Virus record (IMG/VR): IMGVR_UViG_3300028624_000003
Location: 64,001 to 128,000 of that record
DNA length: 64,000 nucleotides
From: a virus
Taxonomy: Duplodnaviria > Caudoviricetes
Reading direction: 5' to 3' (one strand)
Shown here: in pieces, positions 1 through 64,000 of the stretch
Layout of the letters: each line of letters starts with the position of its first letter
Numbering within the stretch: position 1 is the first letter of the stretch
Made by a program: the position numbers and the translations under genes
The notes under the pieces: model-generated
What the model saw: the letters and a program-made list of their open reading frames with translations, nothing else
What the model was told of the DNA's origin: nothing
The model's database searches: none

Positions 1-233
1 TAAAGGAAAGATACTTCCTTTCGTACGTCCGGAAAAGAAAAGCTTTCTTGCACCTGCAGAATACGACGAATATGGTGATCCAGATGAGTAAGAATGAAGA
101 TGAAGAAATTGTCGGGTTCTACGGTACAATCGGTGTGGTAGGTACTACCAATTCGAACGGCGAATATGTACCTGACAGTGTGGGACGAAAGTCCGATCTC
201 GATGAAAATGTAGAAGCTCCTGTAGACCAGTAG
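1..233 (+). CDS. 5'-truncated hypothetical protein
   Basis: Frame open from position 3 to TAG at 233; followed by a hairpin. Confidence 0.6.
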   Translation, partial: KERYFLSYVRKRKAFLHLQNTTNMVIQMSKNEDEEIVGFYGTIGVVGTTNSNGEYVPDSVGRKSDLDENVEAPVDQ

Positions 234-263
234 GTAAGACGTGCGGCATAACGGCATAGAGGG

Positions 264-293
264 GCAGAGCAGGGTTGACGGACCCTGCTCTGC
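264..293 (+). terminator. Intergenic hairpin, likely terminator
   Basis: gcagagcagggt / accctgctctgc 12-bp stem after stop. Confidence 0.55.
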
Positions 294-419
294 GTGAAGG
301 AAGGGGCGAGAGTGCGCTAACTTACTCACAATTCCGACCGAGTGAGTATCTGCATTCTGGTGTGGGCTGCAGAGTAGCGCATAGAATTAACATGTGTTAT
401 TTCAATTGACATATGGAAA

Positions 420-435
420 TATATTACAACGATGA
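420..435 (+). promoter_or_regulatory. Putative early promoter
   Basis: tatattac-aacga-tga; matches window-wide motif and phiKZ early consensus TATATTAC. Confidence 0.7.
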
Positions 436-496
436 GAGGCCGGTACTATAATACCCCTCGGTGAGACAACCCATATAACTTAAGGAGCCTTAGGAG

Positions 497-838
497 ATGG
501 AACTCAGCGAACGCGTCGACGGGATTCTTCAACTTTGCGAACACATCGAAAACAACAAGAAGAACTATCCTGACGGGCTGGTAACTGCAGTATCGTTCAA
601 CAACAGAAAGAAGTGCTCGTCGTTCACGATCATGTGTGAAGGCGCCAAACTCTCGGTGGTCGTCGATCCGACCATTCCCAAGTTGTCTGTTCTGGTTGAC
701 GATGGATTTCGCAAGATCCTTCGTGTGGACATTCGCAAGAAGTTGCATTCTGTCGTGGGCGATGGTTCCGTGGTCATCCGTCGTATCGCTCAACACATTC
801 CCGAAATCAGCAAGCTCATCACGCTGTCGGCGAATTAA
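497..838 (+). CDS. Hypothetical early protein
   Basis: 113 aa ORF, aggag RBS, downstream of early motif. Confidence 0.7.
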   Translation: MELSERVDGILQLCEHIENNKKNYPDGLVTAVSFNNRKKCSSFTIMCEGAKLSVVVDPTIPKLSVLVDDGFRKILRVDIRKKLHSVVGDGSVVIRRIAQHIPEISKLITLSAN

Positions 839-851
839 GGAGTGATGCACA

Positions 852-1088
852 ATGAGCAAATGCACAAAGAACAAACCAACCGCACAGGGTACTAAGATTC
901 CTCAACTGGGTAGATGTTTCGATTTCTCCCAGGTTTTCAAAGATCCAGAACCGGAAGATACTTCCACCCAATCTCTTCCGGAACAACACCGACCGGCTAC
1001 TCCTCAACAAGAACCGAGAAGCTATTTTCTAAAGGAGTCCCGACTGACTCCCGCCGAACGTGAGCGGTACGCGAAGAGGTTCAAGTAG
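852..1088 (+). CDS. Hypothetical protein
   Basis: 78 aa ORF, aggag RBS. Confidence 0.6.
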   Translation: MSKCTKNKPTAQGTKIPQLGRCFDFSQVFKDPEPEDTSTQSLPEQHRPATPQQEPRSYFLKESRLTPAERERYAKRFK

Positions 1089-1106
1089 ACCGCGCAACGG
1101 AGATCG

Positions 1107-1583
1107 ATGGTTATGGCTACAACTCGAAATATTTACGACAAAGTGGACTCCCTGATCGCAGCTCGCTGGGTGTCTATTCTGAAGAAGGAACTGCGTGAGC
1201 TGCTCCGTGGTGTAGTAGATGGCGACATCCGTACATCCAAGCACGTGGTTTCTAAGATGTCTAACGGGTCTCTTAGAATAGAAATATCGGACAGCGAAGA
1301 GCCAAGTGATTATGGCATTGTCTATTCGCTCGGAGATAACTCCGTAGTGATTCGCTATCGTACAGGGAGTCGCAGATCCTGCACGGTACGTATGCTGAAC
1401 ACGAGTGGGTACATCACCACTACTGTACAAGCCAGTAGCAAAAAAGTTCCTCAAGCTGGACTGCACTGGTTCCGAAAAGCATTTGATCTGCCCACAGCGA
1501 ATGACGCTCTGGCGACACGTGAAGCGATGCAGTTGAAAGACGAAAAGAGCCTTATCGACTGTTACCTGAAATACTGGGATTAA
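1107..1583 (+). CDS. Hypothetical protein
   Basis: 158 aa ORF, ggag RBS, ends at hairpin. Confidence 0.7.
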   Translation: MVMATTRNIYDKVDSLIAARWVSILKKELRELLRGVVDGDIRTSKHVVSKMSNGSLRIEISDSEEPSDYGIVYSLGDNSVVIRYRTGSRRSCTVRMLNTSGYITTTVQASSKKVPQAGLHWFRKAFDLPTANDALATREAMQLKDEKSLIDCYLKYWD

Positions 1584-1590
1584 CTACTAG

Positions 1591-1621
1591 CTAGAGAGGG
1601 ACGCATTGCGTCCCTCTCTAG
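1591..1621. terminator. Bidirectional hairpin between convergent genes
   Basis: ctagagagggacgc / gcgtccctctctag 14-bp stem. Confidence 0.65.
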
Positions 1622-1622
1622 T

Positions 1623-4178
1623 TCAGGAGATATCCACGTGTCGATTCATTTTTTCTGGTCGGACTATGTTGTTATCAGACAAACACAGAACTTCTCCATC
1701 AGCGAAACCGTCGTAAAGCACAGCTTCATGATGAACCATCCATAGTTGACTGACTAGTCTTTGGTCTATGAGCGAGCGTAGCCAGTCTAGTAGGGCACCT
1801 TTGTGTGCATGGTCAAAACCTTCGTCACATTCATCCAGATATATTGGATAGTCCGTCAGATTTTTGCAAAGAACGAATGCTAATGTCCATGCCAGATTCA
1901 TCATCGCTTCTTGCGCTTTACTGAGCGACTCTAGATCTGGTACCACCACATCGTCCACCTGTACCTTGAATGTACCGTCAAATGTATCCGTATATGTGAG
2001 CGGTATGACACTGAATGGATAAGACCACACTTGCGCTAACACACAGTTCACGTTGTGAATGAGTGAATTGGCGAAGTCTATCATGTGCCGGTGAGGAAAC
2101 CCGGTATACGGTGAGATACTTCTAGCTACATGCTCTAACTCTATTTTTCGTGTAGTGATCGTGGACGCAGTATCTTCCGCATCTTTGAGTCTGGCTATAA
2201 GACCAGTCTGATCTTTCAGTGAGTTGTCAATTTCTCGTAACTGAGTGTTCAGCTCATCTATTCTAGTTTTAACTGCAGATATTTGCAGATCACAGAACTC
2301 GAGATTCATCTTCGATATGTCGCGATTTATGATCTGCGATAGACGCTCCTGATACTCCTCTATTTTGGATTTCACGTATACAAAACGCTCGGTGTCTGTG
2401 AGATGTTTTGTACGTTCCTTCAGATAAGTTTCGTCGGTACGTATATCTGTCTGCAAGTCACTGAACTTCTGTTTTGTACGATTCAACAACGAGTGAATGA
2501 AGTCGATAGATGCTGCTCCAGACTCTTGCATCTTTTTCAGCTTGTCTAAGATTGTTTGTTTTCGATGCTCGAGTTCTTCTTGCTGGTCATAGAGAGACGC
2601 CATTGCTAACGTCTGCGTCAGTTCTACTATCAGTTGATTGGGATTCCTGTATAGAACTTCTTGCAGATCTTCCAACTTCTTGTTGGATTTAGTGTTCTGT
2701 AAAGAATATTGAATTTCGTAGATACAATCTAGAGCATCTTTGTACTTCAGATAGTTTTCGTTAAGCTTCTCGAATCCACGACTTGCTATCCGTTCTTTTC
2801 TCTGAAGTTCTGATATATACATCCTAGCTGCTTCTTTCTTGCTAGTGAGATCCTTCATCTTCTCTTTGTAATGCTTCAGTAAATCACACGACGTTTCTTC
2901 GTACTGACATGGTACATCCATCTTCAGAGCCATCAGTTCTTTTTCTGACTCTTCTAGAATGGATATTTCTGAAGCTATTGTTGATTTCAGATACGTACTT
3001 TTTCGAATGAACAGATCTACTTTGTCCGCAAACTTCTTGACCAAAGTTGCAGTCACTTTAGACTTCAGTCTAAATTCAGTATATCTATTGATTCGTTCTA
3101 TTGTGTAGTTGTACTGTACAGTATGCACAGTAACTTCATCTAACGGAATTCGAGGATACCGTAAATCTAGTTTTTGTAGAATCTCTGAACTCTTCATGTC
3201 AATCAGTTTGAGTTCATTTTCCAGAAGCTCAATGGTTTCTCCTGATTCTGCCGTCTGAAGATGATTCATGTACAGTTCGATATCCTGCTGCAATCTGCCG
3301 AGATCACGATATCTTTCATCCAGCTTCTCTTTTGCTGAATCTATAATGATCTTGTTACGAACCACGTCTTCTTTGTATTGCGATAGTTCCCAGTTTCTGG
3401 GTACTTCGTGAAGTCCTACCAGCATCTTAGTCAGCGTAGTCTTACATGACTTTATAATAGACGCGGCAGTGATGTCGTCAGGTATGCTAGGTAGTTCGGC
3501 TATTTCAGCCAGAATTTGACCCCTCAAATTATTCAGATAGAACAGCTCACTAGTGTAGTTGGTCAGCTCGGCGTTCTTTGTCTTTCTCTGTTCCTCTAAA
3601 GATTCTCGTATATTGTCTGCCAGAAGTTTTGACTTGATTTCCTGAATCTTTCCGTTCAGTAGTGTCAAGTTATTTTTGCATTCCTTGATTCGTGATACTA
3701 TCAGCTTGTACTTATCTAGCACTATGGTCAGATCGATAGGGTTCAATGTAAGTAGGAACTGTCTTCTCTCTGCTTTACCCATTGAACACATCTTTTGGGA
3801 CATGTGCAGAAGTTTGTGTGTCGTTGTATCGTATCCCAGATGGTGTTGTACTAGCTCATTCTGTATCCCGGATGTTCCACTTGTATTTAAGTCCACTCCG
3901 TCTTTTATGAAAGAATGAGCGTGTCCTGATTTAGTGAAATCGGAGATCAGATCGTAGGTTGAACCTTCGTGTTCGATCACGAGATGTTTGGATCCACCCT
4001 TCCCGTACGAAGAGCTTACTGCAGCCATTGGGTGTAACTCATTCAGTAACGAGGTTTTCCCGCTACCGTTGTCACCAACTAGAATCTGAATCGGAGATGT
4101 GGCAGTAAGAGAAAGCTTGTTGACTTTTGCTAATTTGAAGGGATTGAATTTGTGTATTTTTGCGAACTTTATTTGCAT
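1623..4178 (-). CDS. sbcC: SbcC/Rad50-like SMC-family ATPase
   Basis: N-terminal Walker A GDNGSGKT, long coiled coil, C-terminal LSKAQ signature-like motif and Walker B IYLDECD, H-loop. Confidence 0.88.
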   Translation of the reverse strand: MQIKFAKIHKFNPFKLAKVNKLSLTATSPIQILVGDNGSGKTSLLNELHPMAAVSSSYGKGGSKHLVIEHEGSTYDLISDFTKSGHAHSFIKDGVDLNTSGTSGIQNELVQHHLGYDTTTHKLLHMSQKMCSMGKAERRQFLLTLNPIDLTIVLDKYKLIVSRIKECKNNLTLLNGKIQEIKSKLLADNIRESLEEQRKTKNAELTNYTSELFYLNNLRGQILAEIAELPSIPDDITAASIIKSCKTTLTKMLVGLHEVPRNWELSQYKEDVVRNKIIIDSAKEKLDERYRDLGRLQQDIELYMNHLQTAESGETIELLENELKLIDMKSSEILQKLDLRYPRIPLDEVTVHTVQYNYTIERINRYTEFRLKSKVTATLVKKFADKVDLFIRKSTYLKSTIASEISILEESEKELMALKMDVPCQYEETSCDLLKHYKEKMKDLTSKKEAARMYISELQRKERIASRGFEKLNENYLKYKDALDCIYEIQYSLQNTKSNKKLEDLQEVLYRNPNQLIVELTQTLAMASLYDQQEELEHRKQTILDKLKKMQESGAASIDFIHSLLNRTKQKFSDLQTDIRTDETYLKERTKHLTDTERFVYVKSKIEEYQERLSQIINRDISKMNLEFCDLQISAVKTRIDELNTQLREIDNSLKDQTGLIARLKDAEDTASTITTRKIELEHVARSISPYTGFPHRHMIDFANSLIHNVNCVLAQVWSYPFSVIPLTYTDTFDGTFKVQVDDVVVPDLESLSKAQEAMMNLAWTLAFVLCKNLTDYPIYLDECDEGFDHAHKGALLDWLRSLIDQRLVSQLWMVHHEAVLYDGFADGEVLCLSDNNIVRPEKMNRHVDIS

Positions 4179-4290
4179 TGGATCCTCCTTATTTTGAGGT
4201 ATACAATTGGCTCACTGTGTAGGAATTAAGTCGCTAATTTTATGTGTTGCGGTTAAAAATTAAAGATCACCTCTATGTTAGGAGGGTATA

Positions 4291-4650
4291 ATGGCAATTG
4301 GCTTCAAAAGCATGCAAGCGTTCGTCAAGAATACGATACATCCGTATATCGTGAACTTGCGCGATCTCTGGCGTGACGATGTCGCATGGCTGAAGTCACT
4401 AATAGACGCACTCGATGCCCGGTTGACTCAGGCTATCATAGACTGGAACAATCGGCTTAATGCGTTAGACGTTCGACTCAGTAATGCTATCAACTCGGTT
4501 ACGGCATCGCTCGATACCCACGCAAACCGTAAAGACAACCCACACCGGGTAAAGACCATTCAAACCGTATACGGTGGAACGTCTTATACCACACCACCTT
4601 CCGACTCACAAGGTGAAGTGGGTGACATCTATATCGAGCGTATCAACTAA
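4291..4650 (+). CDS. Short tail-fibre-like virion protein
   Basis: Coiled coil, HANRKDNPH motif, C-terminal PPSDSQGEVGDIYI fibre motif. Confidence 0.6.
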   Translation: MAIGFKSMQAFVKNTIHPYIVNLRDLWRDDVAWLKSLIDALDARLTQAIIDWNNRLNALDVRLSNAINSVTASLDTHANRKDNPHRVKTIQTVYGGTSYTTPPSDSQGEVGDIYIERIN

Positions 4651-4676
4651 TTACCTATCCCAGCGAGGCTAAATTC

Positions 4677-5615
4677 ATGGATATTGCACAATCGATCGTG
4701 TCGTTCAAATACGAACGCGGCCGTACCTCGTTTCTCGTAATCGACGGTTACGGATCTTTCCAACTCGATCAGTTCGAAAGTGCGGAATTCCCCTTCGATA
4801 ACGAAGGTACCCTTCTGTACGAACGTGACGAGCCAGAACAGTGCGTATACGGTCCTAAGTGGGACCGCAAGATGAGCGATGATCAGATCGCCAAGGTTCG
4901 TGAATTCGCAGGGACTCTTCCTGAGTCTCTTGAAATGCCTTTTACCGCGTACGATCCTGAAAGGGACAACATCTACGTGGGAGAAATGAGCATCAAAGAA
5001 GCTCGCAATGCTGGGTACGTCTGTACTACTGCACGACTCGATCATCCTGCATCCAAATTCGATGTCGCGAAATCCGCATGGACCCGAGTCAAAGCGGTTA
5101 TCACCGATGAAGGTACACTGGTACTCGACCCGTCTGGTTTCTGCGATCGGTGTGTCCTTTTCATGGATGAAGCAGAATGGTCTGTATTCCCGCATCCTGA
5201 CGAAGAACTCATCTCGATGGGAGTACTCAGGTACAATTTCAGTACTTCCACGTGGGACGACACACGCAGCAGCACAGATCTCCTTGACTCTCTTCGCATG
5301 AAGATTCACTCCGAGTGCGAGATGAAGATGATGAAGAAGGTTCAGGAGAGTGAAGTAAGCTGCTACGTGTGGAACTACAATACGGAAATCCTCCGCCAGC
5401 TTCGCAGAATGGCGGAAGTGAGTGGTTCCGAATTCCGTGGAGCTAACGAGATCGACGATCTCGATAACTTCGAGAAGGCTTTGAACTTGTTCCGTGTTCG
5501 TGCGATCAATAAGGTCGAAGATCTTCGTGCACTTGACGAATCTCAGGTGACGAAGGAATCCATTGCCGCACTCGAAACTGCGATCATTGCCGAACTGGAA
5601 TCATTCGCAAAGTAG
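4677..5615 (+). CDS. Putative tail fibre assembly/chaperone protein (paralogue of 36083-37006)
   Basis: Follows fibre gene; shares motif series with 36083-37006. Confidence 0.5.
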   Translation: MDIAQSIVSFKYERGRTSFLVIDGYGSFQLDQFESAEFPFDNEGTLLYERDEPEQCVYGPKWDRKMSDDQIAKVREFAGTLPESLEMPFTAYDPERDNIYVGEMSIKEARNAGYVCTTARLDHPASKFDVAKSAWTRVKAVITDEGTLVLDPSGFCDRCVLFMDEAEWSVFPHPDEELISMGVLRYNFSTSTWDDTRSSTDLLDSLRMKIHSECEMKMMKKVQESEVSCYVWNYNTEILRQLRRMAEVSGSEFRGANEIDDLDNFEKALNLFRVRAINKVEDLRALDESQVTKESIAALETAIIAELESFAK

Positions 5616-5622
5616 ATTACAC

Positions 5623-5656
5623 CATGAGAGATGCCCTGTTAGAGGCATCTCTCATG
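5623..5656 (+). terminator. Hairpin
   Basis: catgagagatgcc / ggcatctctcatg. Confidence 0.6.
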
Positions 5657-5750
5657 TATTCGATTTATGTCCATTCTGTAAAACTCTACAGGTGAATGCA
5701 ATTGTATAGTCTTCCCCAAAAATTTAAAAGCACAACCTGGGAGTACTCCC

Positions 5751-6683
5751 ATGAATTATACACCAGATCTCGAAACCCGGATGTCGACTGATGCGGAATT
5801 TGTGTGTTCCACAGTAGTCAACGATGTCGCGTACATTACAAATGCCACAGGAATCATCACCATCGACATGCATGTCAATAATGCAGAACATCGTGCACTA
5901 GTTCAGCACGCCAAGCGCGAAGGTAAAATTCTGGTACACCACATCAACTCTCCTACACTCAAGAAGTACGATCGTGTCGATATCTACAAGAAAGAATATT
6001 CCGAGTCCATTGACGTGTTCTGGTTGGTACAGCATTCCGGGCTGTTCGACGATACTTACGCAGTACGTTTTGATGAACACCCTGCCACCTGCCCATGTTG
6101 TGGTAGCTTCACAGTGCTGGATGAACTTGGTCTACACTGCATTAATTCACGGTGTGCTGCAAAAGTGTACAGATCGCTTATGCTCTACTGTGAGTGTTTC
6201 TATTCAGAGATCATCATGTCTGACTACCTATTACAGATACTCAGACGTCTGCTTCTAAATGATATCATTTCAGGTATACCTGATTTGTATGAAGTTACGG
6301 TCGAGCAAATCGATCAGTTGCAGATACCACGAGAAGATGCAATTGAGTTCGTTGAGCTGATACAAAGTAGACGAGGACATATCTCGTTCGAAAAGTATTT
6401 GACGTCTCTTAACATCGAATATTGGGCATATCTGGAGGACTACCCACAGTCACGTTCGGATAGTCCAAACACTGCCAGAATTCCCTTACTGCGTGAGGAT
6501 TCTGGTGCATTCCCTGACGTTGCTTCTTTTTGGGACTGGATGAAGAACATCGTTGATAGTGAGAGTTCGCCTCGTCCGTACATGAACGAAAGGATGTTCT
6601 ATTTAGTCTACAGATTCTTCTCGTGTTTGGAAAACAGAAAGGACTTGTACAGGTTGGAAGAACTGGGGGTCTTTCGTAAGTAA
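5751..6683 (+). CDS. NAD-dependent DNA ligase-like C-terminal domains (OB, Zn finger, HhH) without adenylation domain
   Basis: PATCPCCGS-x10-CINSRC Zn finger, then IPDLYEVT...YLTSLNI resembling LigA HhH; no KxDG. Confidence 0.65.
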   Translation: MNYTPDLETRMSTDAEFVCSTVVNDVAYITNATGIITIDMHVNNAEHRALVQHAKREGKILVHHINSPTLKKYDRVDIYKKEYSESIDVFWLVQHSGLFDDTYAVRFDEHPATCPCCGSFTVLDELGLHCINSRCAAKVYRSLMLYCECFYSEIIMSDYLLQILRRLLLNDIISGIPDLYEVTVEQIDQLQIPREDAIEFVELIQSRRGHISFEKYLTSLNIEYWAYLEDYPQSRSDSPNTARIPLLREDSGAFPDVASFWDWMKNIVDSESSPRPYMNERMFYLVYRFFSCLENRKDLYRLEELGVFRK

Positions 6684-6685
6684 AC

Positions 6686-6716
6686 ACACTAGGTGAGGGA
6701 TTACCTCACCTAGTGT
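6686..6716 (+). terminator. Hairpin
   Basis: acactaggtgagg / cctcacctagtgt. Confidence 0.6.
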
Positions 6717-6738
6717 AAATTCATCATTATGTCAGATA

Positions 6739-6754
6739 TACATTATAATTTTGA
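6739..6754 (+). promoter_or_regulatory. Putative early promoter
   Basis: tacattat-aattt-tga. Confidence 0.55.
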
Positions 6755-6850
6755 TGACCACATGAATTTCGTGTACATTAAAACACGCTGTGCACAATAT
6801 TGTGCACATAGTCCACCAACCCTTAACACATCTCCACAGCGGAGGACCCA

Positions 6851-7324
6851 ATGGAAGAGAACATCAAGACGGTTGAAGACGCTGCACGCTTCTTCAAGGA
6901 AAAGGGCGTCACGAAGGAAAACGGCACTGTCGTGCTGGCCAAGCCTGCGTACCTCGAATTCATGGCCGGCTGCGGCATCCCGAAGAAAGCGGTCGATCAG
7001 GTCACGCAAGCCAACTCGATGCTCATCGAAGCCGGGGTGGAAGTCGCCACCGGCGTGCTCACCAGCAAGATCAACGAAGGCAAGAAGGCCGGCAAGAATC
7101 CCAAGGAAAATCCTGTCGACTCGCGTGTCATCGTCGAGACTTCTGACGGCCGCATCGAAATCGCCCAGACCAGCTACCGTACCCGCCCCAACAACATGGC
7201 AGGTCCCGGCCAGATGTCGGAATCCTTCGGTCGTACGACCGTCAACCAGCGCTTCGGTCGTGCATACCCCAAGGGTAAGCGTGCCGAAATCAGTGAGCGT
7301 ATCCGCGCTCTGATCGAAGGGTAA
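6851..7324 (+). CDS. Hypothetical, probably highly expressed basic protein
   Basis: ggagg RBS; strong C-ending codon bias as in capsid gene. Confidence 0.75.
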   Translation: MEENIKTVEDAARFFKEKGVTKENGTVVLAKPAYLEFMAGCGIPKKAVDQVTQANSMLIEAGVEVATGVLTSKINEGKKAGKNPKENPVDSRVIVETSDGRIEIAQTSYRTRPNNMAGPGQMSESFGRTTVNQRFGRAYPKGKRAEISERIRALIEG

Positions 7325-7347
7325 TCCCAGAAGATCCCGGCCTCATA

Positions 7348-7379
7348 AGGGCGGTAGACTCTTCTCGGTTTGCCGCCCT
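7348..7379 (+). terminator. Hairpin with short U tract
   Basis: agggcggtagac / gtttgccgccct then cttt. Confidence 0.55.
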
Positions 7380-7604
7380 CTTTAAAACGATTACGTTATC
7401 AAATTGGCTAGGGTTAGATAAGGGTGGAAGGCAAAGGGGAGTGCTCGTTGTGAGCACTCCCCTGCGTCTCAAGTTTATGCTGCATTACGTGTGGAGAAGT
7501 CTACCTATACTGGTGGCTTTCTTCACCTACGTAAATAAATATACATCGGCTGGAAAGTTTTTATTCTGAAACGAACATATAACTTCCTCAAAAGGAGTTG
7601 ACTC

Positions 7605-8654
7605 ATGATCGACGTAACTAGCCTTCTCAAGAATATCTTCGGGCATGCGACCAACGATGGTTCCGACTCGCCGGAAGCACCGATCTTCGGATTGGTGGTC
7701 AGAGAAATGGGGCATCCTTCGGTACGGCACGGCAAAATCATACGTTACGGGGATGACGTGACTCCTTCACGTGTGACTCTCAATCCTGAGCTGTACTACA
7801 GTAGCCCCTGTACCTCCACGTTCATCAAGACCAAAGAAATCGAGGTCACTGACGAGTATGACGCACAAGAAGTGGTCGTGCTTGTCGGAGACACGATCGA
7901 AATCAATGCACGGCTTGCGGCAAAATGCGTGGTCCTGATCGCAAACAAGATCACCATGTCTGCGGACATCTGCGCAAAGTACCTGTATTGCGGGTCGCTC
8001 GAGCATTGTGATGTGGAGGGTAAGCTCTCGAATGTGTACTGCGCACGAATTCGCACGTACTGCATGGCGGATGAGTTCGAAGCAGTCAAATGCACCATCG
8101 GTAAGACCATCGAAGGTGCACGAGACGCGGAGATGAACGCGGCAGAGTCGCTCAAGTACGTCAACGCGGCCACGAAAACGATTCGTACTCTCGTGGAAAG
8201 AAAACATGAACTGGAGGATTCCGTATCGGAAACTGATCGTTTCTGGTGCAACACGCAAAACACGCAGAACCTGAAGAAAACTTCGCACCCCACGATCACC
8301 GACTGGCTTGTGGATTCGAGTGATACGAGTACTGTCGATAAGAGTACGGTATCTCACGAAACTTCCAAACCGGTAACAAGCGAAGAATCTTCGACTCCTT
8401 CCCAGGAGCAGGCCGCATCGGTGTCCGGCACTTCTGAGGATGTGGAAGCACCGCGACAGACCAACATCAGATTCGATGCAGTCGATGATGCGGACACTGA
8501 CGAAGAGCTCGATATACCTGACTTGTTCCTGATCGGCAAAGGTGGCAGCATTGACGACAGGATCAAGCCCACGGTAGTCACCGATTCGACTACCACCGAT
8601 GAGACTACCGAGCAAAACAAGCAGACGGTCACGACTCGTCGGCGCAGTAAGTGA
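7605..8654 (+). CDS. Hypothetical protein, possible beta-helix segment and acidic S/T-rich tail
   Basis: 349 aa ORF, aggag RBS. Confidence 0.7.
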   Translation: MIDVTSLLKNIFGHATNDGSDSPEAPIFGLVVREMGHPSVRHGKIIRYGDDVTPSRVTLNPELYYSSPCTSTFIKTKEIEVTDEYDAQEVVVLVGDTIEINARLAAKCVVLIANKITMSADICAKYLYCGSLEHCDVEGKLSNVYCARIRTYCMADEFEAVKCTIGKTIEGARDAEMNAAESLKYVNAATKTIRTLVERKHELEDSVSETDRFWCNTQNTQNLKKTSHPTITDWLVDSSDTSTVDKSTVSHETSKPVTSEESSTPSQEQAASVSGTSEDVEAPRQTNIRFDAVDDADTDEELDIPDLFLIGKGGSIDDRIKPTVVTDSTTTDETTEQNKQTVTTRRRSK

Positions 8655-8660
8655 ACGGAC

Positions 8661-8699
8661 CAGGAGGGGGATAAAACCCCCCTCCTGTCTTTAATTTTT
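8661..8699 (+). terminator. Rho-independent terminator
   Basis: caggaggggg / ccccctcctg followed by T-rich tract. Confidence 0.7.
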
Positions 8700-8716
8700 T
8701 GTATATATAACTGCAG

Positions 8717-8747
8717 CTGAGAGGTACCTCGGATGGGTACCTCTCAG
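8717..8747 (-). terminator. Hairpin downstream of ruvC
   Basis: ctgagaggtacc / ggtacctctcag. Confidence 0.6.
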
Positions 8748-8766
8748 TATGTATTTTTGGTGGACA

Positions 8767-9390
8767 TTAGAACATGTGGATCAATTCAGTTTTTGCAAAA
8801 GCATATCCGACGGATATAGCGTCTGCGTCGTGTTCACAAAGAGCCACTGCGTTTTCTTCACTCAGTTGATCTTTGTGTACGGGAACTACGTCAAATGAGA
8901 TTTCAGGATTGGACAGGACAGATTCGATTACTTCGACTTTGTTACTGGTTCCTCTACCTGAGATCGCCAACTTGATTGTCGAGGGAGCAAGTTTGTGCAA
9001 CTTACTAGCAGTCAGCGGGATGCTATTTTCATCTTTGTAAAGATGAAATAACGTACGAGAGATTACGTGAATACACAGCAGAAGCGCAGCGTGTGCACCT
9101 GGTGTACGACTGTTGAAGTAGGTATCTTCAGATACCACGTAATCTGGTTGATATTTTTTCATCAACCTGCACACTTCGTCCTCGACCACATCGAGAGCGA
9201 TTAGTCTGGTACCGTGTTCGAGTACTGCGTCTTTTTGTTTCTTAGCCATTCGAGTGGCATGTGTCACACCGTGACAGCGTACGCGGTAGTCGATAGGGTC
9301 TACTTGGTAGTCACCTATAGCCCACCCGAGGTTGGTGGTACCAGGGTCAAATGAGAGGATCCGTTTGGTGATAGGTGCTGCACGTTCCAT
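8767..9390 (-). CDS. ruvC: RuvC-like Holliday junction resolvase
   Basis: ILSFDPGTTNLGWA, VVSED, PSTIK, EHDADA motifs. Confidence 0.88.
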   Translation of the reverse strand: MERAAPITKRILSFDPGTTNLGWAIGDYQVDPIDYRVRCHGVTHATRMAKKQKDAVLEHGTRLIALDVVEDEVCRLMKKYQPDYVVSEDTYFNSRTPGAHAALLLCIHVISRTLFHLYKDENSIPLTASKLHKLAPSTIKLAISGRGTSNKVEVIESVLSNPEISFDVVPVHKDQLSEENAVALCEHDADAISVGYAFAKTELIHMF

Positions 9391-9410
9391 ATCAAACCTT
9401 GAGACGATGG

Positions 9411-11132
9411 CTAGTATTTGAAGAATTCATCCTTCGCTAGTTCAGCCATCTCTGCGTAGTTGGGCAAGCCGAAATAATCGTGACCAATCCAAACTGCATT
9501 CTCCACAGGATTTGCGATCCCTCCGAACAGTGGTTCAATGAGCTCAGTAGGTACACCTTCGATTGCCACAGTAGTCGAAAGCTTGGTTTCTTTCGAGATC
9601 CCGTATCCTGACTTGTACGAAGGATAGATTGCTTTGTAGTCAACGTCAGACACACATACAAGAATCATTGATTCGTAGTCTGGTCGTTCTATTACGCAAT
9701 TTGTTCCGATGTCTTTGCAAAGATCTGCACGCAGAACTGCACCACCGACTTTGCCGAGCAGATGGTCGTACGGTCCTGTCATATCTTTACCAGTGGTAGC
9801 GAAGACACGATTGTGTGCCAGTGCAAACTTATAGTAGTTGTCCCTGAGCATGACAGACTGTTTAGAGAATGCGCTCAGTGGACTGTCACCAGTCAGGTTC
9901 CACATAGCAGTAGTGTCGTGGTTCTTTTCTTCCATCAGTACTTCGAGTAATGCGTCCTGTATGTTGTAGACTACATACTCGCAGAAATATTCTGATTGCA
10001 TTTTGTGGTGGTCTGCAGAATACTGACTGATTTCCGAATCACCGAATGTCATCTTACCAAAACCTAGTTCTTCGGTGGCGATGAAATCCAGTTTGTATGT
10101 AGGCTTCTTTTTGTCAGTTTTTCTTATTCTGGCATACAGAAGCATGCTATCGACGAATTGTGACATAGAAGTACAATACAACCAGTGCCACTTATCCGCG
10201 ATGTGTTGTGTGTTCTTCTTATCTCTGATATAGTGGAAATGTTTCCACCTGTCCGGAACTGAAGGATGACTGAACACATCTTCGGGACGAACTCCATAGT
10301 AATTCAGCCTGTCTACGATTTTTGGTATGTCGTAGTCTATGTTCCAGATACCGATAAAGTCGGTTTCTTCCTTATGGATTTTCTCAAATATCCAGTAGAT
10401 ACATTCCAACTCGGTATCGCAGATCTCCAAGTTCAAATTGTAGTCTACAGTCTTTGCACCATCTGGATATGGCAGAGTTATACGTAACTTACCATCAGGA
10501 AGGAATTCTCCTAAATATTTGGTAATTGCTTCATAGATATCATCGCGATATGCTTTCTTTTTGTGACCGTCTTCATACCGCCACATAAAGTCATCTAGTA
10601 CTGCGGTGTAGATAGTTCCGTTCGTAATAAACGTGATGACGTTAATTCGTTTACAACCAAGCACGCTTGATTCGATGTCAAATCCACCGAATGTGATTGG
10701 TGCAGTAGCATGTGCTCTACTGTTGTTATACTTCATTCGAACTAGAGCTTCCATGCTCACGTCGGCATTGTAGATAAACGGAGAGTTGCACAACTCACGC
10801 AAACCTACTTTCTTATATTCAGGATATCCTAGTATTTGCTTCAGATCGTCTACAAGATATCTGTCATCGCAGATGTACATGTCGACTTTATTCATTTCTT
10901 CAGTTTCTTTTTTGTCTTTATGATTACGAAACTGAGGCTTAGTCACGAATATACGCCGTTTAGGATTAAGCAGCGCATTGTCGTTCACTGTCAACCGATT
11001 ACGGACTTCAAGTACATCGCTTGTATCGGAATCTATTGTCACGATCTTTTCTTTGACGATCATGTTGTTGCCGAAGTTATTTCTAACGTAACAACTGTGT
11101 ATCCACTGTCTAGCAGTAATAGGGGTACCCAT
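9411..11132 (-). CDS. Family B DNA polymerase, exonuclease-containing part of a split phiKZ-type enzyme
   Basis: Exo motifs FDIES, WNIDYD, YNIQD; GGAV and motif A DVDYKAIYPS near C-terminus; motifs B/C absent. Confidence 0.85.
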   Translation of the reverse strand: MGTPITARQWIHSCYVRNNFGNNMIVKEKIVTIDSDTSDVLEVRNRLTVNDNALLNPKRRIFVTKPQFRNHKDKKETEEMNKVDMYICDDRYLVDDLKQILGYPEYKKVGLRELCNSPFIYNADVSMEALVRMKYNNSRAHATAPITFGGFDIESSVLGCKRINVITFITNGTIYTAVLDDFMWRYEDGHKKKAYRDDIYEAITKYLGEFLPDGKLRITLPYPDGAKTVDYNLNLEICDTELECIYWIFEKIHKEETDFIGIWNIDYDIPKIVDRLNYYGVRPEDVFSHPSVPDRWKHFHYIRDKKNTQHIADKWHWLYCTSMSQFVDSMLLYARIRKTDKKKPTYKLDFIATEELGFGKMTFGDSEISQYSADHHKMQSEYFCEYVVYNIQDALLEVLMEEKNHDTTAMWNLTGDSPLSAFSKQSVMLRDNYYKFALAHNRVFATTGKDMTGPYDHLLGKVGGAVLRADLCKDIGTNCVIERPDYESMILVCVSDVDYKAIYPSYKSGYGISKETKLSTTVAIEGVPTELIEPLFGGIANPVENAVWIGHDYFGLPNYAEMAELAKDEFFKY

Positions 11133-11207
11133 TGCAATCCTCGCGATCTTTGAGCTGGAATGGAAACTATACCATTAGTGTCAGTGGCTAAAATAAACAT
11201 AAAGCAA

Positions 11208-11247
11208 AGAGGAGAGGTGGACCCCCCGAAGGGTCCACCTCTCTTCT
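11208..11247 (-). terminator. Terminator after capsid gene
   Basis: Long stem gagaggtggaccc / gggtccacctctc; T-rich tail on minus strand. Confidence 0.7.
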
Positions 11248-11273
11248 GTTTGGGCCGTATCTGGAGGATACGA

Positions 11274-13595
11274 TTACGGACGGGGATCCATGACCGGGTA
11301 CTTGGACCAGTCGATGGGAGTGTTGATGTCCGGCAGAATGGTTTCAAGATCCTGCACAGTGATCAGCAGACCCGACGGGCACAGGGGCACGGGCATTTCA
11401 CGGTTGTTCATGTACATGCGCTTGTTGACCTGGTTGGTGTCAACCGGGGTGTAGGTGGACACGAACTGACCACCATCCCAGTTGTGCGCGAAGGACAGAT
11501 CGGATGCAGGATCAGCCGCATGGAACGGAATGATCATGATCTTGTCCTGCATGTAGTCGAAGGTCGTCGAGATGCACTCGAGACGAACGCCAGAAGGCAG
11601 AATGCGCACGAATTCGACAGGCTCGCCGATCTCCTTCTTCTGGTAGATCCGCTCCGCATCCATGCCCTGAGGCATCTGATGATTGTGGATGTGCGGGATC
11701 GAAAGGAGGCACTCGATGATGGGCCCGGAGGTCAGCACCTTGTAGGTGGGGATTTCGCCGTTGTTCAGCTGCTGTACGTACAGCGAGCGGAAGTGCAGGA
11801 TCGAGATCATCTTCGTCAGATACGCATCAACGTACTGACGGATGTCGCCGAGCATGTCGGACGAACGGATGTTCACGACCTTGCTGAGCTGGATGGAGCC
11901 CATCATGACGGTCGGGTTGACACGCTGACCGGACACGAACGCGGTGTTCAGAGTGGCACCGTCGTTGGCGTTGCGGTAGTTGGGATCGTTGGCTTCCATG
12001 CGGCTCTGGTCATGGACATGACGCATGAGCTTCAGGAACATCTGCAGGTTACGGTGGTCGATACCGATGGCCTGAACTTCCTGACCGGTGTTCAGTACGT
12101 GTTCGGCGACCGCCTGCTGCATGGAGAAGTCGACAACGATCGACTTGCCCTGGGGCAGTTCGTAGTGGGCAGTGTAGGTCTGCGTACGAACAGCCATGTT
12201 GACCTTGCGCATGTTTTCGTCGCTGAACTTGGCGTCAAGCGAGTAACCCACGGGCGAGATCTTGATGCTGTTGGCAAGGGTGCGCACGGCTTCAGTCACG
12301 GGGCTACCGTTGGCAGTGCGTGCCATCGCAGTCATGTTCGCAATGGCGAAAGCCACCGCAGTCTTCAGGTTGATCTCGGTGGACACGAAGATCTTCAGTT
12401 CGACGATGTCGTTGCCGGCAGGGTCGATGGTGGAGAAGATCGCCGTAGCAGCACCGCCGCTGGTCTTGGTGTCCTTGTTCATCTTCACGCTGACCGTGAG
12501 CTGAGTGGCACGTTCACCAGAGTCATTCACCTGTGCAGGCATGACGAGACGAGACTTCTTCGCAGCAGACACGTCAACGACCATGCGTTCGGTGATCTCG
12601 CTGCCACCTTCAGGGGTGTAGGTCAGGTCGAAGTACACCTTGTCGAGGATGACACCTTCCGAGACGAGGTCGGTGTAGTTGTAGTTGTTGTAGCCGATCT
12701 TCGTGGGGTCGAGTGTCAGGTCAAACATGTTGACACGCGCACCGAACATCATCACGCCGTCAGCCACGAGCTTGGGATTCGTCGGATCGGTGTCCTTGTC
12801 CTTCATCGGGACAATGGGTACCAGCTGCATCTGTACGGGATTGGGGTTGCGGTACAGCGACACGATCGGGAGACGATGGTCGTAGCTGTTGCGCACGTCG
12901 CCGGACTGGTTCTGCGACTTGGTGAGGTCGTAGAATTCGTCAGCGTGAATCACGTACTGGATGACCGAGCCAGCGAGGGTGTGACGATGAATCAGTCGGC
13001 TCATGATACCCTTGTGGGGCTTGAGCAGATTGACAGTCATGGCCAGACGCACGTCGGGAAGAACCACGTCCATCGAAGCACCGAATGCTTCACTGCCGGG
13101 ACGCACTTCGCCGAAGGTGACATCGGACAGAGCGGCAGCGGGGTACATGTTCGTGTAGGGACGGCAGTCCGAGTTGCCACGATTGTCCCATTGAGCGGTC
13201 TGAACCGTGCGGGAGATGTGACGCTGCAGCGTCTGGAACATCGCGGTGGCAGTTTCAGCACGCTTACCTGCGGGAATGTGCAGTTCTTCGCACAGTTCAA
13301 GCAACGAGTCTGCTATGCTGCGGCTGACGAGAGAGTCCTGAGTCGCCGTGGAAGGCATGTAGGATTCCATCGCACGAGCTTCTGAGTAGCAGAAGTTGTT
13401 GTCCCAAAGATTGGAACCGTAGAGCGAATGATCGTTCAGGAACTTCACCACTGCGTTGTAGGCCTTGCCCACGAGACTGCGGTCCTGAATCGACATCTGC
13501 TTGTCGAAAGTCGGCATCCCTACGACAGGAATACCCTTCAGTTCTGCGGAGGCGCGCAGATCGCGTTCAAATGCTGCAAAAATTTCATTACCCAT
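11274..13595 (-). CDS. Major capsid protein (phiKZ gp120-like)
   Basis: About 773 aa from MGNEIF (aggag RBS); extreme codon bias; helicase-ORF-capsid synteny as in phiKZ gp118-120; AME and GSE candidate protease sites. Confidence 0.8.
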   Translation of the reverse strand: MGNEIFAAFERDLRASAELKGIPVVGMPTFDKQMSIQDRSLVGKAYNAVVKFLNDHSLYGSNLWDNNFCYSEARAMESYMPSTATQDSLVSRSIADSLLELCEELHIPAGKRAETATAMFQTLQRHISRTVQTAQWDNRGNSDCRPYTNMYPAAALSDVTFGEVRPGSEAFGASMDVVLPDVRLAMTVNLLKPHKGIMSRLIHRHTLAGSVIQYVIHADEFYDLTKSQNQSGDVRNSYDHRLPIVSLYRNPNPVQMQLVPIVPMKDKDTDPTNPKLVADGVMMFGARVNMFDLTLDPTKIGYNNYNYTDLVSEGVILDKVYFDLTYTPEGGSEITERMVVDVSAAKKSRLVMPAQVNDSGERATQLTVSVKMNKDTKTSGGAATAIFSTIDPAGNDIVELKIFVSTEINLKTAVAFAIANMTAMARTANGSPVTEAVRTLANSIKISPVGYSLDAKFSDENMRKVNMAVRTQTYTAHYELPQGKSIVVDFSMQQAVAEHVLNTGQEVQAIGIDHRNLQMFLKLMRHVHDQSRMEANDPNYRNANDGATLNTAFVSGQRVNPTVMMGSIQLSKVVNIRSSDMLGDIRQYVDAYLTKMISILHFRSLYVQQLNNGEIPTYKVLTSGPIIECLLSIPHIHNHQMPQGMDAERIYQKKEIGEPVEFVRILPSGVRLECISTTFDYMQDKIMIIPFHAADPASDLSFAHNWDGGQFVSTYTPVDTNQVNKRMYMNNREMPVPLCPSGLLITVQDLETILPDINTPIDWSKYPVMDPRP

Positions 13596-13636
13596 GGATA
13601 AGCTCCTGAGGAGGCTGATGTTGATGAAGTGCACTT

Positions 13637-15133
13637 CTATACATCAATTTCTACTGCGAACTGGCGGAGGACCGACTTGGTGGTATCTGCATCCACTATG
13701 TCAATCCAATCCGAGATCCACATCCGAAGGAATGCGACAGTTTCATTGGACATACTGGACGGGGGATTGTTGACGAGATTGACGAGAGCGTTTGTGGCAG
13801 CCTTGCGGAACATGAAGTCCGAGAAGGTTTCTGCTGTGACGATTTTGAAGATAATGGCAGTAGGATCTTCCGGTTCTTTCACTGTGTCTGTCAGTTGATC
13901 GGCGCCATCGCCGGAACCGGAGTCACCAGAGTCGGTACCCGACTCATCACCAAAATCATCATCACCGCCAAAGTCATCGCCAGTGTCGCTACCGAGATCA
14001 TCACCACCTGCATCGTCTGCAGAAGGATCTTCACTCGGATCCTCACCATCGTCAGAGTCCGGATCAGTATCCGGATCATCTGGCAATGGATCGGCGTCAG
14101 GAGTGCCCTGATCATCATCCTCGTTTTCATCGTCGTCCGGTTTATCTTCTTCCGCTGCAGCTGCTTCCATTGCGGCGCGCAGTTTGTAAGGTTTAAGGAA
14201 CGAAAGCTCGGCATACTTTTCAAATGCTACCATGTCGGTAGTGAGCGGATTCGCTTTCAGAAGAAAAGATGCGTCATACCCAAAACCAGAAAGAATGAAG
14301 CCAAGAGATTCCAGAGAATCTACGTCCATACGATAACGTGACTGCAGTAGCTGAAATGACCTCAAAAACTCGTTACGTGCGCCTCTGGTATTCACCATGT
14401 TGGTATCACGGTTCCGAAGAATTGAGTTCAGAGCACCAGCGAGAGTCTTGGGTGCATCGTAGGTGGCGTAAGGCTCAACATAGAAAGATTGCAATGTTGC
14501 GACAAACTGTTTCCAGTTTTGTCCAGTCCAATCAAGTCGGTGGAGATATTCCAGTGCAGGCGTATTCGAGAAAGTCGCACTCGCCTGAAGATCGCACGAA
14601 GCAAACCGCTTAGGAACAAAAACGACTGAGTGCCCGCCGCTCTTGATGTTCTGCAGTGTAGGAACCAGCAGCAGAGCGCCATTATACCGCTCACGCTTAT
14701 CCTTGCGCATGGTCTTCAGATAGGGTACATAGAAATCCTCTTCCAGCATCTGGAACTTCGGATCGCATGTCGCACAATCGCCGAGTATCATCGTCAGTCC
14801 GGTGTAGTCCACGATGGGTTTACCGTGCAGCAATGTCGACATGATCGACACATACCTCTGATAGAGGTCACTCGACATAGTATTCGTATTTTCAGGAATG
14901 CTGGTGGGAACCAGTCTGAGCATTCGCTGCAGATACTGCTCCATGGAGGGAGCTGCGCCGCTGTTCATTTCGGCGATATACCGAGCGAGAAACGCCTGAG
15001 TGACAAATACTTTTACCTTGTTCTGTGGTGCAATGTCGGCTGCCGCCAACTCTTCGATGGACATAAAGTTCCCAGGAAGAGCACCGGGGTCGGTGACGGA
15101 ACTCACTTTGTTGACACAAAGAAACTGGATCAT
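13637..15133 (-). CDS. Virion/head protein with Asp-rich low-complexity segment (phiKZ gp119 position)
   Basis: Start MIQF with ggagg RBS; lies between helicase and capsid gene. Confidence 0.6.
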   Translation of the reverse strand: MIQFLCVNKVSSVTDPGALPGNFMSIEELAAADIAPQNKVKVFVTQAFLARYIAEMNSGAAPSMEQYLQRMLRLVPTSIPENTNTMSSDLYQRYVSIMSTLLHGKPIVDYTGLTMILGDCATCDPKFQMLEEDFYVPYLKTMRKDKRERYNGALLLVPTLQNIKSGGHSVVFVPKRFASCDLQASATFSNTPALEYLHRLDWTGQNWKQFVATLQSFYVEPYATYDAPKTLAGALNSILRNRDTNMVNTRGARNEFLRSFQLLQSRYRMDVDSLESLGFILSGFGYDASFLLKANPLTTDMVAFEKYAELSFLKPYKLRAAMEAAAAEEDKPDDDENEDDDQGTPDADPLPDDPDTDPDSDDGEDPSEDPSADDAGGDDLGSDTGDDFGGDDDFGDESGTDSGDSGSGDGADQLTDTVKEPEDPTAIIFKIVTAETFSDFMFRKAATNALVNLVNNPPSSMSNETVAFLRMWISDWIDIVDADTTKSVLRQFAVEIDV

Positions 15134-15276
15134 CTGCTCCTCCCGAAATGGAAGTTTATTTGTAGTATAGCGCATAACATATATTTTGGAACCCCGTAAT
15201 TTTAAGAATGTGTCTTTATCTACGCCGAATTGGATAGTATGTCTCGCTACCTAAGTAACTATCCGGAGTACTTCAA

Positions 15277-16830
15277 ATGGCCGTCATAACAACCGAAGTC
15301 TTACTTGATGCACTCGCACTAATATCGTCAGGTAAAGACCCGCGAGATGTAGAAATCATCGACGATCTGATTGAAATCTATACCAATGATCAAAAGAGCA
15401 ATAGCGCACTAGAAGATGGTCTCACGAGAAAGTTCATTTCTATATTGAACACAATGAAGACTACACAGAATGACGAGAAAGGTGCACGTGATCGTAAAGC
15501 ACTTTTGCTCGGCTTCTTCTCTGACCCCATCATTAAGAATGATGAACTTACCTATCGCACAATGCGAGAGCTATTCGACTCGGTCGAGAATGCCCCTGAA
15601 AAAGTACAAGAGAGCATCGTCGAAGATATTCGCAGAAAGCTCAAAAACAATATTCTCTGGAATAGAACCAACAAGTACGTTCGCAGAATGTACGGCAAAT
15701 TGAACTCGTGTAATCTTACCACAGACATCGAAGAGCAAGAACGCAACATCAATGACGTAATCATGATGGCTCGTGATTTGACAGATGTCGCAAAAGATAC
15801 TGATCGACTTGCCAAAGGCTCTGTCGAAAGAATTGATATGTCTAACCTCGACTCCATCAAGAAAGCGGTCGAGCGTTACAAATCTCGAAAAGTAAACGGG
15901 ATACTTCATACCGGTTTACAAGGACTGGATAGACTCACTGGGCACCGTAGAGGGTTGGCTCGTGGCGAATCTGTATGTATCTACGCACTACTGCACAACT
16001 TCAAGTCCGGCTTACTTATGACTATTGCCAGAGGGATTATCTGCTATAACGATCCCCCGGTTGACTGTTGTGGTAAGCCCGCAGTACTGTTCATCAGTCT
16101 AGAGAACGAAGCAAACGAAAACATGATGTGGTTTTACAAAACCGCATATGAAGGAATTTATCGCAAATCCTCGAGAGACATCTCAGAAGAAGAAATCATC
16201 GAAAGAGTCCATGACATTTATCATCGTCGTGGATGGGCATTATTCATTGAGCGATGGGAAGGTACGAAGTTTGGTGCACAAGAGTTCATCAACTTGGTGG
16301 AATCGTACATCGCTCAAGGTTACGATATCGTCGCGGCATTTGTAGACTATGCTTCAAAGATGAAGAAAGCTAGTGGTGCAGGTGGTAAAGATCGTCGAGA
16401 TGACTTAGCTATCTCTGATCTCTACAACGACATGTGTACGTTCACCAAAACGAGAGGTATTCTGTTTGTTACTGCTCACCAGTTAAACCGAGAGGCAATG
16501 AAACTGGTAGCAAGTGCAGGGAATAACCACGTCAAGAAATTTTCAGCAGCGTTTGCAGGAAACAGCATCGGTGCGTCACAGGAAATAGACCTGGAAATAT
16601 TTGTACACCTAGAGACAAACCATCTAGGTAAAAAGTATCTCACTGCTTTCCGTGGAAAGCATAGATACGTAGACGACACTCCTGAAGCTCACAAGTATTT
16701 TGCACAAGAATTCACAGAATTTGGGATAGTCAGTGACCATGATACAGAACCTGCATACATCACTGACATCTACGCTGAACGTACAGAAGACACAACAAGT
16801 GATACACTCGAGTTCAGTGCATTATTCTAA
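15277..16830 (+). CDS. dnaB: DnaB-like replicative helicase
   Basis: TGLQGLDRL, degenerate Walker A ALLHNFKS, FISLEN, VDY, TAHQLNR. Confidence 0.88.
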   Translation: MAVITTEVLLDALALISSGKDPRDVEIIDDLIEIYTNDQKSNSALEDGLTRKFISILNTMKTTQNDEKGARDRKALLLGFFSDPIIKNDELTYRTMRELFDSVENAPEKVQESIVEDIRRKLKNNILWNRTNKYVRRMYGKLNSCNLTTDIEEQERNINDVIMMARDLTDVAKDTDRLAKGSVERIDMSNLDSIKKAVERYKSRKVNGILHTGLQGLDRLTGHRRGLARGESVCIYALLHNFKSGLLMTIARGIICYNDPPVDCCGKPAVLFISLENEANENMMWFYKTAYEGIYRKSSRDISEEEIIERVHDIYHRRGWALFIERWEGTKFGAQEFINLVESYIAQGYDIVAAFVDYASKMKKASGAGGKDRRDDLAISDLYNDMCTFTKTRGILFVTAHQLNREAMKLVASAGNNHVKKFSAAFAGNSIGASQEIDLEIFVHLETNHLGKKYLTAFRGKHRYVDDTPEAHKYFAQEFTEFGIVSDHDTEPAYITDIYAERTEDTTSDTLEFSALF

Positions 16831-16840
16831 TTTATATAAA

Positions 16841-16869
16841 GTAGACTGGCCCGAAAGGTGCCAGTCTAC
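16841..16869 (+). terminator. Hairpin
   Basis: gtagactggc / gccagtctac. Confidence 0.55.
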
Positions 16870-16918
16870 CTGAAGAAATACTATGCTCTATCCATATTGA
16901 AACATCAGGGGGTTACCC

Positions 16919-19741
16919 GTGAAAAGTAATAACATCAGCATGTTCCCCGTGCATCGTGCAGGTGCTGCGATATCTGGGGACGGAATGACGGCGAGTAAAG
17001 TAGATACTGCAGAACTCGTCATCGGTAGTGCTGCCGCAGTTACCTCCGTAGCAGTGGACGAGGTAGAAGGTATTCCGTCTGAGCTTGTCGGTGGTTCTGC
17101 ATTTAAGAAACAGATGCAGAAAGTGCACGAAAGTATTCGTGACATCGATCCTGACAACAATTTCTTCCGTGACAATACTGTCATTACTCTGCCGCTTCTT
17201 CCGCAATCGTTTGCTGAAGGTGTACTTGGATGGACTCTTGTCAACTGGAAGATAGTCGAAGGGCAGGCTTTCTTTACAGGTACCAACAATCTTCACGAAC
17301 CTAACTACCTCCAGATGGATAGTAGTGTATTCAATTCTCCTGGATACTACTTCCTTCACATCAATGTACCTCGACTCGACTCTGGTGCGCTTAAACTGTA
17401 CGACGCAGGAGGAAATGAACTCTTTGCGATCACGGAGTACGGCACCAAATCATTTGAGATATTTGTAGCAGATCCCACCATTGCCAGCTACAAACTGATT
17501 GCAGATGGTGTATACCCTGACGAAGTACTTTGTGTGGGTAGTGTATCGCTTCATCGAGTTACTCCGCGTCTGAAAGAATATCTCACGTATATTTTTTCTG
17601 GTGAAGGTAACATCGGTGTATCTCGTGAAGAGTTGACTGCGGCTATACGGGAATCCAATCGACTCACTGCCGAGCTCATCGCCAATCAGATTACTCCTAT
17701 ACGAGAGACCTTGGAGGTACACCTCCAAAGTTCCAATCCGCACAACGTCACATGGGAGATGATCGGAGCAGCGGCTGCTAACCATACTCACCAGATAGAA
17801 GATTTTGGTGGTGCTCCTTTACATCACACCCACACTCCTGAAGAGTGTGGCTCAGCTCCTATAGAGCACAGCCATACTCCTGAACAATGTGGTGCAGCTC
17901 CTGTAAATCACGGGCATACTGCAACTGAAGTTGGCGCATCTCCTTACGACCATACACATACGCCAGAATCCATTGGAGCGGCCAAGGATGTTCACACGCA
18001 CTCACTCGAAGACCTCGGGGCCGCCGCAAAACTGCACGTACACGATGAGTATACGACAGAGCAAGAAGCGGATACGATCGCTCGCACCGCAGCTTACGAG
18101 ATACTTGCGGCTGCCTTGGAACGTACGGCGCCAATGGTTGCTCCCATCACCCTTGCTTCGGCGCCTGCTGGTTCACTTCCTGACAAAATGGAAGATAGTA
18201 GTTTGTCGCATCCTGTGACACCAATCATTCTTCCGTACATAGTGCATAGATCGAGTGGTCACTACGACTACTTTGAAGGAGCTGCTGCTACCAACGTAGC
18301 TACACTGGACGGACATCCGATCCAGTATGCATTCAAGAAGCATCTCACTCCCGCCGATATGACTGCAAACGTAGCCGCGTTCTATTCTGCAACGGAAGAA
18401 CTTCAGGACTATGTACTAATTGAGTACTTCTTCCATACTGTCAGAAAAATTGATGCATACACATTCTTCAAGGATTCCACTGGTGCAATAGGTGGAGTTC
18501 CTACAGAATGGATGCTCATGGTAGATGGTGTACCTGTCAGAGAAACTGCAGGTGAGCATCTGACTTGGTATACTGAGACATCAGTTACTGATGCACTCAA
18601 TCAGCCTGTCACTGGCCGAAGATTCTCATTCGTGGTCAAGAGAGTACATCGAGATGTGAGTGGTAACTGGGGTGTTCGTGTTGAGTTTTCTTTCGCAGAT
18701 GTGGCAGCCGGAAAGATGGCAATCTCCTCACCGATTACATTCATTGGAGCACACTCCGATGGAGTCAAATTGGTGTATCTCGACAGAGTACCTGAAATAG
18801 ATCCAGGACTCACCGAAAAGAACACCCCACTGTACGTGTACGTAGACTACACAAACGAAGCTGCTCCTGTGTTTAAGCTCAGTCCACTTCGTCCTGAGTA
18901 TAGTAACGTAAAGAAGGGGGTACCAGGACTGATTGGTAAGTTCGAAGGAAAGATCAATCAGTACTGGGGTCAACTTTCGGTTACTTCAGAAAATCCTGCA
19001 CATCCGGTAGAGAATATCTACGGAGACGATGAAGGGTACTTCAGATCTGCAGGTGGTGTCACTGATGCCACGATTGTACATCTGTTCAATGAGCCGATCG
19101 ACATTTGTGGTCATCGACTGGTATTTTCTAAGGACACTCTCGACGAGAAGATAGTGCCTGACAAATGGACATTGAAGATGTTCAAATCGGACAATACCGA
19201 AATATTGGTAGAGTCCGTGGAGTCGTATTGCCCTGCACGAGGCAACGGCGATGGTGAACAGACCTGGTGGATTCAGGACTATGATCTGATCTACAAGGAT
19301 ATCGTGAGAGTAGAACTCAAGCTTTATGGTACACGAAACCAGATTGCGTTGGGTCTTTGGAAATTCATCCTGATGTTCGATAGTGTACACTTCAACATAC
19401 GGATGTGTCTACTCTCCCCAGAAACGATGTTTCCTCTGGGAAGACTGGAGTATACAACGAATCACGATAAGTCGTGGGCTGGGATGATTCATAGTGGTCT
19501 GGTACTCGGGGATTCTTGTCATCTACCGATCGACCACTTCAATCCTCAGCCATCTGGAATACGAGTCCACACAATACCGAATCCGTTCGGGACTAAGGAC
19601 ATCGACTACACCGTGTTTGCGTTGGAAATACCCGGACAGCAACAACCATTAGGGAACGTAGAACAGATCACTGATGAGTACATCAGGTTCACCTCTATGG
19701 GTCCTGGTAGATACTCTTTGCGCATATCCAGAAACTGGTAA
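16919..19741 (+). CDS. Tail fibre-like protein with His-x-His repeats and beta-sandwich C-terminal domains
   Basis: SNPH motif followed by about eight HTHTPExxGAA repeats. Confidence 0.7.
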   Translation: MKSNNISMFPVHRAGAAISGDGMTASKVDTAELVIGSAAAVTSVAVDEVEGIPSELVGGSAFKKQMQKVHESIRDIDPDNNFFRDNTVITLPLLPQSFAEGVLGWTLVNWKIVEGQAFFTGTNNLHEPNYLQMDSSVFNSPGYYFLHINVPRLDSGALKLYDAGGNELFAITEYGTKSFEIFVADPTIASYKLIADGVYPDEVLCVGSVSLHRVTPRLKEYLTYIFSGEGNIGVSREELTAAIRESNRLTAELIANQITPIRETLEVHLQSSNPHNVTWEMIGAAAANHTHQIEDFGGAPLHHTHTPEECGSAPIEHSHTPEQCGAAPVNHGHTATEVGASPYDHTHTPESIGAAKDVHTHSLEDLGAAAKLHVHDEYTTEQEADTIARTAAYEILAAALERTAPMVAPITLASAPAGSLPDKMEDSSLSHPVTPIILPYIVHRSSGHYDYFEGAAATNVATLDGHPIQYAFKKHLTPADMTANVAAFYSATEELQDYVLIEYFFHTVRKIDAYTFFKDSTGAIGGVPTEWMLMVDGVPVRETAGEHLTWYTETSVTDALNQPVTGRRFSFVVKRVHRDVSGNWGVRVEFSFADVAAGKMAISSPITFIGAHSDGVKLVYLDRVPEIDPGLTEKNTPLYVYVDYTNEAAPVFKLSPLRPEYSNVKKGVPGLIGKFEGKINQYWGQLSVTSENPAHPVENIYGDDEGYFRSAGGVTDATIVHLFNEPIDICGHRLVFSKDTLDEKIVPDKWTLKMFKSDNTEILVESVESYCPARGNGDGEQTWWIQDYDLIYKDIVRVELKLYGTRNQIALGLWKFILMFDSVHFNIRMCLLSPETMFPLGRLEYTTNHDKSWAGMIHSGLVLGDSCHLPIDHFNPQPSGIRVHTIPNPFGTKDIDYTVFALEIPGQQQPLGNVEQITDEYIRFTSMGPGRYSLRISRNW

Positions 19742-19749
19742 CAACAACT

Positions 19750-19783
19750 CTGAGTAGAGACCCCTCACAGGGTCTCTACTCAG
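19750..19783 (+). terminator. Hairpin terminator
   Basis: ctgagtagagaccc / gggtctctactcag, T tract nearby. Confidence 0.65.
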
Positions 19784-19849
19784 TGTCTACTTTTTTATTC
19801 GCATATGCCGTAATATACGTTACCTCGGAAATCGAAAGAATTCGAGGTA

Positions 19850-19865
19850 TACATTACAATATTGA
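19850..19865 (+). promoter_or_regulatory. Putative early promoter
   Basis: tacattac-aatat-tga. Confidence 0.65.
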
Positions 19866-19905
19866 GATACCTCCACTAACCCTCAACACCATGAGGACTT
19901 CCATC

Positions 19906-21822
19906 ATGTCTCAAAGACCCAAAATGAGCTGGCGTAGGCAGATCACCAGAGCAATCGAAGACGATCTTCGGTTCATGAATTCGTCGAAGTTCTCTCCTCC
20001 CAGCAAGTTGACGTTGACCACTGGCGCATCCGGAACTCTGTTTGAGTTTGGCGGACAGGATGACGTACACGGTATCGCTACGATCATCGCGGCACCCGGC
20101 GGTCAGCCTTCTCACACCCGAGTACTGAACTACCCGGAACCATGTGGTCTGCATTCTGCTGTGACTGTCTGGCCCGGGTGCGTGGTACTCATCGCAGGTC
20201 ATCGACTCGGTAGCATCCGTAGTGCGCTCTACCGTGTGGATAACGTGATCGTCGCAGACGGCCGTGACCAGTTCGGGAAAGCAGAGCTTACGCTTCTCGG
20301 CAGCATCGAGAACCTGACCAGGCGTGAAGATGTCACGTGGATCTCGGAATGGGCAGCAGAGATTCCTCTGATCGTGCACGCGTATCGTGCACTGATGGAT
20401 AAGCTGTTCACCTTCAAGTGCACGAAACCGATGTACCTCGAGTGGTTCCGTGAACTGAAGTCCGACGAGTACCGTGGCATCAGCAAGAAGATGCTCGAGT
20501 TCGTACAGAAAGACCAGGAAGGCGGAAACTACGTGGGTCTCGACGGCCGCTCGGTTGATACCGAGAACATAGTCAACACGTACGACACGCTCATTCGGGA
20601 AATGACAGCATACGCAGACGAGATCCACAAGAAGACCAATCACTTCGTGTGGTGCACTCTCGCGTATCTGCAACTCGAACCTGGCGAATTCGTGGTTCAT
20701 GGACGAATCGTTCACTCCAAATACGGCTTCCGTGATACGGAAATTCACGTGGGTGATCGTCTCTACATCTTCAACGTCGACTGCGACGAGAAGGTGGAAA
20801 CGATCGACGATTTCTTCCATCGGCACCTCGAAGAATACCGCAGAGCTCTTCTCGGCCGGTACCGTGTGGCGAAACATCTGTTCGCACACATTCACCGCAA
20901 CGACGCCATCAATGGTCTCGGAAGCACCGTAAGTGCACAGATCTGCAGATACGCGCAGTGCTGCCACCGGCAGCTGTCTTCGCAAGAAATCGCTACGATC
21001 CGTGCAGCGGAAGAAAAGGACGATGTCAGCGTGAAAATCGAGATCCCGAAAGTCGAACTTCCTGTGAAGCAGCAGGAAGAAGCACCTGCCGAAGTACTGA
21101 CAGAAACGGCTGTAGAACCGGAAGTACAGCCTGTCGAGGAGTACACACTGGAACAGACTGTAGAAGTTCCTGCAGCCCAACTTGCGGAAGAACTCACGAT
21201 GGAAGATGAAGAGCCTACGCAGGCTCCTCTGGAATCCGTACTGATCACCGAGGAAGTATCCGACACTTCCACTGCGGAAGTGGCTGCCGCTGAGGAAGTT
21301 CATACAGAACCTGAGATGGAACAGGAACCGACTGCATCCTATCCTGCAGATACCACCGAACAAAGCGTAACGGGGGATCATGAAGAAGTCGAAGAAACTG
21401 AACCCGTGCTGTTGCAGGAAGTGGAAAACGTGACGATCCACCTGGGACTTCCAGAAACCTTCGACGTGATCGAGCCGCAGGAAGAAACGGTCACTGTCGA
21501 TGTAACTGAGGAAAACCCCAAGGCCGAACCTGCGTTCGATATCGAAAACGGTGTCGATCTTTCGGTCAGTAACGAAGAAAAGAAATCGACATGGTTCGAT
21601 ACATCGATTCGTCAGCTCGCAGAAGGCGTGCACATCCAGTCGATAACCGTCAAAGAGGTTGTCGTGATGGATCGCGCATCCGAGACGAGAATCGGTAGTG
21701 ACCACCCCGACTACAGTGCCGTCACCTTTGAAGTGAACGACACCTTCACGGTCGTCGCAAATGCGCCCGGTCATTTGTACGTGGGCAAAGCAATCGTGAC
21801 GATCATCGGCTCCCAGAAGTAG
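19906..21822 (+). CDS. Hypothetical protein with long Glu-rich disordered region
   Basis: Start MSQRPK with gagga RBS, downstream of early motif; typical codon bias. Confidence 0.75.
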   Translation: MSQRPKMSWRRQITRAIEDDLRFMNSSKFSPPSKLTLTTGASGTLFEFGGQDDVHGIATIIAAPGGQPSHTRVLNYPEPCGLHSAVTVWPGCVVLIAGHRLGSIRSALYRVDNVIVADGRDQFGKAELTLLGSIENLTRREDVTWISEWAAEIPLIVHAYRALMDKLFTFKCTKPMYLEWFRELKSDEYRGISKKMLEFVQKDQEGGNYVGLDGRSVDTENIVNTYDTLIREMTAYADEIHKKTNHFVWCTLAYLQLEPGEFVVHGRIVHSKYGFRDTEIHVGDRLYIFNVDCDEKVETIDDFFHRHLEEYRRALLGRYRVAKHLFAHIHRNDAINGLGSTVSAQICRYAQCCHRQLSSQEIATIRAAEEKDDVSVKIEIPKVELPVKQQEEAPAEVLTETAVEPEVQPVEEYTLEQTVEVPAAQLAEELTMEDEEPTQAPLESVLITEEVSDTSTAEVAAAEEVHTEPEMEQEPTASYPADTTEQSVTGDHEEVEETEPVLLQEVENVTIHLGLPETFDVIEPQEETVTVDVTEENPKAEPAFDIENGVDLSVSNEEKKSTWFDTSIRQLAEGVHIQSITVKEVVVMDRASETRIGSDHPDYSAVTFEVNDTFTVVANAPGHLYVGKAIVTIIGSQK

Positions 21823-21831
21823 CGATACGCA

Positions 21832-21862
21832 GGAGAGTACGGAGGGTTCCTCCGTACTCTCC
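21832..21862 (+). terminator. Hairpin
   Basis: ggagagtacggagg / cctccgtactctcc. Confidence 0.6.
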
Positions 21863-21905
21863 ATTTACTAAACAAATGCTATAACTTTTTGAAAGGAGTA
21901 GAACT

Positions 21906-22098
21906 ATGGCCATGCCAGGATGCGTAAAGATGTCGGACCTTGTTTACCGTATGCGGCAAACTTCTGGGGGTATCCCAGCAGTTGGTCAGTGGTGTATGGG
22001 TACCTGCAAGATGTTATCATGTACCCAATCTGAAGAAAAGATTCAAACTTGCTTGGGGCGTATTCACCGGTAAATACAATGCTCTTCATTGGGAATGA
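21906..22098 (+). pseudogene. Small phage gene frameshifted at a G5 run (or sequencing error)
   Basis: aggag RBS and ATG at 21906; removing one G at 21966-21970 gives 63 aa ending WVPARC...RFKLAWGVFTGKYNALHWE, which abuts a terminator. Confidence 0.6.
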
Positions 22099-22099
22099 G

Positions 22100-22132
22100 A
22101 TAGAGGATCTCCTTCGGGAGATCCTCTATTTT
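22100..22132 (+). terminator. Terminator with cUUCGg loop
   Basis: atagaggatctcc-ttcg-ggagatcctctat-ttt. Confidence 0.75.
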
Positions 22133-22173
22133 CAAATATTATGCCCTAAATTTTTTACACAGTGAGGCGTTTC

Positions 22174-24408
22174 ATGGCCAATACAGAGCAAAAATCTCCG
22201 GGATCTACGCTCGCTCCATCGAGCGTCTCTTCTCCGGAACTGATAGGTGGAAAGACCAAAACCGATCGATTCCAGATGGGTGGAGTGGAAGTAAACGGTA
22301 TCACTCATGACCACCAATCCGCAGACCCTGGAAAGTTGTCGACAGCATTTGCTCTTGCCAGCAGCATGATCGGGGTGAATCGTGATTTGGAAGAAATGAG
22401 AAATACCTTGGGAAAGGTATATTTCTCACCAGTACTTTCAGATCCAATTCTCAATCCTTTCTTTGTTGATACGAACTGGGGCTTTGATGGTTTTACTATT
22501 GATGTCAACGAACTGCTCTACATCAACAAAAAGCCAGTAATCCCCGCACAGGCCACTGCCCGTGTATTGACTCCTGCATTTCAGAAGCCCGGTCGACATT
22601 TCGTGTATCTTGTGGTAACAGAACTTACCTCAGGGTCTATCACCCTCTCCAACGAAAAGGGTATCATCCTCAAAGAAATCACCATTCCGGGTGAGTACTC
22701 TTTGGAGATTGAAGTAGAACAACCATCGATCGCATTGCTCGATATCGTCGCGAATAACATCAATACGAACGAGTCGTGCCGAATTGCATGTATTTTCGTT
22801 CACTATGTCAAGACTGCATTCAATCGATACATGGATTACATGGCATCGAAAATGCTGTCAGGTGGATCAGGATTTGCATCTGTGGCGTATGTCGATACTG
22901 TCGGGTCAAATGTACTCAGACAGGCACGCGATTATACAGACGTACGTCTTACCTCGTTCGGGGAAGACATCGAGATGCACCTCAGATCCAAAAATAATCC
23001 GCATGGTGTGACGTACGATCAGACAGGTGCAGCACCATTGCATCACACACACATCGCGTCAGACTGCGGGGCAGCAGAAGTTAATCATACCCACACCCCA
23101 GAACAAGCAGGCGCCGCTCCTATTGTGCACACGCACACACCCAGTGAATGCGGAGCCGCTGCCGTAGTTCATACTCACACACCTGATCAGTGTGGAGCAG
23201 CTCCAGTATCTCACGATCACTCGATCAATGATCTGCGAGACTACAATCTCATTGAAGCCGAGTTCAATCGCGTCTATGCTGCAATTGCTGCAGGTGGTAG
23301 CGATACTTCTGCAATCCAGACTGCGCTCAGTTCACATACGGGGAACCGTGACAATCCTCACGCAGTAACCAAAGTTCAGGTAGGTCTTGGTGAGGTAGTG
23401 AATGCACCTATGGCTACTGATCAAGAAGCCATAGACGGAGTATTGACGAATCGGTACATGAATCCTGCGACCACCCGCATGGCACTTGCCAGTACTCTGG
23501 CACAACCAAATGTATCTACTGCACAATTCACACCAATCAAGAAAGCAGTACTCGATTTTCAGGGAGAAATGGAAGTATTCAACCTCCTCATCGAAAAAGA
23601 TCGAGTATACTGGATCTTGATAGATTGCGAAGAGAGCATGAGTCTCAAAGATTTGGCACTAACCATCGATACACTCGGTGGGGCTGAGAATATACGCAAC
23701 TCTTTCGTTGTGCCGACCACGATCACGACGCCTGAAGGTGAAGTATCTGTGATGGCAAAGAAAGATGTCGTAGCTAATCACTTCAAGCTCATGCATCCTG
23801 ATCAAGGAATAAACGGAGGGGGTGGACACCTCGTACTGGATACGAGGACCATGACTCTTTCCGGTACTATTCAGGGTAGAGTACTGGATCAGATTACTGG
23901 TGCTGAACTGAATGATTCAGTAGGATTTCCTGTAAATGTCTCTTCTGGATACAAGATGAATGCTGTCCCTCAGACTGTACAATCGCTGATCGTACATTCA
24001 TGGAGCGGTCAACCTGTATTTGCTACAGTCACAGTATTTGAAGTAGTACAGACTACTCAGCAGCCTGCGTTGGTGGTTGACGCTACACCTGTAGGTATGT
24101 TGGTGTTCCGTATGTCGTCAGATCCTGTACATGGCTGGATCTACCCTGATGGTTCTGAGTTACTGCGAGAGTCCTACCCTGAGTTGTTCAGATACGCACA
24201 GGAAAACAACCTGCTGGTGTCTGAACAAGAGTGGCAGCAGCTAGTCACAGATACAGGAAGAACCAATAAGTATTCTTTGGGTGACGGATACACCACGTTC
24301 CGTGTACCTAAGTTTACTATTCCTGACATGACTGCGTATATCAAAGCACGCCATGTGCAAGTACCTGATGAAGGTGAAATACTTTACCGTACGATATGGG
24401 AGGCATAA
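22174..24408 (+). CDS. Tail fibre protein with His-x-His repeats and C-terminal tail collar domain
   Basis: NNPH/DNPH motifs, HTHTP repeats, PVG...GWIYPDGSELLRESYPELF...TTFRVP collar motif. Confidence 0.75.
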   Translation: MANTEQKSPGSTLAPSSVSSPELIGGKTKTDRFQMGGVEVNGITHDHQSADPGKLSTAFALASSMIGVNRDLEEMRNTLGKVYFSPVLSDPILNPFFVDTNWGFDGFTIDVNELLYINKKPVIPAQATARVLTPAFQKPGRHFVYLVVTELTSGSITLSNEKGIILKEITIPGEYSLEIEVEQPSIALLDIVANNINTNESCRIACIFVHYVKTAFNRYMDYMASKMLSGGSGFASVAYVDTVGSNVLRQARDYTDVRLTSFGEDIEMHLRSKNNPHGVTYDQTGAAPLHHTHIASDCGAAEVNHTHTPEQAGAAPIVHTHTPSECGAAAVVHTHTPDQCGAAPVSHDHSINDLRDYNLIEAEFNRVYAAIAAGGSDTSAIQTALSSHTGNRDNPHAVTKVQVGLGEVVNAPMATDQEAIDGVLTNRYMNPATTRMALASTLAQPNVSTAQFTPIKKAVLDFQGEMEVFNLLIEKDRVYWILIDCEESMSLKDLALTIDTLGGAENIRNSFVVPTTITTPEGEVSVMAKKDVVANHFKLMHPDQGINGGGGHLVLDTRTMTLSGTIQGRVLDQITGAELNDSVGFPVNVSSGYKMNAVPQTVQSLIVHSWSGQPVFATVTVFEVVQTTQQPALVVDATPVGMLVFRMSSDPVHGWIYPDGSELLRESYPELFRYAQENNLLVSEQEWQQLVTDTGRTNKYSLGDGYTTFRVPKFTIPDMTAYIKARHVQVPDEGEILYRTIWEA

Positions 24409-24765
24409 ATGTCCGAGAACTTTGACGCGATTGTTGCAGCTGAACCTGGTACCAGAAACTGGGTGCGAGTACTTTTTCCTGAAGACATTCCTCCCGGATA
24501 TATCCGGATGGCTGGTCTTCCTCCGAACAATGGTGACACCGTGATGGTGGCATCTGAATCTGGAGAGTGGGAGATTCCTGCCGATAACTATACGAAACTC
24601 TACAACGAGGAAATCCGGAAAATTCGCAAACGCGAATATCTGCAGGCCGCTTCCATCGAGGAACAACTCGAAGCAATATTCGAGTACCAGATGGGAAATA
24701 CTGCCAAACTGGAATCGATCGTAGAGAAGATGAAAGCTATCCGTGAAGCACACCCCAAGAGCTAA
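24409..24765 (+). CDS. Tail fibre assembly chaperone-like protein
   Basis: Abuts fibre gene; RKREY...EEQLEA...IREAHPK pattern typical of such chaperones. Confidence 0.6.
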   Translation: MSENFDAIVAAEPGTRNWVRVLFPEDIPPGYIRMAGLPPNNGDTVMVASESGEWEIPADNYTKLYNEEIRKIRKREYLQAASIEEQLEAIFEYQMGNTAKLESIVEKMKAIREAHPKS

Positions 24766-24777
24766 GAAATACAGCAT

Positions 24778-24808
24778 CTCAGAGGAGTGGCATTGCCACT
24801 CCTCTGAG
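24778..24808. terminator. Bidirectional hairpin between convergent genes
   Basis: ctcagaggagtggc / gccactcctctgag. Confidence 0.65.
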
Positions 24809-24822
24809 GGCTTTTGTCTGTA

Positions 24823-25734
24823 TTAGACGTTAAGATACTTTCTCACCAGTTTCAAGACTTCCACGAAATTGTGTTCTACTCTACCCATGTCTTGGATAGT
24901 TACACCATACATGTCAAACATCTTGGCGTAGTAGAGCGACAACTCGGATAGCGTAGTGAGCTGTTGTTTGGAAATGGAGACCCCATCTTTTTCGATGAAG
25001 TTTATGATCTCCGTAAGCAGCGCACTACATGTTTCCATGTTCTTGACAACTGATGCCACTTCGTAGTGGTACTTAGCCGAGTCCAAAAGCAGTTCGTAAG
25101 TTCCTTGGAGCTCTTCCTTGGATTTGATGACTTTGCTCATCTGAATATCCCGAAGATGCTGCCCCACAAAACAACGATTAAACTGCTTGAACTTTGCGGT
25201 CACTGCCGGCAAATTACTCGGCAGATCAAGATCTTCCAAAGTGACAGTCATCGCGAGGACCTGATTGCGCAAACTTTCAAGTCCTTTCACGAAACGATCA
25301 GTAGTTTCCTTCATCTGCATCACTAGCAGCAGATCGCTACCGTACTGAGTAGTTTGCAGATAAGGTTCAGACATCTTGTCAGGTACAGGAATCGAGATAT
25401 GTTTGACCATGTCGTAATCGAGATTCACGAGTCGCATGGTAGTGAACTTATTCGATTCCACGTAGTACACAAGTTCCGTTCTTTTCAGCGTTCTGTACGA
25501 ACGAAACACATTGGTCTTGAATGTGTTCAAGATGTGTCCGAAAGTATTCAGAATACCGAAGAGAACTCTGGTGAGACCAGATCCGAAGAACTCCACACCT
25601 CGAGGATCTTGGAATAAACCTTGGAGTCTTTCGAGGTTGTGTTCTGCAAAGTTCTGGATGTCAGAGAATTCCAGAACTTCGTCTGCTTTCATGTATCGAA
25701 AATCTTCAAGTTCAGAGGAGATGTTTTTGAGCAT
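24823..25734 (-). CDS. Hypothetical, probably virion protein
   Basis: 303 aa helical ORF at end of structural operon. Confidence 0.65.
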   Translation of the reverse strand: MLKNISSELEDFRYMKADEVLEFSDIQNFAEHNLERLQGLFQDPRGVEFFGSGLTRVLFGILNTFGHILNTFKTNVFRSYRTLKRTELVYYVESNKFTTMRLVNLDYDMVKHISIPVPDKMSEPYLQTTQYGSDLLLVMQMKETTDRFVKGLESLRNQVLAMTVTLEDLDLPSNLPAVTAKFKQFNRCFVGQHLRDIQMSKVIKSKEELQGTYELLLDSAKYHYEVASVVKNMETCSALLTEIINFIEKDGVSISKQQLTTLSELSLYYAKMFDMYGVTIQDMGRVEHNFVEVLKLVRKYLNV

Positions 25735-25737
25735 GTC

Positions 25738-27189
25738 CTACCTCTTGAAGATGACGATGCGTGCACGCAAAGGCGTAGTAACAGTAGGGAAGCTAGCTCC
25801 GAAAGGGGAACCAGATTCTTTACCGCTGGCAAGGAAACCCATCAGACCAGATTGCAGTATGATTCGCTTCAGCGGACCAGTCTGATGAGGTTCTGCTCGT
25901 ACCCCGATCTGGTCGTTCCAACCCGTCTGTCCCCAGTTTCCATTGTACTCTACTTCCGCGTACATATCGGTCTCGCCAAGGAACGGATTGTAGTAAAGAT
26001 CACGTCCACCCAAGATGATTGGGATTGTAGCAGGAATGATCGTACGATCCCCGACTGGTGCGCAGATGACCTGGGTGATTACTCCAGAAAGAACTACCAG
26101 TTTCGCGATGTATACACGCAATACTGGAGCGTCCGAAGAATTAAACATCACGCAGCGTGCAGTATCGAAAAAGTCACCGACGTGACCATCGCGAAGTGCC
26201 CCTTCTTTGTAAGGGAATGCGGTCAGATTGAACGTGGTGAATTGAGCCTTCTCGTTGAGATTTGCTGCCACGTAATAGATCCCGTCTGCGGCGTTTGCAG
26301 GAAGATCCACATTCACAGGTGCGATAAGTTCAAAACTTTCCCGTACCTTACCAGAGTCAGCAAATGCGACGACCAGACCTTCATTGATTCTCAAGCGAGT
26401 ATCCGTGGACTTCTCCACAGGAATAGCGGGCTGGCTACAATCAAGCTGCGACCACCCCACAGGACGTGGGCCCATTTTCGATTTCATGATCGATTGCGGA
26501 GCAACCGCCATGTTTATCTGTATCCAAGATTTGACAGCAGTGTGTGTCATCTTGGGTGTCATGTACAAATCGTCACGAGTTTCGTCAGAGCACGTTTCAG
26601 CAGTAGCTGGAGCGTAGTTAGCTACACTGCCGAGACCTACCTGACCTTTACTGACCTCGTGTGGATTTTCTTTGTTCTGTACATGTGCGATGTGCGCATC
26701 ATTCAACACCGAAGTGGCCTTCGTTGTTGCGAGTACTTCGGAATCTCCGAGTGTGGGATCGTCACTCTTAGCATTCGGAATGTTACCCAGACCCACTTGT
26801 GTCTTGTCAGTGGCGTGAGGATTGTCGTGATCGTTACGGTGATCCCTGATCAGGTTATTCACCACATCCAGTAGTGCCGCCAAATACGTGATATCCTCAG
26901 AAGGATCCAGTGTACCGTAAGGACGAATAGTCAGTTCACCTTGGCCGTCTATAGCCTTAGCGTATGCAAACTGATTCAATTCGGTACTCACTTCGAAAAT
27001 GGATCCACCTATCTCCACGGGATCGATACCGCTTGCAGCGAGCGATTCGTCAGTGGGCGGAGCATCTGTGGATGCAATACGTACGATGCTTATCGGGTGT
27101 CCGGATTTGTTCCTGATGGTAAACGGACCATCGACACCTTCAAGTTTGGTCCAGTTAGCATCGGTCAGGCTTATGGTTACGACTGCCAT
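25738..27189 (-). CDS. Tail-fibre-like virion protein
   Basis: Start MAVVT with ggag RBS; two NPHxxxKxQVGLG motifs. Confidence 0.7.
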   Translation of the reverse strand: MAVVTISLTDANWTKLEGVDGPFTIRNKSGHPISIVRIASTDAPPTDESLAASGIDPVEIGGSIFEVSTELNQFAYAKAIDGQGELTIRPYGTLDPSEDITYLAALLDVVNNLIRDHRNDHDNPHATDKTQVGLGNIPNAKSDDPTLGDSEVLATTKATSVLNDAHIAHVQNKENPHEVSKGQVGLGSVANYAPATAETCSDETRDDLYMTPKMTHTAVKSWIQINMAVAPQSIMKSKMGPRPVGWSQLDCSQPAIPVEKSTDTRLRINEGLVVAFADSGKVRESFELIAPVNVDLPANAADGIYYVAANLNEKAQFTTFNLTAFPYKEGALRDGHVGDFFDTARCVMFNSSDAPVLRVYIAKLVVLSGVITQVICAPVGDRTIIPATIPIILGGRDLYYNPFLGETDMYAEVEYNGNWGQTGWNDQIGVRAEPHQTGPLKRIILQSGLMGFLASGKESGSPFGASFPTVTTPLRARIVIFKR

Positions 27190-27191
27190 GT

Positions 27192-28913
27192 CTATTCTCC
27201 CAAGAAGAAGTTGGTATTCTTGACTGTACAAATTCCCGGATAATACCACATGCGTCTGAACCATCCGGAGAACGGACTATTACCGAAACGATCTGCGCCG
27301 ATGTGAAGATGAGAGGAATCTGCACGAATCGGTTTGGTCACTGCAATTTCTTGTACCGGACCATCAAACCCTGCAACGATGTGGTTCTGTGCAGAGTATG
27401 CATGTACAAGAGATACGAATTCTCTGGTACAAGGCGGACTCCACTTCCCGTACATTGCGATGTTGTTCGGATCATTCGCTGCGAAATAGAAACGGCGATT
27501 ATGGTTCGTGGGGAACTGACCACTCAGTGCAAGACCTGTAGGTCCATTAGCCAAGTTGTAGAGTACGCGATTGATGTCCGGGAGAAGACGACCGGAGTTC
27601 GTGCACTCAAAGATGAAGGTACCTTCATCATTATTGAGCCATCCTACAGTGGGAATCTTGAAGTTATGGACTCCACAAACTCCCTCGGTATCGGTGGATT
27701 CTACGTAAGGTACAAGCGGGCCTTCGTTGAATTGCACAGCATCGATACCGATCGCAGGATCTGCGACACCCACGTAATTATCGTCACCGTCGTAGATATC
27801 CAGAGGGTACATCGCTGGTTTGATCGTACCAGATGCTACAGGTCGGAATGACATCGACACACGGTAAAAACCAGAATGCAATTTCTGTATTTCTCCATAT
27901 ATCCGATTTTGATCAGATCCTGCGTTGATGAACACTCTCTCGTCGAGCAGGTCGAAATGTACGTACGAATAAGGTCCAGCATACGACCCGGGAAGCATGA
28001 TACCAAAACAGTGTCGACCTATGGGATACACAAACACTGAAATGGTGTACAGCTTGTCCGCTTCAACTGCCAGCCCTATCGCAGATGTGAGTTGATGGTG
28101 CACTGGATTAGCAGAAGCCACTTCCTTAAGAATATGCAGTGGTCCGTTCTTTCTGAGATTCTGCAGATTACCTGAGACGTCTTTGACGAGATTGGTAGTT
28201 TCCCAATACTCATTACCGAACTGCTCAGAATGCAAATATTTGTTCGTGTACTGCCCGGTGAGCGGAATTGCCGGGTCCCCATAGATGTAGTCTATAGGCA
28301 ATACACCAGCAGGAGCAGTACGGAGTACTCCATGTTCGTCTATGTACGATATCGGAGTTTCAGCAGTGACAATTGCTTTCCTGGGTATTCCAACCAATGC
28401 ATCTACTGCAAGAGTAGGAGTCAACTGTACAGTTTCTCCCGGGAAGAGCTTTGCGAAAATTGCATCGTGTGCGTTTGGATTGGTGTCGTGCTGATGCACC
28501 ATTGCAGCGGCTGCTTTCACCGAAGGTACCTGATCAAGTGCTTTACCTTCAAGTGCAGTGGTTACATCTGCGATCTTCACATACTGAAAAAGTACCTTCA
28601 GAAACTCTTCTCGTGTTCCGGAGTTTCCTTCGGACAACCACAGATTGTAGAGTTCCTGCAGTACACTTGTCCCCATCTTCGCCAAGTCAGTGTCGTGAGG
28701 GTTGTCGAAATCGTTGACGTGTTTGGTGATGAGACCCTGAATGTAGTCGATGTTTGCGGGATCAAACATACGACGTACTTCTTTCAGTAGAGTAAACAAA
28801 TCCGGTACAGTGAACTCATGTTCAGACTGTGGAATTACTTGACCGTCTTCCAGTGTATCAGTCTGCGCAAGTTCAAATCCGGAGATGGTCCAAATGATGC
28901 GAATAGGTGGCAT
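27192..28913 (-). CDS. Virion fibre/spike protein with probable lectin-like C-terminal domain
   Basis: HVNDFDNPH, TNKYLHSEQF, EGTFIFE...LHIG...WYYP pattern. Confidence 0.6.
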   Translation of the reverse strand: MPPIRIIWTISGFELAQTDTLEDGQVIPQSEHEFTVPDLFTLLKEVRRMFDPANIDYIQGLITKHVNDFDNPHDTDLAKMGTSVLQELYNLWLSEGNSGTREEFLKVLFQYVKIADVTTALEGKALDQVPSVKAAAAMVHQHDTNPNAHDAIFAKLFPGETVQLTPTLAVDALVGIPRKAIVTAETPISYIDEHGVLRTAPAGVLPIDYIYGDPAIPLTGQYTNKYLHSEQFGNEYWETTNLVKDVSGNLQNLRKNGPLHILKEVASANPVHHQLTSAIGLAVEADKLYTISVFVYPIGRHCFGIMLPGSYAGPYSYVHFDLLDERVFINAGSDQNRIYGEIQKLHSGFYRVSMSFRPVASGTIKPAMYPLDIYDGDDNYVGVADPAIGIDAVQFNEGPLVPYVESTDTEGVCGVHNFKIPTVGWLNNDEGTFIFECTNSGRLLPDINRVLYNLANGPTGLALSGQFPTNHNRRFYFAANDPNNIAMYGKWSPPCTREFVSLVHAYSAQNHIVAGFDGPVQEIAVTKPIRADSSHLHIGADRFGNSPFSGWFRRMWYYPGICTVKNTNFFLGE

Positions 28914-28925
28914 GTGACAATCTCC

Positions 28926-29894
28926 TTAGTCGAGATGTTCGAAGATATGTTCAACTTGTTCCGGTAGTAGTGCTTCCGGATAGATCACGAATTGACGCAA
29001 AGGACTCGTGTCAGTCATCTTGAGCAAGTCGCAGGTGAGTCTCCCTGTAGATGTAGACGAAGTACCCGGAGCATATCCCAACGCGATAACCTGAGTACCA
29101 AAAACCAAATCAAGTACGCCGTCGTATACGACTAATCCACACCGCACTACATCGAACCACGGGGGAATGGATATAACAAATGACAGCCCGTTATCCGCCA
29201 CAAGCTCTCGAGAGACAGCATCCAGACTAAGACGAACGGTATCGCCATTCTCCCACTTAAGGGTGGCGAACACACACGACTTAAGTTCAACACTCCAGAA
29301 TGCGGAAAACTCATCACCTGTACGACCCATGTCCATGACTATGTCAGTATAGTGGGTATCCTCAGTATTTCTGCGTAGCTCTATCTCTCTCGGAATTCCT
29401 ATAAATTTCGACAAGTTCAAAATCGGAGAATGGATCATCGGATCTCCAGGAATGAATGGATTGATGACTGCGGAATGAGCATTCAGTGCATCTTCATTAT
29501 GCAGGTCCAGATACTGTTTGAGTATAGCTACGGGAGGAACTGCTGTCTCGGAGATGCCCTCAATCATTTCGTCAAGTGTAGCGTATTTGACGTACTGGAA
29601 TATGATATCCGTAAACTTTTGCAATGATCCTGTGTAGCCCTCAGTGAGCCACGCTTCGTACAGTACTTGAATTACTTTTGTATGAAGTTGTTCCACTGTC
29701 AAGCGGTGTGGGTTGTCGAAATCGACCACATGGCGGTATAGCGCATCCACTGCATTTGCCCAGTTGATGAAAGTGGGGTTCTTGTGGATAGCATTGAGAA
29801 TACTGAGAATATCCTCAACAGATACTCCATCTACGTGGAGTGAATTGTTTGCGGTCAAATTGTGCAGACCTGAAAGTACGAATTTTTTATTCAT
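28926..29894 (-). CDS. Virion protein, paralogue of 27192-28913 N-terminus
   Basis: HVVDFDNPH...LYEAWLTEGYTG...IFQYVKYA matches neighbour. Confidence 0.65.
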   Translation of the reverse strand: MNKKFVLSGLHNLTANNSLHVDGVSVEDILSILNAIHKNPTFINWANAVDALYRHVVDFDNPHRLTVEQLHTKVIQVLYEAWLTEGYTGSLQKFTDIIFQYVKYATLDEMIEGISETAVPPVAILKQYLDLHNEDALNAHSAVINPFIPGDPMIHSPILNLSKFIGIPREIELRRNTEDTHYTDIVMDMGRTGDEFSAFWSVELKSCVFATLKWENGDTVRLSLDAVSRELVADNGLSFVISIPPWFDVVRCGLVVYDGVLDLVFGTQVIALGYAPGTSSTSTGRLTCDLLKMTDTSPLRQFVIYPEALLPEQVEHIFEHLD

Positions 29895-29966
29895 GATAGA
29901 ATTACTCCGTAGATGGGATGGAGAAGCATAGCATGACAGATCTTAATTTCAAACTTGCTATATGTA

Positions 29967-29982
29967 TATATCACTGATGTGA
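29967..29982 (+). promoter_or_regulatory. Putative early promoter
   Basis: tatatcac-tgatg-tga. Confidence 0.65.
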
Positions 29983-30018
29983 GATGAGATTACTAATCAC
30001 TAAATTCGGAGTCTGAAA

Positions 30019-30522
30019 ATGGATGACAGAATTTCATGGCATGACTACTTCATGGCACACGCAGTTCTCGCAAGTACCAGATCCACCTGTGTCCGTCGGA
30101 AGGTAGGTGCAGTTGCCGTAGGTAATGGTAGAACCATTCTGGCCACAGGTTACAACGGTGCACCACGGAATCATCCGCATTGTACAAAAGAGACGTGTTT
30201 GCGCTACGTTAAGAACATTCCTTCCGGCGAACAACTCGATGTTTGCCGCGCAATTCATGCGGAACAAAACGTAGTTATTTCTGCGGCAAGGAATGGGGTG
30301 TCTCTTGTAGGATCGACGATCTACTGCACTACTGCACCGTGCATCACCTGTCTCAAAATCCTATGCAATGTAGCGGTGGCGGAGGTGTACTACATGTCCG
30401 ATTACCCAGAAAAAGATGACCATCTCATTCTCAATGCAAGCGAATTTCAGGGCATCATAATCAAGAAATTCGAACCATCATTCGAACTAACGCTACTCCC
30501 ACTGAATACACAGGCTGAGTAG
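30019..30522 (+). CDS. dCMP deaminase
   Basis: RSTCVRRKVGA, TGYNG, HAEQN, PCITC Zn-binding motifs. Confidence 0.92.
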   Translation: MDDRISWHDYFMAHAVLASTRSTCVRRKVGAVAVGNGRTILATGYNGAPRNHPHCTKETCLRYVKNIPSGEQLDVCRAIHAEQNVVISAARNGVSLVGSTIYCTTAPCITCLKILCNVAVAEVYYMSDYPEKDDHLILNASEFQGIIIKKFEPSFELTLLPLNTQAE

Positions 30523-30542
30523 TACTAGGAAAGGAGACACAG

Positions 30543-30998
30543 ATGCATCCACATCCACGTGAACTGATGGTATTACTTGAGCAGATGTGTTTAGCACTTC
30601 ACCTCAAAAGAATCGATTCTGCCCAGCAGGTTCGATTTGTGCTACCAGAAGACAATGCTGAAGTGATTCTTCTCTCTGATGCGGTGTGTATCTATTACCC
30701 GAAGAATATTGCGGTTGAGTCCCTTGAGGATATCAGCAAAGTACTACATGAATCTTACAATTCTGTGGTACTTGCAGTAGACTTCAAAAATAAGAGGTAC
30801 ATCAAACCTATCGCAGGAAAGCTCCAAAAGACGTGGATGCTCAGAGCATTGCGCGACGTAGTCGTGACATTTATTGCCGAGTGTGGGGGTCTCTCCTGTG
30901 TATGGAATGCACAAGATCTTGTACGACCAAAAGCAATCAAACCTGTACAACAGATTCCAGTCATCCACGCACGATCGATTCCGCTAGTACTATACTAG
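30543..30998 (+). CDS. Hypothetical protein
   Basis: 151 aa ORF, aggag RBS. Confidence 0.65.
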   Translation: MHPHPRELMVLLEQMCLALHLKRIDSAQQVRFVLPEDNAEVILLSDAVCIYYPKNIAVESLEDISKVLHESYNSVVLAVDFKNKRYIKPIAGKLQKTWMLRALRDVVVTFIAECGGLSCVWNAQDLVRPKAIKPVQQIPVIHARSIPLVLY

Positions 30999-31006
30999 AC
31001 AGATAT

Positions 31007-31040
31007 CTACAGAGGGGAGGCAAGTGCCTCCCCTCTGTAG
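31007..31040 (+). terminator. Hairpin
   Basis: ctacagaggggaggca / tgcctcccctctgtag. Confidence 0.6.
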
Positions 31041-31076
31041 TGTAATTGAATTATGTCATTCATCTATTTTTAGATA

Positions 31077-31092
31077 TACATTACTATTTTGA
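31077..31092 (+). promoter_or_regulatory. Putative early promoter
   Basis: tacattac-tattt-tga. Confidence 0.65.
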
Positions 31093-31127
31093 TATCCACC
31101 CAACAATCTAACCGTAGGAGATTTATC

Positions 31128-31559
31128 ATGGCTACTATCAACGGCATCGAAATCGGTAATGTCGAAATGTTCATCGTCCCCAATGAGATCACGAAGATCT
31201 CAGCTCTGCACCCGTTCGTGGCGAAAGATGTCTTTCGCCAGTTCGACCAGATGGGATTCCAATACCAGGATGGCGACTACGCCATCCAGGTTTGGATCCA
31301 CTCGGAAGGACACGAGAACTGGGCATGCCACGGTGCGCCCTCTGTCGTGATCAAGGAACTGCGCAAGATCAACAACATAGAGGGACCGTCCCGCGGGATG
31401 ATCCCTGCCTTCGTACCCGCGAGCATCCTTCGCACGGCTCGCGAAGGATGGCCGATAGACCTCGGCCATCTAAAGGGTGTCGTAGCAAGGCAGCTCCCTT
31501 ACCGCCACGGCGAGTTTGGGACCTTTGAGGAAGTGTTCACCTCGCTGGTCTACCGCTAG
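31128..31559 (+). CDS. Hypothetical early protein (paralogue of 44764-45348)
   Basis: Start MATING with aggag RBS. Confidence 0.7.
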   Translation: MATINGIEIGNVEMFIVPNEITKISALHPFVAKDVFRQFDQMGFQYQDGDYAIQVWIHSEGHENWACHGAPSVVIKELRKINNIEGPSRGMIPAFVPASILRTAREGWPIDLGHLKGVVARQLPYRHGEFGTFEEVFTSLVYR

Positions 31560-31579
31560 GTGATACAGTTGTAATGAGC

Positions 31580-31613
31580 AGATAGGGGTGGAGCGCAAGC
31601 TCCACCCCTATCT
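31580..31613. terminator. Bidirectional hairpin with GCAA loop
   Basis: agataggggtggagc-gcaa-gctccacccctatct between convergent genes. Confidence 0.7.
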
Positions 31614-31631
31614 AAACCCACTTGCGGAGCT

Positions 31632-32978
31632 TTATTTTTTCTGCAACAGCTCGAGTACGTCGTACAGACTGAGGTATGGACGATCCTCGGTCTTTTCGCT
31701 GTACGACCAATGACCACGCGAATTCAAGATGTCTTCGATCTTGATGGAGTTACTCGCATGAATCTTCTCTACGAATTCTGTAGCAGTTTCGGGAATGTCA
31801 ACAGGCTGTGCTTTGGTATTCCAGTACATGGAAATCCATTTGAGCTGAGAGAGTATCTCCAAAGCACGACAGAGTTCGTAATTGTCTTTGAGAGTATCGA
31901 TGACGCTGTTTCTGTGAAGTAGGGTGTCTGGTGTCATCATGCAGTAACGGTTGTGACCCTTCTTCACGAACCCGAAGTCTTCGTTATTCTTCAGGAAGTG
32001 GTAGTTGGTGAGAGGACCAAGGATACCGAGATGCTGAGACATGACCAGAGGGATCTGTGTACCCGTAGCGTTTGTTTTGCAGCGCAACACTTTAACTGCG
32101 AGTTCGTTTACATCCACACCACTAGTACTACCAGAAGGATACTCTGGTCCCTTATTGGAATCCAGTATGGGCGTAGGTGAAGTCCCTTGCAAAAGTACGT
32201 TTGTCAGGAACTCGAATTGAGAACCGACACTTTTCAGACGGTCACCGTGACGAAGGAACTGCAATTGTTTCTGCGATGGCTTTCGAGGATCAATGTCATG
32301 TTGATCATCGACGTGAGCCGTCATAAGGAAGTACAGTCCATATTTGGATGCCATCCTCGTGATATCCAGCATGAACTTTCGTTTGACCTTTCCGTCATAC
32401 ATGTCATCCATGTTTCGGGAACTGTCTTCTACACCAACCTTTTCAGACTGAAGAGCTTCCTGTACCGTGCGCATACACGAGAAGCTATCGATGTCGATAA
32501 GCGTAGGTACCCAGATATGTACTCGTTTACCTTCAAAGTCGGTAAACGGAGACTCTACGATATAATCCTTCTTGTTCTTTTCCTTGTGCATGCAGAGCTT
32601 GTGGATACTCTCCATGACTTCAGGGAATGACAACGATGTAGCATTGGTCAAACGGATGCGCTCATGCGCAACCAACTTTCCGTCTGCCATGGTCTCAAAT
32701 CTCTTGAGTGAGAATGTCTGTTGTTCCGAGTCATGTTTCCAACACTCGATAAGCGAGTGCCTAAGTAGTATCTGAACGATGATACTATCAGTCACAGTTG
32801 ACTTGTAAGTCTGTGCTCGTCCGCATATTGCGGTGATAGGTGCGATACCACCATTGAGTAGCCACTTACGATCGAAGCTTCTTTCGTAGCTACCCAAAGC
32901 GATATCGAAAATGAGACCGGTATTGATATAAGGCGCCATTTGTGCGTTCTGAATACCTACGTCGTCGAACAGACTCAT
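31632..32978 (-). CDS. uvsX: UvsX/RecA-like recombinase (phiKZ-type)
   Basis: Start MSLFDD with aggag RBS; INTGLIFDI, Walker A GRAQTYKST, Walker B IDIDSFS. Confidence 0.8.
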   Translation of the reverse strand: MSLFDDVGIQNAQMAPYINTGLIFDIALGSYERSFDRKWLLNGGIAPITAICGRAQTYKSTVTDSIIVQILLRHSLIECWKHDSEQQTFSLKRFETMADGKLVAHERIRLTNATSLSFPEVMESIHKLCMHKEKNKKDYIVESPFTDFEGKRVHIWVPTLIDIDSFSCMRTVQEALQSEKVGVEDSSRNMDDMYDGKVKRKFMLDITRMASKYGLYFLMTAHVDDQHDIDPRKPSQKQLQFLRHGDRLKSVGSQFEFLTNVLLQGTSPTPILDSNKGPEYPSGSTSGVDVNELAVKVLRCKTNATGTQIPLVMSQHLGILGPLTNYHFLKNNEDFGFVKKGHNRYCMMTPDTLLHRNSVIDTLKDNYELCRALEILSQLKWISMYWNTKAQPVDIPETATEFVEKIHASNSIKIEDILNSRGHWSYSEKTEDRPYLSLYDVLELLQKK

Positions 32979-33089
32979 ATCGAAACTCCTATCGGGGTGT
33001 TTGTAATAGTAACACATAATAGCTGGAACCAGTGAAAAGAAACATGGTATGGTTACCGGGGGAACCGTAACTATGTCCACGGGGGGCGA

Positions 33090-33722
33090 ATGAAGTACAT
33101 TCCACCAAAAGAGGCCACAGGCCCAAACGATCCTTACCAAGACTACGATAAAGCACGTGGCTTGGCAGGTTCTCGTGTGTTTGCATCAGCGATAGAACAC
33201 CCACAACGGGAGATAATCCAAGCAATTGTCGCAGCAGGGTTGATACCATCGGAGACTAATCTCGCACAGTTAGCAGAAGCAATTCCTATTCTGGGCAAAG
33301 CCGCAGTAGGTGACTTCTGTAACATCATGACTGATACCGTAACTGGGGGTACGATTCCGTCAAAGACGGTTACCACACTTACTGTAAATGCACCATACGT
33401 GGATGGAGAAAACTGGAGACTGAGCTACAATCAGTTCAAATTGCAACTACCCACATCAGGAATATATTTGATATGCGGATCTTTGCTGGTGTATCCTGCA
33501 AATGGGCTGTATGTCGAGTTATCTATCGGTGTGAATGGTGTGAGAACTGCATCGTCTCGTCAGGCCACCAGATCCAGTAAGTACACTGCAGTTCAAGTAT
33601 CCACTGTACTGCAGGGTAACCAAGCCGATCTAATCAGCCTCTTGATGTACTCGGATGGTTCTGGATCAAGGTACTCCACGGACCGGTTGAATACTCAACT
33701 GTATGCGATTCGTCTGAGGTGA
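33090..33722 (+). CDS. Short tail-fibre protein: temperate-phage-type N-terminus plus C1q/TNF-like domain
   Basis: MKYIPP...AIEHPQREI...GLIPSETNLAQLAEAI; SGIYLI...QGNQADLISL. Confidence 0.6.
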   Translation: MKYIPPKEATGPNDPYQDYDKARGLAGSRVFASAIEHPQREIIQAIVAAGLIPSETNLAQLAEAIPILGKAAVGDFCNIMTDTVTGGTIPSKTVTTLTVNAPYVDGENWRLSYNQFKLQLPTSGIYLICGSLLVYPANGLYVELSIGVNGVRTASSRQATRSSKYTAVQVSTVLQGNQADLISLLMYSDGSGSRYSTDRLNTQLYAIRLR

Positions 33723-33729
33723 ACCAACT

Positions 33730-34191
33730 ATGCGTTACGAATATTTGCACGAGACGCTAGTCCGTATGTTTCCAGATGTGAATCCTGACACAAGTTGGAC
33801 CCTGTTTTACGATCCTGCAATAAGTGACGAGATAGTGATCCAAGCATGGAATCTGCAGATACCGCAACCGTTACCAGCAGAAATCGATGCGGTTTATGCT
33901 ACTATCGTAATGGAGAAAGAAAGAGAACAAAACTGTCTCTGTGAGGAGACTATCAGAAATGAGCGAGATCGTAGATTCAGAGTCATTTATGATCCGAGTA
34001 TCAGTCAACTTTTTCGCAAAAGAAGACTTACTACGGATTCAGCGGAATTAGATTCAATCACAGCTCAAATTACTCAATGGGATTCTTACGCTAATCAGCT
34101 TGAGAATATCCCTCAGCAACCAGGATTCCCATGGAATGGAAATATAGATTTAGTTCCATGGCCAATTCCACCAGAAAAACAGATCGAGTAA
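33730..34191 (+). CDS. Tail assembly chaperone-like protein
   Basis: IRNERDR...YANQLENIPQQPGFPW...WPIPP pattern. Confidence 0.7.
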   Translation: MRYEYLHETLVRMFPDVNPDTSWTLFYDPAISDEIVIQAWNLQIPQPLPAEIDAVYATIVMEKEREQNCLCEETIRNERDRRFRVIYDPSISQLFRKRRLTTDSAELDSITAQITQWDSYANQLENIPQQPGFPWNGNIDLVPWPIPPEKQIE

Positions 34192-34197
34192 TTTGAG

Positions 34198-34227
34198 CTC
34201 ACTAGGACTCACATGAGTCCTAGTGAG
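34198..34227. terminator. Bidirectional hairpin
   Basis: ctcactaggactc / gagtcctagtgag. Confidence 0.6.
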
Positions 34228-34241
34228 TGACACAGTTATGT

Positions 34242-35441
34242 CTATTTCTTTTTCTTACTTTTTCTCTGCTTCTCTTCTTTCGGTTGTACCGGTTCCTCCC
34301 CTATGGCAGGAAGATTTATCGTACGGTACTTGTTCCGAGGATGCTCAAGTATTCTCGGATTGTACTGAGCGTAGATGAGCTGAGCTTCTGGAGGAGTGAT
34401 GAATGGTACTTCTATCATCTCCTGGTTGGGTTTGTACACGATCTTTCCGTATACGGTGAATCGCATCAGCCCTGTCTCCATCTGCGGATTAGCTCCAGGA
34501 TACCACTCCGACACCACCAACTTGATTCCACTGAAGTTGAAGTTTTCTTCTTCTGATGGTTTCAATTCGAGTGACAGTGGAGACAGAAATGTCCAACTAT
34601 CTTCTGACAATTCGAATGGATAGGTTACTTCCACCCATTTACCATCTACGAGACCAAGTACTTGGATCACTTTAGGGCGAGGTACTTGGATAGCAGGTGC
34701 ATTGGTGGGACCTACTCTGGCTATGAGTTCCATTCTTTCAAGATTGAATTTGATTCTTTTGAAAACATAGCCAATGGTCTGTGCAGCTTTCAAATCCGAA
34801 TTACCGGTAAGCCACTGCTCTTGGAAATTGATTTCGGCGGGAGGAGGGAGAGTACCCTGCAGTGCGTTAGCTACTGGTCCACCAAGAATGGACATTTCCG
34901 AGACGAGAATGTCACCGTCTGACGTTGACATCTTCATTTGTTTAGGAATGAGACTGACCACCTCATCTCTCTGAACATCTCGTCCGTGGAACATGTTTTC
35001 TTTGTAGTACTTGAGACTTTCCGGAATTTGGTTAGGCTCAAGATGCATGGGTTGACCGTCGTAAATGATCATCACTTCTCGGCGAGATCCTACATGCTGC
35101 AGATGGTACAGACCCACTACATGTAGTGTATGTTCATCTGGTGCAAGAAATCCGACATGTTCACATTTGGAATTCAGAATCCAGTCGTTTTGATCTGACT
35201 GATTCGAACTCAACAGACGGAGATAAATGAGTTCGGATTTTTCCATAGACTTGAAGACATCGCGTACCTGATCCTTTGTACCTTCTTTGGGTATCTGCAC
35301 ATCGATGATCACTTCTCGATCTACTCGTATGATTTCCTGTATGAGATCACTGACGTACTTTCGATCTGTGGCGAACTCATAAGGAACACCAAAAAGAAAC
35401 GACTGTGAAAACAGTCTCGACGGTACTTGAAAAGATGTCAT
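34242..35441 (-). CDS. Hypothetical, possibly virion protein
   Basis: 399 aa ORF, aggag RBS. Confidence 0.7.
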   Translation of the reverse strand: MTSFQVPSRLFSQSFLFGVPYEFATDRKYVSDLIQEIIRVDREVIIDVQIPKEGTKDQVRDVFKSMEKSELIYLRLLSSNQSDQNDWILNSKCEHVGFLAPDEHTLHVVGLYHLQHVGSRREVMIIYDGQPMHLEPNQIPESLKYYKENMFHGRDVQRDEVVSLIPKQMKMSTSDGDILVSEMSILGGPVANALQGTLPPPAEINFQEQWLTGNSDLKAAQTIGYVFKRIKFNLERMELIARVGPTNAPAIQVPRPKVIQVLGLVDGKWVEVTYPFELSEDSWTFLSPLSLELKPSEEENFNFSGIKLVVSEWYPGANPQMETGLMRFTVYGKIVYKPNQEMIEVPFITPPEAQLIYAQYNPRILEHPRNKYRTINLPAIGEEPVQPKEEKQRKSKKKK

Positions 35442-35490
35442 CTGTTTACTCCTGATTGTAGACTATACAAATAGCATGGGTTGCGTAAGT

Positions 35491-36018
35491 TTACACAGGC
35501 TCTCGGCATATTTGGTAATATGCATTACCATTTTGATCCCGAAACATAAAAGTACCTTTATAATACTTATACCCATTAACGGTAGTAGTATCAAATGGTC
35601 CAACAATATACGACCCGTTGTTAAGTATCGTCCCCCAGAATAAAAGATGGAATCCTCCGCCTATAGCCCAATAATACTGCGGGCCCGATCCGTTATTAAT
35701 ATACTGACATGTTCCTACAGGTTGACATGCTTGTGTATTACAGACTTGAGAGGTGACGGGTTTACTTCCACAGAGTGAGTCTTCTACAGTTTTTCCGTCA
35801 TTACGAACACAGGTAACTACCCGAGACTGTGTACCACCGCCACAGGATACGGAACACGCAGACCATGCACCGATACTCCAGGAATATGAGTAGCTAGGTT
35901 TCCACTGTCCACTGACCTTCGTGAACACATTAGAAACTTTTCGCCATGCGCCACCTATCTTGATATAAAGCTGATCCACATTACGCCAAGTAGAACCTAT
36001 TTTTACGGATACCGACAT
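35491..36018 (-). CDS. Fibre-tip-like protein containing a thrombospondin type-1 (TSP1) repeat
   Basis: WSIGAWSACSVSCGGGTQSRVVTC...C...C...C; N-terminal VKIGxxW repeats. Confidence 0.8.
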   Translation of the reverse strand: MSVSVKIGSTWRNVDQLYIKIGGAWRKVSNVFTKVSGQWKPSYSYSWSIGAWSACSVSCGGGTQSRVVTCVRNDGKTVEDSLCGSKPVTSQVCNTQACQPVGTCQYINNGSGPQYYWAIGGGFHLLFWGTILNNGSYIVGPFDTTTVNGYKYYKGTFMFRDQNGNAYYQICREPV

Positions 36019-36042
36019 GATGTACTCTCTTTTGTTTAAGAT

Positions 36043-36072
36043 TCTCATGTGGTCCAGTTGGACCACATGAGA
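36043..36072 (-). terminator. Hairpin
   Basis: tctcatgtggtcca / tggaccacatgaga. Confidence 0.5.
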
Positions 36073-36082
36073 TATCGTCGAA

Positions 36083-37006
36083 CTACATGGATCGCAATTC
36101 TTCCAAAAGTGCATCGAGCGTCTGTAGGTCGGCGACCTTAGCTCGATCAAGATAGTTCCATTGTTCTGCGCTTACTTCTGCCATTACCTGTTTGAACTGT
36201 GCAGAGTTGTCGCAGATTTCCTGACAGAGAGTACGTTTGTCCACTTTCAGGAGTCGGAGTGACATAAACGTGTCTATGTAAGGAGTGGGGTAGGTGGGAT
36301 CTTTCAGCCAACCGACTGCTTCTTCCAATTGCAGCGACCATGTCGACTGATCGAATTGCGGCACGTATTTTCCCCACCGATTCCATCTGGTTCCTTCGAA
36401 TTTGTTTCGAATTTCCAGCATCGCAGACTTACGAAACTCTTCGACATTTCTAGGATCGTACCACTCTGATTTGACTACGTCCCATGTACTGTAAGGATTC
36501 GGACGAGGAGGAAGTTTAGCGAATTCTTCCTCGCTGAATACAATCAACTCGTCACCCGTTACAGTACCAGGCCATTCGACGAATCGCATGTTCTTTTCAT
36601 ATACTGCTGCGCGTATACGCTCAGGTGCGGATGCACCATCGACCAACATGTATGCACCGCCAGCCATCTCTTTGCTATAGCTGATGTCACACCACGTCCA
36701 GTCTGTGGGAAGATTCTTTTTGAGCATCACGCCGCTATAAATGCGATATGTGTCAAACGCGCACACTTCATACAACCCGCGTTCGTACGCGAGTTTGAGA
36801 TAAGCAAGGATTGCCTGTACCTTATCTTCGGGTAGAGGAACAATTTGTGCACTGTCACCGAGATAATGCGCTTCTACTATTTCACCATCGAGCATCGTGA
36901 CGACTGTACTCGACGGAACATCAGGACAAGGGACAAGATCCACCAAGATAGTATCTTGGTAGACGTACCGATTTTCTCTCGGTATGTAGGTAGTCATCTT
37001 CGACAC
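36083..37006 (-). CDS. Putative tail fibre assembly protein
   Basis: STWSLQLEEAVGW...PTPYID chaperone-like pattern; follows fibre gene. Confidence 0.6.
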   Translation of the reverse strand: MSKMTTYIPRENRYVYQDTILVDLVPCPDVPSSTVVTMLDGEIVEAHYLGDSAQIVPLPEDKVQAILAYLKLAYERGLYEVCAFDTYRIYSGVMLKKNLPTDWTWCDISYSKEMAGGAYMLVDGASAPERIRAAVYEKNMRFVEWPGTVTGDELIVFSEEEFAKLPPRPNPYSTWDVVKSEWYDPRNVEEFRKSAMLEIRNKFEGTRWNRWGKYVPQFDQSTWSLQLEEAVGWLKDPTYPTPYIDTFMSLRLLKVDKRTLCQEICDNSAQFKQVMAEVSAEQWNYLDRAKVADLQTLDALLEELRSM

Positions 37007-37020
37007 AACAACACCCTCAC

Positions 37021-38061
37021 TTAGATGTAGGTTATGTGTACATCCCCGTCAACACCACCAGTTGGTGCAGCTGCGGATTTGGTAATGGTCGGGCAACCCA
37101 CTTGCGCAGGTGTGTGAGTATGGACTACAGGAGCTGCGCCTGCTTGTTCTGGTGTGTGCGTGTGTGCCGTAGGTGCAGCTCCACACTGATCAGGTGTGTG
37201 AGTATGGACTACAGGAGCGGCGCCTGCTTGCGCAGGTGTGTGAGTATGACCAATATCTGACTTTCCCGCCAAGGAGTCATTTACAGTCTTCACTGCTTTG
37301 GACGTAGCAAGTGTTCCAGTAGAGTCAAAATTAACTGCGTCACTTTTGGCATTGGGAAGATTACCTAGTCCCACCTGTCCCGGGGTGTGCGTGTGTGCCG
37401 TAGGTGCAGCTCCACACTGATCAGGTGTGTGAGTATGGACTACAGGAGCGGCGCCTGCTTGCGCAGGTGTGTGGGTATGTACAGTATCAGCTTTTGTGGC
37501 AATTTCTGCGGTCAGAGTCGATACAGCAGCATTGACCGTAGTTTCGTCTACAAGAATCTTCCATGCAGACCATACTCCATCAAGCTGGCTACGCACAGCT
37601 ATTTTGACCGGATTTATAGCCACGTATTCTTGGATAGGCATGGGACCATGGTTTCTGGTGACGAGTATACCTTTGCTGAATCCGTTAGGACGTCCTGGCT
37701 GGTTACCATTTACAGCATAGTTGCTGATATGAGTCACTGAGTCCAAGTGAGTTGCAGCAGGGAGTACAGGATAGATGCTATTTACCAGACCACGAGCTGT
37801 AGCAGATGAACCGTCGGCCAACTCGATATCTGTGATAGCATCACGAGCACCTGGTGCATGTGTATCCTTGTGAGGACCTACTACACTACCGTCAGTATTT
37901 GCAGGAAGATCTCTCCAGAGATGTACTCCATCGCCCCGACGAAGTTCTCGAGTATCTGTGGAGTATGCGCCATCCCCAGGCATCAGTAAGGGATTTTCTG
38001 CGTACCATTCTGCGTGTGTCTTGGACCTCACGACAAGTGACGCAATGAGTTTTTTGGACAT
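37021..38061 (-). CDS. Tail fibre protein with Mtd-N/hyaluronidase-like N-terminus and His-x-His repeats
   Basis: AEWYAENPLL..GD.AYSTDT...GDGVHLWRDLP; HTHTPxQxGAAP repeats; ends PTGGVDGDVHITYI. Confidence 0.75.
   Translation of the reverse strand: MSKKLIASLVVRSKTHAEWYAENPLLMPGDGAYSTDTRELRRGDGVHLWRDLPANTDGSVVGPHKDTHAPGARDAITDIELADGSSATARGLVNSIYPVLPAATHLDSVTHISNYAVNGNQPGRPNGFSKGILVTRNHGPMPIQEYVAINPVKIAVRSQLDGVWSAWKILVDETTVNAAVSTLTAEIATKADTVHTHTPAQAGAAPVVHTHTPDQCGAAPTAHTHTPGQVGLGNLPNAKSDAVNFDSTGTLATSKAVKTVNDSLAGKSDIGHTHTPAQAGAAPVVHTHTPDQCGAAPTAHTHTPEQAGAAPVVHTHTPAQVGCPTITKSAAAPTGGVDGDVHITYI
37154..37473. repeat. 89-bp perfect direct repeat (37154-37242 and 37385-37473) within fibre gene
   Basis: Direct comparison; offset 231 bp, in frame. 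Confidence 0.9.
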
Positions 38062-38069
38062 GACTACTC

Positions 38070-38885
38070 CTATTCAATTTTGCTCAGGTAGACTTTGAGC
38101 TGGTCATCGATCTCCGGATGATACGTGATGATCTCCGAGAGATTCCAGAACAGCACATCCATCGGGAATATACCATTCATCGGATCGAGTATCGGCAATT
38201 CACCCATCGCGGTACGAGTGATACACTCGTCTGCTATGTCCAAACACTCAAGGATCGTAGACCCGACGTAGTCTCGATCATACTTCAACATGGATACCAC
38301 AGTCTCTTTCGTGATCTGGTCCATACGGAAAAGTACGGGAGATTCGTTATGGAACCCCATTTTGGAGATCACACCAGAAACCTTCTCTCTGGTAACTTGA
38401 CGAGGCTGGATGTCGCCCGTGATAAGACGATAGAATCGAGTGAGCGCCATACTGGATCGTGCTACAGCATGCGCGAGATGGTCTATCCCGCTATCTTCGA
38501 GTATGTTACCGTGGCGGTAGTTGATGAAATGACGGTTGCATGCATCCAGTGACATCTCGAGAGAGGAATCACTTTGAAGAGGAATGTTTTGCCATGAGTA
38601 GAATGAGTATTTGTGATTCCCGAATTCGAGAATAGTGTAGATCGCTCGCAGTGCTCGTTCGAAATACGGATAATTCCTTACTGCCGAATACTTCTTGTTG
38701 AATTTTCCGGTGTATACCCCTGCACATTTACGGAAGAAGTATTTCTCTTCGTACGGGGTAAGTTCAGTACATCTGGACTCTAGTTCAAGTTGTATGACAT
38801 CCTTGTCTTCGGACGATTTTTCCAATTCATTTACCGTGGGATCGTTCTCTGCGGCAGAAGGGGGAAACACACCAAGTGACTTCAT
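38070..38885 (-). CDS. dATP/dGTP diphosphohydrolase-like (DUF5664-type) protein
   Basis: LEFGNHKYSFYSW...DACNRH...EDSGIDHLAHA motif. Confidence 0.72.
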   Translation of the reverse strand: MKSLGVFPPSAAENDPTVNELEKSSEDKDVIQLELESRCTELTPYEEKYFFRKCAGVYTGKFNKKYSAVRNYPYFERALRAIYTILEFGNHKYSFYSWQNIPLQSDSSLEMSLDACNRHFINYRHGNILEDSGIDHLAHAVARSSMALTRFYRLITGDIQPRQVTREKVSGVISKMGFHNESPVLFRMDQITKETVVSMLKYDRDYVGSTILECLDIADECITRTAMGELPILDPMNGIFPMDVLFWNLSEIITYHPEIDDQLKVYLSKIE

Positions 38886-38965
38886 TATCGTTCTCCTTCG
38901 ATACTAGTCGATTTCTTACATGATATGCGATTTGGTTCTAAATATACAACGTACATTGGGGGCTG

Positions 38966-40504
38966 ATGATGCCAACGATCTACTCCGTCATACCAGAAAT
39001 GACGGAACATATTCACGATGTTATTGCCCGTCAGCTGACGCATAAAATCATAAACGACCTCAATCCGCTCACACCAATTGCGGACAAGATCTATATTGAT
39101 ACGGGGCACACTGCACCACAGCAAGCATCAGATGGCTCACACAATGCTGTACTTCGTAACAATAAAGTAATTGCACGTGCGCTTCCTGTGACAAATCCTA
39201 CCTCTCTTAAGTGGGATTCGCTCAATATGAGCCATACGACTGGTCAGTACATTGACAAACGTGATTTGGGTACCAAGTATCCTTACGTATTTGTCGATCC
39301 TGTCGCAGAAGTGCGTCTGCTCGAAATGTCCATACCTACACACATGGCAATCGAGATCGAGATCGAACTGGTCAGTCGTGATCAGGCGTACGAAATACCT
39401 GTGCAGCTTTGGAGAAGATTTGCAGGTGGTCACGTGTACACCGAAACGGTAGTGTACGACTATCCTCTACCTCAGGATATCATCATCTATCTGTACAGCA
39501 TCTACAAGATGCGCAAGTTCGATAAAGCAATGACGTTTGCACAATATCTGAAGAAAGGATCCAATGATCTCATTACTGCAAACGTACCTCGCGCAGCGAA
39601 CAGTCAGGACGTAGAACTGATTATTCCCAAGACAAATGTGTACTGCAACGTCCAACTGGATTATAACGAGGACAAGCCGGAAGAAATTAAGGTAGGTAGA
39701 TCTGCCAACGCATACCAGACCAAGTTCGTCTTGAATGTACAATACACCAGAGCGGACATGATGGTCATTCAGTTTCCTGCGGTGATCGATAATCAGATTA
39801 TACCTGAGATCATGGTCCCCAAAAGAAGTACCGACATTCCCTTCCGCAATCTCGATGCAGGATACCCTGGCGATGAAGTAGATAAGGGGTCGCGAGCATT
39901 CGCTATCAAACCATCTGCTACCCCGATCGTACTTCCCTACTACGACGACTGGATGATTCCGCGAGGGTTGACTTACAGTCGGTCATACAGGGAATTCCTT
40001 ATAGCAGGTACACTAGTCGAAGGTCCTGCTATGCTGTCTGAGATTCCTCTTGGTGGACTAATTGACGAGGACGGGGAGTACAAACTCCACGATGTAGTAG
40101 TAAAGATATTGAAGAAGCAGAAGCAAGAGTCCTTCAAAACGGACTGCATCTTCAATATCGAAGTGTATGCAAACGATGTACCAATAGAACCCACTCATCT
40201 GGAACTCACCGATGATCTGGTTCTAAAATTCCCTGGTTTCAATTTGAGCAAACGATATCGGCTAGTTTTGTCAGAAATCACAGATGTCAAGTACCTCAAT
40301 CCAAAGTGGTACCCAGATATTCTTGAGAACTGGCCGTTCTTTACCATCTCAAAACAAATAGCGGATCTGATCAACTCTGGCCACATAGTGGTCAAAGATG
40401 GTACACTGATAGATCCTAACCACGACACACTTGGAGGTCTCGATGGCTCTTATAGGCCGCTCCGGAAAATCATCGGCGACATCGTCCCAAGTAGACGGTC
40501 CTAA
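38966..40504 (+). CDS. Putative virion structural protein
   Basis: 512 aa; first gene of an overlapping operon typical of phiKZ-like structural blocks. Confidence 0.55.
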   Translation: MMPTIYSVIPEMTEHIHDVIARQLTHKIINDLNPLTPIADKIYIDTGHTAPQQASDGSHNAVLRNNKVIARALPVTNPTSLKWDSLNMSHTTGQYIDKRDLGTKYPYVFVDPVAEVRLLEMSIPTHMAIEIEIELVSRDQAYEIPVQLWRRFAGGHVYTETVVYDYPLPQDIIIYLYSIYKMRKFDKAMTFAQYLKKGSNDLITANVPRAANSQDVELIIPKTNVYCNVQLDYNEDKPEEIKVGRSANAYQTKFVLNVQYTRADMMVIQFPAVIDNQIIPEIMVPKRSTDIPFRNLDAGYPGDEVDKGSRAFAIKPSATPIVLPYYDDWMIPRGLTYSRSYREFLIAGTLVEGPAMLSEIPLGGLIDEDGEYKLHDVVVKILKKQKQESFKTDCIFNIEVYANDVPIEPTHLELTDDLVLKFPGFNLSKRYRLVLSEITDVKYLNPKWYPDILENWPFFTISKQIADLINSGHIVVKDGTLIDPNHDTLGGLDGSYRPLRKIIGDIVPSRRS

Positions 40505-41738
40505 TCCCGATCTGAAAGAAACTGATCGAATCATCCCCAATAACGACAATGCAGCTACCGATCTGGATGTAGTGGGACTCGCGCACATCCGAGATACTTT
40601 TACGACAAATACTGCCATAGCACCTGAGAGATATTCGGAAGCTTATGGTGGATTGATGCTGTACGTGGAGGGTATTCCGGTAACGGTTACTTACTACCAC
40701 ACAAATTTACCACAGATTGATATTCGTACAGGTAGCGCGGATATTCAACCGATGGGACATTCAGTCCATAAGGACTTTACCAAGATCCTGCACATGGAGA
40801 TGAAGTTGCAGGATAACATCCGCCCAGATTTTGTAACGGAAGATAACAGTTTCGACATAACTGGAGAAGCTGTCATGTATCCGGGGTTTGAGCCGAATAT
40901 CGGTGACGAGTTTCTGCTGGACATGGGCAACGGAAAGATAGGTGAGTTTAAAGTCAACGACAAGACTCGCATGTCTTACCGCCAAGGTGCATGTTACAAG
41001 ATCTCGTTCGAGATTCTTAATTTCTTAGATGATACGATTCTCACCAGACTCGAGTCTGGTGTAAGAGAAACATTCATCTTCGATAAGAGATCCTACCCCG
41101 GAGATGGCGACTGGACTTTCCTGACTCAGGATAAGTTCGTTACTCTGACCACACTGGAAAAAGTACGTCGAGATATCATTGCTCGATACATGAAGCATTT
41201 CTACAGCAGAGACTGGAATAGCTTCATGCGTCCTGACGGAATGTATGATCCCTACGTGTGCGAGTTTCTCAAGAAGAAGTTGGAGTACAAGGAGATAAAG
41301 AGATATCCGCTTCAACTATTCCGCCGACTCGAAGATTACGAATATTCGTTCTGGTCTCTATTTACCAGCGAATATCCTGATCTGAGATTTATCTCACCAC
41401 GATGCTCGTCAGAGTATTTGAAAGCTGACGCACTGGCGATTGATCATAACCCTCTGGTCAACCGACACTACTTAGCATTGACTGATGAAGATGCGACAAA
41501 CTGTCCATTCTACGTCATGTCCGAGAATTTCTATATTGGTGCAGGAGATAAACTCACCGATGTAGAAAAGATAGTGTACACGTATCTATTTGACAGGAAG
41601 ATCGATCCTGCAAAGGTACTGGAGGTAGTACAGAACAATCGGCATATGGACCTAGTGGATATGTTCTATCAGTTTCCGATATATCTGGAGCTGATTGACG
41701 TAGCGATCGGGACTCTTCGTGGGGTGGTGAAAAAATGA
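40443..41738 (+). CDS. Putative virion structural protein
   Basis: ggagg RBS; YVEGIPVTVTYY and PNIGDEFL motifs resemble phiKZ-like structural proteins. Confidence 0.6.
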   Translation: MALIGRSGKSSATSSQVDGPNPDLKETDRIIPNNDNAATDLDVVGLAHIRDTFTTNTAIAPERYSEAYGGLMLYVEGIPVTVTYYHTNLPQIDIRTGSADIQPMGHSVHKDFTKILHMEMKLQDNIRPDFVTEDNSFDITGEAVMYPGFEPNIGDEFLLDMGNGKIGEFKVNDKTRMSYRQGACYKISFEILNFLDDTILTRLESGVRETFIFDKRSYPGDGDWTFLTQDKFVTLTTLEKVRRDIIARYMKHFYSRDWNSFMRPDGMYDPYVCEFLKKKLEYKEIKRYPLQLFRRLEDYEYSFWSLFTSEYPDLRFISPRCSSEYLKADALAIDHNPLVNRHYLALTDEDATNCPFYVMSENFYIGAGDKLTDVEKIVYTYLFDRKIDPAKVLEVVQNNRHMDLVDMFYQFPIYLELIDVAIGTLRGVVKK

Positions 41739-42178
41739 GTTTCCTCTCGATAATCGATCACGTACTCTATCGTGGGTACTTGCTACAAGACGTCCCCGTG
41801 AATTACGGTATACAGTCGCCGTACGTATTCATGCAGGACACCGCAGGACCTATCTATCATCCACACGACGGTGAGACCGGAAGAGGTGTCTACGCAATAG
41901 TTCACATGGTGGACATGCGGTTCAACAAGATACCCTTCACGGTTGAACTTCCGGGTGACTTGTTGGACATTCACTCCAATCTCGTCTATTTTGGAAAGCA
42001 CTGCGCAGTTGACGATACTGCAATGAAAAATCGAGAGTTTCGTGAGTTTCACAAAAGAGCCATGGAATTCAAGAAAGAAATCGAACCTAACGTCGAACGT
42101 ATTCGAAGCATATACCCCAGGCATCAGTTGAAGACATCCCCAGTGATATCCCTACTCAAGGATCTTGCAGGATGTTGA
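41735..42178 (+). CDS. Hypothetical protein
   Basis: Overlaps both neighbours. Confidence 0.65.
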   Translation: MSFLSIIDHVLYRGYLLQDVPVNYGIQSPYVFMQDTAGPIYHPHDGETGRGVYAIVHMVDMRFNKIPFTVELPGDLLDIHSNLVYFGKHCAVDDTAMKNREFREFHKRAMEFKKEIEPNVERIRSIYPRHQLKTSPVISLLKDLAGC

Positions 42179-43509
42179 CGAGTATAAACGAAACCCTGAA
42201 GCGTACTGTTGAGGATATCCTCAAGAAAGTAAAATCTGGGTACTTTACATTGGACTGTGTGTTCTACTCACCGCTGAACCAAACCGTAAAGGTCACACCC
42301 AGATACGTGAATAGTGTAGTACACAACCAGAGGTTTACAGAAAACTTCACAGATGAGATTCAGTTGACAGTGGAGCTAATGGCACAAGAAGCAATAACTC
42401 TGCTCAGTAACTATCAGAATCTCCTGTGCACTTTGACGTACACCAGATTGGACCACAGAGAGCTGCAACCGATACCAGATGAGCCACAAATCATTCTGAC
42501 CTATCGGGTAGCTATCGCAAACGCAGGTGATCTGCTAAAGCAGTATACCAAATCAGCAATCCTCCCATCAGAAAATGGATTTACTCCAGAATCTGTACAC
42601 AGTAGAACAATCTCTCTGAACGTGCAGTTGATAGAGAAGGATGTCTACGATCTTCGCAAGAAGCAAGTTAACGGACTGCTTAGAAATGCCACGGTGGAAC
42701 AAGCAATCTACTTTGTACTGAATTCTTTGGGTATAAAGAACATTCGCATGGTTCCACCTCACAATAAGAAAGTCTGGAGTAAGATAGACATTCCCCCAAT
42801 GCAGGATATCACCACAGTGTTCGATTTCCTGCAGAAAAACTATGGTGTGTACAGTAAGGGTCTCGCTTACTACTACACACAGGGAATCTTTTATCTGTAT
42901 CCGGCATACGAGACTTCTTCCGATAAACGCATTCAGAAAGAAGTGACACACATCTACAATGTACCTAGCACGTCGTATGCGGGCATGCACGGTTATCATT
43001 TCGTGGATGGAGATGTCACACATCTAGTAAACAACGCCGACGTGAGTACTCGAGACATGGCCACTGTGGGTGCAGAATTGTTCGGCAACTATCGTTTAAC
43101 GATGCGGACAGACACCTCACTTGACCTAGGAAGAAAAGTCAGCGGCAAATCAGGAAAGTTTTCTGATGACAATGTTTTGGGTTGTGGATCACGTGCAAAC
43201 CGAGGCATGGTCAATCAGTCACAAGGTGCAAGATACGAGACTGCATCGAACAACGCGTATGTGATGGCTAGCGAGATGGCTGAGTACGACTGCACTCTAG
43301 CAGCCAGTAGCTGGCAAATGGCTGAACTTTACTCACTCAAGCCAGGAGAAAGAGTGTACTACCATTTCGATGGAGAATCAGTGCATGATGCTACTGAGGG
43401 TGTAGTTGATTCAGTTCGCTATGTCACACAAATAGCAGACAGAAAGAGTAAGTACATCTACACCATAGGTGCTGCTTACGGACTGCGATTGGCACCTGAA
43501 AATATCTAA
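42172..43509 (+). CDS. Putative virion/baseplate structural protein
   Basis: 445 aa; FLQKNYGVYSKGLAYYY...LYPAYE motif, operon context. Confidence 0.55.
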   Translation: MLTSINETLKRTVEDILKKVKSGYFTLDCVFYSPLNQTVKVTPRYVNSVVHNQRFTENFTDEIQLTVELMAQEAITLLSNYQNLLCTLTYTRLDHRELQPIPDEPQIILTYRVAIANAGDLLKQYTKSAILPSENGFTPESVHSRTISLNVQLIEKDVYDLRKKQVNGLLRNATVEQAIYFVLNSLGIKNIRMVPPHNKKVWSKIDIPPMQDITTVFDFLQKNYGVYSKGLAYYYTQGIFYLYPAYETSSDKRIQKEVTHIYNVPSTSYAGMHGYHFVDGDVTHLVNNADVSTRDMATVGAELFGNYRLTMRTDTSLDLGRKVSGKSGKFSDDNVLGCGSRANRGMVNQSQGARYETASNNAYVMASEMAEYDCTLAASSWQMAELYSLKPGERVYYHFDGESVHDATEGVVDSVRYVTQIADRKSKYIYTIGAAYGLRLAPENI

Positions 43510-43519
43510 AATTAACCAA

Positions 43520-43555
43520 AGAGTGGGTGTAGCAGGAGTTGACTACACCCACTCT
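43520..43555 (+). terminator. Hairpin
   Basis: agagtgggtgtag / ctacacccactct. Confidence 0.55.
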
Positions 43556-43575
43556 AATTTGCAGGAGTAACGTCG

Positions 43576-44640
43576 ATGCGCTATGTACTAAAACTCGATA
43601 ATGCTGGAGATGCACTAGAGAACCAATTTCGACAAAACCTCGTCAATGCAGAAAGTATTTTCAAATTTCCTTCACCTACTGACTCGTTCATGTCTGTAGG
43701 TATTACAGCAGTCGATGAGTTCGATTCTGAATTGGACGGTGATCCAGTAATACGATCGTTTAGGTCAATGACAATCGGAGAGGGGCATATTGTACGACCT
43801 AAGAATAGATGTAAGGGTATGTACCTGTATATCTCCGGAGATCTGGTAGTTAATGGATTACTCACAATGACTGCGCGTGGAGCTAAAGCGCAAGGAAAAT
43901 ATGTCGGAATAGATCCTAAATCTTTGGTAGTGTACCACCATCCGTCAGATATATTTCAAGGAGTATGTCCTGATGTAATTGGACCAAAAGGTGGACCTGG
44001 TGGAGCAGCTACGTACAACAAGAGTGGTACGACCACTAGCGACGGATATTCTCAAAAGTACACACATGGTTTACCTGGTATAAATGGCGCATGTGGTGGC
44101 GGAGGTAGTGGAATTGCCGGAGCTTCTTGGGGCGGTTCTTGCTATTCTGGGAGTGGTGCAGACGGCACATCATTCTCAGGTGGATCCGGAGGAGGTGGAG
44201 TATCTATAGGTCGAGCTACCGGTGTCAACGGTGGGGCTGCACAACCTGACGGTGGCGCCGGAGGTGCAGCCGCTGCCAGTAAAGGATCTACCACTACCAT
44301 CAGCGCAAGAACTGCTGGAGGGGGAGCTGGTAATCCTGGGGGAGCAGGAGCTGCAGTGGGAGGAGGTTCAGGTGGGATAGGTCAATCAGGTACTGGCGGA
44401 CTATTGATCCTCGTAGTTAAGGGTTCCATCATTTTTGGACCGAACGGACGAATAGAGTCGTGCGGTTCATTGGGTGGAATTGACTCAAGAGCAATTGGAC
44501 AAGGAGGAGGTTCGGGTGGTGGAGCTATTCACATCTTTACTTCCAATCCTGAAAATATTGATCAGAGTAAAATATCCGTGGCGGGTGGAGGACCTCTCAG
44601 TAGAGGAGGAAATGGATCGATTGTGATTATGGAGATTTAA
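43576..44640 (+). CDS. Glycine-rich fibre/adhesin-like protein
   Basis: Many GGGG/GGxG runs; aggag RBS. Confidence 0.65.
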   Translation: MRYVLKLDNAGDALENQFRQNLVNAESIFKFPSPTDSFMSVGITAVDEFDSELDGDPVIRSFRSMTIGEGHIVRPKNRCKGMYLYISGDLVVNGLLTMTARGAKAQGKYVGIDPKSLVVYHHPSDIFQGVCPDVIGPKGGPGGAATYNKSGTTTSDGYSQKYTHGLPGINGACGGGGSGIAGASWGGSCYSGSGADGTSFSGGSGGGGVSIGRATGVNGGAAQPDGGAGGAAAASKGSTTTISARTAGGGAGNPGGAGAAVGGGSGGIGQSGTGGLLILVVKGSIIFGPNGRIESCGSLGGIDSRAIGQGGGSGGGAIHIFTSNPENIDQSKISVAGGGPLSRGGNGSIVIMEI

Positions 44641-44657
44641 TCAAATGATACAATTCA

Positions 44658-44689
44658 CTAGATGGCTCCCTAGAAAGGGAGCCATCTAG
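44658..44689 (+). terminator. Hairpin
   Basis: ctagatggctccct / agggagccatctag. Confidence 0.6.
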
Positions 44690-44713
44690 ATATAACCGAC
44701 TGTATTCCAAGTA

Positions 44714-44729
44714 TATATCACTACTGTGA
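44714..44729 (+). promoter_or_regulatory. Putative early promoter
   Basis: tatatcac-tactg-tga. Confidence 0.7.
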
Positions 44730-44763
44730 ATGATACCATCGCTAAATCATTGTGAGGTGACAT

Positions 44764-45348
44764 ATGGCAACTCTATTCGGTTCAAATGTCGGTAACGTGT
44801 GGTTACAACTTTCGTCGAACAAACCGCCGCACAGAGCATATCGTACAGTACAAAAGCCGCATAAACACGAAGTGTATCAGTACTTCGGGATACCTCCTCT
44901 GGATGACAACGAGCAGGTACTCTACTGCGTCTTAAGTTCACTCTATTCATCAGACTGGAGCGCAGAGAAGGGAGAACTATCCTCAATATTTGCTAACCTC
45001 GACGGCATGCCGTCGAAGGTGTGTAACCTATACAAAGCAAACCAACCGAAAATACGGATCCCGGCAGAAATGATTACCGACGAGTTTCCGTGTTACATAC
45101 CAGCTCACTACTTCAAAGGTGTCCGCGAAGAAACGGAATTTGATCTGGGTCCACTTAAAGGAATTATAGCCTCACAGATATCAGTACCGACGTATCACTT
45201 TCATGGATGCCGGATGATTTACAAAATCGACGAGCGGACACGTTATCGTCTGTTGCCGTTTCATGACAAATTTGAGCAGCTTACGAAAGGATACAACCAC
45301 ACCACTGATAAAGGTGTAGCATATCTTCCACGATGGACTACGCAGTAA
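44764..45348 (+). CDS. Hypothetical early protein
   Basis: gaggtg RBS; shares motif with 31128-31559. Confidence 0.7.
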   Translation: MATLFGSNVGNVWLQLSSNKPPHRAYRTVQKPHKHEVYQYFGIPPLDDNEQVLYCVLSSLYSSDWSAEKGELSSIFANLDGMPSKVCNLYKANQPKIRIPAEMITDEFPCYIPAHYFKGVREETEFDLGPLKGIIASQISVPTYHFHGCRMIYKIDERTRYRLLPFHDKFEQLTKGYNHTTDKGVAYLPRWTTQ

Positions 45349-45373
45349 ACATTCTTACACTGAGGATTCTACA

Positions 45374-45652
45374 ATGAAAATCATCGCTCATGCTGGGGTA
45401 GGAAGAATAGGTGATCTCAGAACTATTGACACTGAGAATAACCAAGAAGCAAAGATGCGTAAACTACTCGACATCGTAAAAGTTCGAGTAAACTCCGGTT
45501 CCCCACACTGCAACATACACGGCGCGCAGAATACCTTGATATTTGGCTACAAGTATATCCGCGTGGTACTTGATCAGACTCACTCTTGCATAACCGCCGA
45601 AGTGTACGACAACGACAACTTGGTGGCTATTGCTGAATTTGAAAAAATATAA
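45374..45652 (+). CDS. Small hypothetical protein (tandem family member 1)
   Basis: gagga RBS. Confidence 0.65.
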   Translation: MKIIAHAGVGRIGDLRTIDTENNQEAKMRKLLDIVKVRVNSGSPHCNIHGAQNTLIFGYKYIRVVLDQTHSCITAEVYDNDNLVAIAEFEKI

Positions 45653-45667
45653 ACGGGAGTATCTCTG

Positions 45668-45982
45668 ATGAAGGTAGTGGTACCAAACAACACGGATCGT
45701 AGAGGAATCCGGGAACTCTACTCGTGCGAGATCCTGCACGAACCGGAACACAAAGAAACGATCAATCTCATTCGCATGGTGATAAGGGATTGTCAGCGTG
45801 TAGAATACGTACGCGATCGTGGTGTTAACGGGATGATCGTGTACCACGATGACTATCTACCTGACGTAGAAATCGAACTTCGTGGTAAGTACTTTGAACA
45901 CATTCGTGGAAGGACGATCGAGGTTACTATCTACGAACGTGGTAAAGTCATCGGGCTGGCAGAAATTCCTGAATCTGCATAA
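45668..45982 (+). CDS. Small hypothetical protein (tandem family member 2)
   Basis: ggag RBS. Confidence 0.65.
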   Translation: MKVVVPNNTDRRGIRELYSCEILHEPEHKETINLIRMVIRDCQRVEYVRDRGVNGMIVYHDDYLPDVEIELRGKYFEHIRGRTIEVTIYERGKVIGLAEIPESA

Positions 45983-45997
45983 CTTCCGGAGTAGTAC

Positions 45998-46309
45998 ATG
46001 GAAATCTTTGCGAATCACACCCGGGCACTTCGGGCGATCAAGGATCTGAAGGATCCTGATCTTGAGATTGTCGCAGAAAAAGAATACCAACAATGTATCA
46101 CAAATATCATTGCCGGGTTGCATCGTGCAATGGACGCAGATCGAGTCAGCACAAGATACTGCCAGTCCAACGGGTCTTACGTGTTGTACACTCCTGGATT
46201 CAATGGCGATAGCATCAATCTGGACTATGACAAGAAAGATGGTAGTGTATTCGTAACATTCATGTTCTGCGGAAAGTTAGTTGGAATGGCTACTATACGC
46301 GATGAGTGA
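45998..46309 (+). CDS. Small hypothetical protein (tandem family member 3)
   Basis: ggag RBS; hairpin 46310-46335 follows. Confidence 0.65.
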   Translation: MEIFANHTRALRAIKDLKDPDLEIVAEKEYQQCITNIIAGLHRAMDADRVSTRYCQSNGSYVLYTPGFNGDSINLDYDKKDGSVFVTFMFCGKLVGMATIRDE

Positions 46310-46671
46310 GAGAGTGCCCCTACTAGGGCACTCTCCATTGAGAGCGATTATCAGTGTTGTATTTTTTTACATGCACAATTATAAAATGTAACAAACTCTT
46401 CTTCTCTTAAGAAGAAGAACCCTGTGGCAGACGAAGTCTGCATTCTCTTAGAGGAGAGTACGTAGTACTCGACATCCTTATTTCCTCTTACTACAGGTAG
46501 TACTGTATTGGTGGGAGAGGATGGAAGTAGTGCTAGGAATGGGTGGGGAGAATAACTAACCAAAGTGAATGATAAACAAATGAGAGGATACCTCACGGTA
46601 TCCTCTCCTCAAAGTGTATGAATTCAATACTCTGTATTATCCTGTACTAAACCAGAATGGGAGAGTGCAGT

Positions 46672-47175
46672 ATGCACATCGTTGTCGGAGACGTATTCGA
46701 ATTGCTTTATGCCAAAGATAGTCAGTACGATGTACTGGTCCACGGATGCAACTGTTTTCGTAACTTTGGTGCAGGATTTGCTAAGAGACTTAGGGAAGAG
46801 ATTCCTATTGCTTACTCTGCAGATCAGTTCACTGAGTACGGGTCACTCAAGAAACTTGGTACGTACAGTTATGCACACACCAAGATAGACGATAGATCAG
46901 TGATGATCATCAATGCCTACACGCAGTATGGATTCGGATACATGTACTACGCTTCGGATAATTTAGCAGACCCAGATAATCCATATCGTAAGAATAAGGT
47001 ACAGCTCCACTACTCTTCACTCCGTAGAGTACTCAATGCCATTTCTTTGCTGGAGAGTGATCACATTCTGATGCCTGCCATCGGTTGTGGTCATGCGGGT
47101 GGTGATTGGCCTACAGTGAAGAACATGATCGATAAGATCCTCGGAGATCGTGTCACCGTGGTTCTGCTCCAGTAA
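46672..47175 (+). CDS. Macrodomain (ADP-ribose binding/hydrolase) protein
   Basis: GDVF, VHGCNCF..FGAGFA, INAYTQY, MPAIGCGHAGGDW. Confidence 0.88.
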   Translation: MHIVVGDVFELLYAKDSQYDVLVHGCNCFRNFGAGFAKRLREEIPIAYSADQFTEYGSLKKLGTYSYAHTKIDDRSVMIINAYTQYGFGYMYYASDNLADPDNPYRKNKVQLHYSSLRRVLNAISLLESDHILMPAIGCGHAGGDWPTVKNMIDKILGDRVTVVLLQ

Positions 47176-47193
47176 ATACAACATAGCTGCATA

Positions 47194-47217
47194 GAGAGGA
47201 GTCTCACGACTCCTCTC
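47194..47217. terminator. Bidirectional hairpin
   Basis: gagaggagtc-tcac-gactcctctc between convergent genes. Confidence 0.6.
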
Positions 47218-47235
47218 CATACATTGCAATTTGTA

Positions 47236-48402
47236 TCAGTCCATACTGAGAGATTCTTCTGTACGAGTCATCCAGTCTTCTACTAGTAGTCGGATGGATG
47301 AATCATAGATACGTTCCCAGCATCTACCTCGTTTGACTCTACGCAACTCCACGAGGATGTCTCGTCTCATTGTGCGATACATGGCCATATCTGGACGCCA
47401 TGCATACATTCTCGTCATGAGATCGATGGTAGGGATATCTCGCATGAGCACTACTGGCATGTACTGGAATGTATCAGGGATATCCAAGTAAGTGTTCATG
47501 TAGTTGATTCTGTCGAGAATTGATCCATTCGGTAGAAGTTGGGCAGATAGAATCGAATTGACTCTGACTGATCCTTCTTTTACCTGAATCATCGCTTTGT
47601 AGAGTTCTTCCATAGCTTCGCCGTAGCGTCCCCCTACATAGCCAAATTGTCTATCTGACATAGGTGAAATGTTCACTAGACTGCGAACAGATTCGCCCTC
47701 TTCTGCTAGTTTGGAGATATAGTTGATACGATTGAACAACCATACCTCTAGCAGATCATCCATCAAGTGTACCAACACATGACGATGAATGAAGTCGTGC
47801 ATGGTCTTTATCGTTTCACCTGTGATGTCCATTGTCATGTACTTGTAGTACTTGAACATCAATGCTACTGCATCAATACAAATGATGGAGTATGTCGGGG
47901 GATTGTATTTTGTGACTATCCCGCCGCTAAATATGTTCAGAGTGTATTCTTCAGTGTCGTGATGCCAGAGATGTACTGGTTTTACTTTCTCCCAGTCATC
48001 CCAAGACTTATCGAGCGGTAATGTCTTTAGGTGATCCACGTCCGGTACAGGACAGAGATATTCGGTAGTAGCAAATAAGCCTTTCTTGTAGAAGGCTTTT
48101 CTGTAAGCCTTACCAGTTCTAGCTGGTGCGAAGGTATCGTAAGTGGATTGTGCCACTTCTTTGAAGTAGTTCAGATAGCGACTGAAGTCGTTTTGCTGGA
48201 GCATCAAGTACTCCATATCTCGTTCCATAGTTTTCAGTAGATGCTTCAAGATGTGAAAACATCTGGCTTCGTACACGTCGGAATTGAGATAACGCTTCTT
48301 CAACACTTTCTTCTGAAGCTTGAGATAGTCGACGTATTGCGTCCATTTCGGAAAGACTTTAGGCGATGCTGGATGGAAATGATCAGTGAGCCTGGAAAGC
48401 AT
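47236..48402 (-). CDS. Hypothetical protein divergent from chimallin
   Basis: Start MLSRL with aggagg RBS. Confidence 0.7.
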   Translation of the reverse strand: MLSRLTDHFHPASPKVFPKWTQYVDYLKLQKKVLKKRYLNSDVYEARCFHILKHLLKTMERDMEYLMLQQNDFSRYLNYFKEVAQSTYDTFAPARTGKAYRKAFYKKGLFATTEYLCPVPDVDHLKTLPLDKSWDDWEKVKPVHLWHHDTEEYTLNIFSGGIVTKYNPPTYSIICIDAVALMFKYYKYMTMDITGETIKTMHDFIHRHVLVHLMDDLLEVWLFNRINYISKLAEEGESVRSLVNISPMSDRQFGYVGGRYGEAMEELYKAMIQVKEGSVRVNSILSAQLLPNGSILDRINYMNTYLDIPDTFQYMPVVLMRDIPTIDLMTRMYAWRPDMAMYRTMRRDILVELRRVKRGRCWERIYDSSIRLLVEDWMTRTEESLSMD

Positions 48403-48505
48403 ACATCGACCTCCTGAACAATAATAAAAATCACCACACTCGGTGGAGTTATTTCCTACACGCAATGGCATATCATGTGCTCAGATCCCAACGGATTTGT
48501 GCATA

Positions 48506-48521
48506 TATATCACTATTGTGA
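48506..48521 (+). promoter_or_regulatory. Putative early promoter of chimallin
   Basis: tatatcac-tattg-tga. Confidence 0.7.
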
Positions 48522-48609
48522 ACCCTGCTCTGATTGTTTGTGCAATTGGAGTAAAAACACTAACCAAGTTCTTGGCCAAGAGAACAAAACACAGTTACGG
48601 AGAGTTACC

Positions 48610-50238
48610 ATGGGTATCAAATTTGACGGCATCGACGACGACACCGTTGCTCAGGAATCCCAGCAGAACGTTGGTGGCGTCCATGACAACGTCAGCGCTC
48701 CTCGTCGTGACCTGGGTGCCGAACGTGCTGCTCGCAGCACGGCTACTGCAGGCCGCGGGTTCGAGCAGCTCATGTATTCGCTGCAGTCCTCGAACAAGCT
48801 CACCGAGACCGCAACCGGTTTCCTTGAAAGTGTGCGCAAGCAGGTCAGCAATCAGAACAAGAAGATTCAGTTCTTCGATCTTCCGAAGACCTGCACCTCC
48901 TTCTTCGTGGATGGTGCTGAATGCGTCGGCTTCGTCTTCGAAGAAGCGCTTCGTGAATCCCAGCTCCGCAAGGGTTCGGACACGATCCTCATGGAAGTCA
49001 TGAAGGACTTCGAGACTGCCACCATCGACAAGAAGGGTGCCGAGAAGATCCTCGACATCGTGATCGTCACCTCCGACAGCTACGGTAAGAGCAACGTCTG
49101 GTCCAATTTCGTCGTGAACACTCTTCGTTCGGACGACTACGCCAGCCTGAAGTTCACCAACATGAACGCCAACAACGTGCGGTACTCCCTCGTGAGCGAC
49201 CTTCGTCAGGTGAAGGAAATGTTCTCCGACATGTCTCCTCACGCGACACCGGCGCGCATCGACTTCGGTTGCTCGGTCACCATGGAAGTGATGCCCGACG
49301 ATCGCCGCGACTACACTCGCGAAGATCATGACGAAATCCCCATCGGTGTTATCGGCGGCTACACCCGCTTCTACCTGATCGATGACCTGCAGGATGTCAA
49401 GTTCCAGCCTGTCATCTGCATCAGTGACATCCAGTCGAACATCCGGAACCATCGTGTTCTGCCCATCCTGCTTGCCAGCTTCCTTGACTACGCGGTCAAT
49501 GCGAAGGGCTGGCTTTCCCCGTACAGCCAGTTCGGTCCCAACAACCCGAACCTCGGCAACCTCTGGATCGATCCCGAAACTGACCAGCCGGTTGAGCTGG
49601 AATCTCTGGATCGTCTCGACCGCTTCGTGCGTGCCAAGTTCCTCGAACCCGTGGTCGTCTGCGAAATCCAGCCTGGCCGTGCGGGTATCCCGTCGCTGTG
49701 GCGCTACGCCGATCCGAAGCAGCAGGGCTTCATGCTTCAGGATCTCGCAGAATACCTGAACGCTCCTCAGATCGCAGATCTCGGCGAGCTCTTCGTGCCT
49801 CACTACGAACATCTGTCGTACTCCGGCTACGTTCAGGACCGTGGGGTCTGGATCGATACCCGCGAAATCGACTACTTCCGTGCCATCGGCATCACCCGTG
49901 ATCGTGATCTGCGTGATCGGTTCATCATCCCCGAAGACGACATGTCCGCAGAAATCGACAACATCAAGGAACTCGGTTTCAAGGAAGTCCGTCGCATCTG
50001 GACCACGTACCCCTGCAGCATCGCTACCAACAGCCTCGAACAGATCCTTGTTCACATGGGTGCTGGTGGTGGTCTCGCGCTTCGTACCGACTACAAGCAG
50101 CGCATGACGGTGAGTGTTTCCAGCTACACCGACCTCGGTCGCGGCATGCGCGACATCCTGCAGCGCAACCAGGTTACCAACCGGTTCCCGCTGATGGAAC
50201 GTGGTCGACGCAGCCTGCGAAACCTCAGCGGTCGCTAG
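48610..50238 (+). CDS. chmA: Probable chimallin (phage nucleus shell protein)
   Basis: 542 aa, extreme codon bias, early promoter, directly upstream of nvRNAP beta'-like gene as in phiKZ gp54-gp55; GY...DTREIDY motif resembles chimallins. Confidence 0.72.
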   Translation: MGIKFDGIDDDTVAQESQQNVGGVHDNVSAPRRDLGAERAARSTATAGRGFEQLMYSLQSSNKLTETATGFLESVRKQVSNQNKKIQFFDLPKTCTSFFVDGAECVGFVFEEALRESQLRKGSDTILMEVMKDFETATIDKKGAEKILDIVIVTSDSYGKSNVWSNFVVNTLRSDDYASLKFTNMNANNVRYSLVSDLRQVKEMFSDMSPHATPARIDFGCSVTMEVMPDDRRDYTREDHDEIPIGVIGGYTRFYLIDDLQDVKFQPVICISDIQSNIRNHRVLPILLASFLDYAVNAKGWLSPYSQFGPNNPNLGNLWIDPETDQPVELESLDRLDRFVRAKFLEPVVVCEIQPGRAGIPSLWRYADPKQQGFMLQDLAEYLNAPQIADLGELFVPHYEHLSYSGYVQDRGVWIDTREIDYFRAIGITRDRDLRDRFIIPEDDMSAEIDNIKELGFKEVRRIWTTYPCSIATNSLEQILVHMGAGGGLALRTDYKQRMTVSVSSYTDLGRGMRDILQRNQVTNRFPLMERGRRSLRNLSGR

Positions 50239-50249
50239 GCTGATTCATT

Positions 50250-50287
50250 AGAGAGGAGAGGATCCCCACTAGGATCCTCTCCTCTCT
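50250..50287 (+). terminator. Hairpin after chimallin
   Basis: agagaggagaggatcc / ggatcctctcctctct 16-bp stem. Confidence 0.65.
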
Positions 50288-50329
50288 CTATTTATCTACC
50301 CACGGTCTTAATTTTTCAGGGGGATAAAG

Positions 50330-51637
50330 TTGAAGAAGTCCAGCGTGTTCAGTAAGAAGAATCTGATCAGACTGATCGATTTCGATAAACTGCATGCCGA
50401 TTCTCCTGGGGCAAGAGCACTCAATGACTCTGACTTAACAGGACGAAAACAAGCAGCAGAACGAATAAGTCAGGCGTTCTACGACATTGAAGCAGAACTA
50501 GGGTTTGTAGCTTCTTGTCAATGCAAAGAGTATCGAGGCAACTACTACGCGGGACATGTCTGCAAGATCTGTGGTACTGTGGTATCTACTGAATTTGCAG
50601 AAAATATCGAGCACGTGAATTGGCTGATCCTACCAGATCACGTCCCGCCTGTCATGCACCCGGTATTCTTTGCTGCACTGAACTCATTCCTGGGAAAAGT
50701 CAAAGTCAACGACGCAAAGCTGGGGAAGAAAAGTATCCCACTTCTGCAGTCTATACTGGATCCCAGTGAAGAACTATTCGAGCCAGTAAAGACACACATC
50801 AGAGCGCAAGGCTTCCGGTACTTCTACAAGCACTGCAAAGAAATCATGAACTTCTTCTTTGAAGTCTATCCAAAGACAAAAAGTAAGAAGGACGTCATAC
50901 ACATCCGTGCTCTTTATGAAGAGTACAAAGACAGGATGTGGGTCAAAAAGATACCGGCACTACATCCTACACTCACGCCACAGGCCAAAGAGTGCAGGGT
51001 ACGTACAATCGACCATGCTGCCGGTTACATCATGTCAGCAGCTGCTGACCTCTCTGCTCTATCCTACGAATCCAAGCGATGTATTACTGATTCGAAGTAT
51101 GTCGACCGTCAGCTATGGAAGATGTACGTCAACGTCATCAAGTACACTGAACAGATTCTCGAGAAGAAGTTCGGTGACAAATATGCACACGCTAGACGCC
51201 ACGTCATGGGCGCACGGATTCATTTTTCTGCCAGATCCGTCATCGTACCTATCGTAGAGCCTCACATGGGTGATGAGATTCATCTCCCATGGAAGATCGC
51301 ACTAGGTGGCCTCAAACTCGAGATTCTGAACATCTTGACCACTCGCAGTGTGATAGATGTAGAAGATGAACATGGCGAGCGTGTAAAGAGACCGCACACA
51401 ATCGCCGAGGCCACAGCCAAATATATGCGGGCACTCGTCGTATACGACGAAGACATCAAGAAGGTCATCGATCTCTTGATCAAAGAGTGTCCGTGTAAGG
51501 GTCTACCAATACTTTGCGGGCGCAACCCGACGCTCGTACTGGGTGCAATTCAGCTTCTGTACTTTACCAAGGTAAAGACGGATATGGCAGATGAAACCAT
51601 CGCCATATCTCCTCGAATCTGCAAAGCACCCAATGCT
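50330..51637 (+). CDS. nvRNAP beta'-like subunit (phiKZ gp55-like), exon 1
   Basis: Zn ribbon CQC...CKIC, GARIHFSARSVI, GRNPTL; ends KAPNA, the start of NADFDGD. Confidence 0.88.
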
Positions 51638-52573
51638 AAATACAACTCCTCGTTGCACATCGCCCCTAGCAGGAGGCGTACATGCAGCAGTTCGTCAATT
51701 TACCTGGAAAATACTCAGGATATTCAATATCCGCGGACGGTAGAATTCTCGACAACTCTACCGGACAGTTGGTAGTTCCTACCAAAGGTAAAAATACTCC
51801 GTACTACGGGGTCACAATGCGTCTAGTTGGTGATGCTCGAAGTACTACACAACTAGTGCATCGACTGATCGCATTGGCCTTTGTTCCAAATGAAACAGGA
51901 ATATCAGCAGACGAGTTACAGGTCAATCACATCAATGGGAACAAACTCGACAACCGTCCATGTAATCTTGAGTGGGTCACTCAGCAACAAAATTGCGCGC
52001 ATGCGTATCGAACAGGTTTGCGAAACGACAATAAACCTATTCGCATGGTTGCAGAGAATACAGGTGAGACTAGTATAGTCTACAGCTTATCCGAAGCTGC
52101 TAGACTGCTAGGTGTGCACCCTGCCTCACTTCATGAGCACATGAACACAGAACGTCGACAATGTTTACCATATCGTGGATACTACGTAACTTATCACGAC
52201 GATCGTCTAGATCGTTTTCAGAATAGGGTACGGCGTATGTGCGAAGGGAGTTGGTAAATTGGCTCGCGCAGAAGTAATTCTGTGACGATAATCTCCTTAA
52301 TTGCTGGGAACCCCTTAGAGCTCTCGTAGCTACAACGTAAGGATGAAATATGCCTAAGCGTGACAGCTCAAAAATACGAGAGATTGGGCAATCAGCAGCC
52401 AAGCTCCGAATAGGAGAAGGTTCAACGACTATTCCTGAAATGGAAGTACAGACTAAGCAGTCTGGGAATAGGAGACACCCTACTGGGGTGAAGATATAGT
52501 CTCATCTTTAGTGAAAGCTAAAGCTGCAGGTAATGCTGCGAGTACCATCTAGCGAATGGTACTGAAGATAATG
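51638..52573 (+). mobile_element. Group I intron 1 with HNH endonuclease ORF upstream of the core (P1 region)
   Basis: Upstream exon ends in U; P aattgctgggaa 52299, Q aatcagcagc 52390, R gttcaacgactat 52420, S aagatatagtc 52491; P3 tctcct/aggaga; terminal G 52573. Confidence 0.9.
51682..52257 (+). CDS. Intron-encoded HNH homing endonuclease (NUMOD4-HNH-NUMOD1-like)
   Basis: YSISADGRI, VHRLIALAF, QVNHINGNKLDNRPCNLEWVT, YSLSEAARLLG; aggagg RBS. Confidence 0.9.
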   Translation: MQQFVNLPGKYSGYSISADGRILDNSTGQLVVPTKGKNTPYYGVTMRLVGDARSTTQLVHRLIALAFVPNETGISADELQVNHINGNKLDNRPCNLEWVTQQQNCAHAYRTGLRNDNKPIRMVAENTGETSIVYSLSEAARLLGVHPASLHEHMNTERRQCLPYRGYYVTYHDDRLDRFQNRVRRMCEGSW

Positions 52574-52582
52574 GATTTCGAT
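52574..52582 (+). CDS. 9-nt micro-exon encoding DFD of the RNAP catalytic motif (exon 2)
   Basis: gat ttc gat, preceded by intron-terminal G; pairs with IGS gtcgaaat 52589-52596 with a U.G pair at the splice site. Confidence 0.87.
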
Positions 52583-53540
52583 TCACAGGTCGAAATAAAA
52601 TCCCGGAATAAAGCAGGGACGGTCTGCTCGACCCAATCTGAACCGAAGGCTACTAGGGATAGTAGTCAGGGGCAACGCGTAGTCTCAGGGCTAGAACAGC
52701 TATCAGGGACCACGAGGCCGGGACATTCGAGAGTATTCGCACTGAGGAGAACTAGTGGAGAATACTGTGGAAATTCCTGGGTATCCAGGATACCGAGCAT
52801 CACGAGACGGACACGTCTGGAGTACATACAGCAATAAGTGGTTGTGCGAGATGCTGCACCGGCGAGGATACCCTCAGGTGTTGCTGAAAATCGACAAATC
52901 GACCTACAGATTGCGGTATGTTCATCGGTTAGTAGCACTGGCATTTATCCCAAATCCAAAACTGATGACTCAGGTCAATCATATCGATGGCAATAAACAG
53001 AACAATTGCGTCGATAATTTGGAGTGGGTAGATAACCTAGAGAATGCGCGACATGCGATGGCTCATGGGCTGATGCCACATGCAAAAATCGATGAGCCGA
53101 CAGCTCACGTCATTTGTCAGAGATTGGAGAATGGCGAAAAAGTGGTGGATATTGCAAGGGACTTAAATGTACCCTACTATACCGTACACGCCATTCGGCT
53201 AGGTAGAAACTGGAAAGAAGTATCTACTCAGTACACAATCCCTGGGAAAAGAAAACGTAGAGTTGTCTTTACACCAGAAGAAGTCAGACACATCTATTAC
53301 AACGCGGTTGTGAAGGGGTATCCAATTGGAACTCTAGCGGAGCAATACCAGGTGGATCCAGAGCTTATACGCAGGATTGCTTCTGGTAAAAACTACCGAA
53401 AAATAACCCGAGAGATGTGCGATGCTTTCGAATGAAAACGTACGCTGAGCTGCGCTTATACGAGCTCCTACCGAAAGTAGGACCCAGAAATGGGAAGGCG
53501 CAGAACTATCGGATAAAAAGCCGGTAGGGTAACATAACTG
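52583..53540 (+). mobile_element. Group I intron 2 with HNH endonuclease ORF in the P8 loop
   Basis: P1 with U.G; P3 tcccgg/ccggga; P7 gcgta/tacgc; P8 cattcga/tcgaatg enclosing the ORF; P10 tcac/gtga; terminal G 53540. Confidence 0.85.
52755..53435 (+). CDS. Intron-encoded HNH homing endonuclease (NUMOD4-HNH with C-terminal HTH-like repeats)
   Basis: IPGYPGYRASRDG, VHRLVALAFIPNP, QVNHIDGNKQNNCVDNLEWV; gaggag RBS, GTG start. Confidence 0.9.
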   Translation: MENTVEIPGYPGYRASRDGHVWSTYSNKWLCEMLHRRGYPQVLLKIDKSTYRLRYVHRLVALAFIPNPKLMTQVNHIDGNKQNNCVDNLEWVDNLENARHAMAHGLMPHAKIDEPTAHVICQRLENGEKVVDIARDLNVPYYTVHAIRLGRNWKEVSTQYTIPGKRKRRVVFTPEEVRHIYYNAVVKGYPIGTLAEQYQVDPELIRRIASGKNYRKITREMCDAFE

Positions 53541-53744
53541 GGTGACGAAATGTACATCATCTTCATCAAGGAGATGGGTATGGTTCCGTTTCTACAAACA
53601 CTACACCCACGGATGACGATGATTTCTAAGTCGGACTTGTCGGTAGGCGAACTGGTCATGCCTACAAGTCAGGCTACGGTACATCTCAACTCATTCCTCA
53701 ACATGGGGTTGGATGCACCGAGATCGCAGAGATTCGAACTATAA
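53541..53744 (+). CDS. nvRNAP beta'-like subunit, exon 3
   Basis: Begins ggt gac gaa atg (GDEM), completing NADFDGDEM; spliced product 506 aa. Confidence 0.87.
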   Translation, partial: GDEMYIIFIKEMGMVPFLQTLHPRMTMISKSDLSVGELVMPTSQATVHLNSFLNMGLDAPRSQRFEL

Positions 53745-53746
53745 CC

Positions 53747-53781
53747 AGTAGAGAGGGATCTCACGATCCCTCTCTACTTTT
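53747..53781 (+). terminator. Rho-independent terminator
   Basis: agtagagagggatc-tcac-gatccctctctact-ttt. Confidence 0.7.
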
Positions 53782-53894
53782 CAATAAAGGAGATGTGAAC
53801 AGTATGGACAAAGAACAAACGGTTGAAGTAGTACTTGATTAGTTACTCTGATTCTGAATATATGTACTTTTGTTTAACTGAGAGGGTAGAAGAA

Positions 53895-54587
53895 ATGACA
53901 TGCAAAGAAAATGACAGTCAGGACAAAAAGATAGACCGTGAACTAGCCGCGCTCATGAAGCGACTCCATGATGCAATTTCGAGAATCTACGACGATGCTG
54001 AAAAAGATAAAGTCTTAGCTGGATATCTGGAAAAGTATATCAAATTGACTACCACAGATTTCCAGCGTATGAACTATGATGAAGTTAAGAACCAGAGGTT
54101 TCTCGAGTCTGCGATATTGGCGCCGGCGTTTGCTTCATTTCGTGAAGTTTATGGTGAAGGAAATATGACTTGTAGGGATGCCCACAATACATGGAACCGT
54201 ATTTTGGAAGTACTACAAACAAAAGAGCGTAGCGCTTATGTGAAGTATCTTTACTCGCTCGTACCGCAAAACGGGGAACCTTACATAAAAGAAAATCGTG
54301 AAAAACTTGCACGCTTAGTGAAGAGATATTTAGAAGTGATACGCGCAGAAATTGAGTATGCTGAAGAATATGCGGAAGAACTGCTCAGTGAAACGCAACT
54401 GAGTACTATTGCAGCACGCCCCAAATTCGGTGTCGCTAAGTTCAATGGTGCTATCTACAGATGGCTCGTGTCAATGAACAGTGGTCGTACACCATGTAGA
54501 CCAACTGAATTTTGGCTTGACCGTGTGTCTGCATTCGTTGTATTTTTGGTTTGTTTTGCCATAATCTTACTGACAGTAATCTATTAA
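53895..54587 (+). CDS. Hypothetical protein with C-terminal transmembrane helix
   Basis: Ends VSAFVVFLVCFAIILLTVIY; AT-richer than flanks. Confidence 0.65.
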   Translation: MTCKENDSQDKKIDRELAALMKRLHDAISRIYDDAEKDKVLAGYLEKYIKLTTTDFQRMNYDEVKNQRFLESAILAPAFASFREVYGEGNMTCRDAHNTWNRILEVLQTKERSAYVKYLYSLVPQNGEPYIKENREKLARLVKRYLEVIRAEIEYAEEYAEELLSETQLSTIAARPKFGVAKFNGAIYRWLVSMNSGRTPCRPTEFWLDRVSAFVVFLVCFAIILLTVIY

Positions 54588-54588
54588 A

Positions 54589-54891
54589 ATGGGGCAGATG
54601 ACCATGATTCAACGTGAACAAATAACGAAGCAATTTCGAGAAGTACTCGATGCTTCGTACATGCTCAAACCAGAAGATTTTGATCTTCGAGATCACGTAG
54701 AACTCAAATGCAAACTGGACAAGATGGAGTACGCCACGATGACGTACATCTACACTCTTCCCAGATGCATGTGGGTACATGCTCTGTATGTGTGGTTCGA
54801 TGATAAATACGTCACTACGCTGAGTCGCGAGATATTTGAAAATCGTACCCGCCAGTGGTATCATAAGGTCCGTTGGCGTAGCGTTTTTTAA
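54589..54891 (+). CDS. Hypothetical protein
   Basis: 100 aa ORF abutting upstream gene. Confidence 0.6.
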   Translation: MGQMTMIQREQITKQFREVLDASYMLKPEDFDLRDHVELKCKLDKMEYATMTYIYTLPRCMWVHALYVWFDDKYVTTLSREIFENRTRQWYHKVRWRSVF

Positions 54892-54945
54892 GTTTGGTAA
54901 TGTGTACCTAAGAGAATGTACCCACATTCAGTATATTTTCCGGTA

Positions 54946-54961
54946 TACATTATTGAATTGA
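54946..54961 (+). promoter_or_regulatory. Putative early promoter
   Basis: tacattat-tgaat-tga. Confidence 0.55.
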
Positions 54962-55035
54962 TACATCGGCTAAGTTAACTGGCATTTAACATCTTACTGG
55001 TAAGGACAGTGATCCTTACGAAGGAAGTAAACGAC

Positions 55036-55896
55036 ATGAATTCTACTTACGCTGAGATGCTCGAAGAGTACATGGACATCATGATGAAGTGTTCTCGTGT
55101 TATCCGTCGGAATTCCGATGGAGAACCCACAGTCGACGATTCGTTGTTCGCCCCCGAGTTGCTACCGACTTACGGGATATTCGCAAAGTACTTCGCCACG
55201 GTGGAAACCATTGGTAAGGCGATGATCGACATCATCGGGTGGTGGCCTGACTCTCCTGTCGGACAATTCAATCTCGATTCGAGAGTCAGACACGAAGAAT
55301 CTGCATGCTACGCAGATATAGTGGGGACACTTTCGCTTCCTACTATGGGTCTCAGTAAGGACATGTGGCTCCAACTCATCGCAGACATCCGTACGAATCA
55401 GCAACTGGTACAACCGCAACATGTGCTAGTACATAGCACGGCACCCAAGCAGCTGAGAGAACGCGACACTGCTTTTGAAGATTACAAACAATTGCATGCA
55501 AGCGTTGCGGACATTGACGAACTGTGGCTTCTGCCAGTAGAGATCAAGAGGGATGTAGAGAGTCACTACTCGTCGATGGGTGCAAATGCGTGGTGCGAGA
55601 TTTCTTGCTTTCTTCGTGATGACCGGGTTCTTCTCCGTTGGTTCATGACCGAGGTTCCTCTGTATACACACATTGGTCGCGTCTCGTGTGTTCTTGCTGG
55701 TGCGTGCCAGAACAAAATTCGCAAGCTGAAAGAACACAACCACACGGGAATGCTCACCCATCGCAAGGAGATCATCCTGGACAATTTGCAGTATCCGGCA
55801 TTCAAGAACTCGAAGCTCTACTCGGATGCGGCACACAAGCAGATTCATTCGATTGAGGCGGCATTGACTGATGTTGTATATCGTCGGCGAAAGTAG
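55036..55896 (+). CDS. Hypothetical protein
   Basis: Start MNSTY with aagga RBS; hairpin 55908-55933 follows. Confidence 0.7.
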   Translation: MNSTYAEMLEEYMDIMMKCSRVIRRNSDGEPTVDDSLFAPELLPTYGIFAKYFATVETIGKAMIDIIGWWPDSPVGQFNLDSRVRHEESACYADIVGTLSLPTMGLSKDMWLQLIADIRTNQQLVQPQHVLVHSTAPKQLRERDTAFEDYKQLHASVADIDELWLLPVEIKRDVESHYSSMGANAWCEISCFLRDDRVLLRWFMTEVPLYTHIGRVSCVLAGACQNKIRKLKEHNHTGMLTHRKEIILDNLQYPAFKNSKLYSDAAHKQIHSIEAALTDVVYRRRK

Positions 55897-55954
55897 CTGA
55901 AGATCACGGATGGGGCGAACTCTCGCCCCATCCTTACTTTTTTAAGGAGGATCT

Positions 55955-56578
55955 ATGAATCTCTTAGACCAGCTGTGCGTACCGGGCGGGTACAAGATAG
56001 TCACAGATACCGAAGAAAATTGGAACGCAGTCAATCCTGTCGTACCTAGCACAACAGTTTGTGTGTCAGTTGACTCGGGACATACAAATCTTCATTCGGT
56101 TGTAGTTGGCGACAACAAGTCACACTGGAAAGATCTGGTACGTACTAACAATATACTGCCGGGAGCTCCGTGTTCTACAGTTATGCTTCCTGTGTATATC
56201 GAGTTGGCAAAAGCCAAGAAAAATGAACAGATACTACTCGAAGCGTATCTTAAAGAAAGTCACAAATGTCAAAGTTGTACTAAACAACAAAGCACTGGAA
56301 GTATATGTCAGGAACCTGATGAGTTCCTCTTCGGTCCTGTAAGAAAAGAAGATGCTGCTTCGTTGATGGATCCTGCCAAGTATCCAGAATGGTTTCGAGA
56401 CGCCATCTACGAAGGAAAAGTTTCGACAGGTATGGATACACTTGGAACCATTGACGGTATGAAATGTGTGTGTCTGTACCACACCCCAGAGTGCAGATAC
56501 ATGTCATGCATTGTGAGGAAAACCGTCACCGGTGTGACACTACTGCCCATATACGACTACGTAAAGACTCAGTCGTGA
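55955..56578 (+). CDS. Hypothetical protein with degenerate Mtd-N-like motif
   Basis: DTEENWNAVNPVV...VGDNKSHWKDL; aggagg RBS. Confidence 0.6.
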   Translation: MNLLDQLCVPGGYKIVTDTEENWNAVNPVVPSTTVCVSVDSGHTNLHSVVVGDNKSHWKDLVRTNNILPGAPCSTVMLPVYIELAKAKKNEQILLEAYLKESHKCQSCTKQQSTGSICQEPDEFLFGPVRKEDAASLMDPAKYPEWFRDAIYEGKVSTGMDTLGTIDGMKCVCLYHTPECRYMSCIVRKTVTGVTLLPIYDYVKTQS

Positions 56579-56586
56579 TGTACAGA

Positions 56587-56602
56587 TATATTACTTAAAT
56601 GA
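56587..56602 (+). promoter_or_regulatory. Putative early promoter
   Basis: tatattac-ttaaa-tga. Confidence 0.7.
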
Positions 56603-56634
56603 ACGACATTTACCACTGAAGCGAGAGGAGTTCA

Positions 56635-57303
56635 ATGTTGAGTAATCTTTCTGAGCTGGAAGCAATTCCATCGATGTCCAGCCTCCTCGGTTCACGAGGA
56701 GACCAAGCACTCTTGCGACAAATCAACAGCAGGACTGGATCGTCTTACTTCGGTTCTGATTCTGACAGGTACAGAAAACAGTACGAGACCTTCAAGGAAC
56801 GTATCATCGAACCGATTCGTCGAGCTAACCGTGAGGTGTGGGCACTCTCGTCCAAACTCATGAAAGTAGACGAGATCAGAGAACTTGGTACGATCGAAGA
56901 TCTCAGAGACATTCCGCCATGTATGATAGTACCGGCGATCACGACTGAACCAGTGTTCAACCTCCTGCGACAAGGTCGAATTTCAGCATACGGGTATACC
57001 GCAGAAGAACTTGAAGCTGAGAAGGTCATGTACGATCGACTCATCGATCGCAACGGTACGATACATCTGGACGATCCTGAACAGTTCTATACTGATGAAG
57101 ATCGTGAACTGAGAAAACGTCTATCCGAGGACTGGGAAAAGCCTGAAGAAGACATCCTCATCTTCAGTATCACCGATGACCATGATGACCCTGAACTCAC
57201 GCCAGAAGAACTGTACATGCTTTCACGTGCTCGCCGACTGATGGAAGATGTGGTAGACACCACGTATCTCGACCCCACGGATATCGACAATCTTCGTGGG
57301 TAG
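56635..57303 (+). CDS. Hypothetical acidic protein of the phiKZ-like core block
   Basis: gaggag RBS; C-terminal DPTD motif; hairpin 57316-57338 follows. Confidence 0.7.
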   Translation: MLSNLSELEAIPSMSSLLGSRGDQALLRQINSRTGSSYFGSDSDRYRKQYETFKERIIEPIRRANREVWALSSKLMKVDEIRELGTIEDLRDIPPCMIVPAITTEPVFNLLRQGRISAYGYTAEELEAEKVMYDRLIDRNGTIHLDDPEQFYTDEDRELRKRLSEDWEKPEEDILIFSITDDHDDPELTPEELYMLSRARRLMEDVVDTTYLDPTDIDNLRG

Positions 57304-57383
57304 TCATGGTAGATTGAGGGGACCTCACTGGTCCCCTCGATTCTATAGTCTTCCATCACCATTAATTTTTTGTGAGGGTGAAC

Positions 57384-57803
57384 ATGTCACAGACACCTTG
57401 TATTCCGACACTGGACGCATCTGTAGGGATAATCACATCCGTCCAGGATATCGTCGCATATGTCATACGTCACATACTTTCACAGCCAGTAGGAGCTACC
57501 AATCTCTTTACTGCAAGCTGCGTGTCATTTCGTGAGTTGTATGCCAAGTACCATCACGACAAAGATGCACTGGCTGCAAGACTGCAAAATGAACTCGGCA
57601 ATGTGTTTTCAAGGTACTTTCCCAACAACAGCACCAGAGTCGAAGTCACCGCTACCGAAGTGGTGAATGCCGTCTATAATCTCGAAATTCGAGTATACGT
57701 GACCGATGAAGAGAATTCAGGTAAACTGGTTCTCACTGAGTCCAAAGTAAAGATCGGCGACAATGGTGTAATGGATATCGCATTCACAGGAGCTAAGATA
57801 TGA
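57384..57803 (+). CDS. Hypothetical protein
   Basis: gaggg RBS; first gene of operon containing sbcD. Confidence 0.7.
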   Translation: MSQTPCIPTLDASVGIITSVQDIVAYVIRHILSQPVGATNLFTASCVSFRELYAKYHHDKDALAARLQNELGNVFSRYFPNNSTRVEVTATEVVNAVYNLEIRVYVTDEENSGKLVLTESKVKIGDNGVMDIAFTGAKI

Positions 57804-58438
57804 GTACTCCCAAAAATATGAGCCCAGAAATGATGGCAAAGATGGAACAATTCGTAGAAGGGCTGGATCAGCTTGAGTCTATGAAATCCAAAGTGTACCT
57901 CAGTGAATTTCGCAGGTATGCTCCTCTGTTCCGGAAGATTGAAGATATCAAAGATATCGGAGAAGAAGAAAAGCGAGTACTGCAACAACTCTCGTACGAG
58001 TATGAGCAGCGATTCGATTACTACCAGTGCATTACCGTTTTCAAAGACGGTCATCCCATGGATTCTTCCAATCAGGACAACATCGCGTTCATCGTCCCTC
58101 CTGCAAGAATGAATACCGAAGTCATCATGAATGACGAAGCTTCCAGTCTGGAATATCTGCACATCCAGAAAGAACACGAAACGAAGCAGGAAATAGACAC
58201 TGCATACGGTCTACTTAGCCGGGATTTCGTTCAGACCCAGAACAAGTCCATTTCTGGTCAAAAACTGGCATTGGTCAGACTGGGTGTGCTTCAGCTAGGT
58301 ACTGACATGCTCCGCAAAACCAACCCTGAATTTGCCGCTGCTTTGGCAAAGGCGAAAGCAGGATCTGCAGAAGCTACAGTATCTGACGATACTCCTGTAC
58401 TTTCCGAACCACTCGGTGAAGTGGAGGATGACGACTAA
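57800..58438 (+). CDS. Hypothetical protein
   Basis: ATGA overlap with upstream gene. Confidence 0.7.
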   Translation: MSTPKNMSPEMMAKMEQFVEGLDQLESMKSKVYLSEFRRYAPLFRKIEDIKDIGEEEKRVLQQLSYEYEQRFDYYQCITVFKDGHPMDSSNQDNIAFIVPPARMNTEVIMNDEASSLEYLHIQKEHETKQEIDTAYGLLSRDFVQTQNKSISGQKLALVRLGVLQLGTDMLRKTNPEFAAALAKAKAGSAEATVSDDTPVLSEPLGEVEDDD

Positions 58439-58440
58439 TC

Positions 58441-59577
58441 ATGAAAGTGATCGTTCTTGCTGACTTACATCTAGGTCATGCCAGAGTACTGGCAGAAAAG
58501 ATCCGAATGGATTTGAAGCAAGTGCATGAGAGATTACACGAAGTCGATCTACTCATAATCGCAGGTGACGTATGGGACAAACTTCTTCTTATTGACAATC
58601 GACAGACACAAGAAGCACTGAGTGCTATTATCGAGCTGTTGCAAGTTGCCAAGGAGAATAATGTCGCAGTGCGGATCATTCGTGGTACATGGACACACGA
58701 CAGGAATCAATTGGTAGTTCTGGAAACTATCAATGATACTGGCAAAGACTTGCGAGCAGACCTAAGATGTATCAGTCAAGTATCGATCGAGTATCTCGAT
58801 GATCTTGACCTCAGGTTACTTTATCTGCCTGATACTGACAATCTACCTTACAAAGATAGCGATGAGCTGATGAGGGTAGTGCACGAGTTGTTAGATTCTG
58901 CAGGTTGGGATTACGTAGATCTGGTAATCGGTCATGGATATTTCGACCATGTATTTCCTCCGATGGCAAAAACTGCGAATACGTTTCTCCTTCGCTCAAA
59001 TCAGTTTAAAGGGTGGGTGCGGGGCTCTGTCCTCATGGGGCATGTTCACACTCATTCAACGAAAGAAAACGTCACATACGTAGGCAGTTTTGACCGGTTA
59101 AATCATGGTGAAGAAGAATCGAAAGGTTTTCTGGAGCTTGAGCGAATAGACGGGAAATGGACGAAAACATTTATCGTCAACAAAGATGCAACAAAGTTCG
59201 TTACCATATATCCGACAGCAGCCGAAACTACAGTAGACGCACTGTTGGAGAATGTGTACGAGCAGCTAGACCATAAGTTTGGCAGTGCTGTTAACGGACA
59301 CCTTCGTATCGCTCTGGATGACCCCGATCTGCGGCAGATGATCATCCACTGCTTGCAGCAAAAATTCGGTTCTGATCTCGTAGTCACTGGAATAACGACA
59401 AAGAAAGACAGTAAGCCTAAACTGCAGATAAAAACCGGGTATGAACTTGGTGCAGGTATGACTGAGCTACGAGTGAGTGAAGAAAACTTACCAGAGCACG
59501 CATTCCTTCATCTTCAAGAGATGCACGGTACATCACCACTGAGCATTGAAAAATTGCGCGAGCTTCTAGGCGAATAG
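58441..59577 (+). CDS. sbcD: SbcD/Mre11-like metallophosphoesterase nuclease
   Basis: DLHLG, AGDVWD, GTWTHD, GHG, GHVH, GSFDR motifs. Confidence 0.88.
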   Translation: MKVIVLADLHLGHARVLAEKIRMDLKQVHERLHEVDLLIIAGDVWDKLLLIDNRQTQEALSAIIELLQVAKENNVAVRIIRGTWTHDRNQLVVLETINDTGKDLRADLRCISQVSIEYLDDLDLRLLYLPDTDNLPYKDSDELMRVVHELLDSAGWDYVDLVIGHGYFDHVFPPMAKTANTFLLRSNQFKGWVRGSVLMGHVHTHSTKENVTYVGSFDRLNHGEEESKGFLELERIDGKWTKTFIVNKDATKFVTIYPTAAETTVDALLENVYEQLDHKFGSAVNGHLRIALDDPDLRQMIIHCLQQKFGSDLVVTGITTKKDSKPKLQIKTGYELGAGMTELRVSEENLPEHAFLHLQEMHGTSPLSIEKLRELLGE

Positions 59578-59579
59578 GA

Positions 59580-60473
59580 GTGGGTATGTTCATATCTACC
59601 GAACAAGCCGAAATCCGTGGTATGGGTACGTACAAGATACTCGAAATGTTATCTGGTATGTCCAACAAACGGGTACCTACGTGGGATGTGATGTTAGTCA
59701 ATGTACTGACACTCATCAGAAATAATCTGGGTAAAAATACCAGAGACGATGAAGTAGCCAAATGGACCTACGACGACATTGACAACATCGTGAGCGCATA
59801 CGCTAATCACAATGCCAATCAGTCAAAGCCTGCAGATCACCCGCACTTCGTAGTTTATTTTCCGAATTATGAAGCTCTTCCTATGTTGCACAGACGTAAA
59901 CCGAACGCTACAACTGTTCGGCTTTACAAGATCATGGAAGAGATAATCAAAAAGCATCATCCTAGGACTATCAAAGGTCCGCAAAAAGATCAGTCGGTTA
60001 GTGGGGTAGAGTGTTACGTCACGCATGCAGGTGATAAGTACACTTACCCTCATCAGGTTCTATCGACGTTCATCATGAAAACTCTGCAGCAACAAAGACT
60101 GAGCATCTCTCGTTTGTTCGGTGTAGTTGACTGCAGGGTCGGAATGATCAGCCACTGTCCGATTGATCTCCACATGTCGAGATACTTGAAAAAGTTCTCG
60201 CTTATCGAAAGTTTCACTGGAGAAGTAAAGTCACTGGATTCGTTCGGAACAAAGATCTTCAAGAAAGATTTTCTTCCGTTCAATTCAGTGACTCATTTGC
60301 TGTTTGGTGATTCGGTTCAGATAGAACCAATGGCAAAAAACAAAACTAAGGCGTTACTACTCGAACGGGCACAACAGCATCGTTGGATTAGCCGTTCCGA
60401 GGCCTCTATAATCGACGATGTGGTGGTATCTGGGCTGATCCCCAAGCCGCTACTAACTACCGTCAAATTTTAA
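59580..60473 (+). CDS. Hypothetical protein, possible degenerate PIN/FEN-like fold
   Basis: 297 aa, aggag RBS; VNVLTLIRN and LLFGDS motifs. Confidence 0.6.
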   Translation: MGMFISTEQAEIRGMGTYKILEMLSGMSNKRVPTWDVMLVNVLTLIRNNLGKNTRDDEVAKWTYDDIDNIVSAYANHNANQSKPADHPHFVVYFPNYEALPMLHRRKPNATTVRLYKIMEEIIKKHHPRTIKGPQKDQSVSGVECYVTHAGDKYTYPHQVLSTFIMKTLQQQRLSISRLFGVVDCRVGMISHCPIDLHMSRYLKKFSLIESFTGEVKSLDSFGTKIFKKDFLPFNSVTHLLFGDSVQIEPMAKNKTKALLLERAQQHRWISRSEASIIDDVVVSGLIPKPLLTTVKF

Positions 60474-60483
60474 GGAGAACTTC

Positions 60484-61083
60484 ATGTCTGACGATTTCAA
60501 TCCCGGTGGTATGCGGAAGCTGAAGAGTGCCAGTGGTCAGACTCAACTTGACTTCGGTGCATTCAACGGTAAGGGTACCATTACCATCTTCAGTGGTCAG
60601 GGTATCCGTCCGAAGAATCTCACGATTCCTCCCGAAGGACGTCTCATGCTGGTGGACATGTTCACCGCAGCACAGAAAGGTGCACCTGGTGCACGCAGCT
60701 CTCTCACTCTCAGCGAGTGGGATCGAAACATGCAGCCCCGCCCTGGCTACAAGCGTGTGGCCAACATCGTCGTTGGTCTCGATGATACCGGTATCGGCTA
60801 CATCGAAGTCACATTCGAAGGAAGTGCTCCTGAAACATACCCGATCAAGGGTACACGTGCTGTCGAAAGTTCGCTCCACGAAAACACCCCGGTCGAACTC
60901 AGCAAGCGTGCACTTCGTGAACTTACGAAGTGGCTGTCTCTTAGCTGGGAGATGATCATCATCAAGACGAACAAGAAGAATACTCGTCCTGGTGGAGCAC
61001 GTCCTCAAGCTGCCGCATCGCAAGCTGCGCCTGCTCAGCCCTCGATGCCCAGTCCTGCGAATATCGACGAAGAGATCTACTAG
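60484..61083 (+). CDS. Hypothetical protein, possibly ssDNA-binding
   Basis: Beta-rich core, P/A/Q linker, acidic tip NIDEEIY. Confidence 0.55.
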   Translation: MSDDFNPGGMRKLKSASGQTQLDFGAFNGKGTITIFSGQGIRPKNLTIPPEGRLMLVDMFTAAQKGAPGARSSLTLSEWDRNMQPRPGYKRVANIVVGLDDTGIGYIEVTFEGSAPETYPIKGTRAVESSLHENTPVELSKRALRELTKWLSLSWEMIIIKTNKKNTRPGGARPQAAASQAAPAQPSMPSPANIDEEIY

Positions 61084-61094
61084 CTCACCGATTC

Positions 61095-61123
61095 GAGAGA
61101 GACTCCTTCACGGAGTCTCTCTC
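61095..61123 (+). terminator. Hairpin
   Basis: gagagagactcc / ggagtctctctc. Confidence 0.6.
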
Positions 61124-61139
61124 ATCGTTAGTTAAGATA

Positions 61140-61155
61140 TATATTACTAAAGTGA
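61140..61155 (+). promoter_or_regulatory. Putative early promoter
   Basis: tatattac-taaag-tga. Confidence 0.7.
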
Positions 61156-61234
61156 ATCCGTGTAATTTCAGAAAAGGTAACCTTATCATCTAAGGTAAAC
61201 TCCGTCTCATTGAGGGACGTGGTAGATGTGAGGA

Positions 61235-62827
61235 GTGGACATGCTGTACTTCAAGCCGGTTGAGGAATTTAGCTCACAGAACCCTTTCATCGAAATGGTG
61301 TATTCGGGATTTGAAATACCCGGGGCCAGTTCGATCCCACATCTCTTCAGATTCAACGTCAAGACATTCTCGTCGTTCTTTACACGTCAGAATGATCGTG
61401 GTCTTACCGGGGAACTAGGTACTCCCCCATCTGTCGCGTACGATCCAGTGAATCAGTTTCTTACGTTGTTCACAGATGAAGAACAGAAAGAAATCGCCAT
61501 GGCGTTTCTGTCTGCTCATGCAATCATCGTGAGCGGAGAAGATGATGCGTCTGATATCGAACAGGTAGAAGACAAAATCGGTGATCTTCTCGATGCGCTC
61601 GACCTTAAGCTGAACATATGCAAACGCACTGAAGAATACGTAGCTAAGTACATCCGGGTAGCTGGAATGGAAGAGGCAGGTACTCAACCTCAGCACACAC
61701 CTGAGATGACGTTCTACCATGATGAAGCAGTAGTCGTGACAGCGATAGCTGTATTCATGAAACTCATTTCTCCGATTACTGGCGCATTTATCCATAAGTA
61801 CTCCAAGGTCATTGCTAATGAGTACAAGGAATCTCACGCCAGAGCCATTCTGGTCAAGCTGCACAGCAGAACGTACAAACCTCTGCTGCTCAAGCTGAAC
61901 AACTACATGACCAAACTGGTCAGCAGCCATCACAAAGATGACCCTACTGCCATGTACAATGGCAATACCCTGACCAGCGCAGCACGTCATGCTGTCGATA
62001 CTGCAGTAGTCAAAAGACTTGTGTGTGTCTCTCTTCACAAAGAAGACGGGAACATCATTAAGTATCTGGCATGTTGCGGAACAGGTACGGCAGATTCTCA
62101 GCAAAAGAACATGGCCGCAAATTCGGCAGCAAAGATCATCGCAGACCCTGTCGACAACGACCGTGACGAAGGTAATACTTCGCGTATGGAATCCGAGTCG
62201 AGGTACACTGCAAAGACTGCGGATACTCCGATAATCATCGCAGTGTATGCTGACAGAACTTGGCGAAAATGCGCAGAGCAAGAAGGAATAGACCCCGAAG
62301 AGCTTGAGCTGGCTCGTGCGTACTATAGCGCAAATCCTGTTATGGTACACGACATCACTTTGTACTTGCTTTGCATGTATTACGGTGAACACATCGGTGG
62401 AGGAAGTGGTATTCGGATGCTCAAGTCGAGTATCATCAATGACATGGTCGCGACACTACAGCTCATTCTGGTGAAGGAAAATCGGCACGTACTGGCACAT
62501 GCGATCACTGCAAATCTCACTGAGCATCCTCGCACCATTCAGCCCAATGACTCGCTGTTCCACAACATGTGGACAAGCTGTGCAGAATACGCAGCATGTA
62601 AGCGAGTCCTTCCTCCTGGATTTGGTGATCGTGAGTGGAACTCGATGCTACGGAAGATTGCCAACATGCTAATGACCAGAACTATGCTTTACAACACCGC
62701 TCCTGTGGTGTGGGACAAAACGGATCCATTGGGAAAGAATGGCGTACCGCTCACTGAATTTGCTAGCATCATGCAGCACATCATGCAGTATGTCAAATCC
62801 ACCTACGAGAGAGGAAAAATCGAATGA
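61235..62827 (+). CDS. Probable nvRNAP promoter-specificity subunit (phiKZ gp68-like)
   Basis: About 530 aa helical protein three genes after sbcD as in phiKZ; TPEMTFYHDE and EGNTSRMES motifs; mainly synteny. Confidence 0.6.
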   Translation: MDMLYFKPVEEFSSQNPFIEMVYSGFEIPGASSIPHLFRFNVKTFSSFFTRQNDRGLTGELGTPPSVAYDPVNQFLTLFTDEEQKEIAMAFLSAHAIIVSGEDDASDIEQVEDKIGDLLDALDLKLNICKRTEEYVAKYIRVAGMEEAGTQPQHTPEMTFYHDEAVVVTAIAVFMKLISPITGAFIHKYSKVIANEYKESHARAILVKLHSRTYKPLLLKLNNYMTKLVSSHHKDDPTAMYNGNTLTSAARHAVDTAVVKRLVCVSLHKEDGNIIKYLACCGTGTADSQQKNMAANSAAKIIADPVDNDRDEGNTSRMESESRYTAKTADTPIIIAVYADRTWRKCAEQEGIDPEELELARAYYSANPVMVHDITLYLLCMYYGEHIGGGSGIRMLKSSIINDMVATLQLILVKENRHVLAHAITANLTEHPRTIQPNDSLFHNMWTSCAEYAACKRVLPPGFGDREWNSMLRKIANMLMTRTMLYNTAPVVWDKTDPLGKNGVPLTEFASIMQHIMQYVKSTYERGKIE

Positions 62828-64000
62828 TACTAGTGAAGAAAACGCCAGTATTTTTCGAAGGTGAGCTTGTCATCGATACGTACGCACATCGGTGGCATCA
62901 GTTCTCGCATAGCAACGAAGTCGACATGATCATAGGGACTCAGTTCGCTACGTCACGAGATCTCGAAAAGATTTCTCTATTGTACCGCACTCGCGAAGAT
63001 TTTATTCGCCATCTCCTTATATCGGATACACACGAAACAGGTCCGAATAAGAAGATGTTCCCTATTCTGACGATAGTCAATCCATTGAAGAATTTCACAT
63101 CCAGATGTGCAGCGTTCCTCAATGTAAACGGGATCAATGCTGCGCACCGTGAATTTTCCAGTACGTGGGGTGGCGGTCGACTAGTTCCTCAGATAGAGTT
63201 CATGTATAGTGCGATTGCAAATGCGCTCATGGACACTTACCCTCTTTTGGTAATCGAACCATATCCTTCGGGAATGCCGATACTGGAAGATAGAGCTGCG
63301 TGTTCTACGATCCATCCTGGAACGGAAGTAGAAATCCGTGACTACATCATTGGGGGAATGCTCCGCAACGATGTGTTCTCGCAAGATGCAGACATGGAAG
63401 GATTGATGGATGTCGCAGTCACGGTACCTAAAGAGTACGACCATGACGTACTGTTTCAGCTCTGTTCTGCAATAGACACCATTACCGCCGGAGAATTCGA
63501 CAAGAAGTTTCAGGGTGAACTCATCGTTAACACGGTGAAACATCCGTTAGAAGAACTGATGGAACAACGAAAGCAACAGTCTTCGTTTACCTCCAGTAAC
63601 ATATCGGAATACCCGGGGATGATCGAGATTTATGATTACATCATCCATTCTGGGTTGACTGAAGTACTGCTCTCTTTTTCTTTCAGAAATTTCGAATGGA
63701 GCGAGAATAAAGAGAAACGTATCTTAGCTAATTCACGCGTCGATACTGAGCTAACCGAAACGGAGCTGGAAATGCATTTGGGTAATCTCGGTCAGCTCAT
63801 TACTGATAACGAGGTGCTCGAAGGTACACTGGAAGATATCATATTCGAGGTGTACTCGGACGAAGTGGACGCAGGAGCTGCGGCACTGGAAATCGCTGGA
63901 GCTGAGCTACTCGTTGCAAATGACGAGATGATTCTTTCTGTGCATACAGACATCGCACCGTACTCGATTCACGTCGACTTCGCGATGGTTGCATTGACTT
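62824..64000 (+). CDS. 3'-truncated hypothetical protein (not in ORF track)
   Basis: ATGA overlap at 62824; MILVKKTPVFF... frame open to window end. Confidence 0.75.
   Translation, partial: MILVKKTPVFFEGELVIDTYAHRWHQFSHSNEVDMIIGTQFATSRDLEKISLLYRTREDFIRHLLISDTHETGPNKKMFPILTIVNPLKNFTSRCAAFLNVNGINAAHREFSSTWGGGRLVPQIEFMYSAIANALMDTYPLLVIEPYPSGMPILEDRAACSTIHPGTEVEIRDYIIGGMLRNDVFSQDADMEGLMDVAVTVPKEYDHDVLFQLCSAIDTITAGEFDKKFQGELIVNTVKHPLEELMEQRKQQSSFTSSNISEYPGMIEIYDYIIHSGLTEVLLSFSFRNFEWSENKEKRILANSRVDTELTETELEMHLGNLGQLITDNEVLEGTLEDIIFEVYSDEVDAGAAALEIAGAELLVANDEMILSVHTDIAPYSIHVDFAMVALT

Follow-up and report, generated by a model that had tools for sequence, protein, structure and literature searches.

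In the present study, the gene for a catalytic RNA polymerase (RNAP) subunit of a giant phage was found to be cut twice, 9 nt apart, by two introns of unrelated type. We regard it as highly probable (roughly 0.85) that two mobile group I introns, independent of each other, lie 9 bp apart in this gp55-like gene, within the codons of the NADFDGD motif at A|D and D|G, and that the Mg-binding triad is intact in the 506-aa subunit that results when both are removed. Together, the footprints of the two ribozymes exceed the 9 nt of the exon that they share, which suits the locus to studies of splicing order and of the avoidance of exon skipping. The parts of the gene are listed below, with positions counted in the window, i.e., the whole stretch of 64,000 nt that was analysed.

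50330..51637, + strand: exon 1, 436 codons, of the gp55-like gene for the non-virion RNAP beta'-N; C-terminus ...ICKAPNA
51638..52573, + strand: intron 1, predicted group I, 936 nt
51682..52257, + strand: HNH ORF 1, 191 aa, in the P1 loop of intron 1; RBS aggagg; Pfam HNH_3
52574..52582, + strand: micro-exon gatttcgat, Asp-Phe-Asp of NADFDGD
52583..53540, + strand: intron 2, predicted group I (IA-like, extra helices between P7 and P3'), 958 nt
52755..53435, + strand: HNH ORF 2, 226 aa, in the P8 loop of intron 2; GTG start; RBS gaggag; Pfam HNH_3
53541..53744, + strand: exon 3, GDEMYIIFIKEMGMV...RFEL plus stop; 67 codons; first residues GDEM

Reconstruction of the RNAP subunit

Read directly, exon 1 runs from a TTG start at 50330 to its last codons aat gct (NA), which end at 51637, and the DNA of exon 3 from 53541 is ggtgacgaaatg, with the stop codon at 53742-53744; the joined frame has 436+3+67 = 506 codons. 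The exon coordinates, junctions, frame and 506-aa product of the original prediction agree with this reading and also with alignments to P0003, the closest intronless homologue. Exon 1 covers residues 4-437 of P0003 (68% identity) and exon 3 residues 441-507 (76% identity, E 2e-36), and residues 438-440 (DFD) are the sole ones without a counterpart in the two large exons. Intronless homologues carry an uninterrupted ...ICKAPNADFDGDEMY..., which reads N[AI]DFDGDE in P0003, P0004, P0005, P0019 and P0022, and the intronless DNA of the locus L006 across the motif is aatgctgactttgatggtgacgaaatg. The pattern GAYTTYGAY has a single + strand occurrence between the two large exons. The NADFDGD Mg-binding loop is reconstituted only by the removal of both introns, and, judged from the motif, two of the three Mg-binding aspartates are encoded by the 9-nt exon.

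The gene is predicted to encode the beta' subunit of a two-barrel multisubunit RNAP, of the phiKZ gp55-type nvRNAP beta'-N. Exon 1 matches phrog_2987, 'RNA polymerase beta subunit' (E 2e-69), and the homology to phiKZ gp55 proposed at the outset was recovered as a match to PDB 7OGP chain A (E 8e-27, 26% identity), in which gp55 and gp56.1 form a single fused chain of the solved nvRNAP. By homology to phiKZ gp55 (nvRNAP beta'-N, PDB 7OGP), both splicing events may be needed for late transcription. Since a BLASTP comparison of the upstream 587-aa ORF with the phiKZ chimallin gp54 gave no significant similarity, we do not claim a nucleus for this phage. A megablast search of the locus against phage records returned no match, and no related loci were found in the viral contigs that were searched with exon 1. 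Homologues of gp55 are present in 247 phage records.

Gene callers list the pieces of the gene as separate genes and never call the 9-nt exon, as had been foreseen. In the databases, the proteins from this gene are either cut short or extended by read-through into the intron (P0002, 473 aa; P0007, 433 aa), and the deposited genomes of Raoultella, Klebsiella and Aeromonas phages contain the same error, with the pieces entered as 'hypothetical proteins'. An essential polymerase subunit is thus misannotated as truncated or as an intron read-through.

Two ribozymes of different families

Both insertions follow an exon U (U51637 and U52582) and have G as their last base (G52573 and G53540), in keeping with the original prediction. 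The elements of intron 1 are as follows.

51643..51650, + strand: 5' strand of the L1 hairpin closing the ORF loop; 8 bp with 52246-52253, by eye
52256..52263, + strand: putative internal guide, by eye; P10 aaauu 52256-60, P1 GGC 52261-63
52242..52523, + strand: catalytic core P2-P9; Rfam RF00028 Intron_gpI, 84.4 bits

The group I nature of intron 1 was confirmed by Rfam, in which the score of 84.4 bits compares with a gathering score of 50 and the match extends over model positions 1-253, i.e., the full model; intron 1 is accordingly predicted to be a Tetrahymena-type (RF00028) ribozyme. It is also homologous to the phiKZ gp55/gp56 intron, which is of the RF00028 type (75.6 bits), lies inside NADFDGD of the same gene and has an HNH gene (gp56) upstream of its core; the 3' tails of the two introns are alignable by eye. 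The phiKZ gene differs in having one intron only, at N|A (aat|...acg|gctgattttgac), whereas intron 1 of the present phage lies one codon downstream, at A|D, and is followed by a second, unrelated intron after 9 nt.

The ORF-less variant L005 retains the L1 helix, which is lengthened to 10 bp and shows a compensatory change from C-G to U-A, and intron b of the metagenomic locus L015 has a hairpin at the equivalent position. The internal guide of intron 1 would lie at 52256-52263, where, by eye, aaauu (52256-60) forms a putative P10 with gauuu of the micro-exon (52574-78) and GGC (52261-63) forms a putative P1 of 3 bp only with the exon GCU (51635-37), including U51637.G52261. The stop codon TAA of ORF 1 (52255-57) falls within this guide. 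GGC at the guide position is conserved in this phage, L005, L015 intron b, L017 and the Raoultella phage, and in L015 intron a the pair CCU/GGG replaces GCU/GGC in a compensatory manner. Two copies of GGCGU, at 51675-79 and 52232-36, were the first guide candidates and are less probable alternatives, since L005, L015, L017 and the Raoultella phage conserve GGC at 52261-63 but neither copy of GGCGU. For another candidate guide, GGU-aa-AUUGG, put forward in a side note to the original prediction, the AUUGG part is weaker in L005 and G52253 is required for the L1 hairpin.

Intron 2 is predicted to be a group I intron of an IA-like family that is distinct from the family of intron 1. Its elements are as follows.

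52589..52596, + strand: internal guide gucgaaau; P1 with the micro-exon auuucgau (52575-82), U52582.G52589
52598..52723, + strand: P3-P4-P5-P6, 5' strand of P7, P7.1/P7.2 and P3'; covariance model R1
52724..52730, + strand: 5' strand of P8, cauucga; 7 perfect bp with ucgaaug 53428-53434, by eye; the loop holds ORF 2
53441..53445, + strand: 3' strand of P7, uacgc, paired to gcgua 52677-52681; forms a pseudoknot with P3
53446..53540, + strand: P9-type hairpins and 3' tail with omega-G 53540; fold -37.9 kcal/mol, z -3.2

The 8-bp P1 of this intron (auuucgaU/Gucgaaau) is the RNAfold minimum-energy structure of 52570-52600 (-7.2 kcal/mol, z -2.65). Its guide covaries with the exon in L015 intron c, which has U-A where C-G is present here, and is re-targeted to GCCG in relatives with an intron at the G|D site. 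A possible P10 joins ucac (52583-86) to guga (53542-45).

Searches of intron 2 with Rfam, including RF00028, gave no match at E<=10 for the whole intron or for its two halves. Rfam likewise returned no match for the blastn relatives of intron 2 in Aeromonas, Listeria and Bacillus phages, which in Aeromonas phages occupy non-coding gaps in RNAP genes, and we therefore read the blank as a coverage gap of RF00028, searches with which are blind to the entire family. Because MAFFT misplaced the 3' half when the 979-nt intron 2 was aligned with ORF-less relatives, anchor-based extraction was used instead, together with a custom covariance model (A3/R1) that was built only from seven intron relatives in other phages and represents the 5' domain only. 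R1 matched intron 2 at 52598-52723 over its full length of 1-139 (79.8 bits, E 1.3e-20) and had no second match in the window or the rest of the genome. Double-sided changes occur in 22 of the 31 pairs of the R1 structure, with 95.7% of cells paired, which was equalled by 0 of 500 shuffles. P3 occurs with five pair types and P7 with two (GCGUA/UACGC and GCAUA/UAUGC), and both helices are perfect in 11 family members. A 3' hairpin with an auaaaaag loop is common to the relatives, with a different stem sequence. One 28-mer of intron 2 had no exact match in viral contigs. The original prediction, which assigned intron 2 to group I and named a covariance-model scan as the check for both introns, thus holds for intron 1; for intron 2 the scan fails formally in Rfam, and the assignment is upheld by the purpose-built model together with the 8-bp P1 and the P3/P7 pseudoknot.

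Each intron contains an HNH ORF. ORF 1 matches Pfam HNH_3 (5e-11) and phrog_59 (5e-38) and is 46% identical to phiKZ gp56 over 92 aa, while ORF 2 matches Pfam HNH_3 (5e-9) and phrog_59 (1e-52) and is 38% identical to ORF 1 over 115 aa. Considering these ORFs together with alleles that have or lack an intron at the exact site, both are predicted to be homing-endonuclease genes of mobile introns. Phage HNH genes can be free-standing and gene callers annotate the pieces separately, which would also suit insertions of another kind: free-standing homing-endonuclease genes that divide the gene into two independently translated halves, inteins or group II introns. We regard such insertions as exceedingly improbable because both show the U/G boundary rule and a group I core, together with a P1 with U.G that is putative in intron 1. 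Group II introns are further opposed by the lack of a reverse transcriptase, a 5' GUGYG and a domain V, and inteins were rejected because the lengths of 936 and 958 nt are not both divisible by three and in-frame stops occur at 51775 and 52837.

Natural alleles and predicted splicing around the micro-exon

Introns and ORFs are present or absent independently. In a DNA contig of the run X2, position 52582 is joined to 53544 with GGA between them, which is an exact absence of 52583-53540 and represents an intron-2-less, near-identical population allele that also differs by the synonymous change ggt>gga. In L016, intron 2 is present alone and without an ORF, its 349 nt interrupting the same D|G junction, and P0003 has neither intron. 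ORF-less alleles of intron 1, in which 51641-52176/7 is skipped, were found in the DNA runs X5 and X6 and in L005, and in an ORF-less allele of intron 2 in X5, 40 nt replace 52733-53416 and the P8 stem is retained.

Contigs from one RNA run (X3, an activated-sludge metatranscriptome; Logan contigs) cover 50301-50677, 50966-51522, 51659-52153, 52595-53449 and 53439-53678, i.e., exon and intron parts, and no contig crosses a splice junction. The contig 53439-53678 is unspliced through the boundary between intron 2 and exon 3 and could be DNA or precursor RNA; this set of contigs is neutral, being evidence neither for nor against splicing. The missing spliced contig in X3 would also be expected if intron 2 or both insertions were splicing-dead, leaving a decaying or split gene with a 481-aa read-through ORF and a 64-aa ORF (ATG 53550) that are separate or functionless. 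Such decay, with which the absent Rfam match of intron 2 and the lack in its P7.1/P7.2 region of the gaauauaau element common to its relatives are also consistent, is very unlikely in our view. The core helices P1 and P3-P8 are all intact with perfect pairing, the 221-kb genome record is complete and has terminal repeats, and both the P8 stem and the ribozyme core persist in near-identical alleles without the ORF, which points to selection at the RNA level. Two-barrel RNAPs have no Mg-binding triad without DFD.

We infer that both introns are self-splicing in vivo. Each would recognise its own 5' splice site, intron 1 by GGC/GCU and intron 2 by gucgaaau/auuucgau, and the double removal would join NA-DFD-GDEM. 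Since the exon is only 9 nt long, the pairings of the two ribozymes overlap on it: five of its nine bases would be claimed by both P10 of intron 1 and P1 of intron 2, and this competition probably favours the departure of intron 2 first. The two unlike guides may guard the micro-exon against skipping.

Exon skipping might nevertheless dominate, in which case the introns and the micro-exon would leave together to give an in-frame NA|GDEM without DFD, a dead or regulatory subunit, with the full-length mRNA a minor product. Skipping has been documented in the tandem group I introns of Twort orf142 and Coxiella 23S rRNA and in engineered Tetrahymena pairs (PMC10136302), as well as in the terminase of phage SIOphi (PMC11878797), and the length of the present exon, a multiple of three, means that skipping preserves the frame. 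We nevertheless judge it very unlikely to be the main outcome, as the ribozymes are unrelated and their guides different, and unlike splice-site recognition elements are reported to favour exon inclusion (PMC10136302). The intron 2 guide gucgaaau is unable to pair with aaugcu, and the intron 1 P10 strand aaauu is unable to pair with ggugac; moreover, DFD is kept in all intronless homologues, and no second gp55-like gene was found in the phage. For the phiKZ-type intron, efficient splicing has little direct support in the literature examined, because the introns predicted in phiKZ reportedly gave no spliced reads in ONT data (PMC10914365).

Known systems and related loci

Tandem self-splicing group I introns around a very short exon have been described in Twort orf142, which has three group I introns and a 23-nt exon, and in the 23S rRNA of Coxiella burnetii, in which the exon is 34 nt and the intron pair belongs to different subgroups (PMC10136302). 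The present exon, at 9 nt, is less than half as long as these and encodes catalytic residues, and each intron here has its own HNH gene. In Twort, the two introns are close paralogues and the exon is skipped, whereas the ribozymes in the present phage are unrelated. Bodo saltans virus likewise has a multisubunit RNAP with homing-endonuclease group I introns crowded into its catalytic subunit: the polr2a gene (RNAP largest subunit) contains three of them side by side, with splicing confirmed by RT-PCR (Deeg et al., 2018, PMC5871332). That virus is a eukaryotic giant virus and its introns are one family, a parent and ORF-less offspring, in contrast to the bacteriophage studied here, with two unrelated ribozyme families, each with an endonuclease. 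The present locus is a very compact instance of this behaviour of selfish introns, which is known.

With two endonuclease targets 9 bp apart, population alleles for all combinations of introns and ORFs, and related introns shifted by exactly one codon, the locus offers a tractable system in which to follow the competition of homing elements for a single conserved active-site motif and their re-targeting inside it. Jumbo-phage endonucleases of this sort have been shown to be weapons between co-infecting viruses. PhiPA3 gp210, an HNH endonuclease encoded by the single group I intron of a different jumbo-phage RNAP gene, that of the virion RNAP (Birkholz et al., 2024, PMC11620839), suggests a role in competition between co-infecting phages that may plausibly extend to the present elements.

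The layout found here is also present, unannotated in the records, in Raoultella phage VB_ZK_P1, Klebsiella phage phiKp_32 and the metagenomic relatives L017 and L015, all of which combine both intron families in this gene in the order seen here; intron 1 lies at A|D in each. The two phages and L017 differ in that the second intron is located at G|D, with a 12-nt exon (DFDG) and a GCCG guide. L015 has the same 9-nt exon design, with gattttgat flanked by an RF00028 intron and an R1 intron, and differs in a third intron at P|N that leaves a 6-nt exon, aatgct, besides the 9-nt exon. The arrangement of two introns around a 9-nt exon stands as originally predicted, though it is less singular than that prediction implied, given that these relatives split the motif with micro-exons of 12 nt or of 6 and 9 nt.

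A broader reading, which we offer tentatively and consider possible rather than probable, is that the NADFDGD codons of jumbo-phage gp55-type genes are a shared landing pad for at least two unrelated ribozyme-endonuclease lineages, which would insert at one-codon spacing by re-targeting their guides by 3 nt, and that P10/P1 competition on exons of 6-12 nt would force a downstream-first order. If so, polymerase expression would hang on a timed ribozyme cascade. The insertion sites observed in the NADFDGD region are P|N, N|A, A|D, D|G and G|D, and as many as three introns occur together.

The interrupted gene and its exons

The window covers bases 64001-128000 of its source record (220,982 bp, direct terminal repeats), which is rated complete in IMG/VR. 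Regarding the interrupted gene, its matches to phrog_2987 (E 2e-69) and PDB 7OGP chain A, a PHIKZ055 + PHIKZ056.1 fusion (E 8e-27), together with a tblastn search that reached 247 phage records, with phiKZ-like phages best at about 26% identity, indicate a homologue of phiKZ gp55, the beta'-N subunit of the non-virion multisubunit RNA polymerase. The original prediction, in which the Mg-binding motif NADFDGD is split by tandem group I introns around a 9-nt micro-exon, was essentially right, and the feature is real: a reading of the sequence bore out all exon and micro-exon coordinates, as well as the U that precedes, and the G that ends, both intervening segments.

Layout of the interrupted gene
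50330-51637, + strand: exon 1, TTG start, 436 codons, last codons aat gct
51638-52573, + strand: intron 1, group I, 936 nt
51682-52257, + strand: ORF 1, HNH_3/phrog_59, with a good ribosome-binding site, upstream of the intron 1 core
52574-52582, + strand: micro-exon gatttcgat, read in the sequence
52583-53540, + strand: intron 2, group I, 958 nt
52755-53435, + strand: ORF 2, the second HNH ORF, inside the P8 loop of intron 2
53541-53744, + strand: exon 3, starting ggtgacgaaatg, 67 codons plus stop, frame closing at 53744

Between the two large exons, GAYTTYGAY is present at only one place on the + strand. Among 5.8 billion proteins searched, there were uninterrupted full-length homologues (P0003, 507 aa and 68% identical; P0004; P0005; P0019; P0022), all of which read N[AI]DFDGDE[ML] without a break; the DNA encoding P0003 has aatgctgactttgatggtgacgaaatg at the motif. 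Since the alignment of P0003 to exon 1 (residues 4-437) stops at 437 and that to exon 3 (441-507) resumes at 441, the two large exons together lack exactly DFD. An intein reading of both insertions was ruled out because each contains in-frame stops and 958 nt is not divisible by three.

Directly upstream, an ORF at 48475-50238 occupies the place of the chimallin gp54 in phiKZ; BLASTP found it not significantly similar to phiKZ gp54, and it had no PHROG match.

Ribozyme families of the two introns

The assignment of intron 1 to group I was supported by the Rfam model Intron_gpI (RF00028), which matched 52242-52523 over the full model at 84.4 bits. ORF 1 is 46% identical to phiKZ gp56. An intron 1 without its ORF is present in near-identical population variants, namely, a Logan assembly locus (L005) and contigs of the DNA runs X5 and X6; in the run contigs, 45-46 nt stand in place of 51641-52176/7. 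When these variants were compared with the ORF-less introns of Raoultella phage VB_ZK_P1 and two further relatives (L015 and L017), the most consistent P1 was GCU(51635-37)/GGC(52261-63), with U51637.G52261; because this helix is short, we infer the 5' architecture with caution. Next to GGC, the guide sequence aaauu (52256-60) complements the five bases that open the micro-exon and may form P10, and an L1 hairpin (51643-50 with 52246-53), the pairing of which is retained in L005 through a C-G to U-A change, would close the ORF loop.

Outside the window, at L001:533-1801 (G000:C1:186416-187684), the genome has a third group I intron (RF00028, 90.8 bits), which carries a 339-aa HNH ORF and interrupts an RNAP beta-subunit gene (phrog_3148). 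Since the cores are nearly identical, it is a paralogous copy of intron 1 in a second polymerase gene.

For intron 2, covariance-model support was absent from Rfam, whether the intron was searched entire or in halves, but was obtained with a custom model of its family, R1. Rfam also missed all of its relatives; therefore, the lack of a match reflects missing coverage and does not count against the group I assignment. In blastn (distant mode), 52598-52682 was similar to non-coding DNA of several phages, and the relatives comprise Aeromonas phages PS1, PS2, CF8, ZPAH34, and AhC3_1, Raoultella VB_ZK_P1, Listeria LIS04, and Bacillus BpSp. A structure alignment of seven relatives, with the window left out, was written with P3, P4, P5, and P6, plus two additional helices that lie between P7 and P3'; such extra helices are the hallmark of subgroup IA in the Michel-Westhof classification. 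Both-sided changes were present in 22 of the 31 pairs and 95.7% of cells were paired, values that none of 500 shuffles attained and that collapsed once partner columns were slid by one to three columns. R1 gave a single full-length match in the window, and in the whole genome, at 52598-52723 (79.8 bits, E 1.3e-20). Anchor-based extraction from 11 family members showed perfect pairing throughout P3 (five pair types) and P7 (two pair types).

Helices of intron 2
52601-06 with 52718-23, + strand: P3, by anchor-based extraction
52677-81 with 53441-45, + strand: P7, crossing P3 as in every group I intron
52724-30 with 53428-34, + strand: P8, a 7-bp stem

By eye and RNAfold, gucgaaau (52589-96) pairs with eight of the nine micro-exon bases as P1, with U52582 opposite G52589. 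The gene combines ribozymes of two unrelated families, and each intron carries an endonuclease gene of its own.

This Rfam-invisible family was also observed in Listeria phage LIS04 (L007:1071-2360), between an 'intein splicing region protein', an endonuclease, and a 'Hint domain protein', and in Bacillus phage vB_BpuM-BpSp (L008:1927-2331), immediately upstream of the gene for DNA gyrase subunit A.

Natural alleles and splicing

Logan contigs of four runs were compared with the locus. In an X2 contig, only GGA separates 52582 from 53544, which is the exact absence of 52583-53540; this allele has a synonymous ggt>gga change and retains the end of intron 1. X5 has 40 nt instead of 52733-53416, an ORF-less intron 2 that keeps the P8 stem. 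The relative L016 (protein 55% identical) is without intron 1, but its D|G site, identical to that of the window gene, holds a 349-nt intron that lacks an ORF (R1, 55.8 bits). Together with the ORF-less intron 1 alleles of X5 and X6, these forms show that the two introns are independent mobile units and uphold the predicted intron edges.

No RNA contig in X3, one metatranscriptome library of activated sludge covering parts of the exons and both introns, crossed a splice joint, so that we infer the splicing of both introns from intact ribozyme anatomy, core conservation in ORF-less alleles, and the need for DFD. One X3 contig spans the intron 2/exon 3 boundary unspliced, and could be DNA or precursor RNA. 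A 2024 ONT transcriptome study reported no spliced reads for predicted phiKZ introns (PMC10914365), and our literature search for direct RNA evidence of splicing of the phiKZ gp55 intron type found none. The solved phiKZ nvRNAP structure 7OGP nonetheless uses a gp55+gp56.1 fusion chain (phiKZ locus L003:3733-5100).

The two ribozyme guides are unlike and neither would be able to pair with the exon partner of the other, which should favor micro-exon inclusion, in agreement with engineered tandem introns (PMC10136302). Bases 52575-78 would be contested between P10 of intron 1 and P1 of intron 2. Since the latter is predicted to be the stronger helix and to be required in both intron 2 steps, intron 2 may be removed first, or P10 of intron 1 may be dispensable.

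The motif in relatives

The layout in phiKZ matches that of the window gene: gp55 is followed by the HNH gene gp56, an RF00028 core (75.6 bits), and gp56.1 starting ADFDGD; in contrast to intron 1, the splice points (aat|...acg|gct) lie at N|A, one codon upstream of A|D. Comparisons among relatives suggest that the motif is an intron hot spot.

Insertion sites in the motif (between the codons named) and short exons
phiKZ: N|A; no short exon
Window gene: A|D and D|G; 9 nt
L016: D|G only; none
Aeromonas phages and Erwinia pEa_SNUABM_54: G|D only; none
Raoultella VB_ZK_P1, Klebsiella phiKp_32, and 256-kb scaffold L017: A|D and G|D; 12 nt, gattt(t/c)gacggt
L015: three introns, ...cct|aatgct|gattttgat|; 6 nt and 9 nt

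In the Aeromonas phages, a ~260 nt ORF-less insertion of the intron 2 family splits GDFDG|DQ in an RNAP gene (at L009:1957-2214 and at the same place in PS2, ACP1, ZPAH34, CF8, and AhC3_1, unannotated in all of them), and the exon 3' of it is called a separate small gene. Two deposited isolates have a pair of ORF-less introns around the 12-nt exon gattttgacggt (DFDG), at L012:1046-1734 in Raoultella phage VB_ZK_P1 (PV662128.1) and at 15635-16295 in Klebsiella phage phiKp_32 (LC768500.1), where the records show 'hypothetical protein' pieces or no annotation. None of the deposited records of relatives annotates the motif introns.

Three tandem group I introns were observed at L015:6230-7051, a Logan contig of SRR29305601 whose protein, P0007, shares 57% identity with exon 1; the support comprises two RF00028 matches, of 69.6 and 85.2 bits, together with an R1 match cut by the contig end.

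Layout of L015
Exon 1: ends gctcct at 6254
6255-6573: intron a, then 6-nt exon aatgct (6574-6579)
6580-6942: intron b, then 9-nt exon gattttgat (6943-6951)
From 6952: intron c, cut by the contig end

Tandem group I introns surround a 23-nt exon in Twort and a 34-nt exon in Coxiella (PMC10136302) and a small exon in phiNIT1 (PMC11878797), and a Bodo saltans virus RNAP gene has three stacked introns (PMC5871332); in their passages on introns, two recent jumbo-phage reviews do not mention micro-exons. Among the phage cases found, the shortest exons are the 9-nt micro-exon described here and those of 6 and 9 nt in L015, and the window gene represents one instance of a wider intron pile-up not previously described for phages.

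A 326-kb ENA contig (L018:6161-7780) has a gp55-like gene with an intron of the intron 2 family at G|D. Its other intron, of the RF00028 type and with an HNH ORF, follows GRNPTFI, some 40 codons before the motif, leaving a middle exon of about 120 nt.

Follow-up and report, generated by a model that had tools for sequence, protein, structure and literature searches.

The locus lies in a 64,000-nt stretch of DNA from a virus of the Caudoviricetes (the window; positions 64,001 to 128,000 of IMG/VR record IMGVR_UViG_3300028624_000003), whose record is complete at 221 kb and has terminal repeats. On the plus strand, the gene of a predicted RNA polymerase subunit is interrupted by two introns, each of which carries an HNH endonuclease gene. 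The introns are separated by a micro-exon of only nine nucleotides. The coordinates of all features are collected in Table 1.

Exon 1 matches the profile phrog_2987, annotated 'RNA polymerase beta subunit' (E 1.9e-69), and a tblastn search with it returns PHIKZ055 and 246 further jumbo-phage records at about 26% identity. Exon 3 is 76% identical to the metagenome homolog P0003 (tblastn). Joining the three exons gives a stop-free open reading frame of 506 amino acids, which aligns without gaps across both junctions with the intronless metagenome homologs P0003, P0004 and P0005 (59-68% identity; 69% between the spliced frame and P0003), for which PF00623 is the recorded domain. All three homologs and the spliced frame read ...KAPNADFDGDEMY... 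at this place. The micro-exon supplies two of the three catalytic aspartates of the motif NADFDGD. The family profile match and the motif, which is intact after splicing, identify the predicted product as the beta' subunit of a multisubunit RNA polymerase of the phiKZ gp55 type. Standard gene finding calls the host frame as a truncated protein of 481 amino acids.

Table 1 Features of the interrupted polymerase gene (positions are those of the window).
Feature	Position	Strand	Remarks
Host gene, phiKZ gp55-like nvRNAP beta'-N subunit	50330-53744	+	three exons, two introns
Exon 1	50330-51637	+	ends ...KAPNA; TTG start at 50330 or a few codons downstream
Intron 1, group I, 936 nt	51638-52573	+	follows exon U51637; terminal G52573
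Long-range helix of intron 1, 5' strand caactcc(t)	51643-51650	+	pairs with 52246-52253, looping out the intron 1 HNH gene
Intron 1 HNH homing endonuclease gene (predicted), 191 aa	51682-52257	+	in the P1 loop; stop TAA 52255-52257 within the guide region
Intron 1 ribozyme core (P2 to P9 and tail to terminal G)	52242-52573	+	from Rfam alignment; wholly downstream of the HNH gene
Intron 1 guide region	52246-52263	+	gggagttg pairs with the intron 5' end; attgg 52258-52262 with exon ccaat 51630-51634
Micro-exon gatttcgat	52574-52582	+	Asp-Phe-Asp of NADFDGD; read from sequence
P1 of intron 2	52575-52596	+	exon strand 52575-52582, loop 52583-52588 (tcacag), guide 52589-52596
Intron 2, group I, 958 nt, predicted IA-like family	52583-53540	+	terminal G53540
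Intron 2 P3	52601-06/52718-23	+	
Intron 2 P4	52614-17/52637-40	+	
Intron 2 P6	52648-53/52662-67	+	
Intron 2 P7	52677-81/53441-45	+	
Intron 2 P8	52724-30/53428-34	+	
Intron 2 P9	53450-55/53498-503	+	
Intron 2 P9.1	53506-12/53521-27	+	
Intron 2 HNH homing endonuclease gene (predicted), 226 aa	52755-53435	+	GTG start; in the P8 loop; its final codons make up the P8 3' strand
Exon 3	53541-53744	+	GDEMYIIFIKEMG..., GDEMY at its start; runs to the stop codon

Intron 1 is a group I intron. The Rfam model RF00028 matches it at 52242-52523 over model positions 1-253 with 84.4 bits (E 4.8e-20), well above the gathering cut-off of 50 bits. Its HNH gene matches PF13392 (HNH_3, E 5.4e-11) and phrog_59 (E 4.6e-38); the activity and target of the enzyme are predicted only. 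The two ends of the long-range helix that loops this gene out form a duplex with a minimum energy of -17.3 kcal/mol (RNAduplex). A natural variant, a 5410-nt contig encoding P0002, carries C51649U and G52247A on one molecule, a compensatory change that keeps the helix as aactcu/agaguu. Analogous helices of 12-21 bp span the reading frames of the introns in L008, L011, L015 and L017. The local 'P1' in the Rfam alignments of intron 1 (52246-52267) and of the L008 intron was rejected as an artefact, in which the long-range P1 is forced into a local hairpin.

The 5' splice site of intron 1 offers more than one register. U51637 has three candidate G partners (G52253, G52254 and G52261), and an exhaustive search for U.G-anchored guides in the introns inserted between NA and D gave no single conserved register. 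The guide pairing (U)UGG(G)/CC(U)AA(U) of intron 1 is also found in phiKZ and in L021, where the RF00028 model sets the 5' splice site after CACCU. Another candidate guide near the 5' end, ggcgt at 51675-51679, was dropped because the homologs place the guide after the reading frame. The intron of phiKZ gp55/gp56 has a homologous ribozyme of the RF00028 type, likewise downstream of an HNH gene (75.6 bits).

Intron 2 gives no match to RF00028 at E values up to 10. The same model also misses the ORF-less relatives of intron 2 and the related copies in two further phages; it cannot span the 680-nt reading frame and misses this subfamily. Listeria phage LIS04 contains one of these copies (blastn E 9e-5), in an intein-bearing gene, and Bacillus phage vB_BpuM-BpSp the other (E 1e-3), just before the EYHPHGD motif of gyrA; both belong to the same ribozyme family as intron 2, and neither is annotated as an intron. 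We aligned intron 2 with the ORF-less introns of the other jumbo phages L008, L011 and L019, the ORF-bearing introns of L014 and L021, and these two unannotated copies. The helices fall in group I order (P3, P4, P6, P7, P7.1, P8, P9 and P9.1), including the P3/P7 pseudoknot. Canonical pairs occupy 338 of the 365 helix cells, and all helices show compensatory changes apart from P5, which the automatic alignment misplaces. In P7, for example, the window has GCGUA/UACGC and all others have GCAUA/UAUGC.

Counted on the five foreign sequences alone, pairing reaches 92.6% and 17 pairs have changed on both sides, a result that 500 shuffles never equalled; slid controls gave 29-38%. A covariance model of the 5' half of the family, R1, built from five foreign introns only, finds 52595-52727 with 72.6 bits (E 2.7e-18) as the sole copy in the genome. 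RF00028 matches intron 1 only and R1 intron 2 only, which places the two in different families. The comparison identifies intron 2 as a group I intron with a P1 that has U.G at the 5' splice site, a terminal G and covarying helices from P3 to P9. Subgroup IA is characterised by additional helices between P7 and P3 (P7.1/P7.2), and from its own P7.1/P7.2 helices we take intron 2 to be IA-like. Its HNH gene matches PF13392 (E 4.7e-9) and phrog_59 (E 1.2e-52), again with activity and target predicted only, and the two endonucleases share 38% identity over 115 amino acids.

Relatives of the locus were recovered by alignment-based scans. Viral contigs scanned with a pattern from a single protein gave no hit, nor did the phage collection when searched with the locus by megablast. 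Homolog proteins end after GRNP, KAP, NA, DFD and DFDG; for P0002, P0009, P0012-P0014 and P0016 the intron sites were read from such protein ends only. A 12-nt micro-exon (DFDG) between an RF00028 intron upstream and an intron 2-type intron downstream is present in L008, L009, L010, L018 and L023, where it reads GATTTTGACGGT, and in L011 and L022. L021 has the same arrangement around a 15-nt micro-exon (NADYD). In L017, two RF00028 introns (cores 6089-6469 and 7061-7384) enclose a 6-nt micro-exon, AATGCT (NA). The upstream introns of these relatives were found by Rfam and the downstream intron of L021 by R1; the downstream introns of L008 and L011 were used to build R1, so that their support is the helix covariation. 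Other relatives have no micro-exon: L012, L014 and L019 carry the intron 2 type only, L015 the upstream type only, and L007 and L013 have the motif without an intron. On these predicted positions, the gene family has an insertion hot spot at the catalytic motif, which in many uncultured jumbo phages is hit by two ribozyme families at five sites within about 21 nt (between P and N, N and A, A and D, D and G, and G and D). Tiny exons shared by two predicted ribozymes have evidently arisen repeatedly, and their dual use appears to be tolerated.

Contigs from four public runs, the metatranscriptomes X3 and X4 and the presumed DNA runs X2 and X5, were compared with the window. An RNA-library contig of X4 joins exon 1 (51466-51637, 172 nt) to GATTTCGAT and on to exon 3 from 53541 (30 nt). 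This joined contig, a single Logan contig of 202 nt at depth 4.6, matches the window without a mismatch. At the level of a low-depth contig, both introns are excised exactly, the micro-exon is kept and NADFDGD is restored in RNA. Other X4 contigs contain parts of the introns or run unspliced from intron 2 into exon 3; precursor RNA or DNA must therefore be present as well. The RNA contigs leave 52412-52594 uncovered, so that splicing intermediates are not visible and their order is not readable.

The DNA contigs reveal variation in intron content. In X2, 52582 is joined to exon 3, with GGA replacing GGT, and this joint therefore represents an allele with intron 1 and without intron 2. In X5, the HNH gene of intron 1 is largely deleted in the variant encoding P0002, and a second contig has the HNH gene of intron 2 replaced by 40 nt. 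Such polymorphism, in presence or absence and in the deletion of reading frames, fits mobility followed by decay. A joint from 51492 to 53568 in X5 (side 20) was set aside as probably foreign. The runs containing at least half of the sampled words came from activated sludge, wastewater, sludge and one invertebrate metagenome.

The original prediction assigned the micro-exon a dual role, as 3' exon for intron 1 and as 5' exon, the P1 substrate, for intron 2, and this assignment holds. Its claim that eight of the nine exon bases pair with the intron 2 guide was confirmed: atttcgat and gtcgaaat form seven Watson-Crick pairs and U52582.G52589 at the splice site. The hairpin has a predicted energy of -6.5 kcal/mol, with one intron pair added (RNAfold), and persists in a 100-nt context. 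When the 40 nt downstream of the micro-exon were shuffled, at least eight contiguous pairs arose in 0.8% of cases. The homologs provide stronger evidence than the shuffles because the guide tracks the exon: P1 covaries with the exon in five to six homologous introns. L014 has atttcgat/gtcgaagt, and L021 has tacgat/gtcgta, where the change of a Phe codon to a Tyr codon (TTC to TAC) is mirrored in the guide. In L008, L011 and L019 the site lies 3 nt further downstream and the pairing is gacggt/gccgtc. The P1 of intron 2 lies within the micro-exon alone, and L014 forms the same 8 bp without an upstream intron; intron 2 would therefore be independent of intron 1. The family also has a convincing predicted P10 with its own 3' exon, GACGAG/CUCGUU in L008 and GGUGA/UCACU in L021. 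In the window, the loop sequence tcac may pair with gtga of exon 3 (53542-53545).

These observations lead us to a reading that we consider likely: the 23 bases at 52574-52596 are the P1 of the second of two unrelated mobile introns, which homed independently and are spliced independently. The introns would have entered adjacent sites of the NADFDGD hot spot in the nvRNAP beta' subunit, intron 1 (RF00028 type, HNH gene in the P1 loop) between NA and D and intron 2 (IA-like, HNH gene in the P8 loop) between DFD and G, and the 9 nt left between the two insertions would have become the micro-exon. During transcription, the guide of intron 2, only 6 nt downstream, would capture the micro-exon in a local hairpin of 8 bp, for which exon 1 is not required. 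The 3' splice site of intron 1 would be found mainly through its terminal G and core, with a P10 that is at most weak and dispensable. With a local hairpin and a dispensable P10, the splicing reactions would be independent and either order possible, although intron 1 is probably more often the first to leave, since transcription completes its ribozyme about 960 nt ahead of that of intron 2. If the micro-exon is skipped at all, this would be no more than a minor side reaction, and a costly one, not a designed valve.

The original prediction saw the micro-exon differently, as contested between the two ribozymes: competition between a P10 of intron 1 and the P1 of intron 2 would enforce a splicing order, and an NA-GD product lacking the micro-exon would be a regulatory valve or a fitness cost. 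The proposed P10 can be drawn, between gatttc at 52574-52579 and ggagtt at 52247-52252, and its exon strand does overlap the P1 of intron 2. With U51637 paired to G52253 it is the canonical P10, contiguous with P1 in textbook style. As a helix, though, it is no better than chance. Three of its six pairs are G.U, its energy is -3.2 to -3.8 kcal/mol, against the guide region of intron 1 that energy is reached by 74% of shuffled exons, and among random 9-mers 24% form runs of at least six pairs there. Moreover, ggagtt has a perfect Watson-Crick partner in aactcc (51644-51649). The compensatory change in the P0002 contig supports this alternative pairing over the P10, as G52247A preserves the former and destroys the C52579-G52247 pair of the latter. 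No comparable P10 was found in the homologous introns of L008, L011 and L017, inserted between NA and D. The idea of mutually exclusive pairings rests on this chance-level, unconserved helix and is not supported.

The proposed skip product is in frame, as had been stated: loss of three codons would remove two catalytic aspartates and leave a computed product of 503 amino acids. A precedent exists in phage Twort, which also has several group I introns in one gene and for which spliced products lacking an exon were reported (Landthaler and Shub 1999, as described in PMC3073962). Twort is the sole phage precedent for skipping that we found; on the same account its introns are mutually similar, whereas those of the window belong to different structural families and have no skip product in contigs. 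The contig search of the four runs, which bears directly on the suggested 51637-to-53541 product, gave the inclusion junction only, and a joint without the nine letters was absent. This is a weak negative, as contigs drop rare variants, and skipping at a few percent as well as intermediates would be invisible in them. Single-intron alleles exist both ways, with intron 1 alone (X2) and with the intron 2 type alone (L014, L012 and L019). Since the P1 of intron 2 needs the micro-exon only and such alleles exist, an obligatory order is unsupported. Overall, neither a forced splicing order nor a regulated skip product is supported, and we regard the competition model as unlikely.

A dependence in the opposite direction can also be envisaged, in which intron 1 finds its 3' exon masked by the P1 of intron 2 until intron 2 has left, or in which the hairpin serves intron 1 as a landmark. 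The hairpin starts 1 nt past G52573, the last base of intron 1, and has the lowest predicted energy in its context, and a downstream P1 is equally close in every relative with a micro-exon. The intron 1 type nevertheless works with a continuous 3' exon in L017 (DFDGDE) and in the X2 allele, and therefore does not need the hairpin; nor do these data indicate that the hairpin inhibits intron 1. We see very little chance that either form of this dependence applies. Slighter still is the prospect that the joined contig stems from DNA or RNA of an intronless strain with identical flanks, one intron being possibly inactive: RNA libraries may contain DNA, these populations are polymorphic for intron presence (the X2 allele lacks intron 2) and more distant phages have intronless homologs (L007 and L013), but the contig agrees with the window at every one of its 202 nt (100% identity), where other strains differ at many sites, a fully intronless joint is absent from the contigs of the DNA runs X2 and X5, both ribozyme cores are intact and conserved, and the genome is complete, whereas an unspliced interruption of NADFDGD in an essential polymerase subunit would be lethal.

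Among the nearest known systems is the intron of phiKZ gp55, which is known in the literature (PMC11512511). HNH introns at the catalytic aspartates of jumbo-phage RNA polymerases act in phage competition (PMC11620839). The phiKZ gene 55/gp56 intron and those of the window interrupt the same nvRNAP beta'-N family at the same catalytic motif. In contrast to the window, where an unrelated second intron lies 9 nt downstream of the first, phiKZ has a single intron, between N and A and 3 nt upstream of the intron 1 site, and no micro-exon. The intron of PhiPA3 gp210, in an RNA polymerase beta gene, is grouped with that of phiKZ gp55/gp56 among these systems.

Exons of this size are familiar from mitochondria. 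Mini-exons of less than about four codons occur there regularly between group I introns, down to 3 or 1 nt; they result where introns crowd into conserved motifs, and gene finders routinely overlook them (PMC8971849, PMC10352661). The nine nucleotides in the window, with group I introns on both sides, fall within the mitochondrial definition, and the corresponding exons of the relatives measure 6, 12 and 15 nt. The mitochondrial cases (fungal cox1 and others) are organellar, mostly with LAGLIDADG or GIY-YIG genes and often with protein-assisted splicing, whereas the window concerns a phage mRNA, HNH genes and the active site of an RNA polymerase. Our literature search found no description of micro-exons in phage genes or of the five-site hot spot.

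The locus provides a natural case, with RNA support, in which a three-codon exon of a phage gene encodes two of an essential enzyme's catalytic residues. It also holds a lesson for annotation, as the micro-exon is missed by standard gene callers and intron 2 by Rfam. A P1 that needs just 3-8 exon bases would let introns stack at a spacing of 6-15 nt. The hot spot may be useful for studying shifts of homing endonuclease targets in 3-nt steps, and for asking how a second intron invades beside a resident one.

The two introns, a natural pair, also lend themselves to the study of how neighbouring ribozymes are coordinated. It is a distinctly improbable proposition that competition between them sets, through folding kinetics, the yield of active polymerase mRNA and of a dominant-negative NA-GD subunit, and so throttles the switch to middle and late transcription. 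If true in a nucleus-forming phage, the competition would take place in a ribosome-free compartment and would amount to a throttle imposed by introns. If splicing is merely independent, the locus would stand as an annotation lesson and would extend mini-exons of the mitochondrial style to phages.

Micro-exons between group I introns recur in RNA polymerase genes of other phages (see table). Those of L008, L011 and L021 fall in the same catalytic motif, NADFDGD, as the 9-nt DFD exon of the beta' gene studied here, in phages only 45-55% identical to ours. The 12-nt form of locus L008 was found in five contigs, one of which (L023) comes from a human gut assembly. In locus L017 the same gene carries a third intron farther upstream, at GRNP|TL (core 4506-4845). 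In L008, the HNH gene within the intron contains, at its 3' end, AAATGATTTCGAATATCGGAATTATT (7065-7090), a local hairpin which Rfam aligns as P1 with a U.G pair and whose 5' strand is similar to the DFD target sequence; this may be a coincidence or a decoy.

Features in other phages and in the window
Feature	Position	Remark
L017 micro-exon, AATGCT, 6 nt, Asn-Ala	6521-6526 (within 4998-7436)	flanked by two Rfam-verified group I introns
L008 micro-exon, 12 nt, DFDG	7460-7471	same catalytic motif as window
L011 micro-exon, 12 nt, DFDG	7151-7162	same catalytic motif as window
L021 micro-exon, 15 nt, NADYD	1298-1312	same catalytic motif as window
Intron 2-family ribozyme, Listeria phage LIS04 (L003)	about 2016-2209	unannotated; RF00028 fails to detect
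Intron 2-family ribozyme, Bacillus phage vB_BpuM-BpSp (L004)	about 1970-2283	unannotated; RF00028 fails to detect
587-aa ORF	window 48475-50238	immediately upstream of gp55 homolog

Sequencing run X5 contains natural variants of introns 1 and 2 from which the HNH genes are deleted (window 51640-52178 and 52732-53417), with 46 and 40 nt, respectively, left in place. The twin introns thus persist once their mobility genes are lost. The homologous protein P0002 is the read-through product of the first deletion. In the window itself, the unspliced exon 1 frame stays open for 45 codons into intron 1 (51638-51775), so that gene callers give a truncated 481-aa protein without DFDGD. The Shine-Dalgarno sequence aggagg (51671-51676) of the intron 1 HNH gene can pair with ctcct (51646-51650).

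Relatives of the intron 2 ribozyme occur in two further phages. The BpSp element ends immediately ahead of the gyrA EYHPHGD motif, and the LIS04 element lies downstream of an 'endonuclease' gene, within an intein-bearing gene. Outside the window, our phage's own genome holds a third group I intron (RF00028, 90.8 bits; in L005 1-3301, corresponding to G000:C1:185884-189184), which carries a 339-aa HNH gene and interrupts a further gene for an RNA polymerase beta subunit (phrog_3148), the flanking ORFs matching profile positions 907-1051 and 1075-1421. This arrangement is of the same kind as that of the PhiPA3 gp210 intron.

The 587-aa ORF found no match in a PHROG search. In phiKZ, the corresponding position is occupied by the nuclear shell protein gp54, and this synteny alone suggests that the ORF encodes a divergent chimallin, which in turn suggests that the phage forms a nucleus.
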